Assembly (NCBI GenBank): GCA_963555755.3 | Contig: OY820905.2 | Coordinates: 3,520,001 to 3,584,000, forward strand | Length of the DNA stretch: 64,000 nt | Direction: 5' to 3' | Source of the DNA: Nitrospirales bacterium | GTDB lineage: Bacteria; Nitrospirota; Nitrospiria; Nitrospirales; UBA8639 | Shown here: positions 1 through 64,000 of the stretch, one piece after another | Layout of the letters: each line of letters opens with the position of its first letter | How positions within the stretch are numbered: the stretch's first letter is position 1 | The notes under the pieces: model-generated | The model's input: the letters and a program-made list of their open reading frames with translations, nothing else | Databases searched by the model: none | What the model was told of the DNA's origin: nothing | Program-made: the position numbers and the translations under genes

Positions 1-2924
1 TGAAGGATCGCGTGTTTTTGAACGATGGACGAGATGACACTCGGCATCGCTTCAATGATAGCCAGCAGCCGAACCGGTTCGTGGTAATGAACATCACCGT
101 TGTTGACGGTCTGTAGGGGAAAGCCCATTTGTAAATCGCTTTGGCTTCCCAACATCATCCCAACACCACCCACCACATTGTGCAGAACCTTACTCCCACT
201 GCCATAGACCCATGGGTCAACCGCCGAGAAATAATAGCCCAGATTAATCCACTCTCCGACAATCAAGGGCGCTGTCATAATTTTTTCGAGGATGGCGCCT
301 TGGGGATCGGCAATTGGATCATAGGAATGTAAAAAGACACGGCCGCCCAAATTCAAGCCTTTGGTCAGCTTTCGTCTTCCAATTAAAAAGGCGGCATTTC
401 CTGCCAGTCCCCATTCCGGACGAGGGTTGGCCCAATCGCAGCTACGTTCCTCCACATGAGCAAAGGCCTTTTCTGGAGAAATCTCTGTCGGAGCGTTTGG
501 GATGCGACGGCACCGTTCCAGAGCCTGATTGGCTCCGGCTTCTTCGAGATCCTTGCGCAACACCTGTAAATCCTCTCTATGAGTTTCGGGAAATACTTCC
601 AGGTCGTAAAACGTGACCCGATCAGTGGTGGTATTGTGCTTGCCCGGAAGAAACCAGGTGTCATCAGGAATGGGTAATCCCTTCTCTTTGAGGATGCGAC
701 GAACTTCCGGCTCGTTGGCCATTGCGGCAAAGACGCGTGCGTTCGGATCCCCTGGAGCTCCACCGCACGCGCCACAATCCAATGCTCCAAAATAGGGATT
801 GTTGTCGGTCTCACTGCCATGCCCACACAGGCAAACTAACCGACCATAATTTTGTGTGAGCCCCATCGCACGCAGTCCGTTTTCTATGAACGTGGCCCGT
901 TCCGTCAGAGAGAAACCCTGTGAGAGCCCAACAGGAATCCCTTCAGCATTCACATCTCCTACTTTTGGGTGTTGAGGATCGGATGGTGCTGACACCGAAA
1001 TCTGTGTCGGCACCGTATGGGTAAACCAACCCCCGATGGTCGATGTGATTGCGTGAAATGGTTTTTGGAGCAGCGTTTTGCCAACCAGACCTAAACTAAA
1101 AAAGACCCCCAGCACATCAATCACCATCATCGAGCCAATCGGGTTATGCTTTAGATCGTGGAACAGATGATGACCGAGCTGATGCCAGCGCGTGCCAGAA
1201 GAATATTTTTGCAATGCCCGTTCTTCTCCCAGCCGAGGCACTTCTGTGACCGCATGGTTGGGTGAAAGTAACACAGGGCATAAGGCTAAACGTTGGTCAC
1301 TATCAAAGGCTTGATGACTGATTGGAATGCCAAAAAATCCGGCGAACCCTAAGGTTTCATAGGGGCCTTGGGCTTCAATATGGCGGCGAAATGATTCGGA
1401 TCGCACATCAATACAAAACACGAGTTGCGCCCGCGGGCGCATTTCTAAGGCCGGAACAGTCCCTCGATGCGCAGAAATTTTTTGAAGGATCTCCCCGCGA
1501 AAACCCTCTTCATACGCCTCGAGCCACACTGGGCCATGGCGATCTGCGGGAAAACCTTCCAGCCAACTCAACAAGGTCTGGGCATCCGAGAAGGAGAGGT
1601 CGTGCAGCTCTATTGGAGACAGCTCAAGAAACTGTGCAAGGTGAAACAACCGCCAGGCATCCCGGCAAATAGCCTGTGTCCGGGGATCAACAGCATGAGC
1701 GCTTTCCCTCACTTGGTTCTCATATTCATCCGGTCGATCCTGCCAAAAGGCGATCAACGCGGAAGCGGTTCCATCAATCCCCCACTCTCGCTGACAGATG
1801 ATTTGGGCCAGTTCCAGTTCATAGAACAGGCGAACGGCTAGATACTGTGTGGTGTCAATGGGGTGCTTGTGTTGCGCATGATACGCTGGATTTTCCCCAA
1901 GCCATCGAATGTACCGCGTCCAACCCGGCAATAATGATAACTGCCTTGACAGATAATCTTTCCATTGTTCTTGTGGGATTCCAAGACGATGCAAACTGGC
2001 TACGACTGCATCTTCAGGTTCGTTTGGAAGATCGTGGATTTTTTGTGAGAAATCTTTTATCCCAAGAAATGTTCCTGAATGATCTTGTTGAACCAATTCT
2101 CGCCAAGCCTGATAAAAGCCTTCGTGTCGTAAGGGCATTTCCCATCCGGCTAACCCTTCATCAAGAAAGGCCGCCACCCATTTGATGAGTTGACCGTTGA
2201 TTGACTCGACCAATGTTGTTCCGGCCAACACATCCACCCAATCGCTGAGCGTTCGCTGAGCTGGAAGCGAAATATTCAATTGAGCGTGAGGGTCATCTGA
2301 AACGCCAGAGAGGGAACTCCTCGATGTTGGATCGCTGGAATGGGCATCAGATAGTTGCAGGACGGCCAAAGTGCTCTTCCACAAATTTGTGAGATAGGCC
2401 TCCTCAGGATAATCTCGACAATGCTCACATTCTCTGATCGTTCGTTCGATGATTCGTTGCCGAGATTCATCTGAAAGGTCTTGACGAAAACGCTTGGTGG
2501 CCCTACCCCCACTGAGTTCCCATTGCAGGAGGGTTGTCTCACAAGGTTCAAACCCATGGACGAGGTGCAATGCCCAAATATCAAGGGCCGTCACCCGGCG
2601 GCTTCCTATTTGGACAGAATCTTGTTTTTCTGGTCGAGGTCCAACTCTCGCGAAAGCACGCTTGAGGCTTTCGGGGGTAATGCGACCATCTCGATAGAAC
2701 TGCCGATACTCTTCATTTGGCAGATACCCATTTCCGCCTACCAGGCGTTTGCCTTTTCGAACCGCCTGGTCAAACGGAAGATATTCCAATCCATGAATAG
2801 GATTCTGGGCGACCATCGTTCTCATAGGCCAAAACGGAGCAATCGGTTCGCTCGCCTGTTCAACAGTCTGTCGTACCTGATCGCGCTCTTCTTGGGAAAT
2901 CGTATTTGTGGAAGTGATGCTCAT
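1..2924 (-). CDS. dabA: DUF2309/DabA (MpsB-like) inorganic carbon transporter subunit, beta-carbonic-anhydrase-like; 3' end beyond the window edge
   Basis: Manual minus-strand translation from ATG 2924: MSITSTNTISQEERDQVRQ...APFWPMRTMVAQNPIHGLEYLPF...QLVFCIDVRSESFRRHIE...LCGHGSETDNNPYFGALDCGACGG, the DUF2309 Zn-ligand motifs. Not in the ORF track because no stop lies in the window. Confidence 0.92.
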   Translation of the reverse strand, partial: MSITSTNTISQEERDQVRQTVEQASEPIAPFWPMRTMVAQNPIHGLEYLPFDQAVRKGKRLVGGNGYLPNEEYRQFYRDGRITPESLKRAFARVGPRPEKQDSVQIGSRRVTALDIWALHLVHGFEPCETTLLQWELSGGRATKRFRQDLSDESRQRIIERTIRECEHCRDYPEEAYLTNLWKSTLAVLQLSDAHSSDPTSRSSLSGVSDDPHAQLNISLPAQRTLSDWVDVLAGTTLVESINGQLIKWVAAFLDEGLAGWEMPLRHEGFYQAWRELVQQDHSGTFLGIKDFSQKIHDLPNEPEDAVVASLHRLGIPQEQWKDYLSRQLSLLPGWTRYIRWLGENPAYHAQHKHPIDTTQYLAVRLFYELELAQIICQREWGIDGTASALIAFWQDRPDEYENQVRESAHAVDPRTQAICRDAWRLFHLAQFLELSPIELHDLSFSDAQTLLSWLEGFPADRHGPVWLEAYEEGFRGEILQKISAHRGTVPALEMRPRAQLVFCIDVRSESFRRHIEAQGPYETLGFAGFFGIPISHQAFDSDQRLALCPVLLSPNHAVTEVPRLGEERALQKYSSGTRWHQLGHHLFHDLKHNPIGSMMVIDVLGVFFSLGLVGKTLLQKPFHAITSTIGGWFTHTVPTQISVSAPSDPQHPKVGDVNAEGIPVGLSQGFSLTERATFIENGLRAMGLTQNYGRLVCLCGHGSETDNNPYFGALDCGACGGAPGDPNARVFAAMANEPEVRRILKEKGLPIPDDTWFLPGKHNTTTDRVTFYDLEVFPETHREDLQVLRKDLEEAGANQALERCRRIPNAPTEISPEKAFAHVEERSCDWANPRPEWGLAGNAAFLIGRRKLTKGLNLGGRVFLHSYDPIADPQGAILEKIMTAPLIVGEWINLGYYFSAVDPWVYGSGSKVLHNVVGGVGMMLGSQSDLQMGFPLQTVNNGDVHYHEPVRLLAIIEAMPSVISSIVQKHAIL

Positions 2925-2956
2925 GAATCGTCGTGTACGGAACAATGATTGAACAT

Positions 2957-3006
2957 AAAAAAAGCCAACCGCTTTTACCTCCTGTTCAGAGGACCACGGT
3001 TGGCTT
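2957..3006 (-). terminator. Intrinsic terminator/attenuator in the dabA leader
   Basis: 10-bp stem AAGCCAACCG...CGGTTGGCTT merging into a 7-U run, about 30 nt before the dabA ATG. Confidence 0.75.
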
Positions 3007-3073
3007 GCACTGTGGCTGACCGTATTCACCTAGCGAGTCAACCACCCCACAGCCTATGTTGAAAGGTTAGGCT
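2957..3073 (-). ncRNA. Candidate cis-regulatory leader RNA upstream of dabA (two hairpins, a conserved linker and a terminator)
   Basis: Stems AGCCUA/UAGGCU, GUGGUUGAC/GUCAGCCAC and AAGCCAACCG/CGGUUGGCUU followed by a U run; shares ACAGUGCAAGCCA and CUUUnnACAUnGG with the sulP leader. Confidence 0.65.
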
Positions 3074-3226
3074 CAATCCTAGAATTCCTGCCACCCTCAG
3101 CTGAAACCCGTGAAGGAAGCAGGGGCCTATCCTTGACCTCTCAAAAATCAATAGCTTATATCATCTTTTTTAGCAAGGACTCTTGGTCGGAACAAGAGAT
3201 TTTTAGTCAGCAGGAGACTATTGCCC

Positions 3227-3628
3227 ATGGGTTATGGACAAAGCAAAGGCGAGGCGGAGACAGCCATCCGCAATGCCATCATTAAATTCGAACAAGAATT
3301 TATGGGACGCGGGCCAACGGACGTCAAAGCCTTCATCCTTCGTGACATGGTCTTGGTGAGACTGAAAGGGGTGTTAACTCCAGCGGAACGCCAACTTGCC
3401 AAGAATCCCGAAGGTGTTGAAATGGTCAAACAGATGCGACAAAACTTGATCTCACAAGGGCGAGAAAAACTCTGTAGCCAAATTTCCGCTATTACCGGGA
3501 CCGAGGTCACAGGATTATTTACCGATATCGAGACCCAAATCGGTGAACGCGTGATGGTCTTTACCCTCGAAAACGACCTTGACGCGACCTTCCGCGAGCC
3601 CTCAACTTTTTCAAAAACTTCACAGTAG
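3227..3628 (+). CDS. DUF2294 / MpsC-family protein
   Basis: KGEAETAIRNAIIKFEQEFMGRGPTDVKAFILRDMVLVRLKGVLTPAERQL is typical of DUF2294; CAGGAG RBS upstream; divergent from dabA. Confidence 0.85.
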   Translation: MGYGQSKGEAETAIRNAIIKFEQEFMGRGPTDVKAFILRDMVLVRLKGVLTPAERQLAKNPEGVEMVKQMRQNLISQGREKLCSQISAITGTEVTGLFTDIETQIGERVMVFTLENDLDATFREPSTFSKTSQ

Positions 3629-3790
3629 TTTGGAAAGAATATAGACAATTCGGTCCCGTGATCCTTCGGAGGAGGATTGGGGAAAAATAGGATTGTAAAC
3701 AATACCAGAGCGGTGACAAGAGGTTTGTCCCAGGGACGGGCGACCGGAAGCAGGCAAACGGCGAGAGGTGAGCGGAGAGAATCGATCTAT

Positions 3791-3946
3791 TTAGAAAATC
3801 TTAGCAAGCAACGCGCGGATTGGATTCACAGGCGCTTCAGAATGTGAAGGACTTTTGTTTTCGGAGGATGAAGCGTCCTTTTCGACTTTCTTCGTGACCT
3901 TTTGATCACGATGAAGACTTCTGTACAAGAGATCAAAATCACTCAT
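3791..3946 (-). CDS. Small 51-aa hypothetical protein (MSDFDLLYRSLHRDQKVTKK...NPIRALLAKIF)
   Basis: GGAGG RBS before the ATG and a sigma54 promoter just upstream; below the ORF-track size cutoff. Confidence 0.6.
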   Translation of the reverse strand: MSDFDLLYRSLHRDQKVTKKVEKDASSSENKSPSHSEAPVNPIRALLAKIF

Positions 3947-3984
3947 GATATTCCCTCCAGGTAATTATCAATTACCTATAACAA

Positions 3985-4001
3985 AGCAAAGATGATGCCA
4001 A
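3985..4001 (-). promoter_or_regulatory. sigma54 -24/-12 promoter
   Basis: Minus strand TTGGCATCATCTTTGCT fits TGGCA-N6-TTGC with GG-N10-GC spacing. Confidence 0.7.
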
Positions 4002-4087
4002 ATCCCACAAAGATAATTTTTCAGAAAATTGATAAAAAACAATAACTTATGAATGCAAAATGGCTTATTGAATAACAACAATTCATC

Positions 4088-4129
4088 AATGAGCAAAGAC
4101 GCACAGGTTCGAATGAGCGAATTCGCACA
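4088..4129. promoter_or_regulatory. Putative tandem enhancer (bEBP UAS) sites
   Basis: AATGAGCAAAGACGCACA and AATGAGCGAATTCGCACA: imperfect palindromes repeated at 24-bp spacing, about 90-130 bp upstream of the sigma54 promoter. Confidence 0.45.
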
Positions 4130-4297
4130 CAAATGTTGAAATCTGATCTAGAGAGGAGGGTGAAGAAGTACACTAGAAGGCCAGGCGTGGCGATGCGCCG
4201 TCAAGAGAAAGAAGAGTGGAAAAGTGTATAAACCTGCATTTCATCTTTCCGGCACTGTCAGGTAAAAGAAAGTCCTATGAAGAGAAATCCTCCTTTC

Positions 4298-4390
4298 GTC
4301 ATCCTCGCAATTTTTAAGCGGGGATCCATCTGCTTTTTTTCCTGGCAGAAACAGCAAGATGGATTCCCGCTAACGACCGGCGGGAATGAC
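4298..4390. repeat. REP/RPE-like palindromic element
   Basis: GTCATCCTCGC...GCGGGGATCCA...TGGATTCCCGC...GCGGGAATGAC nested inverted repeats. Confidence 0.6.
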
Positions 4391-4417
4391 GGGGCAAGAG
4401 TAAAGTTACCTCTTTCT

Positions 4418-6082
4418 TTATGAATCGTGAAGGTCCTTTTGCCAGAGTTTTGGCTTCTTATGAGCAGCGACGATAGAATCAGCAATGGGTTGATGCTCTG
4501 CTAACCCCCGAACCAATAATTCACAATCTTTTTCCTCGAATTCTATAATCCATTCATAGAGCTTGGACATCACGGTGTGATCGACTAATCGAGTGTCGGC
4601 GAAATTCAGCCTGACGTTTTTTCCTTCTTCCAGGTAGCGATGAAGATACTTGCGCAACGGGATCCAGGTGCTAAAAACAGCTGAATCTTTCACATAGATG
4701 GTCACGGTGTTGTCATCTGATTCGACAACCTCAACGTTCAATTTGAAAAACGAGGAAACCGGGGCTCCATTGATGAGATGAATAACCACTTTCACTCCGA
4801 TCCCAATAGCAATGCCTTTCAGAAGATCAGTTGCGAGGACTCCCACGATCGTAGACATAAAAACAATGAACTGGTCTTTTCCCAAATGATACATGTGGAC
4901 AAATTCTTGGGGTGACGCCAATCGAAAACCCGTAAAGACTAACAATGCGCCCAAAGCCGCCAACGGGATTTGATTGATCAGCCCGGGGATTAAAGCCACA
5001 AACACCAATAGAAAAAGCCCATGATACATATTGGCAAACCGCGTCCTCGCTCCATTGTCGATATTCGCCTTACTTCGAATAATCTCTGAAATCATCGGCA
5101 ATCCACCAACCAAGGCCGCCAGCGTATTGCCGACACCCACCGCAAGCAAATCTTGATCCATATTTGTCTTTCGTCCCCAGGGATCAATACCATCAATCGC
5201 CTTCGCACTGAGCAACGACTCCAGGCTCCCGATTAACGCAAACATGATCACGTACTTTATGCCGATCGAAGTCGTGAGCCCCGAAAAATCGGGAAGGGTC
5301 AGAGCACTGAACATGTTTTTCGGAACATTCACCAAGAACTGTGTTCCTAAGACATATGTCTGATCATGAAAGGCATACGTTCCTTCCTGTCCTACACCCA
5401 AAAATAGCCCCAGAGGAACGGCGACGAACAACACGATCATCGGCGCCGGCACGATTTTCAATTTTTGATTTTTGATGAAGGTATACCCAAACATGATCAG
5501 TATGCTCACAATTCCAATTAAGCCAATTTTTGGATTCATCTCCATCACAAATGTTGGGAAGTTGGCTAAGAGGTCTAATGGTGTCCCTTCAGAACTAAGC
5601 CCCATCATGATCGGAAACTGCTTGGCGATAATGATGACCCCAATGGCTGCCAACAATCCATGAATCGCCGTCGTTGGGAAAAACTCTCCCAGGATCCCTG
5701 CCCGGAACACCCCAAGGAAAATTTGAAGAACACCAGCGGCGACCCCAACGCCCAGAGCCAACCGGTACGCTTGGTAATCCGCTGCCGGATCCTTTCCTCC
5801 TGTAAAACCAAATTCAGTGACGCAGCCAATCGCGATGACAATGAGCCCCGCAGCTGGGCCTTTAATCGTGAGTTCGGAATTACTGAAGAACGTGGCTAAG
5901 AGACCACCGATGATGGCAGTAAAAATTCCAGAAATGGCTGGATACCCACAGGCTAAAGAAATGCCGAGGCACAGGGGAAGGGCAATGAGAAACACCAGAA
6001 ACCCAGACAGAAGATCTTCCGGGAAATGCGCTCGCAGCCCTGCGAGATTTCCTTTTGGTATGGATGCAGTGTTTGATTGCAT
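4418..6082 (-). CDS. SulP/SLC26-family anion transporter (probable bicarbonate transporter, BicA-like) with a C-terminal STAS-like region
   Basis: DLLSGFLVFLIALPLCLGISLACG, GPAAGL, GGLPMISEIIRSKANI motifs; likely start MQSNTAS at 6082. Confidence 0.9.
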   Translation of the reverse strand: MQSNTASIPKGNLAGLRAHFPEDLLSGFLVFLIALPLCLGISLACGYPAISGIFTAIIGGLLATFFSNSELTIKGPAAGLIVIAIGCVTEFGFTGGKDPAADYQAYRLALGVGVAAGVLQIFLGVFRAGILGEFFPTTAIHGLLAAIGVIIIAKQFPIMMGLSSEGTPLDLLANFPTFVMEMNPKIGLIGIVSILIMFGYTFIKNQKLKIVPAPMIVLFVAVPLGLFLGVGQEGTYAFHDQTYVLGTQFLVNVPKNMFSALTLPDFSGLTTSIGIKYVIMFALIGSLESLLSAKAIDGIDPWGRKTNMDQDLLAVGVGNTLAALVGGLPMISEIIRSKANIDNGARTRFANMYHGLFLLVFVALIPGLINQIPLAALGALLVFTGFRLASPQEFVHMYHLGKDQFIVFMSTIVGVLATDLLKGIAIGIGVKVVIHLINGAPVSSFFKLNVEVVESDDNTVTIYVKDSAVFSTWIPLRKYLHRYLEEGKNVRLNFADTRLVDHTVMSKLYEWIIEFEEKDCELLVRGLAEHQPIADSIVAAHKKPKLWQKDLHDS

Positions 6083-6119
6083 TAAAATGGACTTTCTTAA
6101 TCCCTCAACACACTGGCAC

Positions 6120-6233
6120 AAAAAACCAGTCAGAATTCAGGGAGACCCTCCACGAATCCTCAACTGGCTTGCACTGTACCTGGGCTTAAACATCTGAAAC
6201 CCAGCTACCCTACCTACCGATGTATAAAGTGGG
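6120..6233 (-). ncRNA. Candidate cis-regulatory leader RNA upstream of sulP (second copy of the motif)
   Basis: GUAGCUGGGUUU/AAGCCCAGGUAC stem, ACAGUGCAAGCCA linker, then terminator AAGCCAGUU..AGGAUUC/GAAUUCU..GACUGGUUUUUU. Confidence 0.65.
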
Positions 6234-6351
6234 ACCACAACCATGACATCCCACCATTTGCCTGTCTTCTGTTCAAAAGAATTTTAGCTTGAGCACCCAA
6301 ATGGAGCAACTAGTTTTTTTTGTTGGGGGATCGAGTAAAAGGCATCACAGA

Positions 6352-6463
6352 AAACTCGAAATCCGAATATCGAAATTCGAAACAAATCAGAAATCCTAAA
6401 TTCGAACTTTTCAATTGGGATATTCCCATGTGTTTCGGATTTCGATATTCGTGCTTCGGATTT
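6352..6463. repeat. Heptamer-based palindromic repeat (CGAAATC/GATTTCG type)
   Basis: AAATCCGAATATCGAAATTCGAAAC ... GTTTCGGATTTCGATATTCGTGCTTCGGATTT; related copy at 37567-37758. Confidence 0.65.
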
Positions 6464-6615
6464 ACGCTCTTATTCTTCCTCCATCAACAAAGAGAACGCA
6501 AATATTTTGAAAAAGCTATAAATAGCCGACAGCACAATTGAGGAAATCAGGGATGGCTTGCCTAAGTATATCGAACCATGCGCAATGAGGGGTTCACAAA
6601 AGGTCGGACGACGAA

Positions 6616-7230
6616 TCACTCCAGCGGGACTTCAAGGACGAGTCCGCCCATCACATCATTCAATTTGAAATCACGTTTGGTAGATTCGGTATGCGCATTA
6701 TGGCAAGAGACGCAGGCACGGCTGACAGCGCGATCTGGGTAGATCGCTTTAAAATACGGTTTGTTGTTGACCATAATCTCTTCCTCAACCACTTCCCCAA
6801 ATTTCACGACCTGGTCTAACATCTCACGCTCATGGTCCGAGGCCGGAGTATTTCGTGAATTGAGGGGCCAAGGACTGATCAGGCGATAGCGAAAGGGCGC
6901 ATCCCGGACATGAAGACTGCGAGAGGCCTCGCGCAAAAACTGAACGGGCAGAGGCAGGGTCTTTTCTTTCACCCAATTTTCAGAGGCCGTCACAATAAGC
7001 ATGGCTTCCATCCGCTCAACAATATGTTGCGTATAAAATGTCCGATCCGCTTCAATAACGGCATGAAGATAATCTGCTGCCGTACGAGCAGGAATAAAGT
7101 TAGCTGGAGGGATCTGAGATCGGATGCCCCATCCTAAACCCATTCCCACTATTAGCATGAGAACCGAGAGGCCTATCAGTCGGACATTCATGCTTATTCC
7201 ATCACCTTTCTTCTCATCTACTGGAATCAT
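6616..7230 (-). CDS. DUF3365/Tll0287-like c-type heme protein with N-terminal membrane anchor
   Basis: CVSCH heme motif, LPLPVQFL, DFKLNDVMGGLVL. Confidence 0.8.
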   Translation of the reverse strand: MIPVDEKKGDGISMNVRLIGLSVLMLIVGMGLGWGIRSQIPPANFIPARTAADYLHAVIEADRTFYTQHIVERMEAMLIVTASENWVKEKTLPLPVQFLREASRSLHVRDAPFRYRLISPWPLNSRNTPASDHEREMLDQVVKFGEVVEEEIMVNNKPYFKAIYPDRAVSRACVSCHNAHTESTKRDFKLNDVMGGLVLEVPLE

Positions 7231-7364
7231 ACGAAACGGATTTTACTAAAAGACTGAATCAAGGGCCTATCATACCTGAACACAATCTTCCCCACCAGAG
7301 GAAACGGGAGCGGTTGTGTTTGACACTCAGGGAGGGCAACCTTAGGATACGGTCCAGGCTAACC

Positions 7365-9293
7365 ATGCGTATTTTTAAACGATTTAACAACCTTCCGATC
7401 GAGAAAAAACTTCTCCTTGTCTTGGTGATTCCCATTCTCGGTTTGGGAGTGCTCAGCTTCGTCACCTATAATAGCGTTCAAACCTTCTCCCAAGATGAAG
7501 ACCGTCTAAACAGGGTGTACCACGTGCAAACCACCGCTGCCGAATACATGCGACTGATTGTCGATATAGAAACAGGTTTTCGTGGGTTTGTGGTGACCCT
7601 TCAGCCGAAGTTCTTGAAACCCTACCACGCCGCCAAGCAACGAGTGTTGCAGGTGGGGCAGGCTCTTGCGTACATGGTGGAGAGCAATCCGGAACAACAT
7701 ACTGAAATTCTCAAAACCCAATCGTTAGTTCAAACATTAATGAAAGACAAAGATCGATTGATTGCACGTGCCACGGAAGGCCATCCCGATGAAGCGCTCC
7801 ACTACATTGAGTCGGGAGAAGGGTGGCAACTGATGTTAACCATTCGCGAGGAACTCTCCAAATTCAATCGTCGCGAGGGCGAAGTCCTCAGGGAAACCTT
7901 AGGGCGAACCGCACAAGATCGTTCATTTCTTTTGAGTGTGATTCTTGGCGGCGGTTCACTGGCACTCATCCCCATGGTGATTGCGTTACGGGTGTTAGCC
8001 CAGTCTATTACGGGCCCCTTAGTCACCCTGGCCAAGACAGTCGAAAACCGACCCGGTGGGATCGTCCCCGAGGTCACAGTCTTAGACCGAGGAGATGAAA
8101 TCGGCGACTTAACACGCGTCATGCATGAGATGAGTCGACAAATTCATGAGTACATTACCCAAGTTCAAAAATCCGAAGCTGAACTCAGAACATTAAACCT
8201 TGACCTGTCGACTTCAGAGTCCAAATACCGAGGCATTGTTGACCATGCCCCCTTTGGAATTTTCACGGCGAAACAAGGACGAATTATTTTTAGCAACCGA
8301 CACAATTGGATACTCGCCGGACGCAATCCCGAAGACGCGAGCAACCCCGAAGAAATCTGGGACGCGATCCACCCGGATGACCGAGAACGCGTGTCTCAAA
8401 CATTTTCTGACGCATTGGACCAACATGTGCTCTTTGAGAGCGTCTTTCGATTTCTCCACCCAGACGGCACCATTCTCAAAATCTTAAGTCGGGCTATTCC
8501 CATTCAGGATGCAGAGGGTCAAGAAATTTTGTATCAAGGTTTCAATGTTGACATTACCACGTTAGAGCAAATGCGAGAACAACTCAATCGCACCGAACAC
8601 CTGGCCACCTTGGGCCAGGTCGCGGCAGGCATTGCCCACGAAATCCGAAATCCCTTGGTCGGCATTGGCTCCACCACGTCATTATTAATGGAGGACTTTT
8701 CTCCAGGAGATGCCCAACACGAAGACCTGTTGACCATTCTTAAAGAAACCCGACGACTTGATCGCATTGTGAATCAAATCGTGGAATATGCCAGACCACA
8801 GAAATTGGTCCTGTCCTCCTTTCACATGAAATCGTTGATTGAAGAAACGTTGGAACTGGTCCAAACTCCTATTGCACAGAAGGGAATTCACGCCGCATTG
8901 GACTGTGCACCCGACCTTCCATTGATTCAGGCAGATCGTGACCAAATTAAACAGATTGTGCTCAATGCCCTTCATAATGCCATTGATGCCCTCAAACCCG
9001 AAGGAGAGCTCTCCATCGACATACAAGAAAAAACTCAAGATGGGGGACAAGGCGTGGTGGCGCATATCCAAGATAATGGCAAAGGCATTTCACCGGAAGA
9101 CCTTTCAAAAATTTTCGATCCATTTTTTACCTCTGGAAAAGAACGAGGCACAGGCCTTGGACTGGCCATCTGTCGGAATATCATTGACGCCCATGGAGGA
9201 ACCCTCAATGCCACCAGTCAAGTGGGAATCGGGACGGTATTCTCCGTGTGGTTACCCTTTACCTTACAAAACCAATCTGCCATGGTGACCTAA
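7365..9293 (+). CDS. Sensor histidine kinase (CHASE3-HAMP-PAS-HisKA-HATPase)
   Basis: DIETGFRGF (CHASE3), DEIGDL (HAMP), IHPDDRERV (PAS), AHEIRNPL, DNGKG, GTGLGL. Confidence 0.92.
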   Translation: MRIFKRFNNLPIEKKLLLVLVIPILGLGVLSFVTYNSVQTFSQDEDRLNRVYHVQTTAAEYMRLIVDIETGFRGFVVTLQPKFLKPYHAAKQRVLQVGQALAYMVESNPEQHTEILKTQSLVQTLMKDKDRLIARATEGHPDEALHYIESGEGWQLMLTIREELSKFNRREGEVLRETLGRTAQDRSFLLSVILGGGSLALIPMVIALRVLAQSITGPLVTLAKTVENRPGGIVPEVTVLDRGDEIGDLTRVMHEMSRQIHEYITQVQKSEAELRTLNLDLSTSESKYRGIVDHAPFGIFTAKQGRIIFSNRHNWILAGRNPEDASNPEEIWDAIHPDDRERVSQTFSDALDQHVLFESVFRFLHPDGTILKILSRAIPIQDAEGQEILYQGFNVDITTLEQMREQLNRTEHLATLGQVAAGIAHEIRNPLVGIGSTTSLLMEDFSPGDAQHEDLLTILKETRRLDRIVNQIVEYARPQKLVLSSFHMKSLIEETLELVQTPIAQKGIHAALDCAPDLPLIQADRDQIKQIVLNALHNAIDALKPEGELSIDIQEKTQDGGQGVVAHIQDNGKGISPEDLSKIFDPFFTSGKERGTGLGLAICRNIIDAHGGTLNATSQVGIGTVFSVWLPFTLQNQSAMVT

Positions 9294-9294
9294 C

Positions 9295-10698
9295 ATGCGC
9301 GCAACCATTTTTGTTACAGATGATGATGATGCCGTTCGAGCAGCGATCACTCGACGATTATCGCGAGGAGGCGTTCACGAAGTACGCAATTTTGACTCAG
9401 GGGAAGCGCTCCTGGAAGCTCTGGATCATGATATTCCCGACATCGTCCTGCTCGACCTTAAAATGACCGGCATCAGCGGTCTGGAAACCCTCAAGCTCCT
9501 CCGCCCCAAAGCCCCACACACCTTAGTCATTCTTCTCACTGCCTTTGGCACAGTTGAGGATGCCGTCGAAGCCATGAAGCTCGGGGCCTATGATTTTTTG
9601 ATCAAAAGCGTTGATCTCTCTGGAGTCAATCCGGTAGTCCAACGTGCCGTGGAATATCTAACCTTAAAGCGCCGCGTCTTGTTCGAATCAGAAGACGTCT
9701 CCAATCGTTATGCCTTCAACAATCTCATTGCCAACAGCGCCAGCATGCGAGAGCTCATGTCCCAAGTACAAGAGCTCACAAATAACACGAAAACGACGGT
9801 CTTGTTACAAGGTGACACTGGGACCGGAAAGGAATACATCGCCCGAATTCTTCATCACAACGGACCTCGCAAAGACGGCCCATTTGTCGGAGTCAACTGC
9901 ACCGCCATTCCCCAAGAATTATTTGAAAGCGAGTTATTTGGCTATGAACGCGGGGCGTTTACTGGCGCGACTCACCGAAAACCTGGGTTATGCGAACAAG
10001 CGGAAGGGGGCACCCTGTTTCTTGATGAAATCGGCGACCTCAATCCGTCCTTGCAAGCCAAACTGTTACGTGTCCTCCAAGAACGATCGTTTCGCCGACT
10101 GGGTGGTCAAGAAGATATCGAAGTTGATTTCCGTCTAATCGCCGCGACGAATCGCGATTTGAAAAAAGAAGTCAGCCAGGGCCACTTTCGAGAAGATTTA
10201 TTCTTTCGCCTCAATGTCGTGGCCTTGGAACTTCCACTTCTTCGCAATCGGGTTGAAGATATTTCACCATTAAGCCTTAGTTTTCTGTGTCAACACAGCA
10301 AAGACATTGGCAAAGACATCACGAACATCGAAGACGAAGCACGTGGCATGCTTGAACGCTACGACTACCCCGGCAATATTCGCGAATTGGAAAATATCAT
10401 TGAACGCGCTGTGATTTTTTGTAAGGGCAAATCATTAATGTCCGGGGACTTGCCACGAGAACTCCATGAAAGCAGTTCAAGGAAGGTGGTTGAAGCCTCA
10501 ACACAACACGACCAACAAATTTTGCGCATGGAAATGGTCTTAGGCGAACAATCACTCGCTGACGTTGAAGCGGCCATCATCGAAGAAGCCATGAGCCTAT
10601 GCGGACACAACAAAAGCTTAGCCGCACAAAAACTCGGACTCACTCGGTTCGCACTCGATCGCCGTTTAAAGAAAACCTCTGAAGAAGGGGAAGAATAA
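9295..10698 (+). CDS. sigma54-dependent response regulator (NtrC family)
   Basis: Receiver domain, [33 protein letters not shown], Fis-type HTH. Confidence 0.95.
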
Positions 10699-10713
10699 CC
10701 TGGAAGGTCGAAG

Positions 10714-12585
10714 CTAACTTGCTGCGTATTGTTCCCGCGCAGACCGACTCAGGACATTCTCAATTCTTGGTTCAGGGTGGTGATTAGACTCAACAAACTC
10801 TAACCCGGCTCGATGAGATTGAGCCCAAATAACCTTGGCCCGTAGAAAAAGAGGCAGTCCGTAATCAGAAGAGTAGAGGGTAAGATCAAGAAGACTGCCT
10901 TCTCCAATGGGTTGCTCGAGTTGCTCAAGTCCCATACCTCTAGGGCTCCAATCACTAATTTCCCCCCAAGACTGGGTTCCGAAGAGTTGAACGGCGGCGC
11001 GCCCTTGTCCAGGAACACGAGAAACCTGTCGATCATCTCTATCGATGACCGTATGAATGCGCATGAACCGTTCACGGCCCTTCACCCGGACTTCATCAAG
11101 ATAGCGTGAGTGGCAGGAGAAGGCCATAGCTTGATGGGTCGATTCGCTCATAACAATCGGCACACGGTACACCTTCGAAAGCTCTTCAAGATTCGCGGCA
11201 AGATTCACCGTATCACCAACAGCCGTATAATCAGTCCGTTGGGCTGATCCCATTGTGCCGACTAAGACCTCACCAGTGTGAATGCCAATCCCACAGGCCA
11301 GGGCGCTGCCATACTGCTTCTGAAAATGTGCGGCAAGACGCCGAAGCCGCCGTTGACAATCCAAAGCCGTGTGCACAGCTCGACGTGCATGATCGGGCTG
11401 TGAATGTGAGGCATAAAACAAGGCCATGACTGCATCCCCCATGTACTTATCAATCGTCCCACCATGGAGGACAACCGCCTCTGTCATTTCTGTGTAATAC
11501 TCACCTAAAAAATCACAGACTTCTTCAGGGGATAAGGTCTCAGCCATTCGTGAAAATCCACGAATATCCGCAAACAATACCGTGACTATTCGGCGTTGTT
11601 GAGAAACAGACCGCGGCGAATACTTTGAGGAGGGTAGGGCTGCATGAGGAGAGGAACACTCAGAAGTATAACCAGCAAACTTAGATGTCTCTTGAATCAG
11701 TCCCTTGGTGAAGAACGCGGCACACCCAAACACCAAAGCCAAAGGAACAGGGACAAGATCCACCCATAAAATTGTATGGGCGACCAACCCATAGGCCGTA
11801 GCCAAATACGCGACTCCTAGCAGTCCTACAACCCCGACACCAAGGACACTCCCCAAACGACTGGAAAGCCAAACAGCAACAAGACTCCCGACGAGAATCA
11901 AGAACAGCATGACGGGTTCGGATACTCGAGTGGGAAAGGGCGAAGGGGTTTTCCCAGCCTGGTTCCCAAGAGTCATGGCCTCATTTTTCAAAGCCATCTG
12001 AAGGGAATCAGGAACCGTATCCCCCGAAATAGTGTAGGCATTTGCCAACACCTTGCTCCACCTAAGAGTACAAGGAGGGGTACAGAATTCGTTCTTAAAA
12101 AAAATGGGATCAGTTTGTTGAAGAAAGTCCCTTGGAAATGTTAAAGGAACAAATTGTTTGTTCATAGGGAGGGAAGAAAATTCTATGGCATCCGGCTGAA
12201 TAGATCCTTGAACTCGAAGTTGCGCATGGAGGCCCCATTGTTCAATGGGCTCAAATACCCCACCAATAAAGGCTACAGTAACCGTCATGGCCACCAACAG
12301 CCCCTGAAATATTAGAAGGAGCCTTGGTTTAAACGGACTCACGAAGGAGAGCGCATGCGACCACGTCATGGTCGTCAAACAACGCTTCCAATGCTCGGGC
12401 AAGAAAAAGAAAAACAGGACTAGAAAAATAAGAAAACTCGCAAGGTTAATGGGATCAATCCCAATTTTGGTGGAGTAAGGCGAAACCCTCTTACACTCCG
12501 CTCGTATCACCCCTCGTCCATTGTCATTTTGACCCTTGGGAGAACTCTCCCCCATTCCCGCCCGGGTCACGTTCTTTCGGGCCAA
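10714..12585 (-). CDS. Class III adenylate/guanylate cyclase with membrane segments and a C-terminal PilZ-like domain; N-terminal sensor looks degenerate and the start is uncertain
   Basis: TVLFADIRGFS, IDKYMGDAVMA, GIGIHTG, YTAVGDTVN; PilZ-like RxxxR and DWSPRG. Confidence 0.8.
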   Translation of the reverse strand: MARKNVTRAGMGESSPKGQNDNGRGVIRAECKRVSPYSTKIGIDPINLASFLIFLVLFFFFLPEHWKRCLTTMTWSHALSFVSPFKPRLLLIFQGLLVAMTVTVAFIGGVFEPIEQWGLHAQLRVQGSIQPDAIEFSSLPMNKQFVPLTFPRDFLQQTDPIFFKNEFCTPPCTLRWSKVLANAYTISGDTVPDSLQMALKNEAMTLGNQAGKTPSPFPTRVSEPVMLFLILVGSLVAVWLSSRLGSVLGVGVVGLLGVAYLATAYGLVAHTILWVDLVPVPLALVFGCAAFFTKGLIQETSKFAGYTSECSSPHAALPSSKYSPRSVSQQRRIVTVLFADIRGFSRMAETLSPEEVCDFLGEYYTEMTEAVVLHGGTIDKYMGDAVMALFYASHSQPDHARRAVHTALDCQRRLRRLAAHFQKQYGSALACGIGIHTGEVLVGTMGSAQRTDYTAVGDTVNLAANLEELSKVYRVPIVMSESTHQAMAFSCHSRYLDEVRVKGRERFMRIHTVIDRDDRQVSRVPGQGRAAVQLFGTQSWGEISDWSPRGMGLEQLEQPIGEGSLLDLTLYSSDYGLPLFLRAKVIWAQSHRAGLEFVESNHHPEPRIENVLSRSAREQYAAS

Positions 12586-12700
12586 GCGATTTCTCCTTGC
12601 ACTCGAAATGACAGAAGGAAGCCTTCTAGTTGTTCATCCAACCAGACTTGCTCCTTACCACTTCCGCCTCTTGTCATTTCGACCCTTGGGAGAAATCTCG
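12522..12700. repeat. REP-like palindrome family (TGTCATTTCGACC...GAGAAATCTC), one full and one partial copy
   Basis: Same unit recurs at 56899-56996 and 57100-57197. Confidence 0.6.
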
Positions 12701-12821
12701 CCATTCCTGCCACGCCTGAGCAGGCTGTTCACCCCTCAACACGGTCCCCATAACCTGCGGCGGGCCATGGAATAGGTCCCAATTCCACCAAAATTGCAAC
12801 TGGTCCGGTTAATGGTGATCC

Positions 12822-12987
12822 CTAGGAGCCTGTCCGAGATTAGCGATCGTCACGAGAATGTGCTGGTTTGAGTCAGATGTTTCGATCATTTGAGGCGAAT
12901 AGTGGGACTATTCAACGAAAGATCGGAAGATCTGGCCACATCCAGCAACCCCGCAGCAGATCAGTCTAATCTTGGACAGGCTCCTAG
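12822..12987. mobile_element. MITE with ~22-bp terminal inverted repeats bounded by CTAG
   Basis: CTAGGAGCCTGTCCGAGATTAG ... CTAATCTTGGACAGGCTCCTAG; a further left end occurs near 14735. Confidence 0.7.
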
Positions 12988-13257
12988 AACACGGCATTTG
13001 CTCTAACCTTTATGAGCAATTTTTATTCCTTGCGAATACATCGCTCTAATCCATTGAAAGTACTAGAGATTTGAAGTTGGTGAAAATTAAATGATTCTAG
13101 AGACATCCCAAAAATGGAAAAAGCGTATGAAAAAAGTGACACAGATGTAGGGCATAGCCTACGGTTGGTTTAACCTAGAAACGGCAGTTGGGCGCAAAAA
13201 AGACGTGTAAGATATTGGGGTGCATGGTGAAATAAAAAAAGTCGTGGTCACCTCGGT

Positions 13258-14699
13258 GAGTCAAGCCCAAAGTTAGTTGAAATTCTCCACGGCTCCAGGG
13301 GTCATGGTACGCGGCCTTCTTGGTCGTGGGCATCTTAAGTGTGAGTTCCCGTCGTAGGGCTTCCCGCAAGCGGTGCAAGTGCCGATAGCCTTTCACCTTG
13401 TTGAGCCGCGGCTCGATATCCAGCAACGCCGTGGCCAACCAGCGCTGCCGCTGGTTCGAGTTCGTCCACCGATCTACCTTGGCACATCGTTCTTCGACCA
13501 AAGCCTTGATCGACTCCAGACCGTGGGTCGTTTTCAAGGAGGTCCCCAAGAGGGCAACCACTCCTAATCGATGCCGCGTCAACGTTTCCTCCAGCCCTTC
13601 TGCGAGACTCTGCGTGGCCGATTGATTTCGAGTCTCCAGGTCCCGTTGCAGGCGGTGTAACGCCGTCCGGGCTTCCGCATACGTCGGGCGCTGATACGCC
13701 CGTTGCAGCCGGGTGCGCCAGGTAGCCTGTTCGCCTTTGGGGAAATGCTTCACCACATTTTCCCGTGTGTGCCACTGGAACCGTTGGCCTAGGGCTAAAG
13801 AGCCAAAGGCCTGCCGCACTGCCGCTCGCAAGCCCTTCCCGCCATCGATGATGACCAACAGGCCCTGAGCACTGTCGAGCCCGCGGTCACCCACCGACTG
13901 GAGGAACGAGGTCAGGACCTCCGCGTTTTCGGTGCCCGTCTCGACAAAGCCAAGAAGGTGTTTCTCGCCGGTGAGCGTGATGCCTACGGCGACCACCATC
14001 AGCATGTCGGCGAAGGCCTTCCCATCCAGAAACACCGCCACCAGATCCAGCTGGCTCAGGTCCCGTTCTTGGAGGGCCTTGAGCTGTTGGGCGCTGGCTT
14101 GCGTAAACGTGCGCGACACCGTGGAACTCGACAAGCCGATCGCCCCTGGCACCGCGGCGGCCGCTGTCTCATAATTGCGACACGAAATCCCCTACAGCAC
14201 ACGTTTGAGGAGCACGTCATCCAAGGCCCCGTGCGCCCGCAAGGGGGGGAGCACGGTTAACGGAATTTCGGTCTCCCCATCGGGTTGGCGCACCCGCGGA
14301 ATCCGGAGCGGCACTTGTTGGCCGGCGAGTCGGACACTGCCGGGATTACTCCCATGCCGCCGCCCGGGAAGCGGCGAGGCTTTCCGGGCATAGCGGGGCC
14401 CGGCTACCGTACAGACCTCTGCTTCCAAGAGGGCCTGAACATGGAGGAGGCCCAAGGGGCTGAGGGCCCGAATACATTCGACTTTCGTCTCCACATCAAA
14501 CGCCTCATACTGGTAGGGTCGGAGGACCTGGGCCGGCCCCAACCGTTTGGTCTTCTTGCTTCGCTTCGTGGTTTGCGCAATACTCTTCATGAAGTGGCTC
14601 CTTTCGGCTGCTGGGAAAGATGTCGGTTCTTGGTCGAACGCCATCTCACCACAGTTGAGGCAGCCACTTCAATTTTCAACTAACCTTTAGCACACACTC
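13258..14699 (-). mobile_element. IS256-family element with degraded transposase and 8-bp TSD ACCTCGGT
   Basis: TSD at 13250-13257 and 14700-14707; ends GAGTCAAGCCCAAAGTTAGTTGAA / GAGTGTGTGCTAAAGGTTAGTTGAA; transposase split over ORFs 14192-14644 and 13175-14152 (VFLDGK, IIDGGKGL). Confidence 0.85.
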
Positions 14700-14848
14700 A
14701 CCTCGGTGGCGATAAGACATTTTTTTATTGTGCGAGGAGCCTGTCCGAGATTAGGGATCGTGACGAGGGGACGCCGGTTTGATACTACACGCTTTAAGGA
14801 GTGGTTCAAGGCTTGGATCGAAACCGAATGGTGAGGTTGGGAATGGCT

Positions 14849-14903
14849 GTAACGGAGAAAATATATTAATCTCATTGCCGTAACGGAGAGAATATATTAA
14901 TCT
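14849..14903 (+). repeat. 24-bp direct repeat (period 31) upstream of the secretin gene
   Basis: GTAACGGAGAAAATATATTAATCT / GTAACGGAGAGAATATATTAATCT. Confidence 0.7.
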
Positions 14904-14915
14904 AATTAAGGGTCA

Positions 14916-15971
14916 GTGAAAGACCAACTACCTTTTTGTGTTATGCAACCGTGTACCCTGTTCAACAAACTTACCCCCCAATACCTCACGCATCCGGTGC
15001 AACGCATGGGTGAACGTCCGGACAAATATTGCAGGTGGCTGCCACCTGTCTGCATGCTAAGCCTTCTGTTGTTCCTGGTGGGGTGTACAATGCCATCCCT
15101 GAAGAAGGGGGGAGAGTATGCGGTTCTGGTAGAAGCCTACAAGACAAAAAATGCTCAGTTGCAAGCACAACGCCAACAAGCTCTGTCAAAGGGCATCAGG
15201 GAACTGCAAGTTATCAAGGGCGAACCGCCGGACCACTTTCGCGTCAGTGTTGATCTGACCAATGCTTTGCTGCCAGTGGTCGTCGGTCGGGTGCTGGACG
15301 CCACCGAAATCCCCTACCTGTTCAATGAGACCGTGTTGACCGGAAAAGTTACGGCCCGATTTCAGAACCTTCCACTACAACTTGCGCTCAATTTACTCCT
15401 GGACTCAAGGGGACTTTCGGTCGTGTGGAAGGATAACGTGTTAGTCTTCCGCAGGGGTGTGGCAGAAGGTCCGGTAATCGCCTCACCTGCACAACCTGAT
15501 GACGTCGCAGGGAAATCTAATGGCGCCGCCGGAGAACCGCCCGGTCCAAATCCCAAAGCCACTAAGTACCTGGAAATCCCGATGCAATATATTGATATGG
15601 AGACAGTTAGCAATTTTTTAAGCGGTCTTTTTCCCAACAACGACGATGAGGGAGGTTTCCTCTCTTATGGACTACAACCCAATACCAACACCGTCTTTTT
15701 ACTCGGGCCGGGTGACCAAGTGAACAGGGCTGCCGCGCTCCTGCGTAAGGCCGATCACGCTCCGGCACATGTCTTCATCGAGGCGTTGGTGGTCCAGTTC
15801 AGTTCCGAAGAGTTAGAAGCGCTGGGTATTGATATTACCAACATCTCAGCCGGACAGTTTAGCGACGTTGTCAGTAACTTTGGCAGTCTGGCCTCGCCTG
15901 CGGCTGTCGTTACCTTCATCAATAGCGATCGCAATATTACCAGTTTGACAGCCACAATTGAAGCGTTGGTC
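14916..15971 (+). pseudogene. Secretin (GspD/PilQ family, lipoprotein-type), 5' part, interrupted
   Basis: LFLVGC lipobox, STN/N-domain-like segment, HVFIEALVVQFS..ELEALGID; cut at IEALV by the transposon. Confidence 0.8.
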
Positions 15972-17875
15972 CAGGGCCATTTCATTCTTTTTATAAGCAA
16001 GGGATTCCATGAGGTTTTTTGTGCCCTCTTTTTCAGGGCAGGGCCATGCGGATGGCTAAATGGGGCTTGCCCCAGAGCAGTCTACACGCCTGCGCGATAT
16101 TGGTGTAGCCTTTCAGGCGTAAGAGACTGATGGCATAGCGTCTCAGACAGGTCATGACCATTGGGCCATTGAGACTTCGTATCTGACTCCTGTCTTCATC
16201 AAAGGTGACGTCCAACACATAATGCTGCTTATTCTCCACACTCCAATGCTTTCGGTTTTGCGAGAGGATGGTCTTCGGCCCCGCCTTGTCTTTGGACTGA
16301 CTCGTGACACCGCAGACCGCTTCGACGGTCGTGAGGCCCTGCTTGAGATGCGTCACTTCCCTCTCAATGCAGAAGACTTGCTGGACATGAGGAAAGTTGA
16401 CATAGGCATTCAGGGAGTCATCGCACCAGATCCTGCGGGTCGTGATCTGCCCATGGCCTTTCTCGGTGGTGGCATAATCGCACCGGCGTGCTCGCAACGC
16501 TAAGGCCTCAATGTCGTGCTTCAAGGTGGGCTGGTTTCCCTTGACGGTGAAGACGAAGTCGGCGCCGCGTTCGTGCACCAGGTACTCGGCAATCTCTTTC
16601 TGGGTGAGGAGCGCATCCGCCGTGATCACCTTCCCTGCGATCTCGAGCGCATCTAACAGGGGCCGCACGCAGGGGATCTCATTGGTCTTGGAGTGAACTT
16701 TTTTTGGGTGAGGTGGCGCCCGGCTTGATGGGTGACGGCGCTGAGGACGTGGGGCTGTTCGCTTGGGACCTTCGACGTCCCCCGCATGGTCTTCCCATCA
16801 ATGGCAATGCCCTGATCCTCCCCGCCGAAGGTGTCCAGCCACCGGCCGAGCAGGGTATCGACTTCACAGGGGTCGACGGCCGTGATAAAGCGGTAAAGAG
16901 TGCTGCGGCTCGGGACGAGGTAGCGCCCCCCTCGCTGAGTACAGCCTAGCCGCTTGCGCATCGGCTGCGATAACTGCTGGGCCCAGTCCGAGATCGCTTC
17001 ATAGCCGCGCGCGCCGCACAAGGTGGCACAGAACATGATCGCCGTGAGGGCGCGTCGGGTGTGCCGTTGCCCTTGCAAATGGCGGGGATCGGTCAGCTGC
17101 ACCACATACGTAAAGAGGGAGTCCGTCTGTTTTGTATTCAATCTCATCTGAGGCGCTTCTCCTTTCTGATAGGGCTGATCAAGCATCGGGCGTGCAAGGA
17201 TCTCTCGGGCTTGGGGATGCAGCCGCACGACTAGGATGCGCTTCGGTCTCTCATGCTGAACATAACACGTGTTCGACTTGCGAAACCCTCGTGTCAGACC
17301 GAGCTCGTGCCACCCGGCGGCCCGATAGCAGGTCCCGGTGAAGCGGGCAGGATCGACGAAGGTCTCTAAGAGGAGCAAGGGGTAGCCGTGGTACAGTTGC
17401 CAATCGGCCGAGATCCGTTTCGCGCAGAGCGACAGGACTTTCGAGGCGAGGTTCTTTTGCGAACAGCCCGGCAGCATGAGAAACCGGGTGTTGTTGGCCA
17501 GTAAATGGAGTCGTTGCCATTGAAAACAGGGGGGCCAGCCGATCCAGTGGTCTCGCGGTCTCGATTTGAGGGCCGCCGCCGCAAACACCAGCAAGGCCAG
17601 CCAGCGATCCTGCACACAGGCGAGATATTGTATCGATTGGCCAATCAGCGGGGCATGACCGAGGTAGTGGTGTCTGTCGAGAAGGGTCTTGAAGGCGTCC
17701 TTTTCGTCTCGGACAATTGGGCGAACCACGACTTGCCTCAGATCAATGTCCGGCTGTCCGCTTGGCGATTCGTCTGGCATGCAAAAGAGTATGCCGTAAA
17801 CGAAAAGAAAAAGCCAGCCTAAATCGATTATTCCTTATTATCTATAAAGTTACACTTTAATATGAAATAGCCCTG
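15972..17875 (-). mobile_element. ISAs1-family IS copy 1 (DUF4338-like N-terminus; orfA 16653-17780, orfB ending 16033)
   Basis: CAGGGC..TTTCAT terminal inverted repeats; IAIDGKTMRG, TADALLTQ, VKGNQP, HWSVEN..HYVLDVTFDED motifs. Confidence 0.9.
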
Positions 17876-17913
17876 GCACCCATTGGGTGATGGGGTCCAA
17901 TAAAGGAGAAATT

Positions 17914-19008
17914 TCACGAAGACTGGAAAACGGCTTCAATTTCTACGAGAAGATCGTTCCGACAAATATCCCCTTGCAGATAAAGAACTTCCAGAGAATT
18001 CCCAAGATGGTTGGTGACCATTTCCTCAATCTCGCAAAAGTGCTCACGATTTCTGATATACACTTTTGCTAGGGATTGCCTTGCTGCCAAACTACATGAA
18101 ACTGGGAATATTTCTTGGGCATGACGAACGACAGCATCGATGTTACGAAGAGTTTCCTGTGTTTGTTTGGTCGGGTTGCCTGAGTGTTGTGTGGCATGGC
18201 CTACGATACTTGCTGTTCCGGCGAGGAACAGGTGGTGATGGTCCCCGGCTATAGCCATGGTGGCTCTAGCAAAAGATGGGCTTTTCGGTCCATAAAGGTC
18301 AGGGTATTCATAGGCGCTCAGTTGGCGAGGGTTTTCGACATGATTGCCAGGTTGTTTGCCGGCCAGGAAATAAATCTGCAAAGACCCGCTAGGAGTTCCC
18401 ACGGCTGTGGCTGCAGGAAGAATGGCTTGGAATTCCTTTGTCCGGTAGGAAAAGGCTCGATGCCTCCCTTTACAAAACTGCTGATATCGCTCAAGACCAT
18501 GATTTGTGAGGTTAATTTCTGGGAAGTAATTCCACACACGAAAAAGATGAGGATAGCCCAGTTCCGAGATCTGATCCAAGATTAATTGATAGGTTTCACA
18601 AGTGAGATCTTCTAGCGAGAGCGCTGACGATTCCCATACTTGCACTGATCCAAAAAGATAATGTGGGTTGCAGGCAACTTGAAGTCCCTTTTCTTGGACA
18701 TACATAAAAGGATGCTCCCCCAACCACACTTCAACAATCGACTCCTTCTTGAATGGTCTCAGGGGTATGTTTGTTACCGGAATCTGATCCGTTTCTTGAC
18801 CAATAAAGGAAAGAGGTTCACCAAAGCAAACAAGTCCGGCAATGCAGTTTTGAGGGGATTGCAAAATGTCGGCAACCTGGGACACCTCAAGATGTCGGAC
18901 TTGAATGGGATAAAAAGCTGGCTTTCTTAATTCCCAGGCAAAGCGATTTGGCCTTGACTCGGAAGTAGCCTTCCCGGGACCATTGCCTGGAGATGGTTGC
19001 CTAGTCAA
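17914..19008 (-). CDS. FkbO/Hyg5/XanB2-like chorismatase (RidA-fold)
   Basis: RVWNYFPEIN, ERYQQFCKGR, PAATAVG, ENPRQLSAYEYP..YGPKSPSFARA, GTASIVGH, ICRNDLLVEIE. Confidence 0.8.
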   Translation of the reverse strand: MTRQPSPGNGPGKATSESRPNRFAWELRKPAFYPIQVRHLEVSQVADILQSPQNCIAGLVCFGEPLSFIGQETDQIPVTNIPLRPFKKESIVEVWLGEHPFMYVQEKGLQVACNPHYLFGSVQVWESSALSLEDLTCETYQLILDQISELGYPHLFRVWNYFPEINLTNHGLERYQQFCKGRHRAFSYRTKEFQAILPAATAVGTPSGSLQIYFLAGKQPGNHVENPRQLSAYEYPDLYGPKSPSFARATMAIAGDHHHLFLAGTASIVGHATQHSGNPTKQTQETLRNIDAVVRHAQEIFPVSCSLAARQSLAKVYIRNREHFCEIEEMVTNHLGNSLEVLYLQGDICRNDLLVEIEAVFQSS

Positions 19009-19761
19009 AATACACCCCTTATGACCACATTACTAAATTCCCTGCTTCCTTAGTTTGTAGGTTTCAAAGTTATCGATAGAATCATGAGGTCGTAGGCCAA
19101 CTTAAAGAGGTCCAAAGGAAATCATGTTGGCGTGGTTCCAAAAATATCATCTGAAATCAAAAATGAAAAACCCAAAAAGTCGGGTTGGCAAAAAAGATTC
19201 TCTTTTCAATTCTAAAAACTGCGAATGTGTATACTGAGGAAAAGTAACCATTATTATCAAATTTTTCGGAAAAGGTGAAGGCTTGTTTGCCAAGATTTGA
19301 CTCATTTGTTGTGCCTCCGTTTTTTGATAACCAACGGGCAGCTGAAACCAAGGCTTCCCTTTTATACGTGAAGGGCTCTAGCCTTCCTTCTCATAAATTT
19401 GCACTCCTCGGCAATAATCTTTCTTCCTCTGAGGAAGTCGATTCATTGTAAAATCTCAAAAGTATTTTCATCTTGTGCTCAATATAGACCCCCAAATATT
19501 TGATGTATGCCATTGCCTCTTTATGAAATTGGCGAGTGAGTGGCATAAAACTTCTTTTGGAGGGGACCGTGTAATCATGAGGGAATACTTTGGGCATCTC
19601 ATGGGACCTCTTCCTAAATGAAAGAATTAGCCCTTGCCTTAATTTTTGAGTTATGAGGTAATGGCAGCCATAATTTTTGGGTTTTTCTTGGGGAACAGTA
19701 ACTTCCCTGATATGTAGACACAGGGTATAGTGGCAACTTTTTTTACTTTCAAGGAAATCTT

Positions 19762-20190
19762 ATGGACAAAAAATTTACTAGAAGTTCCCTATGTACTGGA
19801 CAGTTTCCCCATCCATCCCGCCATTCCTGCTTGGTTTTGGCATTGATTCTTTCCTTCTTGTTCCTCCCGGGCTGTGTATTTGTTCGAGGAAATGTAGGGG
19901 AAGCTTTCAAAGATGAAGATATCGCACTTATCCATAAGGGGAGTTCAACCCGGGAACGTGTGGCAATTCTCCTTGGCGCCCCCATAGAAATTCTGGACGT
20001 AAGCGGATATGAAATTTTTCACTATCGTCGCTTTGATAGTAAATTAGGATACTTCCTGTTTTTATCACGGATGAATATCACGAGTGATCATGTGTATGTA
20101 TTTTTTAATGAAAAAGGGATTGTGGAGGAACTGGTGTATGGGAAACGCAGTCCCAATCTCCAATTCCAAATATGGCCATTTGGGGAATAG
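19762..20190 (+). CDS. SmpA/BamE-like lipoprotein
   Basis: FLPGC lipobox; IHKGSSTRERVAILLGAP. Confidence 0.65.
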   Translation: MDKKFTRSSLCTGQFPHPSRHSCLVLALILSFLFLPGCVFVRGNVGEAFKDEDIALIHKGSSTRERVAILLGAPIEILDVSGYEIFHYRRFDSKLGYFLFLSRMNITSDHVYVFFNEKGIVEELVYGKRSPNLQFQIWPFGE

Positions 20191-20197
20191 GTTAGTC

Positions 20198-20617
20198 ATG
20201 CACATGAATCGTCTCTCAGTAATTATTGGATGTCTTCTCCTGCCTTCACTTCTTATAGGTTGTGAATTTCGAAAAGTCGTTGTCAATGATCCCATCCGTC
20301 CAGAAGACGTGGCCTTTATCAAGTCTGGCAAGACTACAATGCAAGAAGTCGTGTCCCAATTGGGCGCCCCCGATGAAATTTTGGGGACCTCTGACCATCT
20401 TTGGTTTCAGTACCACTTTAAGACAACAAAGTTTTTAAGAATTGACTTTGGGGTGTTGCTTCGTCTTTGGAGCCCTGTGTCTCCTCCTCTGAGTATTGGC
20501 CAAAGTAATGCTGGTACGGATGTATTGTTGATTGCCTTTGACCCTAAGTGGGTCACCCAAGACCTGAACTTTCCTCCGTCCAATGAAACAGACAAAGTAG
20601 GTTTTTGGCCTTTTTAA
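20198..20617 (+). CDS. SmpA/BamE-like lipoprotein
   Basis: LLIGC lipobox; IKSGKTTMQEVVSQLGAP. Confidence 0.65.
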   Translation: MHMNRLSVIIGCLLLPSLLIGCEFRKVVVNDPIRPEDVAFIKSGKTTMQEVVSQLGAPDEILGTSDHLWFQYHFKTTKFLRIDFGVLLRLWSPVSPPLSIGQSNAGTDVLLIAFDPKWVTQDLNFPPSNETDKVGFWPF

Positions 20618-20902
20618 CGTTAAGAGTACATCAGAGCCAGGCAATCTTCTATTGGAGACCAATATAAGACCATGACTTTGAAGAAAAGATCTTTTAGCGA
20701 GGCATGAGTAGGAAGGAACGTCGGAAGTTCCCTATTTTGAATTTCAAGACAGTTGTATTGGTCACGTATTCTTGGGAACTGGGATAATAAGGTAGTTCCG
20801 AAATCGTGGCTGGAATTCGCATGAGATGAAGTCTCCCTCATACCCAATGAAGAGGCTAACCCCCTCATGCCTTCACTTTGTCCCGGGCACACAATAGGAA
20901 GG

Positions 20903-22805
20903 CAGGGCCATTTCATTCTTTTTATAAGCAAGGGATTCCATGAGTTTTTTTTGATCACTTTTTCAGGGCAGAGCCATGCGGATGGCTACATGGGGCTTGG
21001 CCCAGAGCCATCGAAACGCCTGCGCGATATTGGTTTGGCCTTTCACGCGTAAGAGACTGATGGCATAGCGTCGCAGACAGGTCATGACCATCGGGCCATT
21101 GAGCCGTCGGATCTGACTCCGGTCTTCATCAAAGGTGACATCCAACACATAATGCTGCTTATTCTCCACACTCCAATGCTTCCGGTTTTGCGAGAGGATT
21201 TTCTTCGGCGAGGCCTTCGCTGGTGACTGACTTGTGACTCCGCATACGGTATCTACCGTCGTGATGCCCTTCTTGAGATGCGCGACTTCCCTCTCAATGC
21301 AGAAGACTTGCTGCACATGGGGAAAGGTGACAGAGGCATTCAGGGAGTCGTCGCACCAGATCCTGCGGATCGTGATTCGCCCATGGCCCTTATCGGTCGT
21401 CTCATCATCACATCGTTGTGCGGTCAAATCCAAGGCCTCAATGTCGTGCTTCAAGGTCGGCTGGTTCCCCTTGACGGTGAAGACGAAGTCGGCCCCGCGT
21501 TCTTGCACAAGGTAATTTGCGATCTCTTTCTGGGTGAGGAGCGCATCCGCCGTGATGACCTTCCCTTCGATCTCCAGCTCATCTAATAAGGGACGCACGC
21601 AGGGGATCTCATTGGTCTTGGTGTCGACTTTTTTGGGGTGAGGTGGCGCCCCTCGTCATGGGTGACGGCGCTGAGGACATGGGTCTGTTCGCTCGGGACC
21701 TTCGAAGTCCCCCGCATGGTCTTGCCATCAATGGCGATGCCCTGATCCTCCCCCCCAAAGGTGTCCAGCCACCGGCCGAGCAGGGTGTCGACTTCCCAGG
21801 GGTCGACGGCCGAGATAAATCGGTAGAGTGTGCTGCGGCTCGGGACGAGGTAGCGGCCCCCTCGTTTGGTGCATCCCAGCCGCTTGCGCATCGTCTGAGA
21901 TAACTGCTGGGCCCAGTCCGAGATCGCTTCATAGCCATCGGCGCCGCACAAGGTGGCACAGAACATGATCGCGGTGAGGGCGCGTCGGGTGTGTCGTTGC
22001 CCTTGCAAATTGCGTGGATCGGTCAATTGCACCACATAGGTAAACAGGGAGTTCGTCTGCTTGGCATTCAATCGCATCTGAGGTACCTCTCCTTTCTGAT
22101 AGAGCGGCTCCAACATCGGGCGGGCCAGGATCGCTCGGGCTTGGGGATGCAGACTTCTGACCAGAATTCGTTTGGGGTGGTCATGCGGAACATACCGCGT
22201 ATTGGCCTTGCGAAACCCTCGGGTCAGCCCGAGCTCCTGCCACCCGGCGGCTCGATAGCAGGTCCCGGTGAAGCGGGCAGGATCGACGAAGGTTTCTAAG
22301 AGGAGCACGGGGTAGCCGTGGCACATTTGCCAATCAGCCGTGATCCGTTTCGTGCAGAGCGACAGGACTTTCGAGGCAAGGTTCTTTTGCGAACAGCCCG
22401 GCAGGATGAGAAACCGGGTGTTGTTGGCTAGTAAATGGAGGCGTTGCCAGTGAAAACAGGGGGGCCAGCCGATCCAGTGGTCGCGCGGTTTCGATTTGAG
22501 GGCCGCCGCCGCAAACACCAGCAAGGCCAGCCAGCGATCCTGCACACAGGCGAGGTATTGGATCGATGGGCCAATCAGCGGGGCAGACCCGAGGTAGTGA
22601 TGTCTGTCGAGCAGGGTCTTGAAGGTGTCCTTCTCGTCCCGGACAATTGGGCGAACCACCACTTGCCCCAGATCGATGTCCGGCTGTCCGCTTGGGGATT
22701 CGTCTGGCATGAAAAAGAGTATGCCTCAAACGAAAAGAAAAAGCCAGCCTAAATCGATTATTCCTTATTATTTATGAAGTTACACTCTAATATGAAATAG
22801 CCCTG
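20903..22805 (-). mobile_element. ISAs1-family IS copy 2 (orfA 21583-22710, orfB ending 20963)
   Basis: Same ends and architecture as copy 1, but with many substitutions. Confidence 0.9.
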
Positions 22806-22814
22806 GCGTTGGTC

Positions 22815-23408
22815 GCACAGGACTACGCCCACCTAGTGTCCAGGCCCTATGTCTCCACGTTGAGTGGCAAAGAGGCCACAATCACTATTACCCGCAGCAA
22901 GTTTGTCGTGGTGAGCAAGCCTGAGGAAGGCGCATCGGTAATAGCCCTGAATCCCGTCGAAGCCGGCCTGATCTTGAAAGTCACACCAACAATCATGGCG
23001 CAAGGCTCGATTCGTTTAGTCATTAGTATCGAGGACTCCCAGTTTGTACCCACGGCATCTGCGGATCCGGGCAGTGTCACGATAGAAGTGTTTAAGAACA
23101 TGGGGACTACCGAGATGCAAGTGGTAAGTGGTGAAACGATCATCATTGGTGGTCTCACAAGGCATCAAGCAGCCAGGGCGAATTCCGGGATGCCCTGGTT
23201 ACGGCATGTGCCACTTTTCAAGTTGCTCTTTGCAAAACGGACTGAATTCAAATCCAATGACGAGGTCGTCATCTATTTGACGCCCTATGTCTTGGAGCCT
23301 AGCATGGAGACCCCTCTAGTTGCCCCCGATGCGTATGCCGTTCCCGAGGATCAAGGGGGACTGAGTCGTTTTGAACGATTTGGTCGCCCACCATCAGTTG
23401 AAAAATAA
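22815..23408 (+). pseudogene. Secretin, 3' part
   Basis: SRPYVSTLSGKEATI, GLILKVTPTI, SGETIIIGGL, GMPWLRHVPLFKLLF, EVVIYLTPY. Confidence 0.85.
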
Positions 23409-23876
23409 TTACCGGACATTTTCCGTCCTCCAATCCCGAAAACCCCAATGCCCCTTCAAAATGGTTCCGAAACTCTCACTATGCAACCTGGCCATACGCT
23501 TGACCCTCAAGCCTTGTAGCGCACTCGCCGGATAAAAAAGTCTTGCCCCCCGGAGGTCTTCGAAGAAGGGAAGACCGGATCATGCAGAATGTAGGGTTCT
23601 GGCAGCACAATACGATCAGGTGCACATAAATTTATGGCACTCCTCGTGGGGTATGTCGCCTCTCCTTTTGAGCGAATGGCGTCGTCTTGTATTGTTAGGT
23701 CGCTGCAGCATCTCATGCTGCCTCTTCCTGGCGTCATAGCCCCTTGGTCCGTGGGAAGAGGGCACGATACGATCGTGCAGCGACACAAGCAAGAACGCTC
23801 ACAGGAAGCAACGCCATGGCCAAGAAACTCCATGTGGCCAGAATTGGATAGCGGTAGGATAGAACCATATATTCTG

Positions 23877-25905
23877 GTGCGACCAGGCAAGGCTGGTCTG
23901 ATGGGAAAGGAGGCTGCGATGACTCTTTGAAAATCAGTTCATGGTCCAGTGGGTGCAAAACCCACCCAACCAAAGCGGAGCCCGGCAGGGTGGTAGCAAG
24001 CCTTGCGCCAGCGCGGGTAACCGTTATGGCGATGCGTAGGCATGCGAGCGTATGGGCCGCAGGAAATGCAGCCTCGAAAAGTGGAATATCCTGGATGTCT
24101 AGGGGCTCGGAATCTCTGAAGACCACGGCGTCGTCGCCGGTATGGGGCAAGGCGGCGGGGCATCCGGCGGGGTGAACGACTGGGGCACGTACGAAGAGGA
24201 TGATCCAGGAACCTGGGAGGCCCTCATTTCTCCCTGGGAGATACCCGGTGCCACGGGGACCCGGTGACCACTCTCCGACGAACACGCGGACGCGGGTGCC
24301 TGCGTGACTCGGTGTAGAACAAGCACTCGCCTCAGGGTAGGCCGACGGCAAGGGGAACCGGAGCTGCGGCTGAGGGGGATGAGGGAGTCGGAGGGCGGCA
24401 TAGGAGCGACAACGTCGGGGAACGGGGTGGTGCCTGGACCGGACCGAGCAAAGGCTGCCCGTGTTGATAGGAACGTCAGGAGGGAACCATGACCAAGGCA
24501 TTGATGTGGGATTCCATGTCACCGGAACTTTTGACGGTAGCGGAACGAGCGAAACGGGAACCCGAAGGACGATTTCACGCCTTGGCCCATCTCATCGATG
24601 TGCCAGCTCTGACACGCGCCTACCGACGACTCCGCAGGAATGCCGCGGTAGGTGTGGATGGTATCACCAAGGAGCAGTATGGGCAGGAGCTGGAGCGGAA
24701 TCTCCAGGATCTGCATCACCGGCTGAAGACGAAGCGGTATCGTCATCAACCGATTCTCCGGGGATATGTGCCAAAGGGGCAGGGTCGGCACAGGCCGATT
24801 GGGATATCGGCGACAGAGGACAAAGTGGTCCAAGGGGCGCTGCGGGACGTATGGGAGGCCATATACGAGACGGAGGTTACCGATAGCTCGTATGGGTTTC
24901 GACCGAAACGCGGTGCGCATGACGCGCTTCGGACTTTGAACCGAGCGGGGCATGGTGGGGAAATGAACTGGATCGTGGAGGCGGACATCGTCTCGTACTT
25001 TGACAGCTTGGATCGCACCAAGCTGAAGGAGATGATTCAGAAACGGGTCGCCGATGGGGCGCTCATGCGGCTCATTGGCAAATGCTTGAATGTGGGCGTG
25101 CTGGACGGCGAGGTGTATTCCGAGCCGGACGTGGGCACGGCCCAAGGATCGGTCCTCTCCCCGCTCCTCGGGAACAGCTACCTCCATTACGTGCTCGATC
25201 TCTGGGTAGAATCCGAAGTGAAGCCACACCTCCGGGGGAAGTGCATCTTCGTCCGGTATTGTGATGACTTCATCTTTGGTTTCGAATGCCAGGACGATGC
25301 GGAGTGGGTGATGCTGCTGCTGGGAAAGCGGATGGGAACATATGGACTGACCCTCCATCCGGACAAGACTCGCCTGTTGTACTTTGGGCGACCGTTCAAG
25401 GGGCAGCAGGCAGGCAAGGGGCCGGCCAGTTTCGATTTCCTCGGGTTCACGCTGTAGTGGAAGCGGTCCCGATATGGACGCTGGATCTTGGCATTCAAGA
25501 CCCGAGGTGCACGCCTCACGCGGGCCATTCGGTCTGTGTACGACCGGTGCCGACGCCATCGGCACCGGTCGGTGAAGGAGCAGCACATGGCGCTCGGGAG
25601 GCACGTGCGCGGCCACATGAACTATTTTGGCGTGAACGGGAATATCCGTAGCCTGCATCTTCTTCTGGTGCAGGTTCAACGTGCCTGGTTCAAGTGGCTT
25701 CGGCGTCGCAGCCAACGGACGCGCCTCACGTGGGAGAGGTATCAGGACCTGTTACGGGACTTTCCTCTTCCCCGTCCACGGATCGTCGTCCAGATCTGGG
25801 GGCGGTAACCCGCGAGCCATATCAGCGGAGGAGCCGGATGGTCGAAATGTCCTTGTCCGGTTCTGGCGAGGGCCTCGGCTGGGTGACTGGCCGGGGCTAC
25901 TCTAC
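23877..25905 (+). mobile_element. Group II intron
   Basis: 5' GTGCG at 23877; domain V/VI GAGGAGCCGGATG...GTCCGGTTCTGGCGAGGG...GGGGCTACTCTAC ending 25905; internal RT ORF. Confidence 0.88.
24516..25808 (+). pseudogene. Group II intron reverse transcriptase/maturase with an in-frame amber stop at 25455-25457
   Basis: SYGFRPKRGAHDAL, ADIVSYFD, GTAQGSVLSPLLGN, VRYCDDF, FDFLGFT; the same frame continues to PLPRPRIVVQIWGR. Confidence 0.85.
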
Positions 25906-25906
25906 T

Positions 25907-26315
25907 ATGATCCATCCTTACTCGCAGAGTCGGCCAGACCATCAGAATCGGAGACGACGTGTCCATTACCGTGCTCGGCGTTAAAGGCACTCAAGTAAAG
26001 GTCGGAATCAACGCACCAAAAACTCTTCCAGTACACCGCGAGGAAATCTACAGACGGATTCAGCGGGAGTTGAGCAGAAGCGGCAGAGTCAATCCCGCAA
26101 AAGCCATCAGGGGGTTGGTCAATATGGAAGAAGATGATTTCGATGAGTTCGTAGACACGGTTCAGGAAGTGACCAACAGGGGAATATCCATAGCTTGGAC
26201 ACCGGCTGGAAGCGACGACGTGTCGATCCAAACTCCTGTAGACGACGATGAAGCAAAATTGATCGAAGACATAGCCAGTCATATGGGCATCTCCATCATC
26301 AGTTGGGCATACTAG
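25907..26315 (+). pseudogene. csrA: CsrA/RsmA-like gene with C-terminal extension; apparent +1 frameshift after the ATG
   Basis: [46 protein letters not shown] reads from 25914, out of frame with ATG 25907. Confidence 0.7.
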
Positions 26316-26488
26316 CCAAATCCGATTTGGAATGCTGCCGGGAGGTTGAGATAATTGTGGTGTGAAAGATGAGCGACAACATTCTTACGGAAGAGGCAAT
26401 GACTGCGCTTGATCGAGCCAAACAGATCGTCGCGGATATGGAAGAAATCAGCATCCCACACTCTGTCCGGGAAGAGTGTTCTGAGTTC

Positions 26489-26736
26489 TGTAGTAGTCGC
26501 GACTTAATCTGACAGTTACCGGTTAGAGTCGAGTGACTGTCAGGTCAAGTTTAAGCGATCAACTTTTCCCTCCAGATTTGTTTGCCGTCTTCCAATGTTT
26601 CCATCGGTGTTCGACCACAACACATCTTACCCTGATGAGTTCGTTGCGTGTTGTATTTCACCAGCCACTTAACCAAGTCAACCTGAAGCAATTCTAGATC
26701 GCCGTAGAGCTTCCTGCGGAAAGTGACCTGGCAAAA
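26489..26736 (-). mobile_element. IS481-family 3' remnant
   Basis: Minus strand FCQVTFRRKLYGDLELLQVDLVKWLVKYNTQRTHQGKMCCGRTPMETLEDGKQIWREK*; TGT terminus near 26489. Confidence 0.7.
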
Positions 26737-26844
26737 GGTCTTTTTGACGCCTTCCGCCCCTATCGGGACGGCAAAGGAGCCACCAACTTCAACTCATGTT
26801 TTTAGCAATGAATGGGACATCCCCTTCGTCTCAACCCGTTCGAA

Positions 26845-27333
26845 TCACCAGCTCACGGTGCCCCGCGACTTGCACCGGTTGTTGTTGAGGCTCGTGCCGC
26901 CCGAGCTGAATTTCGCACCCTTTTTAATTCCGTATTTGTAGTATAGCCGGCTACTCTTGCGGCAGCTCTTGGTGTCGCCTCCCTGTATCTCGATCACGAG
27001 CCAGACCTCGTCTCCTTCGTTGGGCCAATCATCGTATACATCAAGCTCGCAATATGCCTTCTGGCCACCGTTGTACCAGTTTTTCTCTCCATCGAAGAAC
27101 GAGGAGCCGATCTCCTTTGTGCACTTGGCACCGTATGTCTTCACGTTGCCAGTGTCCTGGTCCTTTACTTTGATCTTGACATGCGCTCTATAGGAACCGT
27201 TGTTCTTCCATTGCAAAAGCGATACCTGGTCTGCTAGAGCGACGCTGGCGGGCACCAGCAGGATCATCGTCACAACCAGCATCAGGCACCAGTTGACCGA
27301 CCCTGTCATGCGGTTCTTGTGTGTATTCATCAC
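26845..27333 (-). CDS. Exported hypothetical protein (signal peptide, 4 Cys in the mature part)
   Basis: AGGAG RBS; hydrophobic leader ending ALA-D. Confidence 0.65.
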   Translation of the reverse strand: MMNTHKNRMTGSVNWCLMLVVTMILLVPASVALADQVSLLQWKNNGSYRAHVKIKVKDQDTGNVKTYGAKCTKEIGSSFFDGEKNWYNGGQKAYCELDVYDDWPNEGDEVWLVIEIQGGDTKSCRKSSRLYYKYGIKKGAKFSSGGTSLNNNRCKSRGTVSW

Positions 27334-27353
27334 CTTCTCCTTAGTGAAAATGT

Positions 27354-27500
27354 GAGTGTGTGCTTAATGTTAGTTGGAATTTGAAGCGGCTCCCCCACCT
27401 GTGGTGAGATGGCGTTCGACAAAGAATCGGCATCTCGTCAACAGAACAAAGGAGCCACTTCATGAGCAGTATTGCGGAAATCAAGAGACGAAGCAAGAAG
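27354..27500 (+). mobile_element. IS256 left-end fragment truncated by the neighbouring IS
   Basis: Similar to the reverse complement of 14555-14699 (GAGTGTGTGCT..GTTAGTTG, GTGGTGAGATGGCGTTCGAC, GGAGCCACTTCATGA). Confidence 0.75.
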
Positions 27501-27502
27501 GA

Positions 27503-28912
27503 GTCTCTTCCAATATGAAATGATACTGAAGGGAGAGCATGATTCTACCATGAAATGATACTGAACAGGGTCCGGGTTCTGTTCATGATGAGGAATGCAC
27601 ATCATCATGAACGACACAACAATCAAGACCATCGAACACGTTCGTCAATTTCTCAACGGGGTCGGAGCCATTGAATGCAGTATTGAAGGTAAGGATGCCC
27701 GTTATGCCTGGATTCAGACCCTGTTGCTCCGTTTCCACTACCACCAGCTCGGCAAAGCCGAGAAGGGGCGCCTGCTGGACTTTCTCCAGAAGGTCAGCGA
27801 CTATTCCCGGATCCAGGCCAAACGGTTGAGTCAGCAGGACCTCCAAACCGGCCAACTCCAACGGCGTCAGCGCACCGTCCAAGGGTTTCGCTGCACCTAT
27901 ACGCTAGCGGACATCCGGTTGGTGGCGCAGACCGATGAGCTGCACGGCACGCTCTCGGGGCCAGCCACCAAGAAGCTGTGTGAGCGTGCCTGGATGCGCT
28001 TTGGGCAGTCCGAGTACCACCGGTTGGCTGGCATCTCCGTGAGCTACCTGTATGTCCTACGGCACAGCTCCAGTTCCCCACATGTTTGCCAGCACTTCGA
28101 CAAGACCCGCCACACGGGCTCCAGTCTCGGCGAGCGTCGGCAACCCCAGCCCAATGGCCAGCCAGGATATCTGCGAGTGGATACGGTCCACCAGGGCGAT
28201 TTCGATGGCGTGAAGGGGGTCTCCCCTATTAACGCCGTCGATGAAGTGACGCCGTTCGAAATCGTCTGGTCGGTAGAGAACATCAGTGAACGGTACCTGA
28301 TTCCCGTGTTGGCAGACCTCCTCGATCAATTTCCGTTTGTGATTCTCGCCTTCCATGCCGATAACGGCTCGGAGTATATCAACACGCACGTGGTCACAGT
28401 GCTCAACAAACTGCTGATCGAACTGACCAAATCCCGTGCTCGACACTGCAACGACAATGCCTTAGTGGAAAGTAAGAACGGGGCGATCATTCGGAAACAG
28501 CTGGGTTACGTCCACATTCCCCAACAGTGGGCGCCCCAGCTCAAGGCCTTCCATCGCGACCACCTCAATCCCTACATTACCTTTCACCGGCCCTGTTTTT
28601 TCCCGGTCGTACTCATTGACGCCAAGGGCAAAGCTCGGAAGCGGTATCCCTACGAGGCCATGATGACCCCCTATGACAAATTCACATCCTTGCCCAAGCC
28701 GGCGCAATACCTCAAACCAGGAAGGACCCTTCAACAACTCGACGCCTTGGCCACGGCGAGCAGCGATACTGAGGCCGCCAAACAATTGAACGCGGCCAAG
28801 CTGAAACTCTATCAACGCATCTTTGAACAGAAACATCGGACGGCCTGATGACTCAGATGCATGGCACGTCTCGACTCCCGGCTTTCAGTGTCATTTATGG
28901 ATTAGAAAATGC
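27503..28912 (+). mobile_element. Integrase-core (rve) DDE IS, ISNCY/IS481-like; transposase 27595-28848; ends approximate
   Basis: LRVDTVHQG, FHADNGSEYIN, DNALVESKNG; repeated end motif AAATGATACTGAA, inverted near 28884-28907. Confidence 0.78.
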
Positions 28913-28971
28913 TAGGATGCGCATGTTCAGGCTATTCTATCCGGCCACCAGGTGTGGGTAACCATGACGCC

Positions 28972-29505
28972 ATGAAAAAATTAATTCATAGTTTGTTGAC
29001 CATGCTTCTGATCTGTCTGAGTTATTTAGGAACCATGGGGGCCACGACAGCAGGGGAGGAAGGTTCCTTACGCGATCCGTTTGCCTATTGCGCAACGGTG
29101 GGAACCATCGATGCCCCCGGACCCCGGTACATCGGGCCGGCCATGCCGGAAGGGATTATTCGACAGCTCAAGGATGCGTTCGGCTTGGCTGCGGATGTCT
29201 CCCTTGCGCCCTTGCTCAAGGGTTGGGCCTGGCGGTGTATGGAGGGCAAGGTCTACGCGTGTATGGTGGGTGCAAATCTTCCCTGTACGACGAAGGCTGA
29301 TAGCAGTCCCGAACCAGCCAAGCCCCTACGGGAGTTCTGCCGTACTCGATTCAACGCCGCCGCAATTCCCGCAGTCGTGACCGGACGGGCCACGATCTAT
29401 GCTTGGCGTTGCTCGGGAGGCCAGCCGATCATCGATAGACAAATGAGTCAGGTCGACCACGCTGGCTTCCTTTCCGACATCTGGTACCAGATCAGTCCCG
29501 AATGA
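28972..29505 (+). CDS. Exported Cys-rich hypothetical protein
   Basis: Signal-like MKKLIHSLL...; DPFAYC, WRCMEGKVYACMVGANLPC, WRC. Confidence 0.65.
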   Translation: MKKLIHSLLTMLLICLSYLGTMGATTAGEEGSLRDPFAYCATVGTIDAPGPRYIGPAMPEGIIRQLKDAFGLAADVSLAPLLKGWAWRCMEGKVYACMVGANLPCTTKADSSPEPAKPLREFCRTRFNAAAIPAVVTGRATIYAWRCSGGQPIIDRQMSQVDHAGFLSDIWYQISPE

Positions 29506-29569
29506 CTGGCACGCCAGATTTGGTCCGGTCACGACCCTCCGGTTAGGGGTCAGGTTAGGGGTCAGGTCT

Positions 29570-31038
29570 CAATACTGTTCACTTAGATATCTTCGGTGGT
29601 TTGATGGATGGTGTCCAGTCAATTTGCGCAACGGGCGGTCTCGGACGTTTGTACGGTGCGTATGGAGAGTTTCGGCGTTTCACCATCCTCGGCTTGATTT
29701 TTCCACGACTGGATTCACACAACAGTTTCGCCGTCGCCTCAAACAGCAGCCGATACCATGTTTTTTGGCGCTCAGGGGGGAAGGGCCCCAGATTGGGGCA
29801 GGGTTCGACGCACTAACTGCACCGTGGCCGTAAAAGATACTGTGCGGTCCGGGATGTCTGCCTGGGTGGCCCCTTGATACATCAACCAGCGCACGGCGTA
29901 GTGGGCCATCACCCATCCGTAGAACTCTTGACGCACCAACTCTGGCGTTTTACTGCGCAGGACGCGACGACGTTGCCTCAGGTGCGTCTTCAGCTCATCA
30001 AACACCAATTCCACCTCCCAGCGCTCGTGATACAGTTGAGCCAGGTCCTGGGCGGGTGCGCCTTGGTCATCCAGCAGCGTGGTGACGAGACGGTACAGCG
30101 GTTCGCTATTGGGCCCCTGCGGTAAGACATACTCAATCACCCTGATGGCGATCCCATCAATTCGCTTTCTTCTGGCGCGTTCACTGGGATACAGATGGCT
30201 CAGGTACGAGCCATCGTCCAACAGCTTGTCAACTGGAAGGATCAAGCTCTTCGGCATGCGCCAGAGTAGTTGCGCTCCGGTCTGAAGGCCGGCCTGCCAA
30301 TGGGCGTACCCGACAAAGCCGCGATCGGCCATGCAGAGCATGTCGGGCGTGAGGCGACGCACCAAGGGCGCGGCCACCTCCCATTCGGCCTGCTTATAGG
30401 CCCCTAGTTCGGCATCCAAAATGGCGTGACTGGCACATTCCGTCAAAATGGCGCACTGGGCTTGGGGGTAGCCGGCCTGCCCGGTTCGGCTGCCTGGGTA
30501 CCCAAAGGCTTGCACATTGGCTTCCTCATCCGGGACCTCAAAGTTGGAGCCATCTATCGCGACGAGTCGGTAGCCTGCAAAAAAGGCGTGGGCATGCTCT
30601 GGACGAGCCAACGGGCGCAAGCAGCGCTGTCCAATGGCTTTCAGCGCCTGCCACGTCAGCCGTGAGCGGGCTTTGCTGGTGGCGGATTTGACAACGCTCA
30701 CGGGAGCAACGGGTTTGTGGTCTTTCCATGCCAGCCCTTGGGCCACAGCGGCAAACACCGCTTCGTACGCGGCCTCGCTGTATAAGCTCAACGCCATGGT
30801 GTAGTACACCACGGCAGAAGCGGGAAAGGTGCGGACACGTTCACTGTTACAATGATGTGCGTCAAGTTCTTCGTTGATGATGGCCACCGGAAAGGCACGA
30901 GCCAGTAATCCCGTGCTCAAATAATCCGCCAATCGAGCCCCCGCCCCCAAGCCGACTTTCTTTCTTGCCATGTTGCCTCCTCCCAGATTACGTGTGGAGG
31001 CGAAGTATAACAGATTTTCATCTAAGTGAACAGTATTG
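29570..31038 (-). mobile_element. IS4-family IS copy A (transposase 29772-30971), 10-bp TSD GGTCAGGTCT
   Basis: Terminal IR CAATACTGTTCACTTAGAT; AIDGS, ADRGF, YHERWEVELVFDELK motifs; TSD at 29560-29569 and 31039-31048. Confidence 0.92.
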
Positions 31039-31084
31039 GGTCAGGTCTTGCAATGCCATATCACTTCGGCTTCTCTTCCTCCGC

Positions 31085-31186
31085 TCACTTTACCACTCGA
31101 CTGACGATACTGTCATGGACGCCAAAATACTCGGCAATGTCCTTTTTGGTGTATCCCCCAGAAGTAAACGCAAGGGTTATCGTACG
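31085..31186 (-). pseudogene. C-terminal HTH remnant resembling a REP-associated tyrosine transposase (RAYT)
   Basis: RTITLAFTSGGYTKKDIAEYFGVHDSIVSRVVK*, lying between inverted GGGGTCAGGTCTTGCA arms. Confidence 0.55.
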
Positions 31187-31240
31187 ATAAATGTTGCGGG
31201 TGGTCAGGGCACCCCGTATGTGGCACTGCAAGACCTGACC

Positions 31241-32709
31241 CAATACTGTTCACTTAGATGAAAATCTGTTATACTTCGCCTCCACACGTAATCTGGGAGG
31301 AGGCAACATGGCAAGAAAGAAAGTCGGCTTGGGGGCGGGGGCTCGATTGGCGGATTATTTGAGCACGGGATTACTGGCTCGTGCCTTTCCGGTGGCCATC
31401 ATCAACGAAGAACTTGACGCACATCATTGTAACAGTGAACGTGTCCGCACCTTTCCCGCTTCTGCCGTGGTGTACTACACCATGGCGTTGAGCTTATACA
31501 GCGAGGCCGCGTACGAAGCGGTGTTTGCCGCTGTGGCCCAAGGGCTGGCATGGAAAGACCACAAACCCGTTGCTCCCGTGAGCGTTGTCAAATCCGCCAT
31601 CAGCAAAGCCCGCTCACGGCTGACGTGGCAGGCGCTGAAAGCCATTGGACAGCGCTGCTTGCGCCCGTTGGCTCGTCCAGAGCATGCCCACGCCTTTTTT
31701 GCAGGCTACCGACTCGTCGCGATAGATGGCTCCAACTTTGAGGTCCCGGATGAGGAAGCCAATGTGCAAGCCTTTGGGTACCCAGGCAGCCGAACCGGGC
31801 AGGCCGGCTACCCCCAAGCCCAGTGCGCCATTTTGACGGAATGTGCCAGTCACGCCATTTTGGATGCCGAACTAGGGGCCTATAAGCAGGCCGAATGGGA
31901 GGTGGCCGCGCCCTTGGTGCGTCGCCTCACGCCCGACATGCTCTGCATGGCCGATCGCGGCTTTGTCGGGTACGCCCATTGGCAGGCCGGCCTTCAGACC
32001 GGAGCGCAACTACTCTGGCGCATGCCGAAGAGCTTGATCCTTCCAGTTGACAAGCTGTTGGACGATGGCTCGTACCTGAGCCATCTGTATCCCAGTGAAC
32101 GCGCCAGAAGAAAGCGAATTGATGGGATCGCCATCAGGGTGATTGAGTATGTCTTACCGCAGGGGCCCAATAGCGAACCGCTGTACCGTCTCGTCACCAC
32201 GCTGCTGGATGACCAAGGCGCACCCGCCCAGGACCTGGCTCAACTGTATCACGAGCGCTGGGAGGTGGAATTGGTGTTTGATGAGCTGAAGACGCACCTG
32301 AGGCAACGTCGTCGCGTCCTGCGCAGTAAAACGCCAGAGTTGGTGCGTCAAGAGTTCTACGGATGGGTGATGGCCCACTACGCCGTGCGCTGGTTGATGT
32401 ATCAAGGGGCCACCCAGGCAGACATCCCTGACCGCACGGTATCTTTTACGGCCACGGTGCAGTTAGTGCGTCGAACCCTGCCCCAATCTGGGGCCCTTCC
32501 CCCCTGAGCGCCAAAAAACATGGTATCGGCTGCTGTTTGAGGCGACGGCGAAACTGTTGTGTGAATCCAGTCGTGGAAAAATCAAGCCGAGGATGGTGAA
32601 ACGCCGAAACTCTCCATACGCACCGTACAAACGTCCGAGACCGCCCGTTGCGCAAATTGACTGGACACCATCCATCAAACCACCGAAGATATCTAAGTGA
32701 ACAGTATTG
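31241..32709 (+). mobile_element. IS4-family IS copy B (transposase 31308-32507), 10-bp TSD AGACCTGACC
   Basis: Near-identical to copy A but inverted; TSD at 31231-31240 and 32710-32719. Confidence 0.92.
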
Positions 32710-33302
32710 AGACCTGACCCCCAACATGACCCCCAACATGACCCCCAACACAGCGTCGTCCCCTATAAATCAACGGATTGTCTCGAGGCGAATTGTGTGT
32801 TCAGGGTGGAGTTTCGTTAAGTTGACAATACCGACCATGTTATTTGGGTGCAGACCTCGTACAGTGGCGACAGAGGCTATTGATGATACCGTGGTAGAAT
32901 GATACTACGTAAATATGCCTAGTATTCAGATTTTGAAAAAATTGCACGTATGCTACGAGGGGGCCGGTCTTTGAGCACCGAACGAAACAATTGTGGGATC
33001 GACTTTCTGCAGGAGCAAATTTCGGGGCTATTAAGCAGTTACCCTGGTCCCAGTTTTGCTCCCAGTTCACTCCCAGTTTTGCTCCCAGTTCGGGATCTAT
33101 CGCGATCGCACTTAATCGTACCTTAAAGACGCGATTCCCTTTTATTGACGAGGGGATTGTCGCACTGTATCTTACGCAATCATTCTGAGTCTTCAATGGC
33201 CTTCCTAGGACTTCTTTGCTGATTCTCTACCCAGGGTTGCAGGAGCACAGAAGGTCCCCTATAATTTCTATCCGTAGGACCTTTCAGGAAGGATTGATCC
33301 CC

Positions 33303-33617
33303 ATGAGTACGCTGCCTTTATCATTTCGGCTGAGAAATGCCGTGGTCGAGAGACATCAATTGGAAGGGATGGACCCGAGTGCGCGGTATTTCAATCGAAC
33401 CATTTCCGTGAAACGGGTCGATCGCGGGTATTCCGGCAAAGTGATGTATGAAGCCTTAGAACGCGAAAGCGGCGTGTTCCCCACGGTCTCCGAGGCGCTG
33501 ACCGAAGTTGTCAAGATGTTTCACGACTTGGGATTCATTGAAATGCGTACTCGGTTGAATTTTAAAGGCCAGAAATATTTGGCGGAAAAAGAATCATGGG
33601 TGGAATACTCAAACTGA
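33303..33617 (+). CDS. Hypothetical protein
   Basis: ORF with plausible RBS and composition (MSTLPLSFRLRNAVVERHQLEG...). Confidence 0.65.
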   Translation: MSTLPLSFRLRNAVVERHQLEGMDPSARYFNRTISVKRVDRGYSGKVMYEALERESGVFPTVSEALTEVVKMFHDLGFIEMRTRLNFKGQKYLAEKESWVEYSN

Positions 33618-33669
33618 CCCTCACACGAACTCTTCTTTTCAATCCTCTCGTATTGTCACACCATTGCGG

Positions 33670-33805
33670 CTCAGGTATTTAGGCTGAAGACTGAAGGCTA
33701 TCTCATAATGCCCGAAGTGTTGAATGCTCACGCCTGACTGGCCCCTATAGTCTTCAGCCTTCAGCCTTCAGCCTTCAGTCTTCGGCCTTCAGCCTTCGGC
33801 CTTGA
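33670..33805. repeat. Heptamer (CTTCAGC/GCTGAAG) palindromic repeat element
   Basis: GGCTGAAGACTGAAGGC opposed by a CTTCAGC array; related to 39089-39296. Confidence 0.7.
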
Positions 33806-33834
33806 GTCTGTCCACCTGAGTAAAGACGTGCCCC

Positions 33835-34962
33835 TTAATTTCCACTTCCAAATTCTTCGCCCACCAGGTCGTGTAGTTTGGGACGAAAGTCTTTGATCTG
33901 TTTATTCGCTCGCGTGGGATGGACTCGGTTCGATAACAGAATGACTTCCAATTCCCGGACAGGATCAATCCACAAGGACGTTCCGGCATAACCCAGATGC
34001 CCAAACGATTCTGGCGAAAAGTGGCGGCCGGATGAAGACGGCCGCGACGGCGTATCCCATCCCAACGCCCAACTCGAGGTGCCAGAGGAATCCTGGCGCC
34101 GGACAAACTGTTGAGCCAGATCAGGGGGAAGCCGCGAGGAACGCCCTAACACCGCCTGTAGCCACGCTCCAGAAACTTGGCTCACACTCAACGCCGTACC
34201 AAATAATCCTGCATGCCCTGCTATGCCGCCCAAGGCATAGGCGTTTTCATCATGCACATCCGCCTGCACAAGCCGACCTCGCCATGGATCGTGTTCAGTC
34301 GGCGCGACATGGGTAAGGTCGCCATCCCCGCCTGCGGGATGTCCTTCAGTATCGATAAAAAACAACGGATTGCTGTTGAGCGTTTCATAGATCCGATTGC
34401 GACAATACGCAGCCAGCGAAGATCCAACACATCGTTCGATCACGACACCCAACACGATGAATCCCAGATCGCTGTACACACTGTGATTGTCAGGCTCATA
34501 CTCCAGTGCCTCCCCCGCAATGGTTCGCACAAGGCCTTGTATTCTTTCTTGTCGTTCGTTCCCATTTTTGGGGGACAACCCCGCCGGAGACAATGTCTTG
34601 TAATACGGTCGCCAAGCAGGGAGCCCTGAACTGTGATGAAGGAGTTGCCGAATGGTGGTGGCCTGATACGAAGTGGATTCCCACTCGCTGATCCATTCCT
34701 GAACCGGTTGGTCAAGATCCAGTTGCCCATCTTGCAGAAGACACAAGATGGCTGTGGTTGTCGCCAAAGGTTTGGTGAGGGAGGCTAGATCGTAAATGGT
34801 TTCAGTCAGAACCGGACAATCATACGGTGGATGTCCCATGTGCCCGACGGCGTGATGATACACGACCTCGCTATGGGAACGGACAAAGAGCACGGCTCCG
34901 GGGAACACCCCCTCGCGAACCGCTTCCTGAAGAAATGGGGTAATGGAATCAGCCCGACTCAT
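33835..34962 (-). CDS. Serine hydrolase, beta-lactamase/AmiE-like family
   Basis: YDLASLTK (SxxK), YSDLGF, AGHAGLF, FGHLGYAGTSLWIDP, LSNRVHP. Confidence 0.85.
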   Translation of the reverse strand: MSRADSITPFLQEAVREGVFPGAVLFVRSHSEVVYHHAVGHMGHPPYDCPVLTETIYDLASLTKPLATTTAILCLLQDGQLDLDQPVQEWISEWESTSYQATTIRQLLHHSSGLPAWRPYYKTLSPAGLSPKNGNERQERIQGLVRTIAGEALEYEPDNHSVYSDLGFIVLGVVIERCVGSSLAAYCRNRIYETLNSNPLFFIDTEGHPAGGDGDLTHVAPTEHDPWRGRLVQADVHDENAYALGGIAGHAGLFGTALSVSQVSGAWLQAVLGRSSRLPPDLAQQFVRRQDSSGTSSWALGWDTPSRPSSSGRHFSPESFGHLGYAGTSLWIDPVRELEVILLSNRVHPTRANKQIKDFRPKLHDLVGEEFGSGN

Positions 34963-34994
34963 TCGCGCAGAGCCATAACAAAGCATTCAACGAA

Positions 34995-35162
34995 GCAGGA
35001 TGTTGAAAAAGGTCCATTGTCTGACCCACCCAACCCAGGCGCGCCAAGACGCGCCCTTCCACGGGCAAGGCCGCAGGCCATTTGGCGCGCGGAGCGTACT
35101 CATAGTACGTGAGCACGACAAAGGGCCGAGAACGCCGCTGGCGGCCTTTTGCAACATCCTGC
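34995..35162. repeat. MITE-like repeat family (GxxxTGTTGAAAAA...TTTTxCAACAxCC); further copies at 35580-35700, 36596-36716, 47431-47554, 50120-50240, 51864-51987, 58978-59102
   Basis: Shared terminal inverted repeats and internal CAAGGCCGCA / GCGTAC..GTACG / GAGAACGCCGCTGGCGG cores. Confidence 0.85.
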
Positions 35163-35166
35163 CAGG

Positions 35167-35463
35167 TTAGTTCAATCGCATGCCAATATCCCGTATGGTC
35201 TCGACCACGGCATATTGTAGAAATATGATGAGGAGAATCGCCAGAATGGGTGAGACATCCATCCCTCCGATGATACCCACCCGTCGCCGTATCGTGTACA
35301 GCACAGGATCTGTGGCGCGTCCTAAAAATTGGATAATTGGATTATACGGATCCGGGTTCACCCAGGAAATAACTGCTCGAATAATGATCAACCACATGTA
35401 CAGAAACAATACGGTATCTAAGACATACGCAACACCCTGCAAAATGTTTCCAATCGCAAACAT
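35167..35463 (-). CDS. yggT: YggT family membrane protein
   Basis: IIRAVISWVNPDPYNPIIQFL..ATDP; DVSPI. Confidence 0.9.
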   Translation of the reverse strand: MFAIGNILQGVAYVLDTVLFLYMWLIIIRAVISWVNPDPYNPIIQFLGRATDPVLYTIRRRVGIIGGMDVSPILAILLIIFLQYAVVETIRDIGMRLN

Positions 35464-35795
35464 AGGCTCCTCTAGTTCATTTCCGGTCAATCCACTCAGG
35501 TTAGTGAGAGCATTGGACAGCGTCTCTTGACGTTCCTCTGCTTATCGGCAGGTTTTGGCCCAATCTTTCGTCTTTTTTGGGGACTGTTGAAAAAAGCCGC
35601 CAGCTGCGTTTTCATTGCTCGAAGGGCTCAACGTACGCAGCGTACGCCTCGCCCTCCTCGCTGCTTGCGGCCTTGCTGGACGGCCTTTTTGAACAGTCCC
35701 GATTCCTATTGTCGTTATAGGTGGTATATCAAAACCAATGGTCAATCGAGGATCTTTCAATTATTCAACAGACCCTTTTTGGCCGAGCTTCCTTA

Positions 35796-36512
35796 TTATG
35801 GCCGGGCTCCGAATAAGGCAGCGCCGACTCGAACAAGAGTTGCCCCTTCCTGAATGGCGATGGGGTAATCATTCGACATGCCCATCGACAATTCCTTCAT
35901 ATCAACGCCAGGAAGGTGAAGAGCGTCAATCTCTTCAGCTAGAATTTTGACCTTTCGGAAATACGGTCGCATGGCTTCTGGGTCTTCCTCCCTGGGAGGG
36001 ATTGCCATCAGTCCATCAACCTTCACATGGCCAAACCTGGCAATTCCGGGTATGGCCTTGAGTAAGTCTGAGGCTGAAAACCCACCTTTCGTGGACTCAT
36101 TCCCTATGTTCACTTGCAACAAGATAGACTGCTGGAGTTGGCGTTCTTCTGCCCGGCGATGGAGCTCTTCGATATGTTCCAGTGACTCAATTGAATGGAT
36201 GACGGAAAATCGCCCAACCATCGATTTCAATTTTCTTCGCTGCACACGGCCAATGAAATGCCAGGTCAACCCCGGTGACGCTCCGATGGCCTCCATTTTG
36301 GCTTGCGCTTCTTGGAGACGATTTTCTCCGCAAATCGTGATGCCAGCGGCAATGGCCTGACGAACACGTTCGGCCTCAACGTACTTTGTCACTGCCACTA
36401 ACTGCACGGTGTGAGGTTCACGTCCGGCTTGCACCATGGCAGCATGAATGCTCTTCAACACAGACTGGACGTTGGCGGCAATATCGGGCATGAGAAGATC
36501 GTGATCCGTCAT
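35796..36512 (-). CDS. yggS: PLP homeostasis protein YggS
   Basis: LVAVTK, GENRLQE, WHFIG, ELSMGMSNDY, GATLVRVG. Confidence 0.93.
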   Translation of the reverse strand: MTDHDLLMPDIAANVQSVLKSIHAAMVQAGREPHTVQLVAVTKYVEAERVRQAIAAGITICGENRLQEAQAKMEAIGASPGLTWHFIGRVQRRKLKSMVGRFSVIHSIESLEHIEELHRRAEERQLQQSILLQVNIGNESTKGGFSASDLLKAIPGIARFGHVKVDGLMAIPPREEDPEAMRPYFRKVKILAEEIDALHLPGVDMKELSMGMSNDYPIAIQEGATLVRVGAALFGARP

Positions 36513-36718
36513 GCGTGATGCGTGACGCGAAAATAGAACGGATTCTCGTTTTACGCTTCACGGATCACCCCTCACAAGTTTCGCCATTCAGCGAAGGGGC
36601 TGTTGAAAAAGGTTGTCCAGCAAGGCCGCAGGCGTTTTGGCGCACGGAGCGTACTCATAGTACGTGAGCACGGCAAAGGGCCGAGAACGCCGCTGGCGGC
36701 CTTTTGCAACAGCCCCGG

Positions 36719-37480
36719 CTAATTCAGCATGATCCCGCTGACCATCGTCCCATGCACCGTGCCTTCACGCCGATAGGAAAAGAATTGTTCCGGGCGACAG
36801 ATCGTGCACAGATTGAGTGTTTGAATCTGTTCTCGTACGACGCCCGTTTCCAAAGCTTGTCGGCACAACAATTCTTTCAGATCAAATTTCCCAACATGTG
36901 CGCCCTGCATGGTCAACACGGACGCCCAATCAGAGAAGTGCGACTGAAGCGATTCAATCACCGGGCCATCCACTTCATAACAACACGGACCGGCTGATGG
37001 ACCAATCGCCATCTGGATCGATTCAACTGCACACCCAAAGTGCTCAGCCATTCGCTGCAAGGTCTTGGGAACGATGCCATGCACCGCTCCGCGCCATCCT
37101 GCATGGACCATGCCGACAATGCGCTGCTTGGGATCAGCCAGCAACACCGGAACACAATCAGCGGTTCGCACCGTCACCAACAAGTTGGGTTGATTGGTGA
37201 GAATGGCATCCCACCCCTCCGTGAACTTTTCACCAACCTGCACGGGTCGATCCAGGATCAAGACGTCGGTACCGTGAACTTGTTTTACCGAGACGACCTC
37301 TGGAAAGTCCGGTTCCGCGGCCTTCACCGTCCCCAGTTCGCCACTGGATCCACCATAGTCAGGACCACGACGTGTTCCAAAAAAGTGTGTGATCGATCGG
37401 GTCTGTTCTCGAAACCGTGATAACGTGAGATGCGGGACCATCTTCAATTCAGGACCGTGTCGTTCAGCCAAGAGAACCAT
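36719..37480 (-). CDS. pgeF: Peptidoglycan editing factor PgeF / YfiH laccase-domain protein
   Basis: QVHG, TADCVPV, HAGWRG, IGPSAGPCCYEV, FFSYRR; the longer ORF-track start runs through a repeat. Confidence 0.9.
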   Translation of the reverse strand: MVLLAERHGPELKMVPHLTLSRFREQTRSITHFFGTRRGPDYGGSSGELGTVKAAEPDFPEVVSVKQVHGTDVLILDRPVQVGEKFTEGWDAILTNQPNLLVTVRTADCVPVLLADPKQRIVGMVHAGWRGAVHGIVPKTLQRMAEHFGCAVESIQMAIGPSAGPCCYEVDGPVIESLQSHFSDWASVLTMQGAHVGKFDLKELLCRQALETGVVREQIQTLNLCTICRPEQFFSYRREGTVHGTMVSGIMLN

Positions 37481-37566
37481 CCCTCGTTCCCTCCTTTTCT
37501 CATGGATTCCGCTCGAACATACGTTGAACGGATTTGTGGGTTTTTGTCTGCCCTCCATTTTAAATA

Positions 37567-37758
37567 CGAATATCGAAATCCGAAACACATCCGAAATGTC
37601 AAACTCGAATGGTTTAAACGGATCATTCCGAACACATGCTCGCATACCACGGGCACATTCATTCTTCGAAGTTGTACTGACCGTTTCCAGGCATGTGTGT
37701 TATCTCCCATTTTGGCATTTGAATGTGTTTCGGATTTCGACATTCGTCTTTCGGATTT
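37567..37758. repeat. Heptamer-based palindromic repeat (CGAAAT type)
   Basis: CGAATATCGAAATCCGAAACACAT ... ATGTGTTTCGGATTTCGACATTCG. Confidence 0.65.
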
Positions 37759-37783
37759 ATTCCACGGACTTCTACCGGGAACC

Positions 37784-38992
37784 TTAATTTCCCCGTCGTC
37801 GTATGAACGTGGGCACATCCCAGTCTTCATCAACGAGCAAATTCCCTTGATTGGGGATATGGCGACTGGATTCCATTCGACGCATGAACGTTGGCCGATC
37901 CAGATCCGATTCATCGCCTGTCATGGTTGCCGATCGAACAGCAGCCAAGGCCGGTTGTGGTGTCGGCGGCACATACATCGTCGTACGCTCCTGCATGGCT
38001 GGACTGATGACCGGTTGCGGCTTAGCTTTGGGTTCTGGCTGTTCAAATCCCGTCGCGATGACCGTGACCACCACTTCTTCTTCCATGTCAGGATCAATGA
38101 CTTGCCCCACAATAATATTGGCTTGGGGATCCGCGGCTTCTTTGGCGATCTGCGACGCTTCATCCACTTCGTGCAAAGACAAATTGAGGCCACCGGTGAT
38201 GTTCAGCAGCATGCCCTTGGCCCCTTCAACACTACCATCCTCAAGCAACGGACTGGAAATGGCTTGTTTCGCAGCCTCCAACGCCCGATTCGTACCCTTG
38301 GCCACACCCATGCCCATTACGGCTCGACCGGAATATCCCATGATGGTTTGGACATCGGCAAAGTCCACATTGACGAGACCCGGCATGGTAATCACATCAG
38401 TGATTCCCTTGATAGCTTGGCGCAACACATCATCCGCGACTTTATACGCTTCGAGAAGCGGCATGCTTTTGTCCACCAAAGTCAGCAATTTCTGATTGGG
38501 GATGATCAGTAGCGAATCCACGTGACGTCTCAATTCGCGAAGCCCTTCTTCAGCATACCCCATTCGTCGATGTCCTTCATACTGAAACGGTTTCGTCACG
38601 ACCCCGACGGTCAAAATTCCCAATTCCCGGGCAATGCCAGCAACCACCGGTGCACCACCTGTCCCAGTGCCTCCGCCCATGCCCGCCGTGACGAACACCA
38701 TGTCTGCTCCATCCAGCGCTTCCCGAATTTGCGCTTCGCTTTCGATCGCGGCGTCTTTTCCGATTTCGGGTTTGGCCCCCGCGCCCAACCCTCTGGTTCG
38801 TTCCGGACCCAATTGGATTTTGAACGGAGCCGAGGATTGACCCAATGACTGCAGATCGGTATTGGCAATAATAAATTCGACCCTTGTCAATCCGGCTGAC
38901 ATCATCGAATTTACGGCATTGCAACCTGCGCCTCCCATGCCGATCACTTTGATTCGAATGGGAGAAAATTCTTGTTCCTGAAATGAAAACAT
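37784..38992 (-). CDS. ftsZ: Cell division protein FtsZ
   Basis: [18 protein letters not shown]-terminal DVPTFIRR. Confidence 0.98.
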
Positions 38993-39088
38993 CGGACGCC
39001 TCCTTTCCCTAAATTCTTGAAGTACAACCTTGCCGTTCTTGTATTCGTTCGATCATCTCTCGTTCGCTTGTCACTACTCCGGTGGAGA

Positions 39089-39296
39089 GACTGAAGGCCG
39101 AAGGCTTTTAGGGGGCCATCATGCGTGATCATAAAAAACGTCGGGCATTATGAGTAATAACCTTCAGCCTTCAGTCTTTAACCTTCAGCCTTTAACCTTC
39201 AGTCTTCAGTCTTTAACCTTCAGTCTTCAGTCTTTAACCTTCAGTCTTTAACCTTCAGTCTTTAGCCTTCAGCCTTCAGCCTTCAGCCTAAATACC
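39089..39296. repeat. Heptamer array (CTTCAGT/CTTTAAC/CTTCAGC) with a short inverted partner
   Basis: Tandem 7-mers 39161-39290; ACTGAAGGCCGAAGG near 39090. Confidence 0.8.
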
Positions 39297-39314
39297 TAAG
39301 TAGTTCCGTTCCTC

Positions 39315-40562
39315 TCAAAAAAAGTTCAACACCCACCCTTTCATGCGATCCACCACACTCCCGAATCCGGGGCTACCTTTTCTGCCGCCCGGTTTCCCAA
39401 TTAATTCAAAATCTTGATCCATGCGATTCGCATGCAAAATGAGCCCGACCCCAGTCGAAAACATGGGGTTATTGACGATGTCACGCAAGCCTCCCACGCC
39501 GAAAGGAATGCCTCGCCGCCCGGGAAGATCCAACACACGTTCGGCCGCGTCAGGCATGCCTTGCAGTAACGAGGTGCCACCGGTAATGACCACGCCAGCA
39601 GCCAATTTGCCCTCATATCCGGAACGACGAATCTCTCGAAGGACCAATTCAAAAATCTCCTCGACACGCGGTTCAATGATTTCTGCCACCTCGCGTTTAC
39701 AGAGATCCCGCGAAGGCCGTCCGCCCACACTGGGGACTTCCACCATTTCCGTATCCTTGACCATGCTGGCCAACGCCGAACCGTGGCGGACTTTGATCTT
39801 CTCTGCATCGGCCAATGATGTTCGTAATCCGATTTGTAAATCCCTGGTGAGGTGTTGCCCGCCAACCGGGAGCACCGCTGAATGGCTAATCGTTCCCTCC
39901 GAAAAAATAGCAACATCAGACGTGCCCCCACCGAGATCGACCATGGCGATGCCCAGCTCTTTTTCCTCCTCGGTCAACACCGCTTCACTCGATGCCAGAG
40001 GCTGCAACACGATATCGATCACATCCAGTCCGGCCCGATTGACGCACTTGACCAAATTCTGCGCCGAGGTCACTGCCCCAGTGACAATGTGCACATCGAC
40101 TTCCAAACGCGACCCGGAAATGCCAACCGGCACACGAATGCCTTCTTGATCATCGACGATAAATTCCCGTGGCAGGACGTGGAGAATGCGACGGTCTGAG
40201 GGCACCACCGCCGCGGCACGAGCCGTTTCAATAGCACGCTGAACATCGGCTCGCATCACTTCATGCCGTTTGAGTGCCACCACGCCATTCGCGGTTTCAC
40301 TCGCAATGTGCCCCCCGGCAATGCCAATGTACACGGAATTGATTTGCACGGCAGCCATCAACTCCGCTTCTTCCACGGCTTTTTTGATGGACTCCACCGT
40401 ACTTTCAATATTCACCACTACACCCTTGCGTAACCCTCTGGAGAGACTGGACCCCACCCCAATTATGTTGATCCCTCGGTCATCCGTCACTTCGGCGACG
40501 ATGGCACAGATCTTGGTGGTGCCGATATCCAATCCAACCACAATGTGTTCCTTTTTGGCCAT
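39315..40562 (-). CDS. ftsA: Cell division protein FtsA
   Basis: GLDIGTTKI, VDLGGGTSD, VITGGTS. Confidence 0.97.
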   Translation of the reverse strand: MAKKEHIVVGLDIGTTKICAIVAEVTDDRGINIIGVGSSLSRGLRKGVVVNIESTVESIKKAVEEAELMAAVQINSVYIGIAGGHIASETANGVVALKRHEVMRADVQRAIETARAAAVVPSDRRILHVLPREFIVDDQEGIRVPVGISGSRLEVDVHIVTGAVTSAQNLVKCVNRAGLDVIDIVLQPLASSEAVLTEEEKELGIAMVDLGGGTSDVAIFSEGTISHSAVLPVGGQHLTRDLQIGLRTSLADAEKIKVRHGSALASMVKDTEMVEVPSVGGRPSRDLCKREVAEIIEPRVEEIFELVLREIRRSGYEGKLAAGVVITGGTSLLQGMPDAAERVLDLPGRRGIPFGVGGLRDIVNNPMFSTGVGLILHANRMDQDFELIGKPGGRKGSPGFGSVVDRMKGWVLNFF

Positions 40563-40752
40563 GATGCTTGGTTACCCCCTCTGGACCTGAGAGAAAATAC
40601 CTTGGACATCTCGCATCCAATCTTCGGGCCATCTTTGAACGGACCTCAACCGAAACACTCTCAACATAGCTGTGCTATGCCTCGGGTTTCCCCAATCGTT
40701 CCATCCAAATCTGACCCAAATCTTGGCGCGATATTGTCCAAGTTGTTTTCTC

Positions 40753-41523
40753 TCAGGTCCTTTGCCGAACAATTACTCGGTCTGAATATCGTAAATCGAT
40801 TTCATACGGTTCCGTTAGTAACCCCGCCTGGATCGTTGACTCCAACGCCAGATACTGTGGCCATGCCTGTTGAATGTCTTGATTGACTCGAAACGTCACG
40901 TCCTCGGTCGCAGCCACGATTTCATTCGGATCACGAAGATCAATATGTAATGGCCCGAGAAATCGTTCCGCAATGAGCCTGGCTACCGTCACCCCCAATC
41001 GAGCCCGATCTCGCGTCGTCGGTTCCCCTTCCAACAATCGAATGGCGGAAAGGCCAGAGAACATCGGCAATCCTGAGATGCCATCATCAGGTGCAATCGA
41101 CAAGACCACGCCATCCTGATCCACAAACAATTGGCCACCCGCATGCTGAAATGCAGCAGCAGGTTCCCGTTCATGGATCACCACCGCTAAGGTATGAGGA
41201 AGCGCCCGTCCCACTGATACCGAGGCAATCCGCGGATGGGCTACAAGGCGTTGTTGCAACGCGATTGGATCAATCGTCCACAGGCTGCTCTCCGGAGGAA
41301 GGGCTAAGAGCGAAAGAATTTCTCCGCGCTTCATAAACTTCACACCGGAAATAGACACATGCTGAATCGAGGTCCATCCTGCAATGGCTTGCGGCACCAG
41401 ATGATAACTTGCAAGCCCCACCGACAGCATGACCCCAAACATAACCATGCGACGCCACCATGCTTTTCGATCCACCGCCGCGCGGCTGGATTGATTACTC
41501 TTGAGCGAATGACGTCGCCTCAT
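40753..41523 (-). CDS. ftsQ: Cell division protein FtsQ/DivIB
   Basis: TM segment, POTRA-like region, IDLRY; position between ddl and ftsA. Confidence 0.88.
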   Translation of the reverse strand: MRRRHSLKSNQSSRAAVDRKAWWRRMVMFGVMLSVGLASYHLVPQAIAGWTSIQHVSISGVKFMKRGEILSLLALPPESSLWTIDPIALQQRLVAHPRIASVSVGRALPHTLAVVIHEREPAAAFQHAGGQLFVDQDGVVLSIAPDDGISGLPMFSGLSAIRLLEGEPTTRDRARLGVTVARLIAERFLGPLHIDLRDPNEIVAATEDVTFRVNQDIQQAWPQYLALESTIQAGLLTEPYEIDLRYSDRVIVRQRT

Positions 41524-42485
41524 TTCCTCTTTCCTTTTGACTGGGACTTCTTGGCAATCTGCGTTCTCGTTGACTGTCGCTTGAGCGCGGATTGGAGAAT
41601 TCGCTCGGTCAATGATTCATAATTTATCCCGGCCTGAGCCGCGGCCATGGGCAACAGGCTGCGTGCTGTCATGCCGGGGATCGTATTGATTTCTAAAAAA
41701 AACGGCCGGCCTTTGGAATTGAGACGAAAATCAACACGGGCCGCGCCTTCACATCCCAAGACTTGGTAGGAACGTACGGCCAATTCCTTCACTTGATGAT
41801 CCTGTGTTTTCGTCAATGGTGCGGGACACAGATACCGTGTTTCCGATTTTTCATATTTCGCCGCGTAGTCATAAAAACCTCCTGGAGCCACAATTTCCAC
41901 GCTAGGCAAGGCCTTCCCATCTAACACGGACACCGCGATTTCTCGCCCATCAATAAACGTCTCCACGACAATGGCCGATCCTTGTCGCCAGGCACGCCGA
42001 AGGGCACTCTTCCACTGTGCCGGCGTATGAACGATAGAAACCCCGACCGTTGATCCCTGATCAACAGGTTTCACCACCAAAGGCCATTTCAATTTTTTGG
42101 GTGGCATGGCGCCTTGCCCTTTTCGAATGCACGTACCTGTGGCGACGGGCACACCTTCTCGTTCGACCAAAATTTTCGTCATCGACTTATCCATTCCAAC
42201 AGCGCTGGCTCGAACACCAGATCCCGTGTAGGGAATTCCGAGTACGTCCAACAAGCCTTGAACTGTTCCATCCTCACCACCAGGACCATGCAGAGCGAGA
42301 AACGCAACATCGATCTTCTTATTTCTGAGCACCCAGGGTAGGGACGCGTCAACATCAATCATGGTGGCTCGATACCCGCGCTGCACCAGCGCCGCATAAA
42401 TGGCCTTGCCGGTTTTGAGGGAAATCTCACGTTCAGCGGAAGCTCCACCCATGAGGACTCCAATGTGGGCGTTCGTTAATGGCAT
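41520..42485 (-). CDS. ddl: D-alanine--D-alanine ligase
   Basis: GGASAEREIS, LHGPGGEDG, FYDYAAKY, EINTIPG. Confidence 0.96.
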   Translation of the reverse strand: MPLTNAHIGVLMGGASAEREISLKTGKAIYAALVQRGYRATMIDVDASLPWVLRNKKIDVAFLALHGPGGEDGTVQGLLDVLGIPYTGSGVRASAVGMDKSMTKILVEREGVPVATGTCIRKGQGAMPPKKLKWPLVVKPVDQGSTVGVSIVHTPAQWKSALRRAWRQGSAIVVETFIDGREIAVSVLDGKALPSVEIVAPGGFYDYAAKYEKSETRYLCPAPLTKTQDHQVKELAVRSYQVLGCEGAARVDFRLNSKGRPFFLEINTIPGMTARSLLPMAAAQAGINYESLTERILQSALKRQSTRTQIAKKSQSKGKRK

Positions 42486-42591
42486 ATCTTCTTCATTTCG
42501 TGATGCGTAATCCGTGATGCGTGATGCGTGATGCGTAAAAAAAGAAGTTTTCTTGTCCTACGCTTCACGCATCACGCATTACGCTTCACGT

Positions 42592-43584
42592 TTATCCTTC
42601 CCCCACAATTTTCCACTCGACCTCAAGCATGGTCCCTGTCCGATGAAACACATCCTGCTGAATCTTTTTAATGAGCAGAATGGCATCCGTGGCTCGGGCA
42701 TTCCCGAGATTAATAATAAAATTTGCATGCTTGGACGAGATTTGCGCATCCCCAATCCGCAATCCCTTCAATCCCGCTTCTTCAATCAACTGGCCTGCCG
42801 AGGTCTTGGGAGGATTTTTAAACACCGACCCGGCATTTGGTTGTGACAAGGGTTGTGTATTTTTGCGGTATTGGAGATACGATTTCGTCGTCGATTCAAC
42901 CTTGGCTTTTGCTGAACGAGTGAGTTGCAACCACCCGCCCACCACAATTCCTTCCGGCACGTTGGCATGCCGATAGGAAAACGCTAACGTGGAGGCTGGA
43001 TACACCACCACACGACCTTCAGGACTCACGAGTTGAATCGCCTGCAGACAATCTTTCATTTCACCAAGATGCGTTCCGGCATTCATGACTACCGCCCCGC
43101 CAACCGTCCCTGGAATTCCAGCCGCCCATTCCAACCCGGTCAGGGATTGACTCCCGACATATCCAAGCAATGTCGGCATACGCACTCCCGCACCCGCGCG
43201 CACCACCGTGGTCTGATCTTCCTCGACTTCCATGGTCGCAAGCTTGGACAAACTCACCACGATCCCGCGAATCCCGCCATCTTGAATGAGCAGATTCGTT
43301 CCGCCTAACACAAACAACGGAACCTGAGCGATAGAGGCTTGCGCCACGAGTCGAGAGACATCCTCGATATCCTCGGGCACCACCAGCGCATCCGCCGGCC
43401 CACCAATCCGAAGAGTCGTCAGGTCACGGAGGGGAGCATCAAAGGTGACTGTCCCTCGAATTCCGTGCACTGCCACTATCAAGTCTTGATGTTTGGTCAT
43501 ACTCGGCTTCGCCTGCTGGTTGATCATATTCGGATTTGATGGGGATCCAGCATTCCTCAGTGGATAGGTCGCAAGAATGTTCAC
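42592..43584 (-). CDS. murB: UDP-N-acetylmuramate dehydrogenase (start may be further in)
   Basis: RIGGPAD, GIPGTVGGAVVMNAG, NAGSVFKNP, KHANFIIN. Confidence 0.95.
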   Translation of the reverse strand: MNILATYPLRNAGSPSNPNMINQQAKPSMTKHQDLIVAVHGIRGTVTFDAPLRDLTTLRIGGPADALVVPEDIEDVSRLVAQASIAQVPLFVLGGTNLLIQDGGIRGIVVSLSKLATMEVEEDQTTVVRAGAGVRMPTLLGYVGSQSLTGLEWAAGIPGTVGGAVVMNAGTHLGEMKDCLQAIQLVSPEGRVVVYPASTLAFSYRHANVPEGIVVGGWLQLTRSAKAKVESTTKSYLQYRKNTQPLSQPNAGSVFKNPPKTSAGQLIEEAGLKGLRIGDAQISSKHANFIINLGNARATDAILLIKKIQQDVFHRTGTMLEVEWKIVGEG

Positions 43585-44960
43585 AGGTACTCCAATATTT
43601 CACTGCCCACTTTCCAAATATCTCCAGCCCCCAGTGTCAACACCACATCTCCAGAACCAAGCGTGGGTGGCACCTGCTTCACTAACTCGCTTTTCTTCTC
43701 AATCCAGGTGACTGATGGATGCCCGGCTGCCTGAATTCGCTGCGCCAACCAATCTCCTGAGACACCAGGGATCGGGGTTTCACCGGCAGCGTAAATATCG
43801 GTGACATAGACGACATCGGCTTGTTCAAACGCCTCGGAAAATTCCTGAGCCAGGTCTTTGGTTCGAGAATACCGATGCGGTTGAAACAACACGATAAGGC
43901 GACCCGGCCACGCGGTTTTTGCCGCAGCAATGGTACAGCGAATTTCTGTGGGGTGATGCCCATAATCGTCGACCACCACAATGCCGTTTTTTTCTCCCCG
44001 AATATGAAACCGTCGCTCCACCCCGGAAAACGAAGCCAAGCCCTTGCGAATCAGATCGACCGGCACATCCAATTCCAACGCAACCGCCACAGCCGCTAGC
44101 GCATTCGAGACGTTGTGAAGGCCAGGAAGATTCAACCGAAACGGTCCCAATTTTTTCCCACGGAAATGCCCTCGGAAATTGCTCACTCGGCCAGTGATTG
44201 ACACTTCCGTGGCCATGACATCTGGGTGAACCCCATCGGCCAATTCATTCAGCCCATAGGTAAGATATCGCTTGACCATCTTGGGGACAAACGTGCGCAA
44301 GCATGGATCGTCGCTGCACAGAATGGCGACACCATAGAAAGGTACCTTATTGGCAAATTCCAAAAATGCTACCTCCAACTGTTCCATGGTGCCATAGTGA
44401 TCCAGATGCTCCCGATCAATATTGGTCACGACCGCAATGGACGGCGACAGCCGAAGAAAGGACCCATCGCTTTCGTCGGCTTCGGCGATCAACAAATCAC
44501 CTCGCCCCAATCGAGCATGCGTGCCCATGGCATTGACTTTCCCTCCCACCACAAACGTGGGATCAAGACCGGCGTACGCCAATATTGAAGCCACCATTGA
44601 GGTCGTCGTGGTTTTGCCATGAGCCCCGGCGATGGCCACCCCAAATTTCAATCGCATGAGCTCGGCCAACATTTCTGCCCGAGGGATGACCGTGATGACG
44701 CGGGCCCGAGCTGCCAGGACTTCAGGATTCGTGGATTGGACTGCGGAGGAGATGACCACCACTTGTGCCCCCTCGATATGAGACGCGTCATGGCCAATAA
44801 AGATTCGACCACCTAAGGTCTCCAAGCGACGTGTGGTGTCCGAATGAGCAAGGTCCGATCCGGTCACTTTATAGCCCAGCGTCAACAAGACTTCGGCAAT
44901 CCCGCTCATGCCACTGCCTCCAATGCCGACCAGATGAATATGTTGAATTTTTCTAAACAT
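43581..44960 (-). CDS. murC: UDP-N-acetylmuramate--L-alanine ligase
   Basis: GIGGSGMSG, GAHGKTTTT, EADESDG, DDYGHHPTE. Confidence 0.97.
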   Translation of the reverse strand: MFRKIQHIHLVGIGGSGMSGIAEVLLTLGYKVTGSDLAHSDTTRRLETLGGRIFIGHDASHIEGAQVVVISSAVQSTNPEVLAARARVITVIPRAEMLAELMRLKFGVAIAGAHGKTTTTSMVASILAYAGLDPTFVVGGKVNAMGTHARLGRGDLLIAEADESDGSFLRLSPSIAVVTNIDREHLDHYGTMEQLEVAFLEFANKVPFYGVAILCSDDPCLRTFVPKMVKRYLTYGLNELADGVHPDVMATEVSITGRVSNFRGHFRGKKLGPFRLNLPGLHNVSNALAAVAVALELDVPVDLIRKGLASFSGVERRFHIRGEKNGIVVVDDYGHHPTEIRCTIAAAKTAWPGRLIVLFQPHRYSRTKDLAQEFSEAFEQADVVYVTDIYAAGETPIPGVSGDWLAQRIQAAGHPSVTWIEKKSELVKQVPPTLGSGDVVLTLGAGDIWKVGSEILEYL

Positions 44961-45008
44961 AACTCTTCCGTTGCTCGTCTCGTCAGAATCCTTACATCCT
45001 CTTTTTTT

Positions 45009-46088
45009 CTAGCGACTCGCGATCAATTCCTCACATTCCAGAACCATGACCTCTGCTGCATCGGTCTTGCGTAGCCCCAAACTTCTCTCGGCCATGGACC
45101 GAACTTGCTGTTGATTGTTGGCTAAGGATTCAATAACCTGCGCTAATCGCGAGCCGGTTAAATCCGATTGCATCAACACCACACCAGCTCCGGCTTGTTC
45201 GATGACCCGTGCGTTGTGTTCTTGGTGTTGATGCGTTGCTGATGGCAGTGGGATCAACACAGTCGGTTTCCCACAAGCCGCGATTTCGGCCAAGGTCAAG
45301 GCTCCGCATCGAGAAATCACGAGGTCGGCCGCACGCAACACGTTGGCCATATCCTTCACAAATGGAACGACTTCAACCCGAACATCCATCTCGGCATAGG
45401 CTTGCTGAACTCGCTCAAGATCAGCCGTGCCGGTTTGGTGAATCAGTTTTAATTCCCTGCGAATACGATCGGATTCCTTCACCGCTTCAATCATGGCCGT
45501 ATTAATGGCCTTGGCGCCTTGACTTCCACCACACACCAAAAGCGTCTTCACTTCACCCGAATGAACGACTTGCGGTGGATCGACAAACGCCTTTCGAATC
45601 GGAGCACCCACGACTGTGACTTTTGCCGGATTAAAATAGGACGTGGCCTGTTCAAATGAGACAAACACTCGATGCGCCAAAGGACCCAATACACGATTCG
45701 CCAGACCGGGTATCGCATTGGGCTCCAAGAGCACGCGCTTGATACCCAACCACCACGCGGCAATAACCACAGGTGGGCTGGTATAGCCGCCAGTGCCAAT
45801 CACCAGATCTGCCCGAGTCGAGCGCAAGAGTTGTATGGCTTTCCACATGGCCCCCGGAACCAGCAACAGCGCTCCTAACGACGCCAATAGCCCTCGCCCA
45901 ACCACGCCACGAACTTGAAGCGGCTCAATCTTGATGTCTGTTTCGGCAACCATCATGTGCTCCAAGGCTCGCCCCGTTCCGATCACTGTCACCGACGTGT
46001 GGGCATCTCGTCGGCGAAATTCTTCCGCCAACGCCATCGCCGGATAAAAATGTCCACCCGTCCCACCTGCTGCAATGACCACGTTCAT
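45009..46088 (-). CDS. murG: Undecaprenyl-PP-MurNAc-pentapeptide GlcNAc transferase
   Basis: GGTGGH, GTGGY, GGSQGA, HQEHNA. Confidence 0.96.
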   Translation of the reverse strand: MNVVIAAGGTGGHFYPAMALAEEFRRRDAHTSVTVIGTGRALEHMMVAETDIKIEPLQVRGVVGRGLLASLGALLLVPGAMWKAIQLLRSTRADLVIGTGGYTSPPVVIAAWWLGIKRVLLEPNAIPGLANRVLGPLAHRVFVSFEQATSYFNPAKVTVVGAPIRKAFVDPPQVVHSGEVKTLLVCGGSQGAKAINTAMIEAVKESDRIRRELKLIHQTGTADLERVQQAYAEMDVRVEVVPFVKDMANVLRAADLVISRCGALTLAEIAACGKPTVLIPLPSATHQHQEHNARVIEQAGAGVVLMQSDLTGSRLAQVIESLANNQQQVRSMAERSLGLRKTDAAEVMVLECEELIASR

Positions 46089-46233
46089 TCCACCCGTGTC
46101 ACTAGGTCACTTCCCTTTTGCCCCATGGCGGCGTTGCTCGAATCCTCACGTATGTCCACATACGCTCCGGTTCTGCGCTCCTCGCGCCTTGCCCTGGGTC
46201 AAAATTGAAGCAACCTGAGTAGTGACCCATCGA

Positions 46234-47412
46234 TTATCGCGAGACAACCCGACTAACTGGGTCCTCGCGTGAAATACTCAGCAACATCCCAATGGCAATA
46301 AGGCTCACGATCAACGAGGAGCCTCCGTAACTGACCAATGGCAAGGTCAGGCCTTTCGTCGGCAGCAAACCCGAGACCACCCCAGCATTAATGAGCACCT
46401 GAATCCCGAGCAGGAGCGTCACCCCACTCGCTAAATGTCGGCCAAACGCATCAGGCGCTCGTCCCGCAATCTGAAATCCTTTGACGAGCAGAATCGCAAA
46501 CAAGACCATCAGCAATCCCGTTCCGAGAAATCCGAGTTCTTCTCCCACCAACGCCAACACAAAATCCGCATGGGCTTCCGGCAGGAAAAAAAGTTTCTGC
46601 CGGCCTTCGCCTAGGCCCACCCCCGCAAAACCGCCATTGCCCAATGCCACGAAAGATTGCGTGAGCTGAAATCCTGCATCATGGGGGTCTTGCCAGGGAT
46701 CCAGAAAACTCATGAGCCGCCGCCGCCGGTAATCCGATTCCATGACCAGAAGGTACCCCAAAGGCAACACACTCAACACGAGACCAGCCAAATGCGTGAG
46801 GCGAGCTCCGCCAAGAAAGAGAAGACCCAACAACACTGAAAACAAGACCACGGCGGTTCCCATATCGGGTTCGAGGAGTGCAAGTCCTGCCAGTGCCCCG
46901 ACCACAATCACTGGGGCCAACACGCCTTTCTTAAAACTCGTAATATCCTCTTCTCTTCGCACAAGAAACGAGGCGAGGTACAAGACCGTAGTCAACTTGG
47001 CCAACTCACCAGGCTGAAAGGACAACCCCGCGATTCGAAACCACCGCCGAGCTCCATTCACCTGGGAACCCACCATGGGGAAAAGCACCAACACGAGACA
47101 CCCAATGGTCAGACACAACACAATTGGCATCATCGATTTCCAAAGATCGTAGTCTTGTCGTGACACCCAATGCAGTGCCAAGAGGCCAATGACAATCCAC
47201 ACAGCCTGACGCTTCAAAAAAAACATAGAATCGCCATACCGCGTCTCCGCCATCACCCCACTCGCGCTAAATACCATTATGAGTCCGATCAGCAGCAACA
47301 GATACGTGGTCATCAATACCGTGCGATCGACAGGAGCCAACGACTCTCTTCCAGCCGAACTCGACTTCCACCCCAACGACAATTGCAATGCATTTTTCCG
47401 ACCACGTCTCAT
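46234..47412 (-). CDS. ftsW: SEDS protein FtsW
   Basis: NGARRW, QPGELAK, EPDMG, LPEAHADF, SYGGSS. Confidence 0.95.
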   Translation of the reverse strand: MRRGRKNALQLSLGWKSSSAGRESLAPVDRTVLMTTYLLLLIGLIMVFSASGVMAETRYGDSMFFLKRQAVWIVIGLLALHWVSRQDYDLWKSMMPIVLCLTIGCLVLVLFPMVGSQVNGARRWFRIAGLSFQPGELAKLTTVLYLASFLVRREEDITSFKKGVLAPVIVVGALAGLALLEPDMGTAVVLFSVLLGLLFLGGARLTHLAGLVLSVLPLGYLLVMESDYRRRRLMSFLDPWQDPHDAGFQLTQSFVALGNGGFAGVGLGEGRQKLFFLPEAHADFVLALVGEELGFLGTGLLMVLFAILLVKGFQIAGRAPDAFGRHLASGVTLLLGIQVLINAGVVSGLLPTKGLTLPLVSYGGSSLIVSLIAIGMLLSISREDPVSRVVSR

Positions 47413-47555
47413 GAGTTAATCGTTCCTTCATGGGGATATTCAAAAAGGTGCGCTCAGCAAGGCCGCAGGCCCTTTGACGCGCGGAGCGTACTCATAGTAC
47501 GTGAGCACGACAAAGGGCCGAGAACGCCGCTGACGCCCTTTTTCAACATCCCCAT

Positions 47556-49028
47556 TCATTCAGGCAAAGCATTCACAAGATCTCGAAATTGTTGCCCACG
47601 GTCGAGGTAATCCAGAAACATGTCGAAGCTCGCACAAGCTGGCGAAAGCAGCACGACATCACCGGAAACCGCCAGGCGCTCAGCCAATTCAACGGCTTGC
47701 GCCAGCGACCTGGCTTGATGAATATCTCCAAATCCAGCAATGGCGTTTGCAATAGATTTCGTGGCTTCCCCAATGAGGACGATAGATTTGGCGTGTTGTT
47801 TCAATGCTTCACCAAGCCGAGAGAAGTCACCGCCCTTATCTTTTCCACCAAGAATGATCACCACTGGCTGGGAAAAACTTTCTAGAGCCTTGATCGTGGC
47901 GTCGACATTGGTTCCTTTGGAATCATTCACGAACACCACGTCCCGCCGATGTCGCACGACTTCCAGCGCATGCTCCCGCCCTCGATACGACCCGACCGCC
48001 TGACGAATGTCTGCAATCGGGCACTCACACAACACACCCACGGCGACGGCTGCCAACACATTGGCCACATTGTGTGCCCCAAGCAATTGGATTTCCTCGA
48101 TGGGCATGACCTCATACGTTTGCCCGCCAATCGAAGCCATGATCATCGGACCGTCAAGAAAGACTCCGTTATGCAACCGTTCTTTCATACTGAATCCAAC
48201 GAGGAGACCACGGAGCGAGTCGTGCCACGGAATGAGCTGCCTATCATCCACATTCAAAACCGCAAAATCATCAGCGATTTGATTCTCAAAGATGCGACCT
48301 TTGGCCGCGACATAGTCGGCAAATGTCGCATGTCGATCCAAATGATCCGCCGTAATGTTGAGGATCACGGCGATAAACGGATGAAAGCGATCAATCGTTT
48401 CTAATTGAAAGCTTGACACTTCGACCACGGCGATATCATAAGGAGGATTTCCCTCGGGATCGTGCTGAGCACTGTTATACACGGCTAAGGCCGCCTCGCT
48501 CAGCGGTGTGCCCAAGTTTCCTCCGACAAACACGGAGCGGCTACTCTGCTCAAAGATTCGCCCCATAAGCGAGACGGCCGTACTTTTCCCATTTGTTCCG
48601 GTGACAGCTACAAGAGGCATCGGCAAAAACCACGATGCCAACTCCACTTCACCGATTACCGGCACGCCTTTTTTCCTGACTTCGTCGATCGCGTCGAGGG
48701 AAGGAGGAACGCCGGGACTGAGAACCACGAGCTCCGATCTGCTGACGCCTTCTGCAAAACGGTCTCCTCCAAACATCTCCACATCGGCGTGGTGAAAATG
48801 GTCTGAAAGGTTCGCAAGTTCCGATTCGGGCTTCTGATCCACTAACCGCAGGCGTGCGCCAACCGCTTCAAGGAGCTGTGCCGCGGCTAGACCACTCTTG
48901 CCAAGGCCAACGACTGCGACCACTTTCCCGCGGAGGCCGTCAATCAATGTGTGATGGCGATCAGGCTCTGCGACCATCGCGAAAGAGTCCTCCTGAGTTG
49001 GGTCGAACCGAATCGATGACAATGGCAT
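47556..49028 (-). CDS. murD: UDP-MurNAc-L-Ala--D-Glu ligase
   Basis: TGTNGKST, EVSSFQL, NDSKGTN, LSPACASFD. Confidence 0.96.
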   Translation of the reverse strand: MPLSSIRFDPTQEDSFAMVAEPDRHHTLIDGLRGKVVAVVGLGKSGLAAAQLLEAVGARLRLVDQKPESELANLSDHFHHADVEMFGGDRFAEGVSRSELVVLSPGVPPSLDAIDEVRKKGVPVIGEVELASWFLPMPLVAVTGTNGKSTAVSLMGRIFEQSSRSVFVGGNLGTPLSEAALAVYNSAQHDPEGNPPYDIAVVEVSSFQLETIDRFHPFIAVILNITADHLDRHATFADYVAAKGRIFENQIADDFAVLNVDDRQLIPWHDSLRGLLVGFSMKERLHNGVFLDGPMIMASIGGQTYEVMPIEEIQLLGAHNVANVLAAVAVGVLCECPIADIRQAVGSYRGREHALEVVRHRRDVVFVNDSKGTNVDATIKALESFSQPVVIILGGKDKGGDFSRLGEALKQHAKSIVLIGEATKSIANAIAGFGDIHQARSLAQAVELAERLAVSGDVVLLSPACASFDMFLDYLDRGQQFRDLVNALPE

Positions 49029-49032
49029 ACAA

Positions 49033-50109
49033 TTAACGAAGCTTTAAGGTGCTGAGACTCAACAGGGTCAAGATAATTGCGACAATCCATAGACGCACCA
49101 CGATCTTTGGCTCCTCCCAACCCTTCATTTCAAAGTGATGGTGCAAGGGAGCCATGAGAAAAATCCGCTTCCCCCGTGACTTAAACGATGCGACTTGAAA
49201 AATAACGGACACCGCTTCCATGACGAACACGCCGCCAACAAGAATTAACAGGAGCTCATGCTTGCTCACGACAGCCACCGTGCCCAACGCCGCTCCCAAC
49301 GGCAACGATCCGACATCCCCCATAAAAACTGACGCCGGGTAGGTATTGAACCAGAGAAACCCCAAACTGGAGCCAAAGATCGCTGCCATAAGAACAGACA
49401 ATTCCCCAGCCCCTTCGATGTAGGGTATGAGAAGATACTCGGAGACCACTCGATTACCCGCGGCATACGCGACGACCAAATACGCAACCGATGCCACAAT
49501 CACCGGGCCCACTGCTAGCCCATCCAGCCCATCCGTTAAATTCACGGCATTCGAACATCCAACGATGACCAAAATGGCAAACGGAATATACAGCAGGCCT
49601 AAATCCGGCGTAAACGATTTGAAAAAGGGCACGCTTAGTTCCGTGGAATACCCAGGGGAGGAATAAAAGAACAGTCCAATCCCCAGTGCCACGCCAACTT
49701 GCGCAAGAAGTTTTTGCCAGGCCCTCAGGCCCATGGATCGGCCCCGTAGAATCTTAATGTAATCATCCACGAAACCCACCAAACCAAATCCCACAATGGA
49801 GAGCATCACGAGCCAGACGTACAAATTTGTCACATCCGCCCACAATAACGTTGAGAGGAGCACCGCGAAAATAATGAGCACGCCTCCCATCGTGGGCGTA
49901 CCGGTTTTGATCAGATGACTACTCGGCCCTTCTTCCCGGATTTCCTGCCCCAATCCTAGCTCTTTCAGTTTTCGGATCATGAGTGGCGCCAACACAAATG
50001 CGATAATGAACGCCGTCACCGCCGCATAAATAATGCGAAAGCTGAGGTAGCGAAAGACATTAAAAATTGCGAACTCAGTGTGAAGCGGATATAGCCAAAG
50101 ATAGAGCAT
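49033..50109 (-). CDS. mraY: Phospho-MurNAc-pentapeptide transferase
   Basis: GTPTMGG, NLTDGLDGL, FMGDVGS, APLHHHFE. Confidence 0.97.
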   Translation of the reverse strand: MLYLWLYPLHTEFAIFNVFRYLSFRIIYAAVTAFIIAFVLAPLMIRKLKELGLGQEIREEGPSSHLIKTGTPTMGGVLIIFAVLLSTLLWADVTNLYVWLVMLSIVGFGLVGFVDDYIKILRGRSMGLRAWQKLLAQVGVALGIGLFFYSSPGYSTELSVPFFKSFTPDLGLLYIPFAILVIVGCSNAVNLTDGLDGLAVGPVIVASVAYLVVAYAAGNRVVSEYLLIPYIEGAGELSVLMAAIFGSSLGFLWFNTYPASVFMGDVGSLPLGAALGTVAVVSKHELLLILVGGVFVMEAVSVIFQVASFKSRGKRIFLMAPLHHHFEMKGWEEPKIVVRLWIVAIILTLLSLSTLKLR

Positions 50110-50388
50110 GTGTGTTAACGGGACTGTTGAAAAAAGCCATCAGCTGCGTTCTCATTGCTCGAAGGGCTCAACGTACGCAGCGTACGCCTCGCCCTCCTCA
50201 CTGCTTGCGGCCTTGCTGGACGGCATTTTTGAACAGTCCCTGTTCCTTTTTCCATTGTAGGTGACGGATCAAGACCAATTGTCAATCGGGGTTTTTTCAA
50301 TTATTCAACAGGCCCTTAATAGTGTTTTCATAATTAAATATGTGCTGATCGATTTTCAACAATATGAATCGATTCCTCGTGATGCCTT

Positions 50389-51834
50389 TCACTCAGAGTT
50401 TAGCCGGTTATTCTTTTTCATGGAAAACCCATCGAGGACGGTTTCCAGCTGCATACTTCTGGAGGCTTTCAGCAAGACCACATCGCCTGGTTTGGCAACA
50501 CCCTGCAAGAAACCCGTTGCCTCTTTTGGCGTGGCTGCTTGAAAAATAGATGAGGCAACCATGCCCCGATTCTTGGCACCCCAGGCGATTTCTTTTCCAA
50601 GATTTCCACAGACAATCAGGGACGAAACCGCATGGTCGGCAATATAGGCTCCCACATCCCGATGCATCGCCCGCGTGTTCTTTCCTAGCTCTAACATGTC
50701 ACCAACCACGGCTATGGTCTGCTTGCCTTGCCCCAACTCTTTGAGCATGGTGACCGCCGCTTTCATGGAAGCAGGATTGGCGTTGTAGCAATCTTCAAGG
50801 ATCGTCAGGCCTTCAATCGATTTGATTTGAGAACGCATCGCGACCGGACGAAACTTCGCCAGGCCTATGGTAATTTTCTGCATCGACATCCCAAACACCT
50901 GCCCAACGGCCACTGCTGCCAGCGCATTGGCCACATTGTGATGACCATGCACATTCAGGGCTACACGATACGACTGTTTCCGGCCACGAAGATGAAGATG
51001 AAAAACTGTACGCGCGCCTTGACGTTGTCTGTCACTGGCTCGAACATGACATCGCACGTTCACCCCAAACGACATTTCCCGACAGCGGGTCTGGCGTTTC
51101 AAAAATCCATAAAAGTGGTCATCGGCATTTAAGACAACCGTGCCTTCGCTGGGCAGACAGGCGAGCAGTTCGGTCTTGGCTCGCGCCGAGCCTTCCAGGC
51201 TCCCAAAGAACTCCAGGTGATCGGGGCCGATGTTGGTGATCACGCCAAGTGTGGGCTTAGCAATCTCGCACAGCCTCGTCGTTTGGCCTTCCGCATCCAC
51301 TCCCATTTCCACAACCGCTACTTGATGACGTTTCGTCAAACGAAGGAGTGTATGGGGGACTCCCAATCGATTATTGAAATTTCCTTCGGTCTTCAACACC
51401 ACCCACCGTTCTCGAAGAGTACTGGCGACCATTTCTTTCGTCGTGGTTTTCCCATTACTGCCGGTGATGGCCACGACGGGGATTTGAAATCGTTGCCTAT
51501 GGAATGCCGCAATGTCTTGATAGGCCCGAGTGGTATCGTCCACGCCAATAATAAATGGACCGGCTCCTGATCGAGGTTGTGGCATTTTTTTTATAGCCGA
51601 CAGCGCCTTCTGACTCATGGATTCCGCAACCACCACGCCGTGTACTCCCAAGCCCAACACATCCTTAACAAATTGATGACCATCGAAGGTTTCACCCTGT
51701 AACGCGATGAACAGATCGCCCTCACGTGCCATCCGGGAATCCGTACAGATTCGGCGCACTCGAGTTCGTAACGATCCGATTAACAACTCTCCCCCCGTGG
51801 CCACGATAATTTCTTCTCCGGAAAAAGAAGCCAC
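50389..51834 (-). CDS. murF: UDP-MurNAc-tripeptide--D-Ala-D-Ala ligase
   Basis: TGSNGKTTTKE, DCYNANP, GDMLELG, LKASR. Confidence 0.96.
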   Translation of the reverse strand: MASFSGEEIIVATGGELLIGSLRTRVRRICTDSRMAREGDLFIALQGETFDGHQFVKDVLGLGVHGVVVAESMSQKALSAIKKMPQPRSGAGPFIIGVDDTTRAYQDIAAFHRQRFQIPVVAITGSNGKTTTKEMVASTLRERWVVLKTEGNFNNRLGVPHTLLRLTKRHQVAVVEMGVDAEGQTTRLCEIAKPTLGVITNIGPDHLEFFGSLEGSARAKTELLACLPSEGTVVLNADDHFYGFLKRQTRCREMSFGVNVRCHVRASDRQRQGARTVFHLHLRGRKQSYRVALNVHGHHNVANALAAVAVGQVFGMSMQKITIGLAKFRPVAMRSQIKSIEGLTILEDCYNANPASMKAAVTMLKELGQGKQTIAVVGDMLELGKNTRAMHRDVGAYIADHAVSSLIVCGNLGKEIAWGAKNRGMVASSIFQAATPKEATGFLQGVAKPGDVVLLKASRSMQLETVLDGFSMKKNNRLNSE

Positions 51835-52050
51835 GACTATTCGGCTGGCCTCTCTCCGGCCTTAGGGGCTGTTGAAAAAGGCCGCCAGCAGCGTTCTCGG
51901 CCCGTTGTCGTGCTCACGTACTTCATGTACGCTCCGTGCGCCAACGGGCCTGCGGCCTTGCTGGACGGACCTTTTTGAACAGCCCCTTTCGCTCTTGAAT
52001 AGTCCATGGAATGAGTCAGATGGTTGTAGCCCTTGGAAATTTAGAATTAT

Positions 52051-53568
52051 TCAACAGTCTCTCAATCGAACGACTAATGCGTCTCGGGCCACCTCACGAT
52101 CATCAAAGTGAAGTCGCTCGGTCCCAATGATTTGATAGTCCTCATGTCCCTTGCCAGCGATGAGGACCATGTCCTGCGAATCTGCCTCTTGAATCGCCGC
52201 ATAAATAGCCTCTCGCCGATCAGGAATCAGCCGGTATGATGTTCGCTCCGACTCCGAAAGGGCCAAAATGCCCTGTTCAATGTCATGTATGATGGCCGAC
52301 GAATCTTCGGTTCGCGGATTGTCGGACGTCACAAAAACGAGGTCACTGTTTTGTACAGCGACTTGTCCCATCTTTGGACGCTTGCCTCGATCACGATCCC
52401 CGCCACAGCCAAACACGGTGATGATCCGTCCTTTCTTGAGTATATGCGCGGCTGCCAATAAGCGGGCCAAGGCATCCTCGGTGTGGGCATAGTCCACGAC
52501 CACGGCAAAGTCTTGTCCTTCGTGTATGAGTTCAAATCGACCAGGCACAGCCCGAAAGGCACTGATGCCTCGTTGAATAATTTCCGGGGACAGCCCGCAC
52601 TCCACGCCAATACCCATTGCCGCTAATAGATTGGACACATTATGCTCACCAACCAATGGACTGTTGATGGTCATCGGCCCGATTGGTGTCACCGCGGTAA
52701 AAGTTGTCCCATCGATTGATAAGGATAGGTCTGTCGCACAAAGATCGGCTGGGCCACGGGTCGAATAGCTCCACGCCGGAACCGCACATTGCTGGAGGAT
52801 CCGCTTGCCCCACTCATCATCGATATTCACGATTGCCCGCTTCGGGGATGTTTTGCTTTTCGGTGCCACGTATTCCCGAAAGAGCCGCAATTTCGCCTGG
52901 AAGTAATCATCCATGTCCTGGTGGAAATCTAAATGGTCCTGCGTCAAATTGGTAAAGACCACGATGTCGAACTCGCACCCTGCGACACGGTCCAGTGCCA
53001 ACGCATGTGAGGACACTTCGAGAATAGCGGAATCTGCTTCGGCGTTGACCATCTTGTGCAAGAACGTTTGCAGGGCCACGGAATCCGGGGTGGTATGGCT
53101 AGCGGCAAAGTGTTCGGATCCGACGAAATAGCCAATGGTGCCCAGCAGCCCGACCTTTCGACCCGACACTTCCAGAACCCCTTTGGCAAGGTGGGTGACC
53201 GTGGTTTTCCCATTCGTCCCAGTGACGCCAATCATGGTTAAGGAACGGGACGGCTCTTTCCAAAAATGCGAGGCGACCTGCCCCAATGCCGTTCGCGTAT
53301 TTTTGACCTCGACAAGGGCCGGTGCTGACTGTGTAAAAGGAGGAAGCGATGTTCGTCGAAACGGCGCCTCGACCAAAATACCAGCCGCTCCCTGCTCGCA
53401 GGCTTGGCCTATGAAATCATGGCCATCAACCTGGGCTCCTTTGACCGCAACGAAAAATGTTCCGGATGTCACTTGACGGGAATCATCCGTAATATCACCC
53501 ACCTCTACATTCAGATCGCCCGTTTGGTTGACAACGTCGAGTGCCATAATCAACTCAGCGATAGTCAT
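52051..53568 (-). CDS. murE: UDP-MurNAc-dipeptide--meso-DAP ligase
   Basis: TGTNGKTT, VDYAHT, TSDNPR (DAP specificity), AGKGHE. Confidence 0.97.
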   Translation of the reverse strand: MTIAELIMALDVVNQTGDLNVEVGDITDDSRQVTSGTFFVAVKGAQVDGHDFIGQACEQGAAGILVEAPFRRTSLPPFTQSAPALVEVKNTRTALGQVASHFWKEPSRSLTMIGVTGTNGKTTVTHLAKGVLEVSGRKVGLLGTIGYFVGSEHFAASHTTPDSVALQTFLHKMVNAEADSAILEVSSHALALDRVAGCEFDIVVFTNLTQDHLDFHQDMDDYFQAKLRLFREYVAPKSKTSPKRAIVNIDDEWGKRILQQCAVPAWSYSTRGPADLCATDLSLSIDGTTFTAVTPIGPMTINSPLVGEHNVSNLLAAMGIGVECGLSPEIIQRGISAFRAVPGRFELIHEGQDFAVVVDYAHTEDALARLLAAAHILKKGRIITVFGCGGDRDRGKRPKMGQVAVQNSDLVFVTSDNPRTEDSSAIIHDIEQGILALSESERTSYRLIPDRREAIYAAIQEADSQDMVLIAGKGHEDYQIIGTERLHFDDREVARDALVVRLRDC

Positions 53569-55346
53569 TCCGAGGTTTTAGCCGCTCCGACCAGTTGACG
53601 TCCCATAATTCCAACCGCAGCCACTTGCACATCCCTGCCACGTTGGGGAGGAATTTTTAAATGACGAAGTACTTGTTCTCCAACTTCACGGAACACCGGA
53701 GCAGCAACCGTGGCACCCCATGCCGGCCCTTTTGGCTCGTCAATAACCACCAACATGACGAACCGAGGATCCTCGACTGGAGCAAACCCAACAAATGACC
53801 CAATGAATTTAGTCGATGAATAGGTTCCCGTTTCGGGATCGAACTTCTGCGCCGTTCCGGTTTTCCCGGCGACACGATATCCACGAATTGCCCCCTGCCT
53901 TCCCGTCCCACGCTCCACAACATTTTCTAGCAGAGCGGTCAGCGTTTGGGCCGTTCGATGACGAATGGGGTAACGACGAATCTCCGGGTCCCGATTCCAC
54001 ACCTGATCTCCTTGCATGGTATGAATCTGCTCAACGATGAATGGTTTCATCAGCGCCCCGCCATTCGCGATCGCCGAAACAGCCGTCACCAACTGGAGCG
54101 GCGTCACGGCAATTTCTTGCCCCATCGCGACAGACGGCAATGTCCGCGTACCCCATTTCGAAGGTTTCTTTAAAATCCCGACCGATTCACCAGGCAGATC
54201 GATTCCCGTCTTTTCTCCAAATCCAAACTTACGCAAATACCGGTACATGCGATCCTTCCCCAACCCTATGGCAGTCTTGGCTACAGCCACATTACTCGAC
54301 TGCTGAATGGCTTCTCGAAACGTGAGCCAGCCAGCTTTTTCATGATCGTGAATCACCGTCCCGCTAATCGGCAATTCGCCATCCCCAGCGTAAATAAGCG
54401 TGTCAGGCTCGACATGCCCTTCTTCCAACGCCGCAGCAGCCAGAATAATTTTCATGGTGGATCCGGGTTCATAGGGATCGGTCACGGCTCGATTCCGCCA
54501 CCGTTCAGGAGCAAACCCCATGGCATGATTAGGATCGAAGGTGGGACGGAGCGTCCAGGCCAAAATCCCTCCTGTCTGAGGATCCATGACAATGATCGAC
54601 CCCCCTTTCGCATGGGTTCGCTCCACAACTGACTCCAGCGCATGCTCAGCCATATATTGAATCACTTCGTCAATCGTGAGACGAATGGTGTGCCCTGACA
54701 GAGTGTCTGCCTCCTGCTGGTTTTCGGGAAAGATCACACGGCCAAGGGCATCTCGATGCAACATCACCTTTCGTGTTTGACCTTGAAGATACCGCTCATA
54801 TCTGACTTCCAGGCCTTCAAGCCCCTGGCTATCGATTCCCGCAAAACCCAACACATGTGCTAAGAGCGTGCCCTTGGGATAGAACCGTTGCTGTTCCTGC
54901 ACCAGCGCAATGCCCGGAAGGGACAATGCTTCCACTTGCGTGGCATACTGAGCATTAATCTTTCGTTTGATCCACACGAACTCACGCTTGCCCCGAAGGC
55001 GTTGCTCCAATATTGAACGTGGCATCTCCAAGACTTTAGACAAACGCTTCGCGGCCATCCACGAGTTTTTCACCGACACGGGGGAGGCATACACCGAAGG
55101 CACATCCACATTGAGTGCCAAGGCTCGACCGTGACGATCGACAATCACCCCACGGTTCGAATCGAGAGTAATCATTTTATGATGTTGGCGCTGAGCCTTC
55201 TTGGTCATCGTCTCCGCTTGAAGAATGTGCAGGTCAAAGAGACGGAGTAAGACCACGAGAAATCCCAGGAGAAAGATCACGCACATCACCGCTCGTCTCC
55301 CAGAATGGGCCTGTTCATCCTGTTCCCGACGATCAAACATCATCAA
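53565..55346 (-). CDS. ftsI: Penicillin-binding protein 3 (FtsI)
   Basis: EPGSTMK, SSN, KTGTAQ. Confidence 0.95.
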   Translation of the reverse strand: MMMFDRREQDEQAHSGRRAVMCVIFLLGFLVVLLRLFDLHILQAETMTKKAQRQHHKMITLDSNRGVIVDRHGRALALNVDVPSVYASPVSVKNSWMAAKRLSKVLEMPRSILEQRLRGKREFVWIKRKINAQYATQVEALSLPGIALVQEQQRFYPKGTLLAHVLGFAGIDSQGLEGLEVRYERYLQGQTRKVMLHRDALGRVIFPENQQEADTLSGHTIRLTIDEVIQYMAEHALESVVERTHAKGGSIIVMDPQTGGILAWTLRPTFDPNHAMGFAPERWRNRAVTDPYEPGSTMKIILAAAALEEGHVEPDTLIYAGDGELPISGTVIHDHEKAGWLTFREAIQQSSNVAVAKTAIGLGKDRMYRYLRKFGFGEKTGIDLPGESVGILKKPSKWGTRTLPSVAMGQEIAVTPLQLVTAVSAIANGGALMKPFIVEQIHTMQGDQVWNRDPEIRRYPIRHRTAQTLTALLENVVERGTGRQGAIRGYRVAGKTGTAQKFDPETGTYSSTKFIGSFVGFAPVEDPRFVMLVVIDEPKGPAWGATVAAPVFREVGEQVLRHLKIPPQRGRDVQVAAVGIMGRQLVGAAKTSE

Positions 55347-55687
55347 CGTGTCCTCACCGAAACATCTCGTTGAGCCACACGAAGCGGCTCAAAATTGTTG
55401 TGTTGTTTTTCTTTGTGTTGACCATCATCAGATACGAGAATTACCTGACCAGGGTTCGGAGGTCTCATGTTCAACTTGCCCGAAGCCTCGCGAGCAATTC
55501 TGTCCGGAGCCGTCAATTGTGAATAGGTCAGTTGAAGACGGTCATGTTTCTGCTCCAACGCAATTTTTCTCTGCGACAGTTGGTCCAGTTCATACCCCAC
55601 TCGCACGACATCCATTTTCCCCCACACGTAAAAAATGAATGTCGAACCTAAGCCCATAATCAAGAGAACAGAGAGTACAATCTTCAT
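55343..55687 (-). CDS. ftsL: Cell division protein FtsL
   Basis: TM plus coiled coil, between rsmH and ftsI. Confidence 0.85.
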   Translation of the reverse strand: MKIVLSVLLIMGLGSTFIFYVWGKMDVVRVGYELDQLSQRKIALEQKHDRLQLTYSQLTAPDRIAREASGKLNMRPPNPGQVILVSDDGQHKEKQHNNFEPLRVAQRDVSVRTR

Positions 55688-55692
55688 CGCAA

Positions 55693-56640
55693 CTAGCCTT
55701 TTACCTGCATGTCAGAAGTTTCTTGAGTTTTTTCTAAGACTCGTAATTTTGCGCTCCGGGCACGGGGATTCCGTTTCCGTTCTTCTACCGACGCCACGCA
55801 GGGTTTTTTCGTTAGAACAGTCACACGTTGGTCAGTCTGTTGTGAAAGCGCTCGAAACGTGTACTTCACGAGGCGATCTTCCAATGAATGAAATGAAATC
55901 ACACACATTCGACCTCCTGGTGCCAATCGATCGACCGCATCCTGCAACGCTGGAGTGATCACCGCTAATTCGTTGTTCACCGCAATGCGTAACGCTTGAA
56001 AAGTGCGCGTGGCCGGATGCAACCGCCCGTACCGATACGCGGGTGGAACCGATTGCTGAACCACCGATGCCAATTCGGAGGTGGTACGAAGTGGGGACGA
56101 TGTCCGCTGCCTGACAATCCCTCTGGCAATTCGCCGGGACAGTCGTTCTTCACCGAATTCGAAAATAACATTGGCCAATTCAGTTTCGGGCAAGGTATTC
56201 ACGAGTTCTCCGGCTGTCATAGAGAGGGAAGGGTTCATCCGCATATCTAAAGGTCCATCCTGCTGGAAACTAAAACCCCGGTCCGCATCGGCTAATTGCA
56301 CGGACGAAATACCCAGATCAAAAAGAATTCCGTCGACTTGGCCAACCCCTTCCGAATCCAGGATCGACCGGAGGTCTCGAAAGTTTCCACAATGAAACGA
56401 GACGTTGGAGATATATGGCTTGAGCGTTTTACGGGCCAATTCAAGCGCATCAGGATCTTGGTCAATGGCGATCAGTCGTCCATCTTTTCCGCAAGTCTGA
56501 AGGATTCTGGATGAAGTCCCTCCTGGACCGATAGTGCAATCCACATAACAACCATGAGGCTTCGGCCGTAACCAGAAGACAATTTCATCGACTAAAACCG
56601 GTACATGGCCCTTGTTTTCCTGCTCATTCCCGCCACTCAT
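55693..56640 (-). CDS. rsmH: 16S rRNA m4C1402 methyltransferase
   Basis: HVPVL, DLGISS, PLDMRM, FQALRIAVN, SFHSLEDR, NPRARSAKLR. Confidence 0.97.
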   Translation of the reverse strand: MSGGNEQENKGHVPVLVDEIVFWLRPKPHGCYVDCTIGPGGTSSRILQTCGKDGRLIAIDQDPDALELARKTLKPYISNVSFHCGNFRDLRSILDSEGVGQVDGILFDLGISSVQLADADRGFSFQQDGPLDMRMNPSLSMTAGELVNTLPETELANVIFEFGEERLSRRIARGIVRQRTSSPLRTTSELASVVQQSVPPAYRYGRLHPATRTFQALRIAVNNELAVITPALQDAVDRLAPGGRMCVISFHSLEDRLVKYTFRALSQQTDQRVTVLTKKPCVASVEERKRNPRARSAKLRVLEKTQETSDMQVKG

Positions 56641-56666
56641 CCATTTCTTCCCACTTCTACCCACTT
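56640..56666 (-). promoter_or_regulatory. MraZ-box-like direct repeats
   Basis: Minus strand AAGTGGGTAG-AAGTGGGAAG-AAATGGA, 10-bp period, directly before rsmH. Confidence 0.55.
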
Positions 56667-56800
56667 AGTAGGCAGTATAGCGCTATTCCTTCTCTTGTCA
56701 AGGAAAATCAATGACTTAGCGATGTCAAAATATGGCCGGATAGCCGCTAAAAACTACAACATGTGGTGGGTAACCAAAAGCAGAAAAAAAGGAATGAGAA

Positions 56801-57197
56801 AACTCCTAATCGCACATCTGGAACAGGCTTCAAACCTTGCAAATCCTCTCCTGTTGTCATGTCGCCTCTCCTCTGTTGTCATGTCGCCCCTTCTTTGTTG
56901 TCATTTCGACCCTTGGGAGAAATCTCGCCGGTCCTGCCACGCGTGGCCAGGCGTTCCACCCCCACAAAGAGATTTCTCCTTCCACTCGAAATGACAAGAG
57001 GAACTCCTAATCGCACATCTGGAACAGGCTTCAAACCTTGCCAATCCTCTCCTGTTGTCATGTCGCCCCTCCTCTGTTGTCATGTCGCCCCTTCTTTGTT
57101 GTCATTTCGACCCTTGGGAGAAATCTCGCCGGTCCTGCCACGCGTGGCCAGGCGTTCCACCCCCACAAAGAGATTTCTCCTTCCACTCGAAATGACA
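56801..57197 (+). repeat. Tandem duplication (~196-bp unit, period 201) containing a REP-like palindrome
   Basis: 56801-56996 and 57002-57197 are nearly identical. Confidence 0.9.
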
Positions 57198-57275
57198 GAA
57201 TGGGATTCCTGCTTGGTCAGCTCGAACAGGCTTGTAACCTTGAACCTCCCCTCCGTTGGTCATACTAGGCCCTTC

Positions 57276-57442
57276 AACCTAGAAACAGCAATTGGATCAC
57301 AAAAGTCCGCGCAAGCTCTTGGCGCACCTGATAAAATACAAAAATGTCTTATCACCACCGAGGTGACTACGACTTTTTGTATTTCACCATGCACACCAAT
57401 ATCTTACACGGCTTTTTTGCGCCCAACTGCCGTTTCTAGGTT
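57276..57442. mobile_element. MITE (AACCTAGAAAC...GTTTCTAGGTT), intact copy of the element interrupted at 13172-14733
   Basis: Terminal inverted repeat; interior matches the IS256 flanks in reverse complement. Confidence 0.75.
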
Positions 57443-57501
57443 CAATCGACTCAGGACGCGAGCCCTTTGAGGAAGATAAAACTTTCGAGAGGAAAAACGA
57501 A

Positions 57502-58797
57502 TCAGGGGTAAAGACGGGACAGCATTCTGGGGAATGGAATAGTTTCTCGGACATGATCGAGTCCACAGATCCACGCCACCGCTCGTTCAATGCCCATCCC
57601 AAACCCGGCATGTGGGACAGACCCATAACGGCGTAGGTCAAGATACCATCGGAAGGCATCCTCGGAGAGATCATGTTCCTGTAGACGAGAGAGGAGAGTC
57701 TGATAGTCATGAATCCGCTGCCCACCGCCAATAATTTCACCGTACCCCTCTGGCGCCAACACATCCATGCACATCGCAAGATCAGGCTGTTGTGGATCGG
57801 ACTGCATGTAAAACGCTTTGATCGCCGCAGGATATCGATGCACGATCAAGGGTTTGTGATATTCGTGGGACAACAGCGTCTCGTCTTCGGCCCCAAAGTC
57901 ATCACCAGATTGAATAGCGGATCCGCCCTTGTGTAAACAGTCAACAGCCTCTCGGTACGTAACCCGTGGAAACGGCGGGGTGATCGCTTCCAGCTTGGAC
58001 ACGTCGCGCCCTAACACTTTTAATTCTTCTTGCCGTTTCTCTAACACACGCTGAACGATCATCACCAAAAATGCCTCGGCCAATTCCATGACATCGGCTA
58101 ATTCCGCAAAAGCGACTTCGGGTTCGACCATCCAAAATTCCATCAGGTGACGACGCGTTTTGGATTTTTCAGCTCGAAAAGTCGGACCGAAGCAATACAC
58201 CTTGCCAAACGCCGCTGCCGCAGCTTCTCCATACAACTGTCCACTCTGCGCTAAATAGGCCGTCTCCTCAAAATATTGCGTCTGAAACAGGGTCGTCGTT
58301 CCTTCACAGGCATTGGGTGTGAATATGGGCGTATCCACCAACACAAAATCACGATCATCAAAAAAGTCTCGGCAGGCCTTCACGATTTCATGACGAATCT
58401 TCAGGATCGCATGCTGCCGACTAGACCGCAGCCACAGATGCCGGTGGTCCATCAAAAACCCGACACTATGCTCTTTGGGTTGAATAGGAAAAGGCTCAGC
58501 GAGGTGTAGGATGTGAATATGGGAAACATCCAATTCATACCCGCCAGGGGCACGGTCATCGGCTCGGATTCGCCCTGTCACTTCAATGGAAGATTCCTGA
58601 GTAAGATGAGAGGCAGCCTTAAACTGTTCCTCATCCATTGTTGCCTTACTCAAAATGGCTTGTAATTCTCCCGTGCCATCACGAATGGTAAGAAATTGGA
58701 CTTTGCCTTTTGAACGGTGACGTCGCACCCAACCGCGAATTTGAACTTCTTTCTCGTTAAACTGTTCAATCTGTGATAGGGAAATTGGAGATAGCAT
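57502..58797 (-). CDS. asnS: Asparagine--tRNA ligase
   Basis: [55 protein letters not shown]. Confidence 0.95.
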
Positions 58798-59160
58798 GGT
58801 TGTAAATGAAATTAACGAATAAAAAAAACTCGGTCCTTTTACCTGGGAAAACCTACGCTACGAAACCTTTCATGAGAATGCAAGAGGACATGACCATGAA
58901 AAGCGTCGTTGGATAATGCCAAGCTTCCTCGATAGCTGGCTATTTCTGACATATCGTTAAAAGAGAAGATGAAGCACCAGGGACTGTTCAAAATGGCTGT
59001 CCAGCAAGGCCGCAAGCAGTGAGGAGGGCGAGGCGTACGCTGCGTACGTTGAGCCCTCCGAGCAATGAGAACGCCGCTGGCGGCCATTTTGAACAGTCCC
59101 TGAATTGACACGAAAGGAAGGGCACGACTATCATGAGCTCTTCACAAGGAGGATATCATT

Positions 59161-59484
59161 ATGAGTTATGCGATTACGGTTCGCGATCTGAAGGATCGCT
59201 TGGATAAAGGTGATACGATTTTTTTATTGGATGTCCGGGAGCCTCACGAGTACTCCATGGCAAAGATTGAAGGATCGGTTCTGATTCCCCTTGGGGAATT
59301 ACCCACGTCGCTGGACAAATTAAACTCCAACGACGAAATTGTCGCATTGTGCCATCGAGGCATGCGAAGTGCTGATGCCGTTGGCTTTCTCATGCAACAA
59401 GGCTTCAGTAACGTCAAAAATCTCATCGGAGGCATTGACGCCTGGTCCATAGAAGTTGACCCAGAAGTTCCACGATATCGATAG
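59161..59484 (+). CDS. Rhodanese-like protein
   Basis: LLDVREPHE, CHRGMRS, GGIDAW, DPEVPRY. Confidence 0.9.
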   Translation: MSYAITVRDLKDRLDKGDTIFLLDVREPHEYSMAKIEGSVLIPLGELPTSLDKLNSNDEIVALCHRGMRSADAVGFLMQQGFSNVKNLIGGIDAWSIEVDPEVPRYR

Positions 59485-59529
59485 ATACATGCCGATCATG
59501 TTGTCTCGCTTGCTGAGAAGATGAGGAAG

Positions 59530-60450
59530 TTATTTTTTTTGTTGAAAAAACTCCACCGTTTCGGCAAACCCTTCAGCTAGGGACACGATGGGCTCCCAAC
59601 CAGTTTCCTCAGTGAGTTTTGAACAATCCAACACACTACGCAACTGCTCCCCCTTTTTCTCGGGACCATGCAGTTCCTTACATTCCACTTGGGTGAGGGT
59701 CTTTAATCGGGTGAAGATATTGTTCACTGTCGTTTCTTCACCCGTCCCCACATTATATATACCATTTACGTGCTGATCAGAGGCCGTCATGACCGCCTCC
59801 ACCACATCTCGAACATACACATAATCACGAGTTTGCAACCCATTTCCATTGATCAGGATTTGCTGCCCTTTTAACAATTGTTGCGAAAATATCGCAATCA
59901 CTCCGGCTTCCCCTTCCGGATTCTGCCGGGGACCATACACATTGCCAAACCGTAGTGCGGCATAGTGAAGTCCGGCCACATAACGATAGTATTCAAGATA
60001 ATATTCACAGGATAACTTACTGATTCCATAGGGGGATAGGGGAGAAGTTGGGTGAGTTTCCGGGGCAGGAAATTGATTTTGCTCTCCATAGACCGCTCCT
60101 CCGGAGGAAGCAAACACGATTTTCCTGACTCCATATTTTACCGACAATTGCAACAGGTTAATCGTGCCAAGGATGTTGACATTGGCATCGAACATCGGAT
60201 CTTCCGTTGACCGCCGAACGTTCATCTGCGCGGCCAAATGCACGATCACCACAGGGCGTTCACGTTTAAATATTCTATCTAAACGCGAACTGCGGATATT
60301 CGTTTTATATAACACGGCCTCTCGATTGACATTCTTGCGTTTCCCAGTCGATAAATTATCGATCACCGAAACTTGATGCCCTTCCTGAACAAACCGATCG
60401 ACCACATGCGAACCAATAAAACCTGCACCGCCTGTCACTAATACATTCAT
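59530..60450 (-). CDS. NAD-dependent epimerase/dehydratase (UDP-glucose 4-epimerase-like)
   Basis: TGGAGFIGS, SSGGAVYG, YGISK, NVYGPRQ, RDYVYV. Confidence 0.92.
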   Translation of the reverse strand: MNVLVTGGAGFIGSHVVDRFVQEGHQVSVIDNLSTGKRKNVNREAVLYKTNIRSSRLDRIFKRERPVVIVHLAAQMNVRRSTEDPMFDANVNILGTINLLQLSVKYGVRKIVFASSGGAVYGEQNQFPAPETHPTSPLSPYGISKLSCEYYLEYYRYVAGLHYAALRFGNVYGPRQNPEGEAGVIAIFSQQLLKGQQILINGNGLQTRDYVYVRDVVEAVMTASDQHVNGIYNVGTGEETTVNNIFTRLKTLTQVECKELHGPEKKGEQLRSVLDCSKLTEETGWEPIVSLAEGFAETVEFFQQKK

Positions 60451-60567
60451 GAACGTCCTTTCAACTGATCCCGCTCTGCGATCAGGATACACCAAGATGG
60501 GAAGATGGGTTCTAAAAAGAAGAGCGTCAAGAGCATATCAGTCACCCCAAGCCATCGACGGCCATCC

Positions 60568-61326
60568 TTACCTAGGTGACCACCGCAACCCCAACAACAT
60601 CTCCCGATTCCCCCTTTTCCCCATCACAGGAGAATCGAGATGGCCGAGACATGCAAAGCCCAGATTTTTCGCAATTCCCTCTACCTTGTCAATCACGGCT
60701 GCACGAACCGCCTCATCACGAACGATGCCTCCACGGCCAACCTGTTTAATCCCGGCTTCGAATTGAGGCTTGACCAAGGCAATCACCCAAGCCTGCGCCG
60801 CCAAAAATTTTATGACACATGGCAGAACAAGTTTTAAGGATATAAACGACACGTCAATCACTCCGAGCGCAATGGGTTCGGGAATCGTCTCGGCATCGAG
60901 ATGACGAATATTACATCGCTCCATGACCACGACTCTGGGGTCATTGCGAAGCCGCCAATCCAATTGCCCATATCCTACATCGATCGCATACACGCGCTCC
61001 GCGCCTCGTTGCAACAGACAATCGGTAAAGCCACCGGTTGAGGCACCGATATCCATAGCCGTCAATCCCTGACAGGAAAGGTGAAACGCATCCAATGCCG
61101 CCACCAGTTTATCACCGGCCCGACTGACATAGGCCGGGGCTAAGGGTGTTACTTCAATCGTGGCTGTTTCATCCACCAGCTTGGCACGTTTATCAACCAC
61201 AATCCCGTTCACTTGAACTGACCCGGCCAATATGATACGTCCTGCTTGTTCACGACTGGGCACCAGTCCACGATCGACGAGAACGCCGTCGAGACGCTGT
61301 TTAGGAACATTCTTCTGACGAGTCAT
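60568..61326 (-). CDS. tlyA: TlyA family rRNA 2'-O-methyltransferase
   Basis: S4 domain, YVSRAGDKL, DIGASTGGFTD, DVSFIS, KPQFE. Confidence 0.95.
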   Translation of the reverse strand: MTRQKNVPKQRLDGVLVDRGLVPSREQAGRIILAGSVQVNGIVVDKRAKLVDETATIEVTPLAPAYVSRAGDKLVAALDAFHLSCQGLTAMDIGASTGGFTDCLLQRGAERVYAIDVGYGQLDWRLRNDPRVVVMERCNIRHLDAETIPEPIALGVIDVSFISLKLVLPCVIKFLAAQAWVIALVKPQFEAGIKQVGRGGIVRDEAVRAAVIDKVEGIAKNLGFACLGHLDSPVMGKRGNREMLLGLRWSPR

Positions 61327-61408
61327 ACATTACTGGAGTGAAATCGCGAGCGGATGTTCTTGGAAAGACGTACGCCGAGGCAGGTCATTCCCCGCCCCCG
61401 GACAAGGA

Positions 61409-61648
61409 TTACATAGCTTCTTCTTTGTCAACGCTAAACGCTTGAAGTCGCTTTTTCCCGCCGGTGTCTTGAACCATGATTTCCACTTTTCGTTCGGCAT
61501 CGTCAAGCATTTTCAAGCACGTCTTGGACAGTTTAATACCTTCTTCAAATATTTGCAGCGAGTTATTCAACGAAAGATCACCCTTCTCCAATTCGTTGAC
61601 AATCGTTTCCAGCCTTGCCAAGGCATCTTCAAATTTTATGGCTGCCAT
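61409..61648 (-). CDS. xseB: Exodeoxyribonuclease VII small subunit
   Basis: FEDALARLETIVNELEKGDLSL..FEEG. Confidence 0.95.
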   Translation of the reverse strand: MAAIKFEDALARLETIVNELEKGDLSLNNSLQIFEEGIKLSKTCLKMLDDAERKVEIMVQDTGGKKRLQAFSVDKEEAM

Positions 61649-61799
61649 ATCTTCTCCCTATTCCTTTGGTATGCCCGACACCACACAATCCCGGCATGTG
61701 CACCATGGGCCAGGTGAATCGGTGTCTTTACATTTGTACTCGGCTACGGCCCTTTCTGCAATACGGAATTCAAGCGGCCCCATTATACGCTGCTCCATT

Positions 61800-62020
61800 C
61801 AGAGGTCAAGGATTGGCAGAGGTCAAGGATTGGCAGAGGTCAAGGATTGGCAGAGGTCAAGGATTGGCAGAGGTCAAGGATTGGCAGAGGTCAAGGATTG
61901 GCAGAGGTCAAGGATTGGCAGAGGTCAAGGATTGGCAGAGGTCAAGGATTGGCAGAGGTCAAGGATTGGCAGAGGTCAAGGATTGGCAGAGGTCAAGGAT
62001 TGGCAGAGGTCAAGGATTGG
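61800..62020. repeat. Perfect tandem repeat, 13 x 17 bp (CAGAGGTCAAGGATTGG)
   Basis: 221 bp of identical units; the last unit contains the xseA stop codon. Confidence 0.95.
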
Positions 62021-63446
62021 CCAGCGGATCAACCCGTTCAATAAGACAGGACAACGATCCATCGGCAAGAAGCGCGCGAACCCGTTCTCCCGCTTGGACT
62101 TGAGTATGGCTTTTCACGATGTCCCCATTTGATTCTCGCTCGAGTACACTATACCCACGGGAGAGAATGGCGAGTGGGTTTAAGGTCTGCAGGGACATGG
62201 CAACAGTGCGAAACTGATGCCGTTTCGAACTCACCACCACCGGCATCGCCCTCTTCACTTGCGTGGAATATTGATGAACGAGCATCGATGCTCGTTTAAT
62301 GGTCTGATGAGGACTCCGCAGCATTAAAGCAGATGACAGGGCCATCAGGATCGGACGACGTTCCAGCTGTACACTTTTCATGGCACGTGTGAGGCGATGA
62401 TTCAAATCATCAATCCTCTGGACCTGCATCTGAAGAATATGCTGCGGATCAGGGAGCGCGCGATACGCCGCTCTGAACTGATGCCGAATCTTCACCAGTT
62501 GATTATGCATTCCCTGAAATACGCGCTCCCCATACACTTGTATTCCTCTGATTAACTCATCCAGGACTGGCGAGACTGCCTCCGCCGCCGCCGAGGGGGT
62601 CGGTGCACGATAGTCCGCCGCAAAATCAGCTAACGTCACGTCGATTTCATGACCAACGGCTGACACGACCGGGGTACGACAATCCGCGATAGCACGAACG
62701 ACTACCTCTTCATTAAAGCACCACAAATCTTCCCATGACCCACCACCTCGACCCACGATCATGACATCCACGTCGCCTTGATGATCACACCGCCTGATAG
62801 CCTCCGCAATTTGCTCTGCAGCCCCATCGCCTTGAACCAACACGGGATACAGCAGCACGCTGATTATGGGGCACCGACGGTGAAGAACCGTCAGAATATC
62901 GCGTAGCGCAGCACCGGTTTGTGAGGTGATGACACCGATTTTCCCTGGCAAAAACGGCAGCGATTGCTTGCGTGATGATTCAAATAATCCTTCTTTTTCG
63001 AGTTTCTCTTTGAGCTGTTCATACGCAAGCTGCAAGGCTCCCACGCCCTGAGGGTCAATGGAATCCACCAGCACTTGGTAGTCGCCTCGCGGTTCATACA
63101 CTGTCACTCTCCCGCGCACCACCACTTGGAGACCATTCTCCAAGGCAAATCTCAGCAGCACAGCGGTCCGACGAAACACCACCGCTCGAATTTGGCTCTT
63201 GTCGTCTTTCAGGGTGAAATACATGTGACCAGAGTTCGGCATGGCCAGATTCGACACTTCTCCTTGAACCCAAATACTGGAGAACGTGCGTTCGAGGGAC
63301 ATACGAATGTTGGTGGTAAGTTCAGTGACCGTAAGGGCAGTAGGTGTAGTCACGGGCAGCAGGGATGCGATTAGGGTTCGCGAAAGAATAACTTCCCCTG
63401 TTTGGGTGTTGAGGCGCCTGTCTGGCAAGGCGCGAGGACTGCGCAT
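62010..63446 (-). CDS. xseA: Exodeoxyribonuclease VII large subunit (true start probably downstream of 63446)
   Basis: WVQGEVSN, SGHMYFTLKD, GRGGGSWEDLW, SAVGHEID, APTPSAAAE, LSRGYS. Confidence 0.95.
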   Translation of the reverse strand: MRSPRALPDRRLNTQTGEVILSRTLIASLLPVTTPTALTVTELTTNIRMSLERTFSSIWVQGEVSNLAMPNSGHMYFTLKDDKSQIRAVVFRRTAVLLRFALENGLQVVVRGRVTVYEPRGDYQVLVDSIDPQGVGALQLAYEQLKEKLEKEGLFESSRKQSLPFLPGKIGVITSQTGAALRDILTVLHRRCPIISVLLYPVLVQGDGAAEQIAEAIRRCDHQGDVDVMIVGRGGGSWEDLWCFNEEVVVRAIADCRTPVVSAVGHEIDVTLADFAADYRAPTPSAAAEAVSPVLDELIRGIQVYGERVFQGMHNQLVKIRHQFRAAYRALPDPQHILQMQVQRIDDLNHRLTRAMKSVQLERRPILMALSSALMLRSPHQTIKRASMLVHQYSTQVKRAMPVVVSSKRHQFRTVAMSLQTLNPLAILSRGYSVLERESNGDIVKSHTQVQAGERVRALLADGSLSCLIERVDPLANP

Positions 63447-63530
63447 ACTCCTCGTATGGAAAGGACGAGCAACGCCGCCAGACGGGATGGATCGACGCCC
63501 AAACAGGGGAAGTTATTCTTTCGCGAACCC

Positions 63531-64000
63531 TTAGTCAAACTCTCTCACGCGTTGAATGCCCACGGCCTTGCCGGTATTGGGATCACACTCAATCAGCGCG
63601 GCGCTAAGCACGGCGGGTCCGGTGGCGACTTCAAACCGGCGAGGCATCTGCGTGAGAAATTTTTCAATGACAAGATCTTTCTTGAATCCAATGATGGAAT
63701 GGACCGGCCCAGTCATGCCGATATCAGTCAGATAGGCCGTCCCTTTGGGCAGGATCTGTTCATCAGCTGTTTGAACATGGGTATGGGTGCCAACCACCGC
63801 GGTCACTTGACCATCCAAAAAATGACCCATGGCCATTTTCTCTGATGTAGTTTCGGCATGCATATCGACGATGATCGTCTTGGTTCGTTCTCGAAGTTTG
63901 CCCACCTCCCGTCTTGCAACTTGGAACGGACAATCCAGTGCCGGCATGAAGGCTCGCCCCATCACTTGAAGAATGCCAACGGTCTCACCACTCGGCAAAT
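63531..64000 (-). CDS. YmdB/TIGR00282 metallophosphoesterase, 5' end beyond the window
   Basis: DMHAETTSEK, VVGTHTHVQTAD, TDIGMTG. Confidence 0.92.
   Translation of the reverse strand, partial: LPSGETVGILQVMGRAFMPALDCPFQVARREVGKLRERTKTIIVDMHAETTSEKMAMGHFLDGQVTAVVGTHTHVQTADEQILPKGTAYLTDIGMTGPVHSIIGFKKDLVIEKFLTQMPRRFEVATGPAVLSAALIECDPNTGKAVGIQRVREFD

Follow-up and report, generated by a model that had tools for sequence, protein, structure and literature searches.

The leader RNAs of two inorganic-carbon uptake genes, dabA and sulP, in the window (the whole 64,000-nucleotide stretch of Nitrospirales DNA analysed here) are copies of one conserved hairpin, and the protein MpsC, encoded by an adjacent gene, probably binds it and thereby allows transcription into the carbon-uptake genes, probably at low CO2 or bicarbonate. 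That MpsC is the binding protein and CO2 or bicarbonate the signal we infer from the distribution of such leaders and from the genes they precede. The genes concerned are:

3..2924, minus strand: dabA (PF10070, E 3.6e-262), which exceeds the window edge and encodes 1013 amino acids in the genome
3221..3628, plus strand: mpsC of the DUF2294/YbcI family (PF10057, E 2.5e-37), divergent from dabA and encoding the candidate trans-acting reader of both leaders
4418..6082, minus strand: sulP, encoding a SulP/SLC26 anion transporter (PF00916, E 1e-53)

According to the genome ORF map, dabA heads an operon with Mrp-like and NuoL/M-like genes (subunit names besides MrpE were assigned by eye). The SulP protein matched the BicA model far below the cut-off of that model. 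MpsC is 135 amino acids long, and PF10057 is its only domain match. The leaders contain the following elements:

3155..3163, minus strand: candidate extended -10 promoter TG-n-TATAAG, located by eye about 105 nt 5' of the dabA motif
3051..3073, minus strand: predicted AGCCU/AGGCU hairpin of the dabA leader, able to sequester the GGCU of the antiterminator
3002..3054, minus strand: predicted dabA antiterminator hairpin, comprising GGCU (3054-3051), GUG, GG, a variable stem-loop (3045-3012), AG, UGC and AAGCC (3006-3002)
2957..3006, minus strand: predicted dabA intrinsic terminator, AAGCCAACCG ... CGGUUGGCUU plus seven U (about -25 kcal/mol), its base overlapping the 3' end of the antiterminator
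6281..6309, minus strand: TTGCTC-N17-TAAAAT, located by eye as a candidate sigma-70 promoter for the sulP leader
6229..6254, minus strand: predicted hairpin GUGGGA/UCCCAC in the upstream part of the sulP leader
6166..6218, minus strand: sulP antiterminator hairpin, comprising GGU-AG, GUA, GG, a variable stem-loop, AG, UGC and AA-GCC
6120..6170, minus strand: predicted sulP intrinsic terminator, AAGCCAGU ... ACUGGUU plus a U-run

Both leaders are built as GG-N2-3-GUR-GG-(variable stem)-AG-URC-AAGCC, in which AAGCC doubles as the base of the intrinsic terminator and the basal helices GUR/URC and GG/CC enclose the variable stem. These helices and the divergent mpsC had been overlooked in the preliminary description. 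Its account of a shared layout was otherwise largely borne out, including the coordinates: the minus strand carries the 13-mer ACAGTGCAAGCCA at 3001-3013 and 6165-6177, GGGU is followed by the stems GUGGUUGAC/GUCAGCCAC and GUAGCUGGG/CCCAGGUAC, respectively, and the 3' half of the 13-mer forms the left arm of a terminator starting at AAGCC (3006 in dabA, 6170 in sulP). The U-runs (2963-2957 and 6125-6120) end 32 and 37 nt ahead of the ATGs at 2924 and 6082. The proposed conserved first segment, CUUUnnACAUnGG, did not hold, as it is exact in only two of 71 motif copies, both from the window, and found with at most two mismatches in three of 71. In the dabA leader it corresponds to the loop of the 3051..3073 hairpin, which may possibly act as an anti-antiterminator, while in the sulP leader its start lies within the 3' arm of the upstream hairpin. 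GAGCC..AGGCT was also seen by eye in two further dabA copies (L027 and L040), as were upstream hairpins of variable sequence in many leader copies. The candidate dabA-leader promoter is common to copy L044, and sites resembling the sulP-leader promoter are found in four copies (L013, L079, L106 and L145). A scan with consensus promoter and terminator models reported neither the leader terminators, whose loops are too long, nor the promoters, the sulP one being under the threshold.

For two 120-nt sequences, approximately 2e-4 shared 13-mers are expected by chance, and the exact 13-mer occurs three times in the 4.6-Mb genome. The third copy (C1:2529637) was rejected, having no match to the Nitrospirales covariance model that includes the terminator (R1). 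A search of the whole genome with R1 returned the two leaders only (2956-3062 with 73.9 bits for dabA, 6117-6225 with 70.1 bits for sulP; both copies belong to the training set). Folding z-scores of the whole leaders were -3.3 and -3.1. The assembled RNA contigs covered neither leader of this genome and are of a kind unable to show transcript ends.

The preliminary description had also pointed to stems of different sequence with kept pairing, and these stems covary over 67 aligned Nitrospirales copies. In this alignment, 95.1% of 1474 cells were paired and 13 of 22 pairs had changes on both sides, a level reached by none of 500 shuffles and by no slid control (up to 48.7%). The basal GG/CC helix was 79% paired within Nitrospirales, a level matched by 482 of 500 shuffles, and did not covary there. 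The conserved core is a single hairpin with two small loops and no second conserved domain. Tabulation of the downstream genes, a check that had been proposed, placed 65 of the 67 aligned copies in front of dabB (32), mrpE (15), sulP (12), dabA (5) or nhaD (1), with two unassigned; the mrpE copies checked were located in dabA-Mrp clusters. Covariation and gene context thus support the earlier idea of a transcription attenuator common to both uptake systems. Several candidates were rejected. One match (L014, genome G006) lies inside an open reading frame and has no terminator. Among the non-Nitrospirota GTDB pattern matches listed, 70 of 71 did not pass a filter for stem plus terminator, and the terminator of the remaining one (L093) is not built on AAGCC, for which reason it was excluded from the alignment. 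Weak R1 matches (20-27 bits) in four Nitrospirota genomes lacking mpsC seem to be driven by the terminator; of these, the match examined, in G183, lies ahead of a TonB-receptor-like gene.

The basal GG(N)/(R)CC helix of the hairpin and the terminator base AAGCC:GGYUU are predicted to be mutually exclusive. For sulP, the antiterminator hairpin is the minimum free energy structure of a transcript truncated ahead of the right arm of the terminator. Without protein, the terminated fold is predicted to be favoured over the read-through fold by 4.0 (sulP) and 6.4 kcal/mol (dabA), so that the default would be termination. According to folding, the hairpin would form first during transcription. MpsC might then recognise the small purine-rich internal loops and, once bound, stabilise the read-through fold. 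MpsC itself might be the point of inorganic-carbon sensing, and at low inorganic carbon it would hold the switch open.

In the window's family, an intact motif tends to accompany mpsC. The consensus was found without deviation in 15 of 22 copies from 11 genomes with mpsC versus one of 12 copies from eight genomes without intact mpsC (Fisher p 0.001, with related genomes not being independent and the consensus drawn mostly from mpsC-positive genomes; copies were those found by the model). Terminators were strong in both groups (mean -23.5 and -22.5 kcal/mol, respectively). Near-intact copies were present in three genomes without detected mpsC, namely G170 (one contig; copies with one and two deviations) and the drafts G008 and G029 (220 and 90 contigs). 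In three Nitrospira genomes with mpsC, neither R1 nor the hairpin model of the wider family (R2) gave a match within 4 kb around mpsC.

Similarly built leaders in other phyla precede dabB, sbtA, mpsC and genes for carbonic anhydrase and carboxylases. They were found directly 5' of dabB in all eight Bacillales DAB loci, all with mpsC, and at 14 of 19 metagenome mpsC loci. Among 22 downstream proteins scanned, MpsC and DabB-type proteins were identified four times each, SbtA, beta-carbonic anhydrase and PEP carboxykinase twice each, and isocitrate dehydrogenase, PEP carboxylase, an AIR-carboxylase fold, a Sua5/YrdC fusion and DUF4015 once each, while three had no family. Since some of these leaders stand in front of mpsC itself, autoregulation of mpsC through its own leader is suggested. 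In Bacilli, R2 matched 12 of 58 genomes with mpsC (none in the other 46) versus 0 of 43 without (p 0.001; 0.004 when two training genomes are excluded). A descriptor search of 20 gammaproteobacterial DAB-upstream regions, from genomes none of which has mpsC, gave one weak match that does not precede a dab gene, and one match was obtained in 20 such regions of Planctomycetota; R2 gave none in these 40 regions, 38 of which are from genomes without mpsC. In two planctomycetes with mpsC, no similar leader was found within 6 kb upstream of dabA. The GG/CC base is invariant in the wider family (35 of 35) and forms, together with the adjoining loop, the most invariant positions. On the window, R2 ranked the sulP leader first of 14 matches (E 1.2) and missed the dabA leader. 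The aptamer-only Nitrospirales model (R3) matched none of the wider-family leaders, and R1, with its terminator, matched several at 20-30 bits. What links the Nitrospirales leaders to those of the wider family is their architecture, with no significant cross-detection by aptamer-only models.

An unlikely though not negligible alternative is a protein-free riboswitch for bicarbonate, CO2 or a linked metabolite, with mpsC as a co-regulated neighbour lost along with the regulation. The conservation of the internal loops, the variability of the stem and the overlap with a terminator would suit it, as would the near-intact copies without detectable mpsC (G170 and G008) and the absence of a phenotype in S. 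aureus lacking mpsC. Against it, the conserved core consists of a single hairpin containing two small loops and has no conserved second domain, the leader is missing from the 40 DAB-upstream regions (38 in mpsC-less genomes) and from the 43 Bacilli without mpsC, the hairpin decays where mpsC was lost, and for uptake genes, switching on in response to bicarbonate would be the wrong logic. Between the riboswitch and the protein-dependent antiterminator considered in the preliminary description, the distribution fits an antiterminator read by MpsC better than a stand-alone riboswitch. The preference for the terminated fold by 4-6 kcal/mol without protein argues against MpsC as a PyrR- or TRAP-like repressor that promotes termination at plentiful carbon and whose loss leaves the genes on, and so does the fact that the most invariant positions of the wider family, the GG/CC base (35 of 35) with the loop next to it, exist only in the read-through fold. 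Such a repressor is unlikely. In its favour, it would explain why S. aureus grows normally without mpsC and why E. coli is complemented without MpsC, the core hairpin from GUR/URC upwards can coexist with the terminator fold, and the extra hairpin in dabA copies can sequester the 5' GGCU of the antiterminator.

DAB and SulP transport is ion-coupled, and 15 of the 67 copies are found ahead of Mrp-like genes headed by mrpE and one ahead of nhaD, as might be expected of a switch that answers Na+ or pH instead of carbon in the manner of Na+-I or Na+-II riboswitches. This is improbable: the Rfam Sodium family (RF03071) has no match at the leaders, the published construct sequences differ, the checked mrpE copies sit in dabA-Mrp clusters, and the carboxylases and carbonic anhydrase behind the wider leaders share CO2 or bicarbonate rather than Na+. 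Of the carbon, pH or Na+ signals proposed earlier, inorganic carbon is favoured because of the genes that the wider leaders precede, and Na+ and pH are disfavoured. Unregulated leaky terminators that merely set a low basal level are highly improbable, since a fixed terminator has no need of a conserved hairpin ahead of it whose loop bases are invariant and in fixed register, and the hairpin is maintained in several independent operon positions; the persistence of terminators after hairpin decay would fit them, and assembled RNA contigs are unable to show regulation. The favoured reading, an antiterminator bound by MpsC, can be extended tentatively to MpsC/DUF2294 as a bicarbonate- or CO2-sensing antiterminator with this hairpin family as its target, governing an RNA-level carbon regulon over Nitrospirota, Bacillota and Planctomycetota (DAB pumps, SulP, SbtA, carbonic anhydrase and carboxylases), of which the window would represent the Nitrospirales subtype, its middle helix being shortened. 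If MpsC reads the leader, an orphan family gains a function and nitrite oxidisers and Bacilli gain a named carbon-sensing switch; a small protein-RNA part that responds to CO2 would also be of use in the engineering of strains that fix carbon.

This form of control was not found in the RNA catalogue Rfam, in agreement with the earlier remark that the element was not recognised as a named family. Rfam 15 identified only a group II intron domain in the whole window, none of its ten matches at E<=10 in 2800-6700 lay on either leader, and 18 homologous loci yielded one tRNA and two sub-threshold matches, none to leader families. Sodium gave nine weak genome matches, none at the leaders, with 150 of 1019 candidates scored. 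The sul1 motif (RF03058), an orphan motif of leaders that takes its name from SulP-type genes, gave five, none of them here (150 of 956 candidates scored), and differs from the leaders in that neither was matched at E<=10. The Na+-I (DUF1646) and Li+-I/Na+-II (nhaA-I) riboswitches (PMC9337991, PMC9646797) are likewise structured leaders of small size that precede genes for ion transport, some being ON switches via an overlapping terminator, and the GGGU...ACAG stem of Li+-I superficially resembles the leaders. However, these riboswitches need two hairpins and a conserved P2 loop (GGGGUGGG or GUCGGGCCG), which the leaders lack: the P1 base CGGUUG..UUCAAG with a GGGGUGGG-type P2 loop of the published Na+-I construct was not found in them, nor was a second hairpin with a GUCGGGCCG-type loop found in the alignment.

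Similar in organisation are the RAT hairpins of the BglG/SacY/LicT/GlcT systems (GlcT-RAT in PMC2790875), in which an internal-loop hairpin overlaps the left arm of a terminator with its 3' end and a trans-acting protein is needed for read-through, as would hold for the leaders here. Here too the hairpin is predicted to exclude the terminator (its basal helix without covariation in Nitrospirales), and a candidate protein gene, mpsC, co-occurs with the element, with exceptions. The leaders differ from RAT in sequence and size, have no Rfam match and precede genes for inorganic carbon, not sugars; MpsC (PF10057 only) has neither the CAT RNA-binding nor the PRD domains of the BglG/SacY family. 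A structure model of a relative with 89% identity to MpsC (pLDDT 95.5) shows an alpha-beta-beta-alpha-alpha-beta-beta order. Conserved MpsC residues include R28, E54, R71 and D100 (P0008 numbering). In a comparison aimed at the KH type II or RbfA-like RNA-binding fold, the best fold match had Z 6.6, and RbfA (8byv; Z 5.7, rmsd 3.9 over 88 residues) was tied with unrelated folds. Foldseek returned nothing at E<=0.001, no solved relative was found by sequence, and the Atlas search gave MpsC clusters only.

The literature search, with most subscription papers outside its scope, found no paper on the leader RNA or on MpsC function and no account of RNA-level tuning of CO2 or bicarbonate uptake outside cyanobacteria; a list of 224 motifs (PMC5737381) might hold a related one that is absent from Rfam. 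MpsABC of S. aureus and ndhF-ybcC-ybcI of B. subtilis comprise the same DabA/DabB pump with an orphan third protein (PMC6689103, PMC8552792). MpsC/YbcI was dismissed as role-less in the S. aureus papers; S. aureus without mpsC grew normally, and complementation of E. coli worked without MpsC (PMC6689103, PMC8552792). Expression of mpsA depends on CO2, its mRNA being 1.7-2.5-fold lower in 5% CO2 (PMC6689103). In B. subtilis, ndhF-ybcC is up 7-fold without c-di-AMP in a study that does not mention the leader (PMC7857571), and the ndhF upstream region is listed merely as a ranked row (PMC4448311). RsaX05 of S. aureus, for which Table 1 of PMC2790875 has the entry 'Cis-acting leader of ndhF?' and names neither a structure nor a family, partner or signal, resembles the leaders here in its description: it is a promoter-plus-terminator leader before a DabB/MpsA homologue and adjoins mpsC.

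The identical 13-mer of the dabA and sulP leaders lies at 3001-3013 and 6165-6177, as the preliminary description had it, and re-inspection of the sequence confirmed that stems follow GGGU in both. The terminator U-runs end 32 nt before dabA (PF10070) and 37 nt before sulP (PF00916), in agreement with the earlier placement. Chance alone would give about 2e-4 common 13-mers for a pair of leaders like these, and both full leaders fold better than shuffled sequences (z -3.3 and -3.1). The "first segment" described as common to both is not conserved: of 71 motif copies, the window's two are the only ones to carry it exactly. Absence from Rfam was borne out: neither leader matched, whether the cut-off was the gathering threshold or E<=10, nor was any match obtained for the leaders of 18 homologous loci. 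Sodium and sul1 models, searched against the genome, did not match the leaders, which also differ from the published construct sequences of the Na+-I and Li+-I riboswitches in the accessible parts of those sources. No description of the leader RNA was found in the literature searched. S. aureus RsaX05 appears in the accessible part of PMC2790875 as a table entry, "Cis-acting leader of ndhF?", the sole printed mention found. The accessible parts of PMC8552792, PMC11394868 and PMC13684180 give no role for MpsC or do not mention the protein. Taken as a whole, the two leaders are almost certainly a real, uncatalogued attenuator. The features surrounding them are as follows.

1-2924 and past the left end (C1:3512036-3522924 of the window's genome), dabA operon with MrpE/F/G/B/C/D-like and NuoL-, NuoM-like genes (subunit names assigned by eye, MrpE excepted)
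3221-3628, divergent from dabA, mpsC (DUF2294) gene of 135 codons, absent from the preliminary description
6616-12585, just upstream of sulP, genes for a Tll0287-like protein, a CHASE3/PAS histidine kinase, a sigma-54 response regulator and an adenylate cyclase-PilZ protein
13175-14644, minus strand, transposase-like gene in two separate reading frames (IS256-type by eye)
23956-24182, plus strand, group II intron domain match (RF02005, 119.7 bits)

Since dabA heads a multi-gene operon, its leader would control the whole multi-subunit module. Several relatives carry an extra leader copy between dabA and mrpE, which the window's genome lacks.

A relaxed motif pattern matched 21 of 61 genomes (the window's included), while the reversed-pattern control gave three matches, all within one 16-Mb assembly. 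At least 119 loci were found in a scan of GTDB contigs; a stem-plus-terminator filter kept 48 among the matches listed, 47 of them from Nitrospirota. The consensus of 67 aligned copies reads GG-N2-3-GUR-GG-[9-bp variable stem]-AG-URC-AAGCC and runs on into the remainder of the terminator. GURGGGU and CAGURCAAGC do not vary, in part because the search patterns that gathered the copies required them. The named pairs were paired in 95.1% of 1474 cells, with changes on both sides in 13 of 22 pairs, and no shuffle reached the covariation score. The genes downstream are dabB (32), mrpE (15), sulP (12), dabA (5), nhaD (1) and unassigned (2). The nhaD copy (L068, G014:C19:2184402-2184450) precedes a Na+/H+ antiporter gene (NF038006, above cut-off) about 7 kb from a sulP copy. 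By eye, many Nitrospira copies also have a TTGAC..TATTAT-like promoter approximately 100 nt upstream, together with an upstream hairpin whose sequence varies. A covariance model including the terminator (R1) found the two leaders as sole matches in the window's genome and matched 40 of 151 genomes across the phylum, with all matches >30 bits within Nitrospirales.

The AAGCC element has a dual role: it closes the conserved hairpin on the 3' side by pairing with the upstream GG(C/U), and it serves as the terminator base beside the U-run. According to folding predictions, the extended hairpin forms on its own in the sulP leader without the terminator right arm. In the dabA leader, the GGCU required for it can also pair within an AGCCU/AGGCU hairpin further upstream. 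In the full-length leaders, the terminated fold is predicted to be favoured by 4.0 (sulP) and 6.4 kcal/mol (dabA). Transcripts would thus terminate by default, and only a modest energy of binding would be needed to flip the RNA to read-through. The basal helix is paired in 79% of the 67 copies and showed no covariation among them.

Similarly built leaders, GG-N-AG-[stem]-purine loop-[stem-loop]-AG-[stem]-AA-R-CC plus terminator, are located near mpsC or dab genes in other taxa. A descriptor scan detected them before dabB at 8/8 Bacillales DAB loci and at 14/19 metagenome, 10/21 planctomycete (a partly overlapping set) and 13/30 Nitrospirota mpsC loci. An alignment of 35 copies shows no variation in the two GG/CC pairs and covariation of the structure (score 0.439; 0/500 shuffles as high); the third position of the basal pairing is G-A in 12, A-G in 8, C-G in 8, U-G in 4, U-A in 2 and A-A in 1. 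Most of the 22 proteins scanned downstream transport inorganic carbon, belong to the carbonic anhydrases, are enzymes that use CO2/bicarbonate, or are MpsC; the exceptions are one DUF4015 protein and three without a family. From this we infer inorganic carbon as the signal. The Nitrospirales RNA is likely a member of this wider family, with which it agrees in its ends, upper purine loop, terminator register and gene context. The wider-family model (R2) gave its best match within the window at the sulP leader, but with an E of 1.2, and missed the dabA leader; a terminator-free Nitrospirales model (R3) matched none of the wider-family leaders. Leaders immediately before mpsC or its paralogues (L190:1978-2066, L194:1886-1957, L276 and L279) suggest MpsC autoregulation.

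In 101 Bacilli genomes, R2 matched 12 of 58 with mpsC and 0 of 43 without, and in each of the 12 a match lies no more than about 5 kb from mpsC or a fragment of it; p-values for the co-distribution with mpsC overstate its significance, since the genomes are related. Among model-found copies of the window's family, the consensus is perfect in 15/22 from 11 mpsC+ genomes and in 1/12 from eight genomes without intact mpsC, a comparison that left out pattern-found copies from seven other genomes as biased. Terminator strength is similar in both groups. From the share of perfect copies, the conserved bases seem to persist only where MpsC does. Three mpsC- genomes (G019, G010 and G040) gave no match. 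In one complete genome, the mpsC match (G016:C1:2255042-2255365) has two internal stops, and the motif copy is also decayed. mpsC is missing from all 20 Gammaproteobacteria examined that have DAB pumps. The DAB-upstream regions of 20 Gammaproteobacteria and 20 Planctomycetota (18 of the latter from genomes without mpsC) gave no R2 match and two weak descriptor matches, neither before a dab gene.

The most likely mechanism, and the one towards which we lean, is antitermination that depends on MpsC and operates when inorganic carbon is low. The closest known mechanism is RAT/BglG-type antitermination, in which RNA, protein and regulated genes are all unlike those described here. A role of MpsC has to be weighed against near-intact copies persisting in G170 (one contig, in which neither a family nor a protein search found mpsC) and in two draft genomes, G008 and G029, likewise without detected mpsC. 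Furthermore, the motif is absent beside mpsC in three mpsC+ Nitrospira and upstream of dabA in two mpsC+ planctomycetes, and R2 found no match in most mpsC+ Bacilli. That the leader is a riboswitch would agree with the persisting copies, less so with the concentration of perfect copies in mpsC+ genomes, and is unlikely. Slightly less probable again is MpsC as a repressor, which is to be set beside the predicted default of termination. Also weighing against antitermination by MpsC is the normal growth of S. aureus without mpsC, for which leaky basal read-through or a repressor role could account.

Na+ or pH as the signal is very unlikely, given the mostly carbon-related downstream proteins of the wider leaders, and an unregulated terminator, considering the covarying structure, is hardly credible. 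For MpsC itself, an 89%-identical relative gave a confident structure model (pLDDT 95.5), with which a fold search returned no decisive match, RbfA (Z 5.7) appearing among unrelated folds.

In two Bacilli loci (L439 and L440), R2 matches adjoining mpsC have an apparently shortened terminator arm, and read-through may be fixed there. Tandem leaders with two successive terminators, from another bacterial family of the same class, precede a dabB-type gene at L195:1240-1424 and L196:1904-2091. Positions 6350-6465 of the window, upstream of the sulP promoter, hold a long imperfect palindrome, AT-rich and with TTCGAA/TTCGGA as recurring words. RNA contigs of other loci or organisms end on it with unrelated flanks, which suggests a dispersed repeat.
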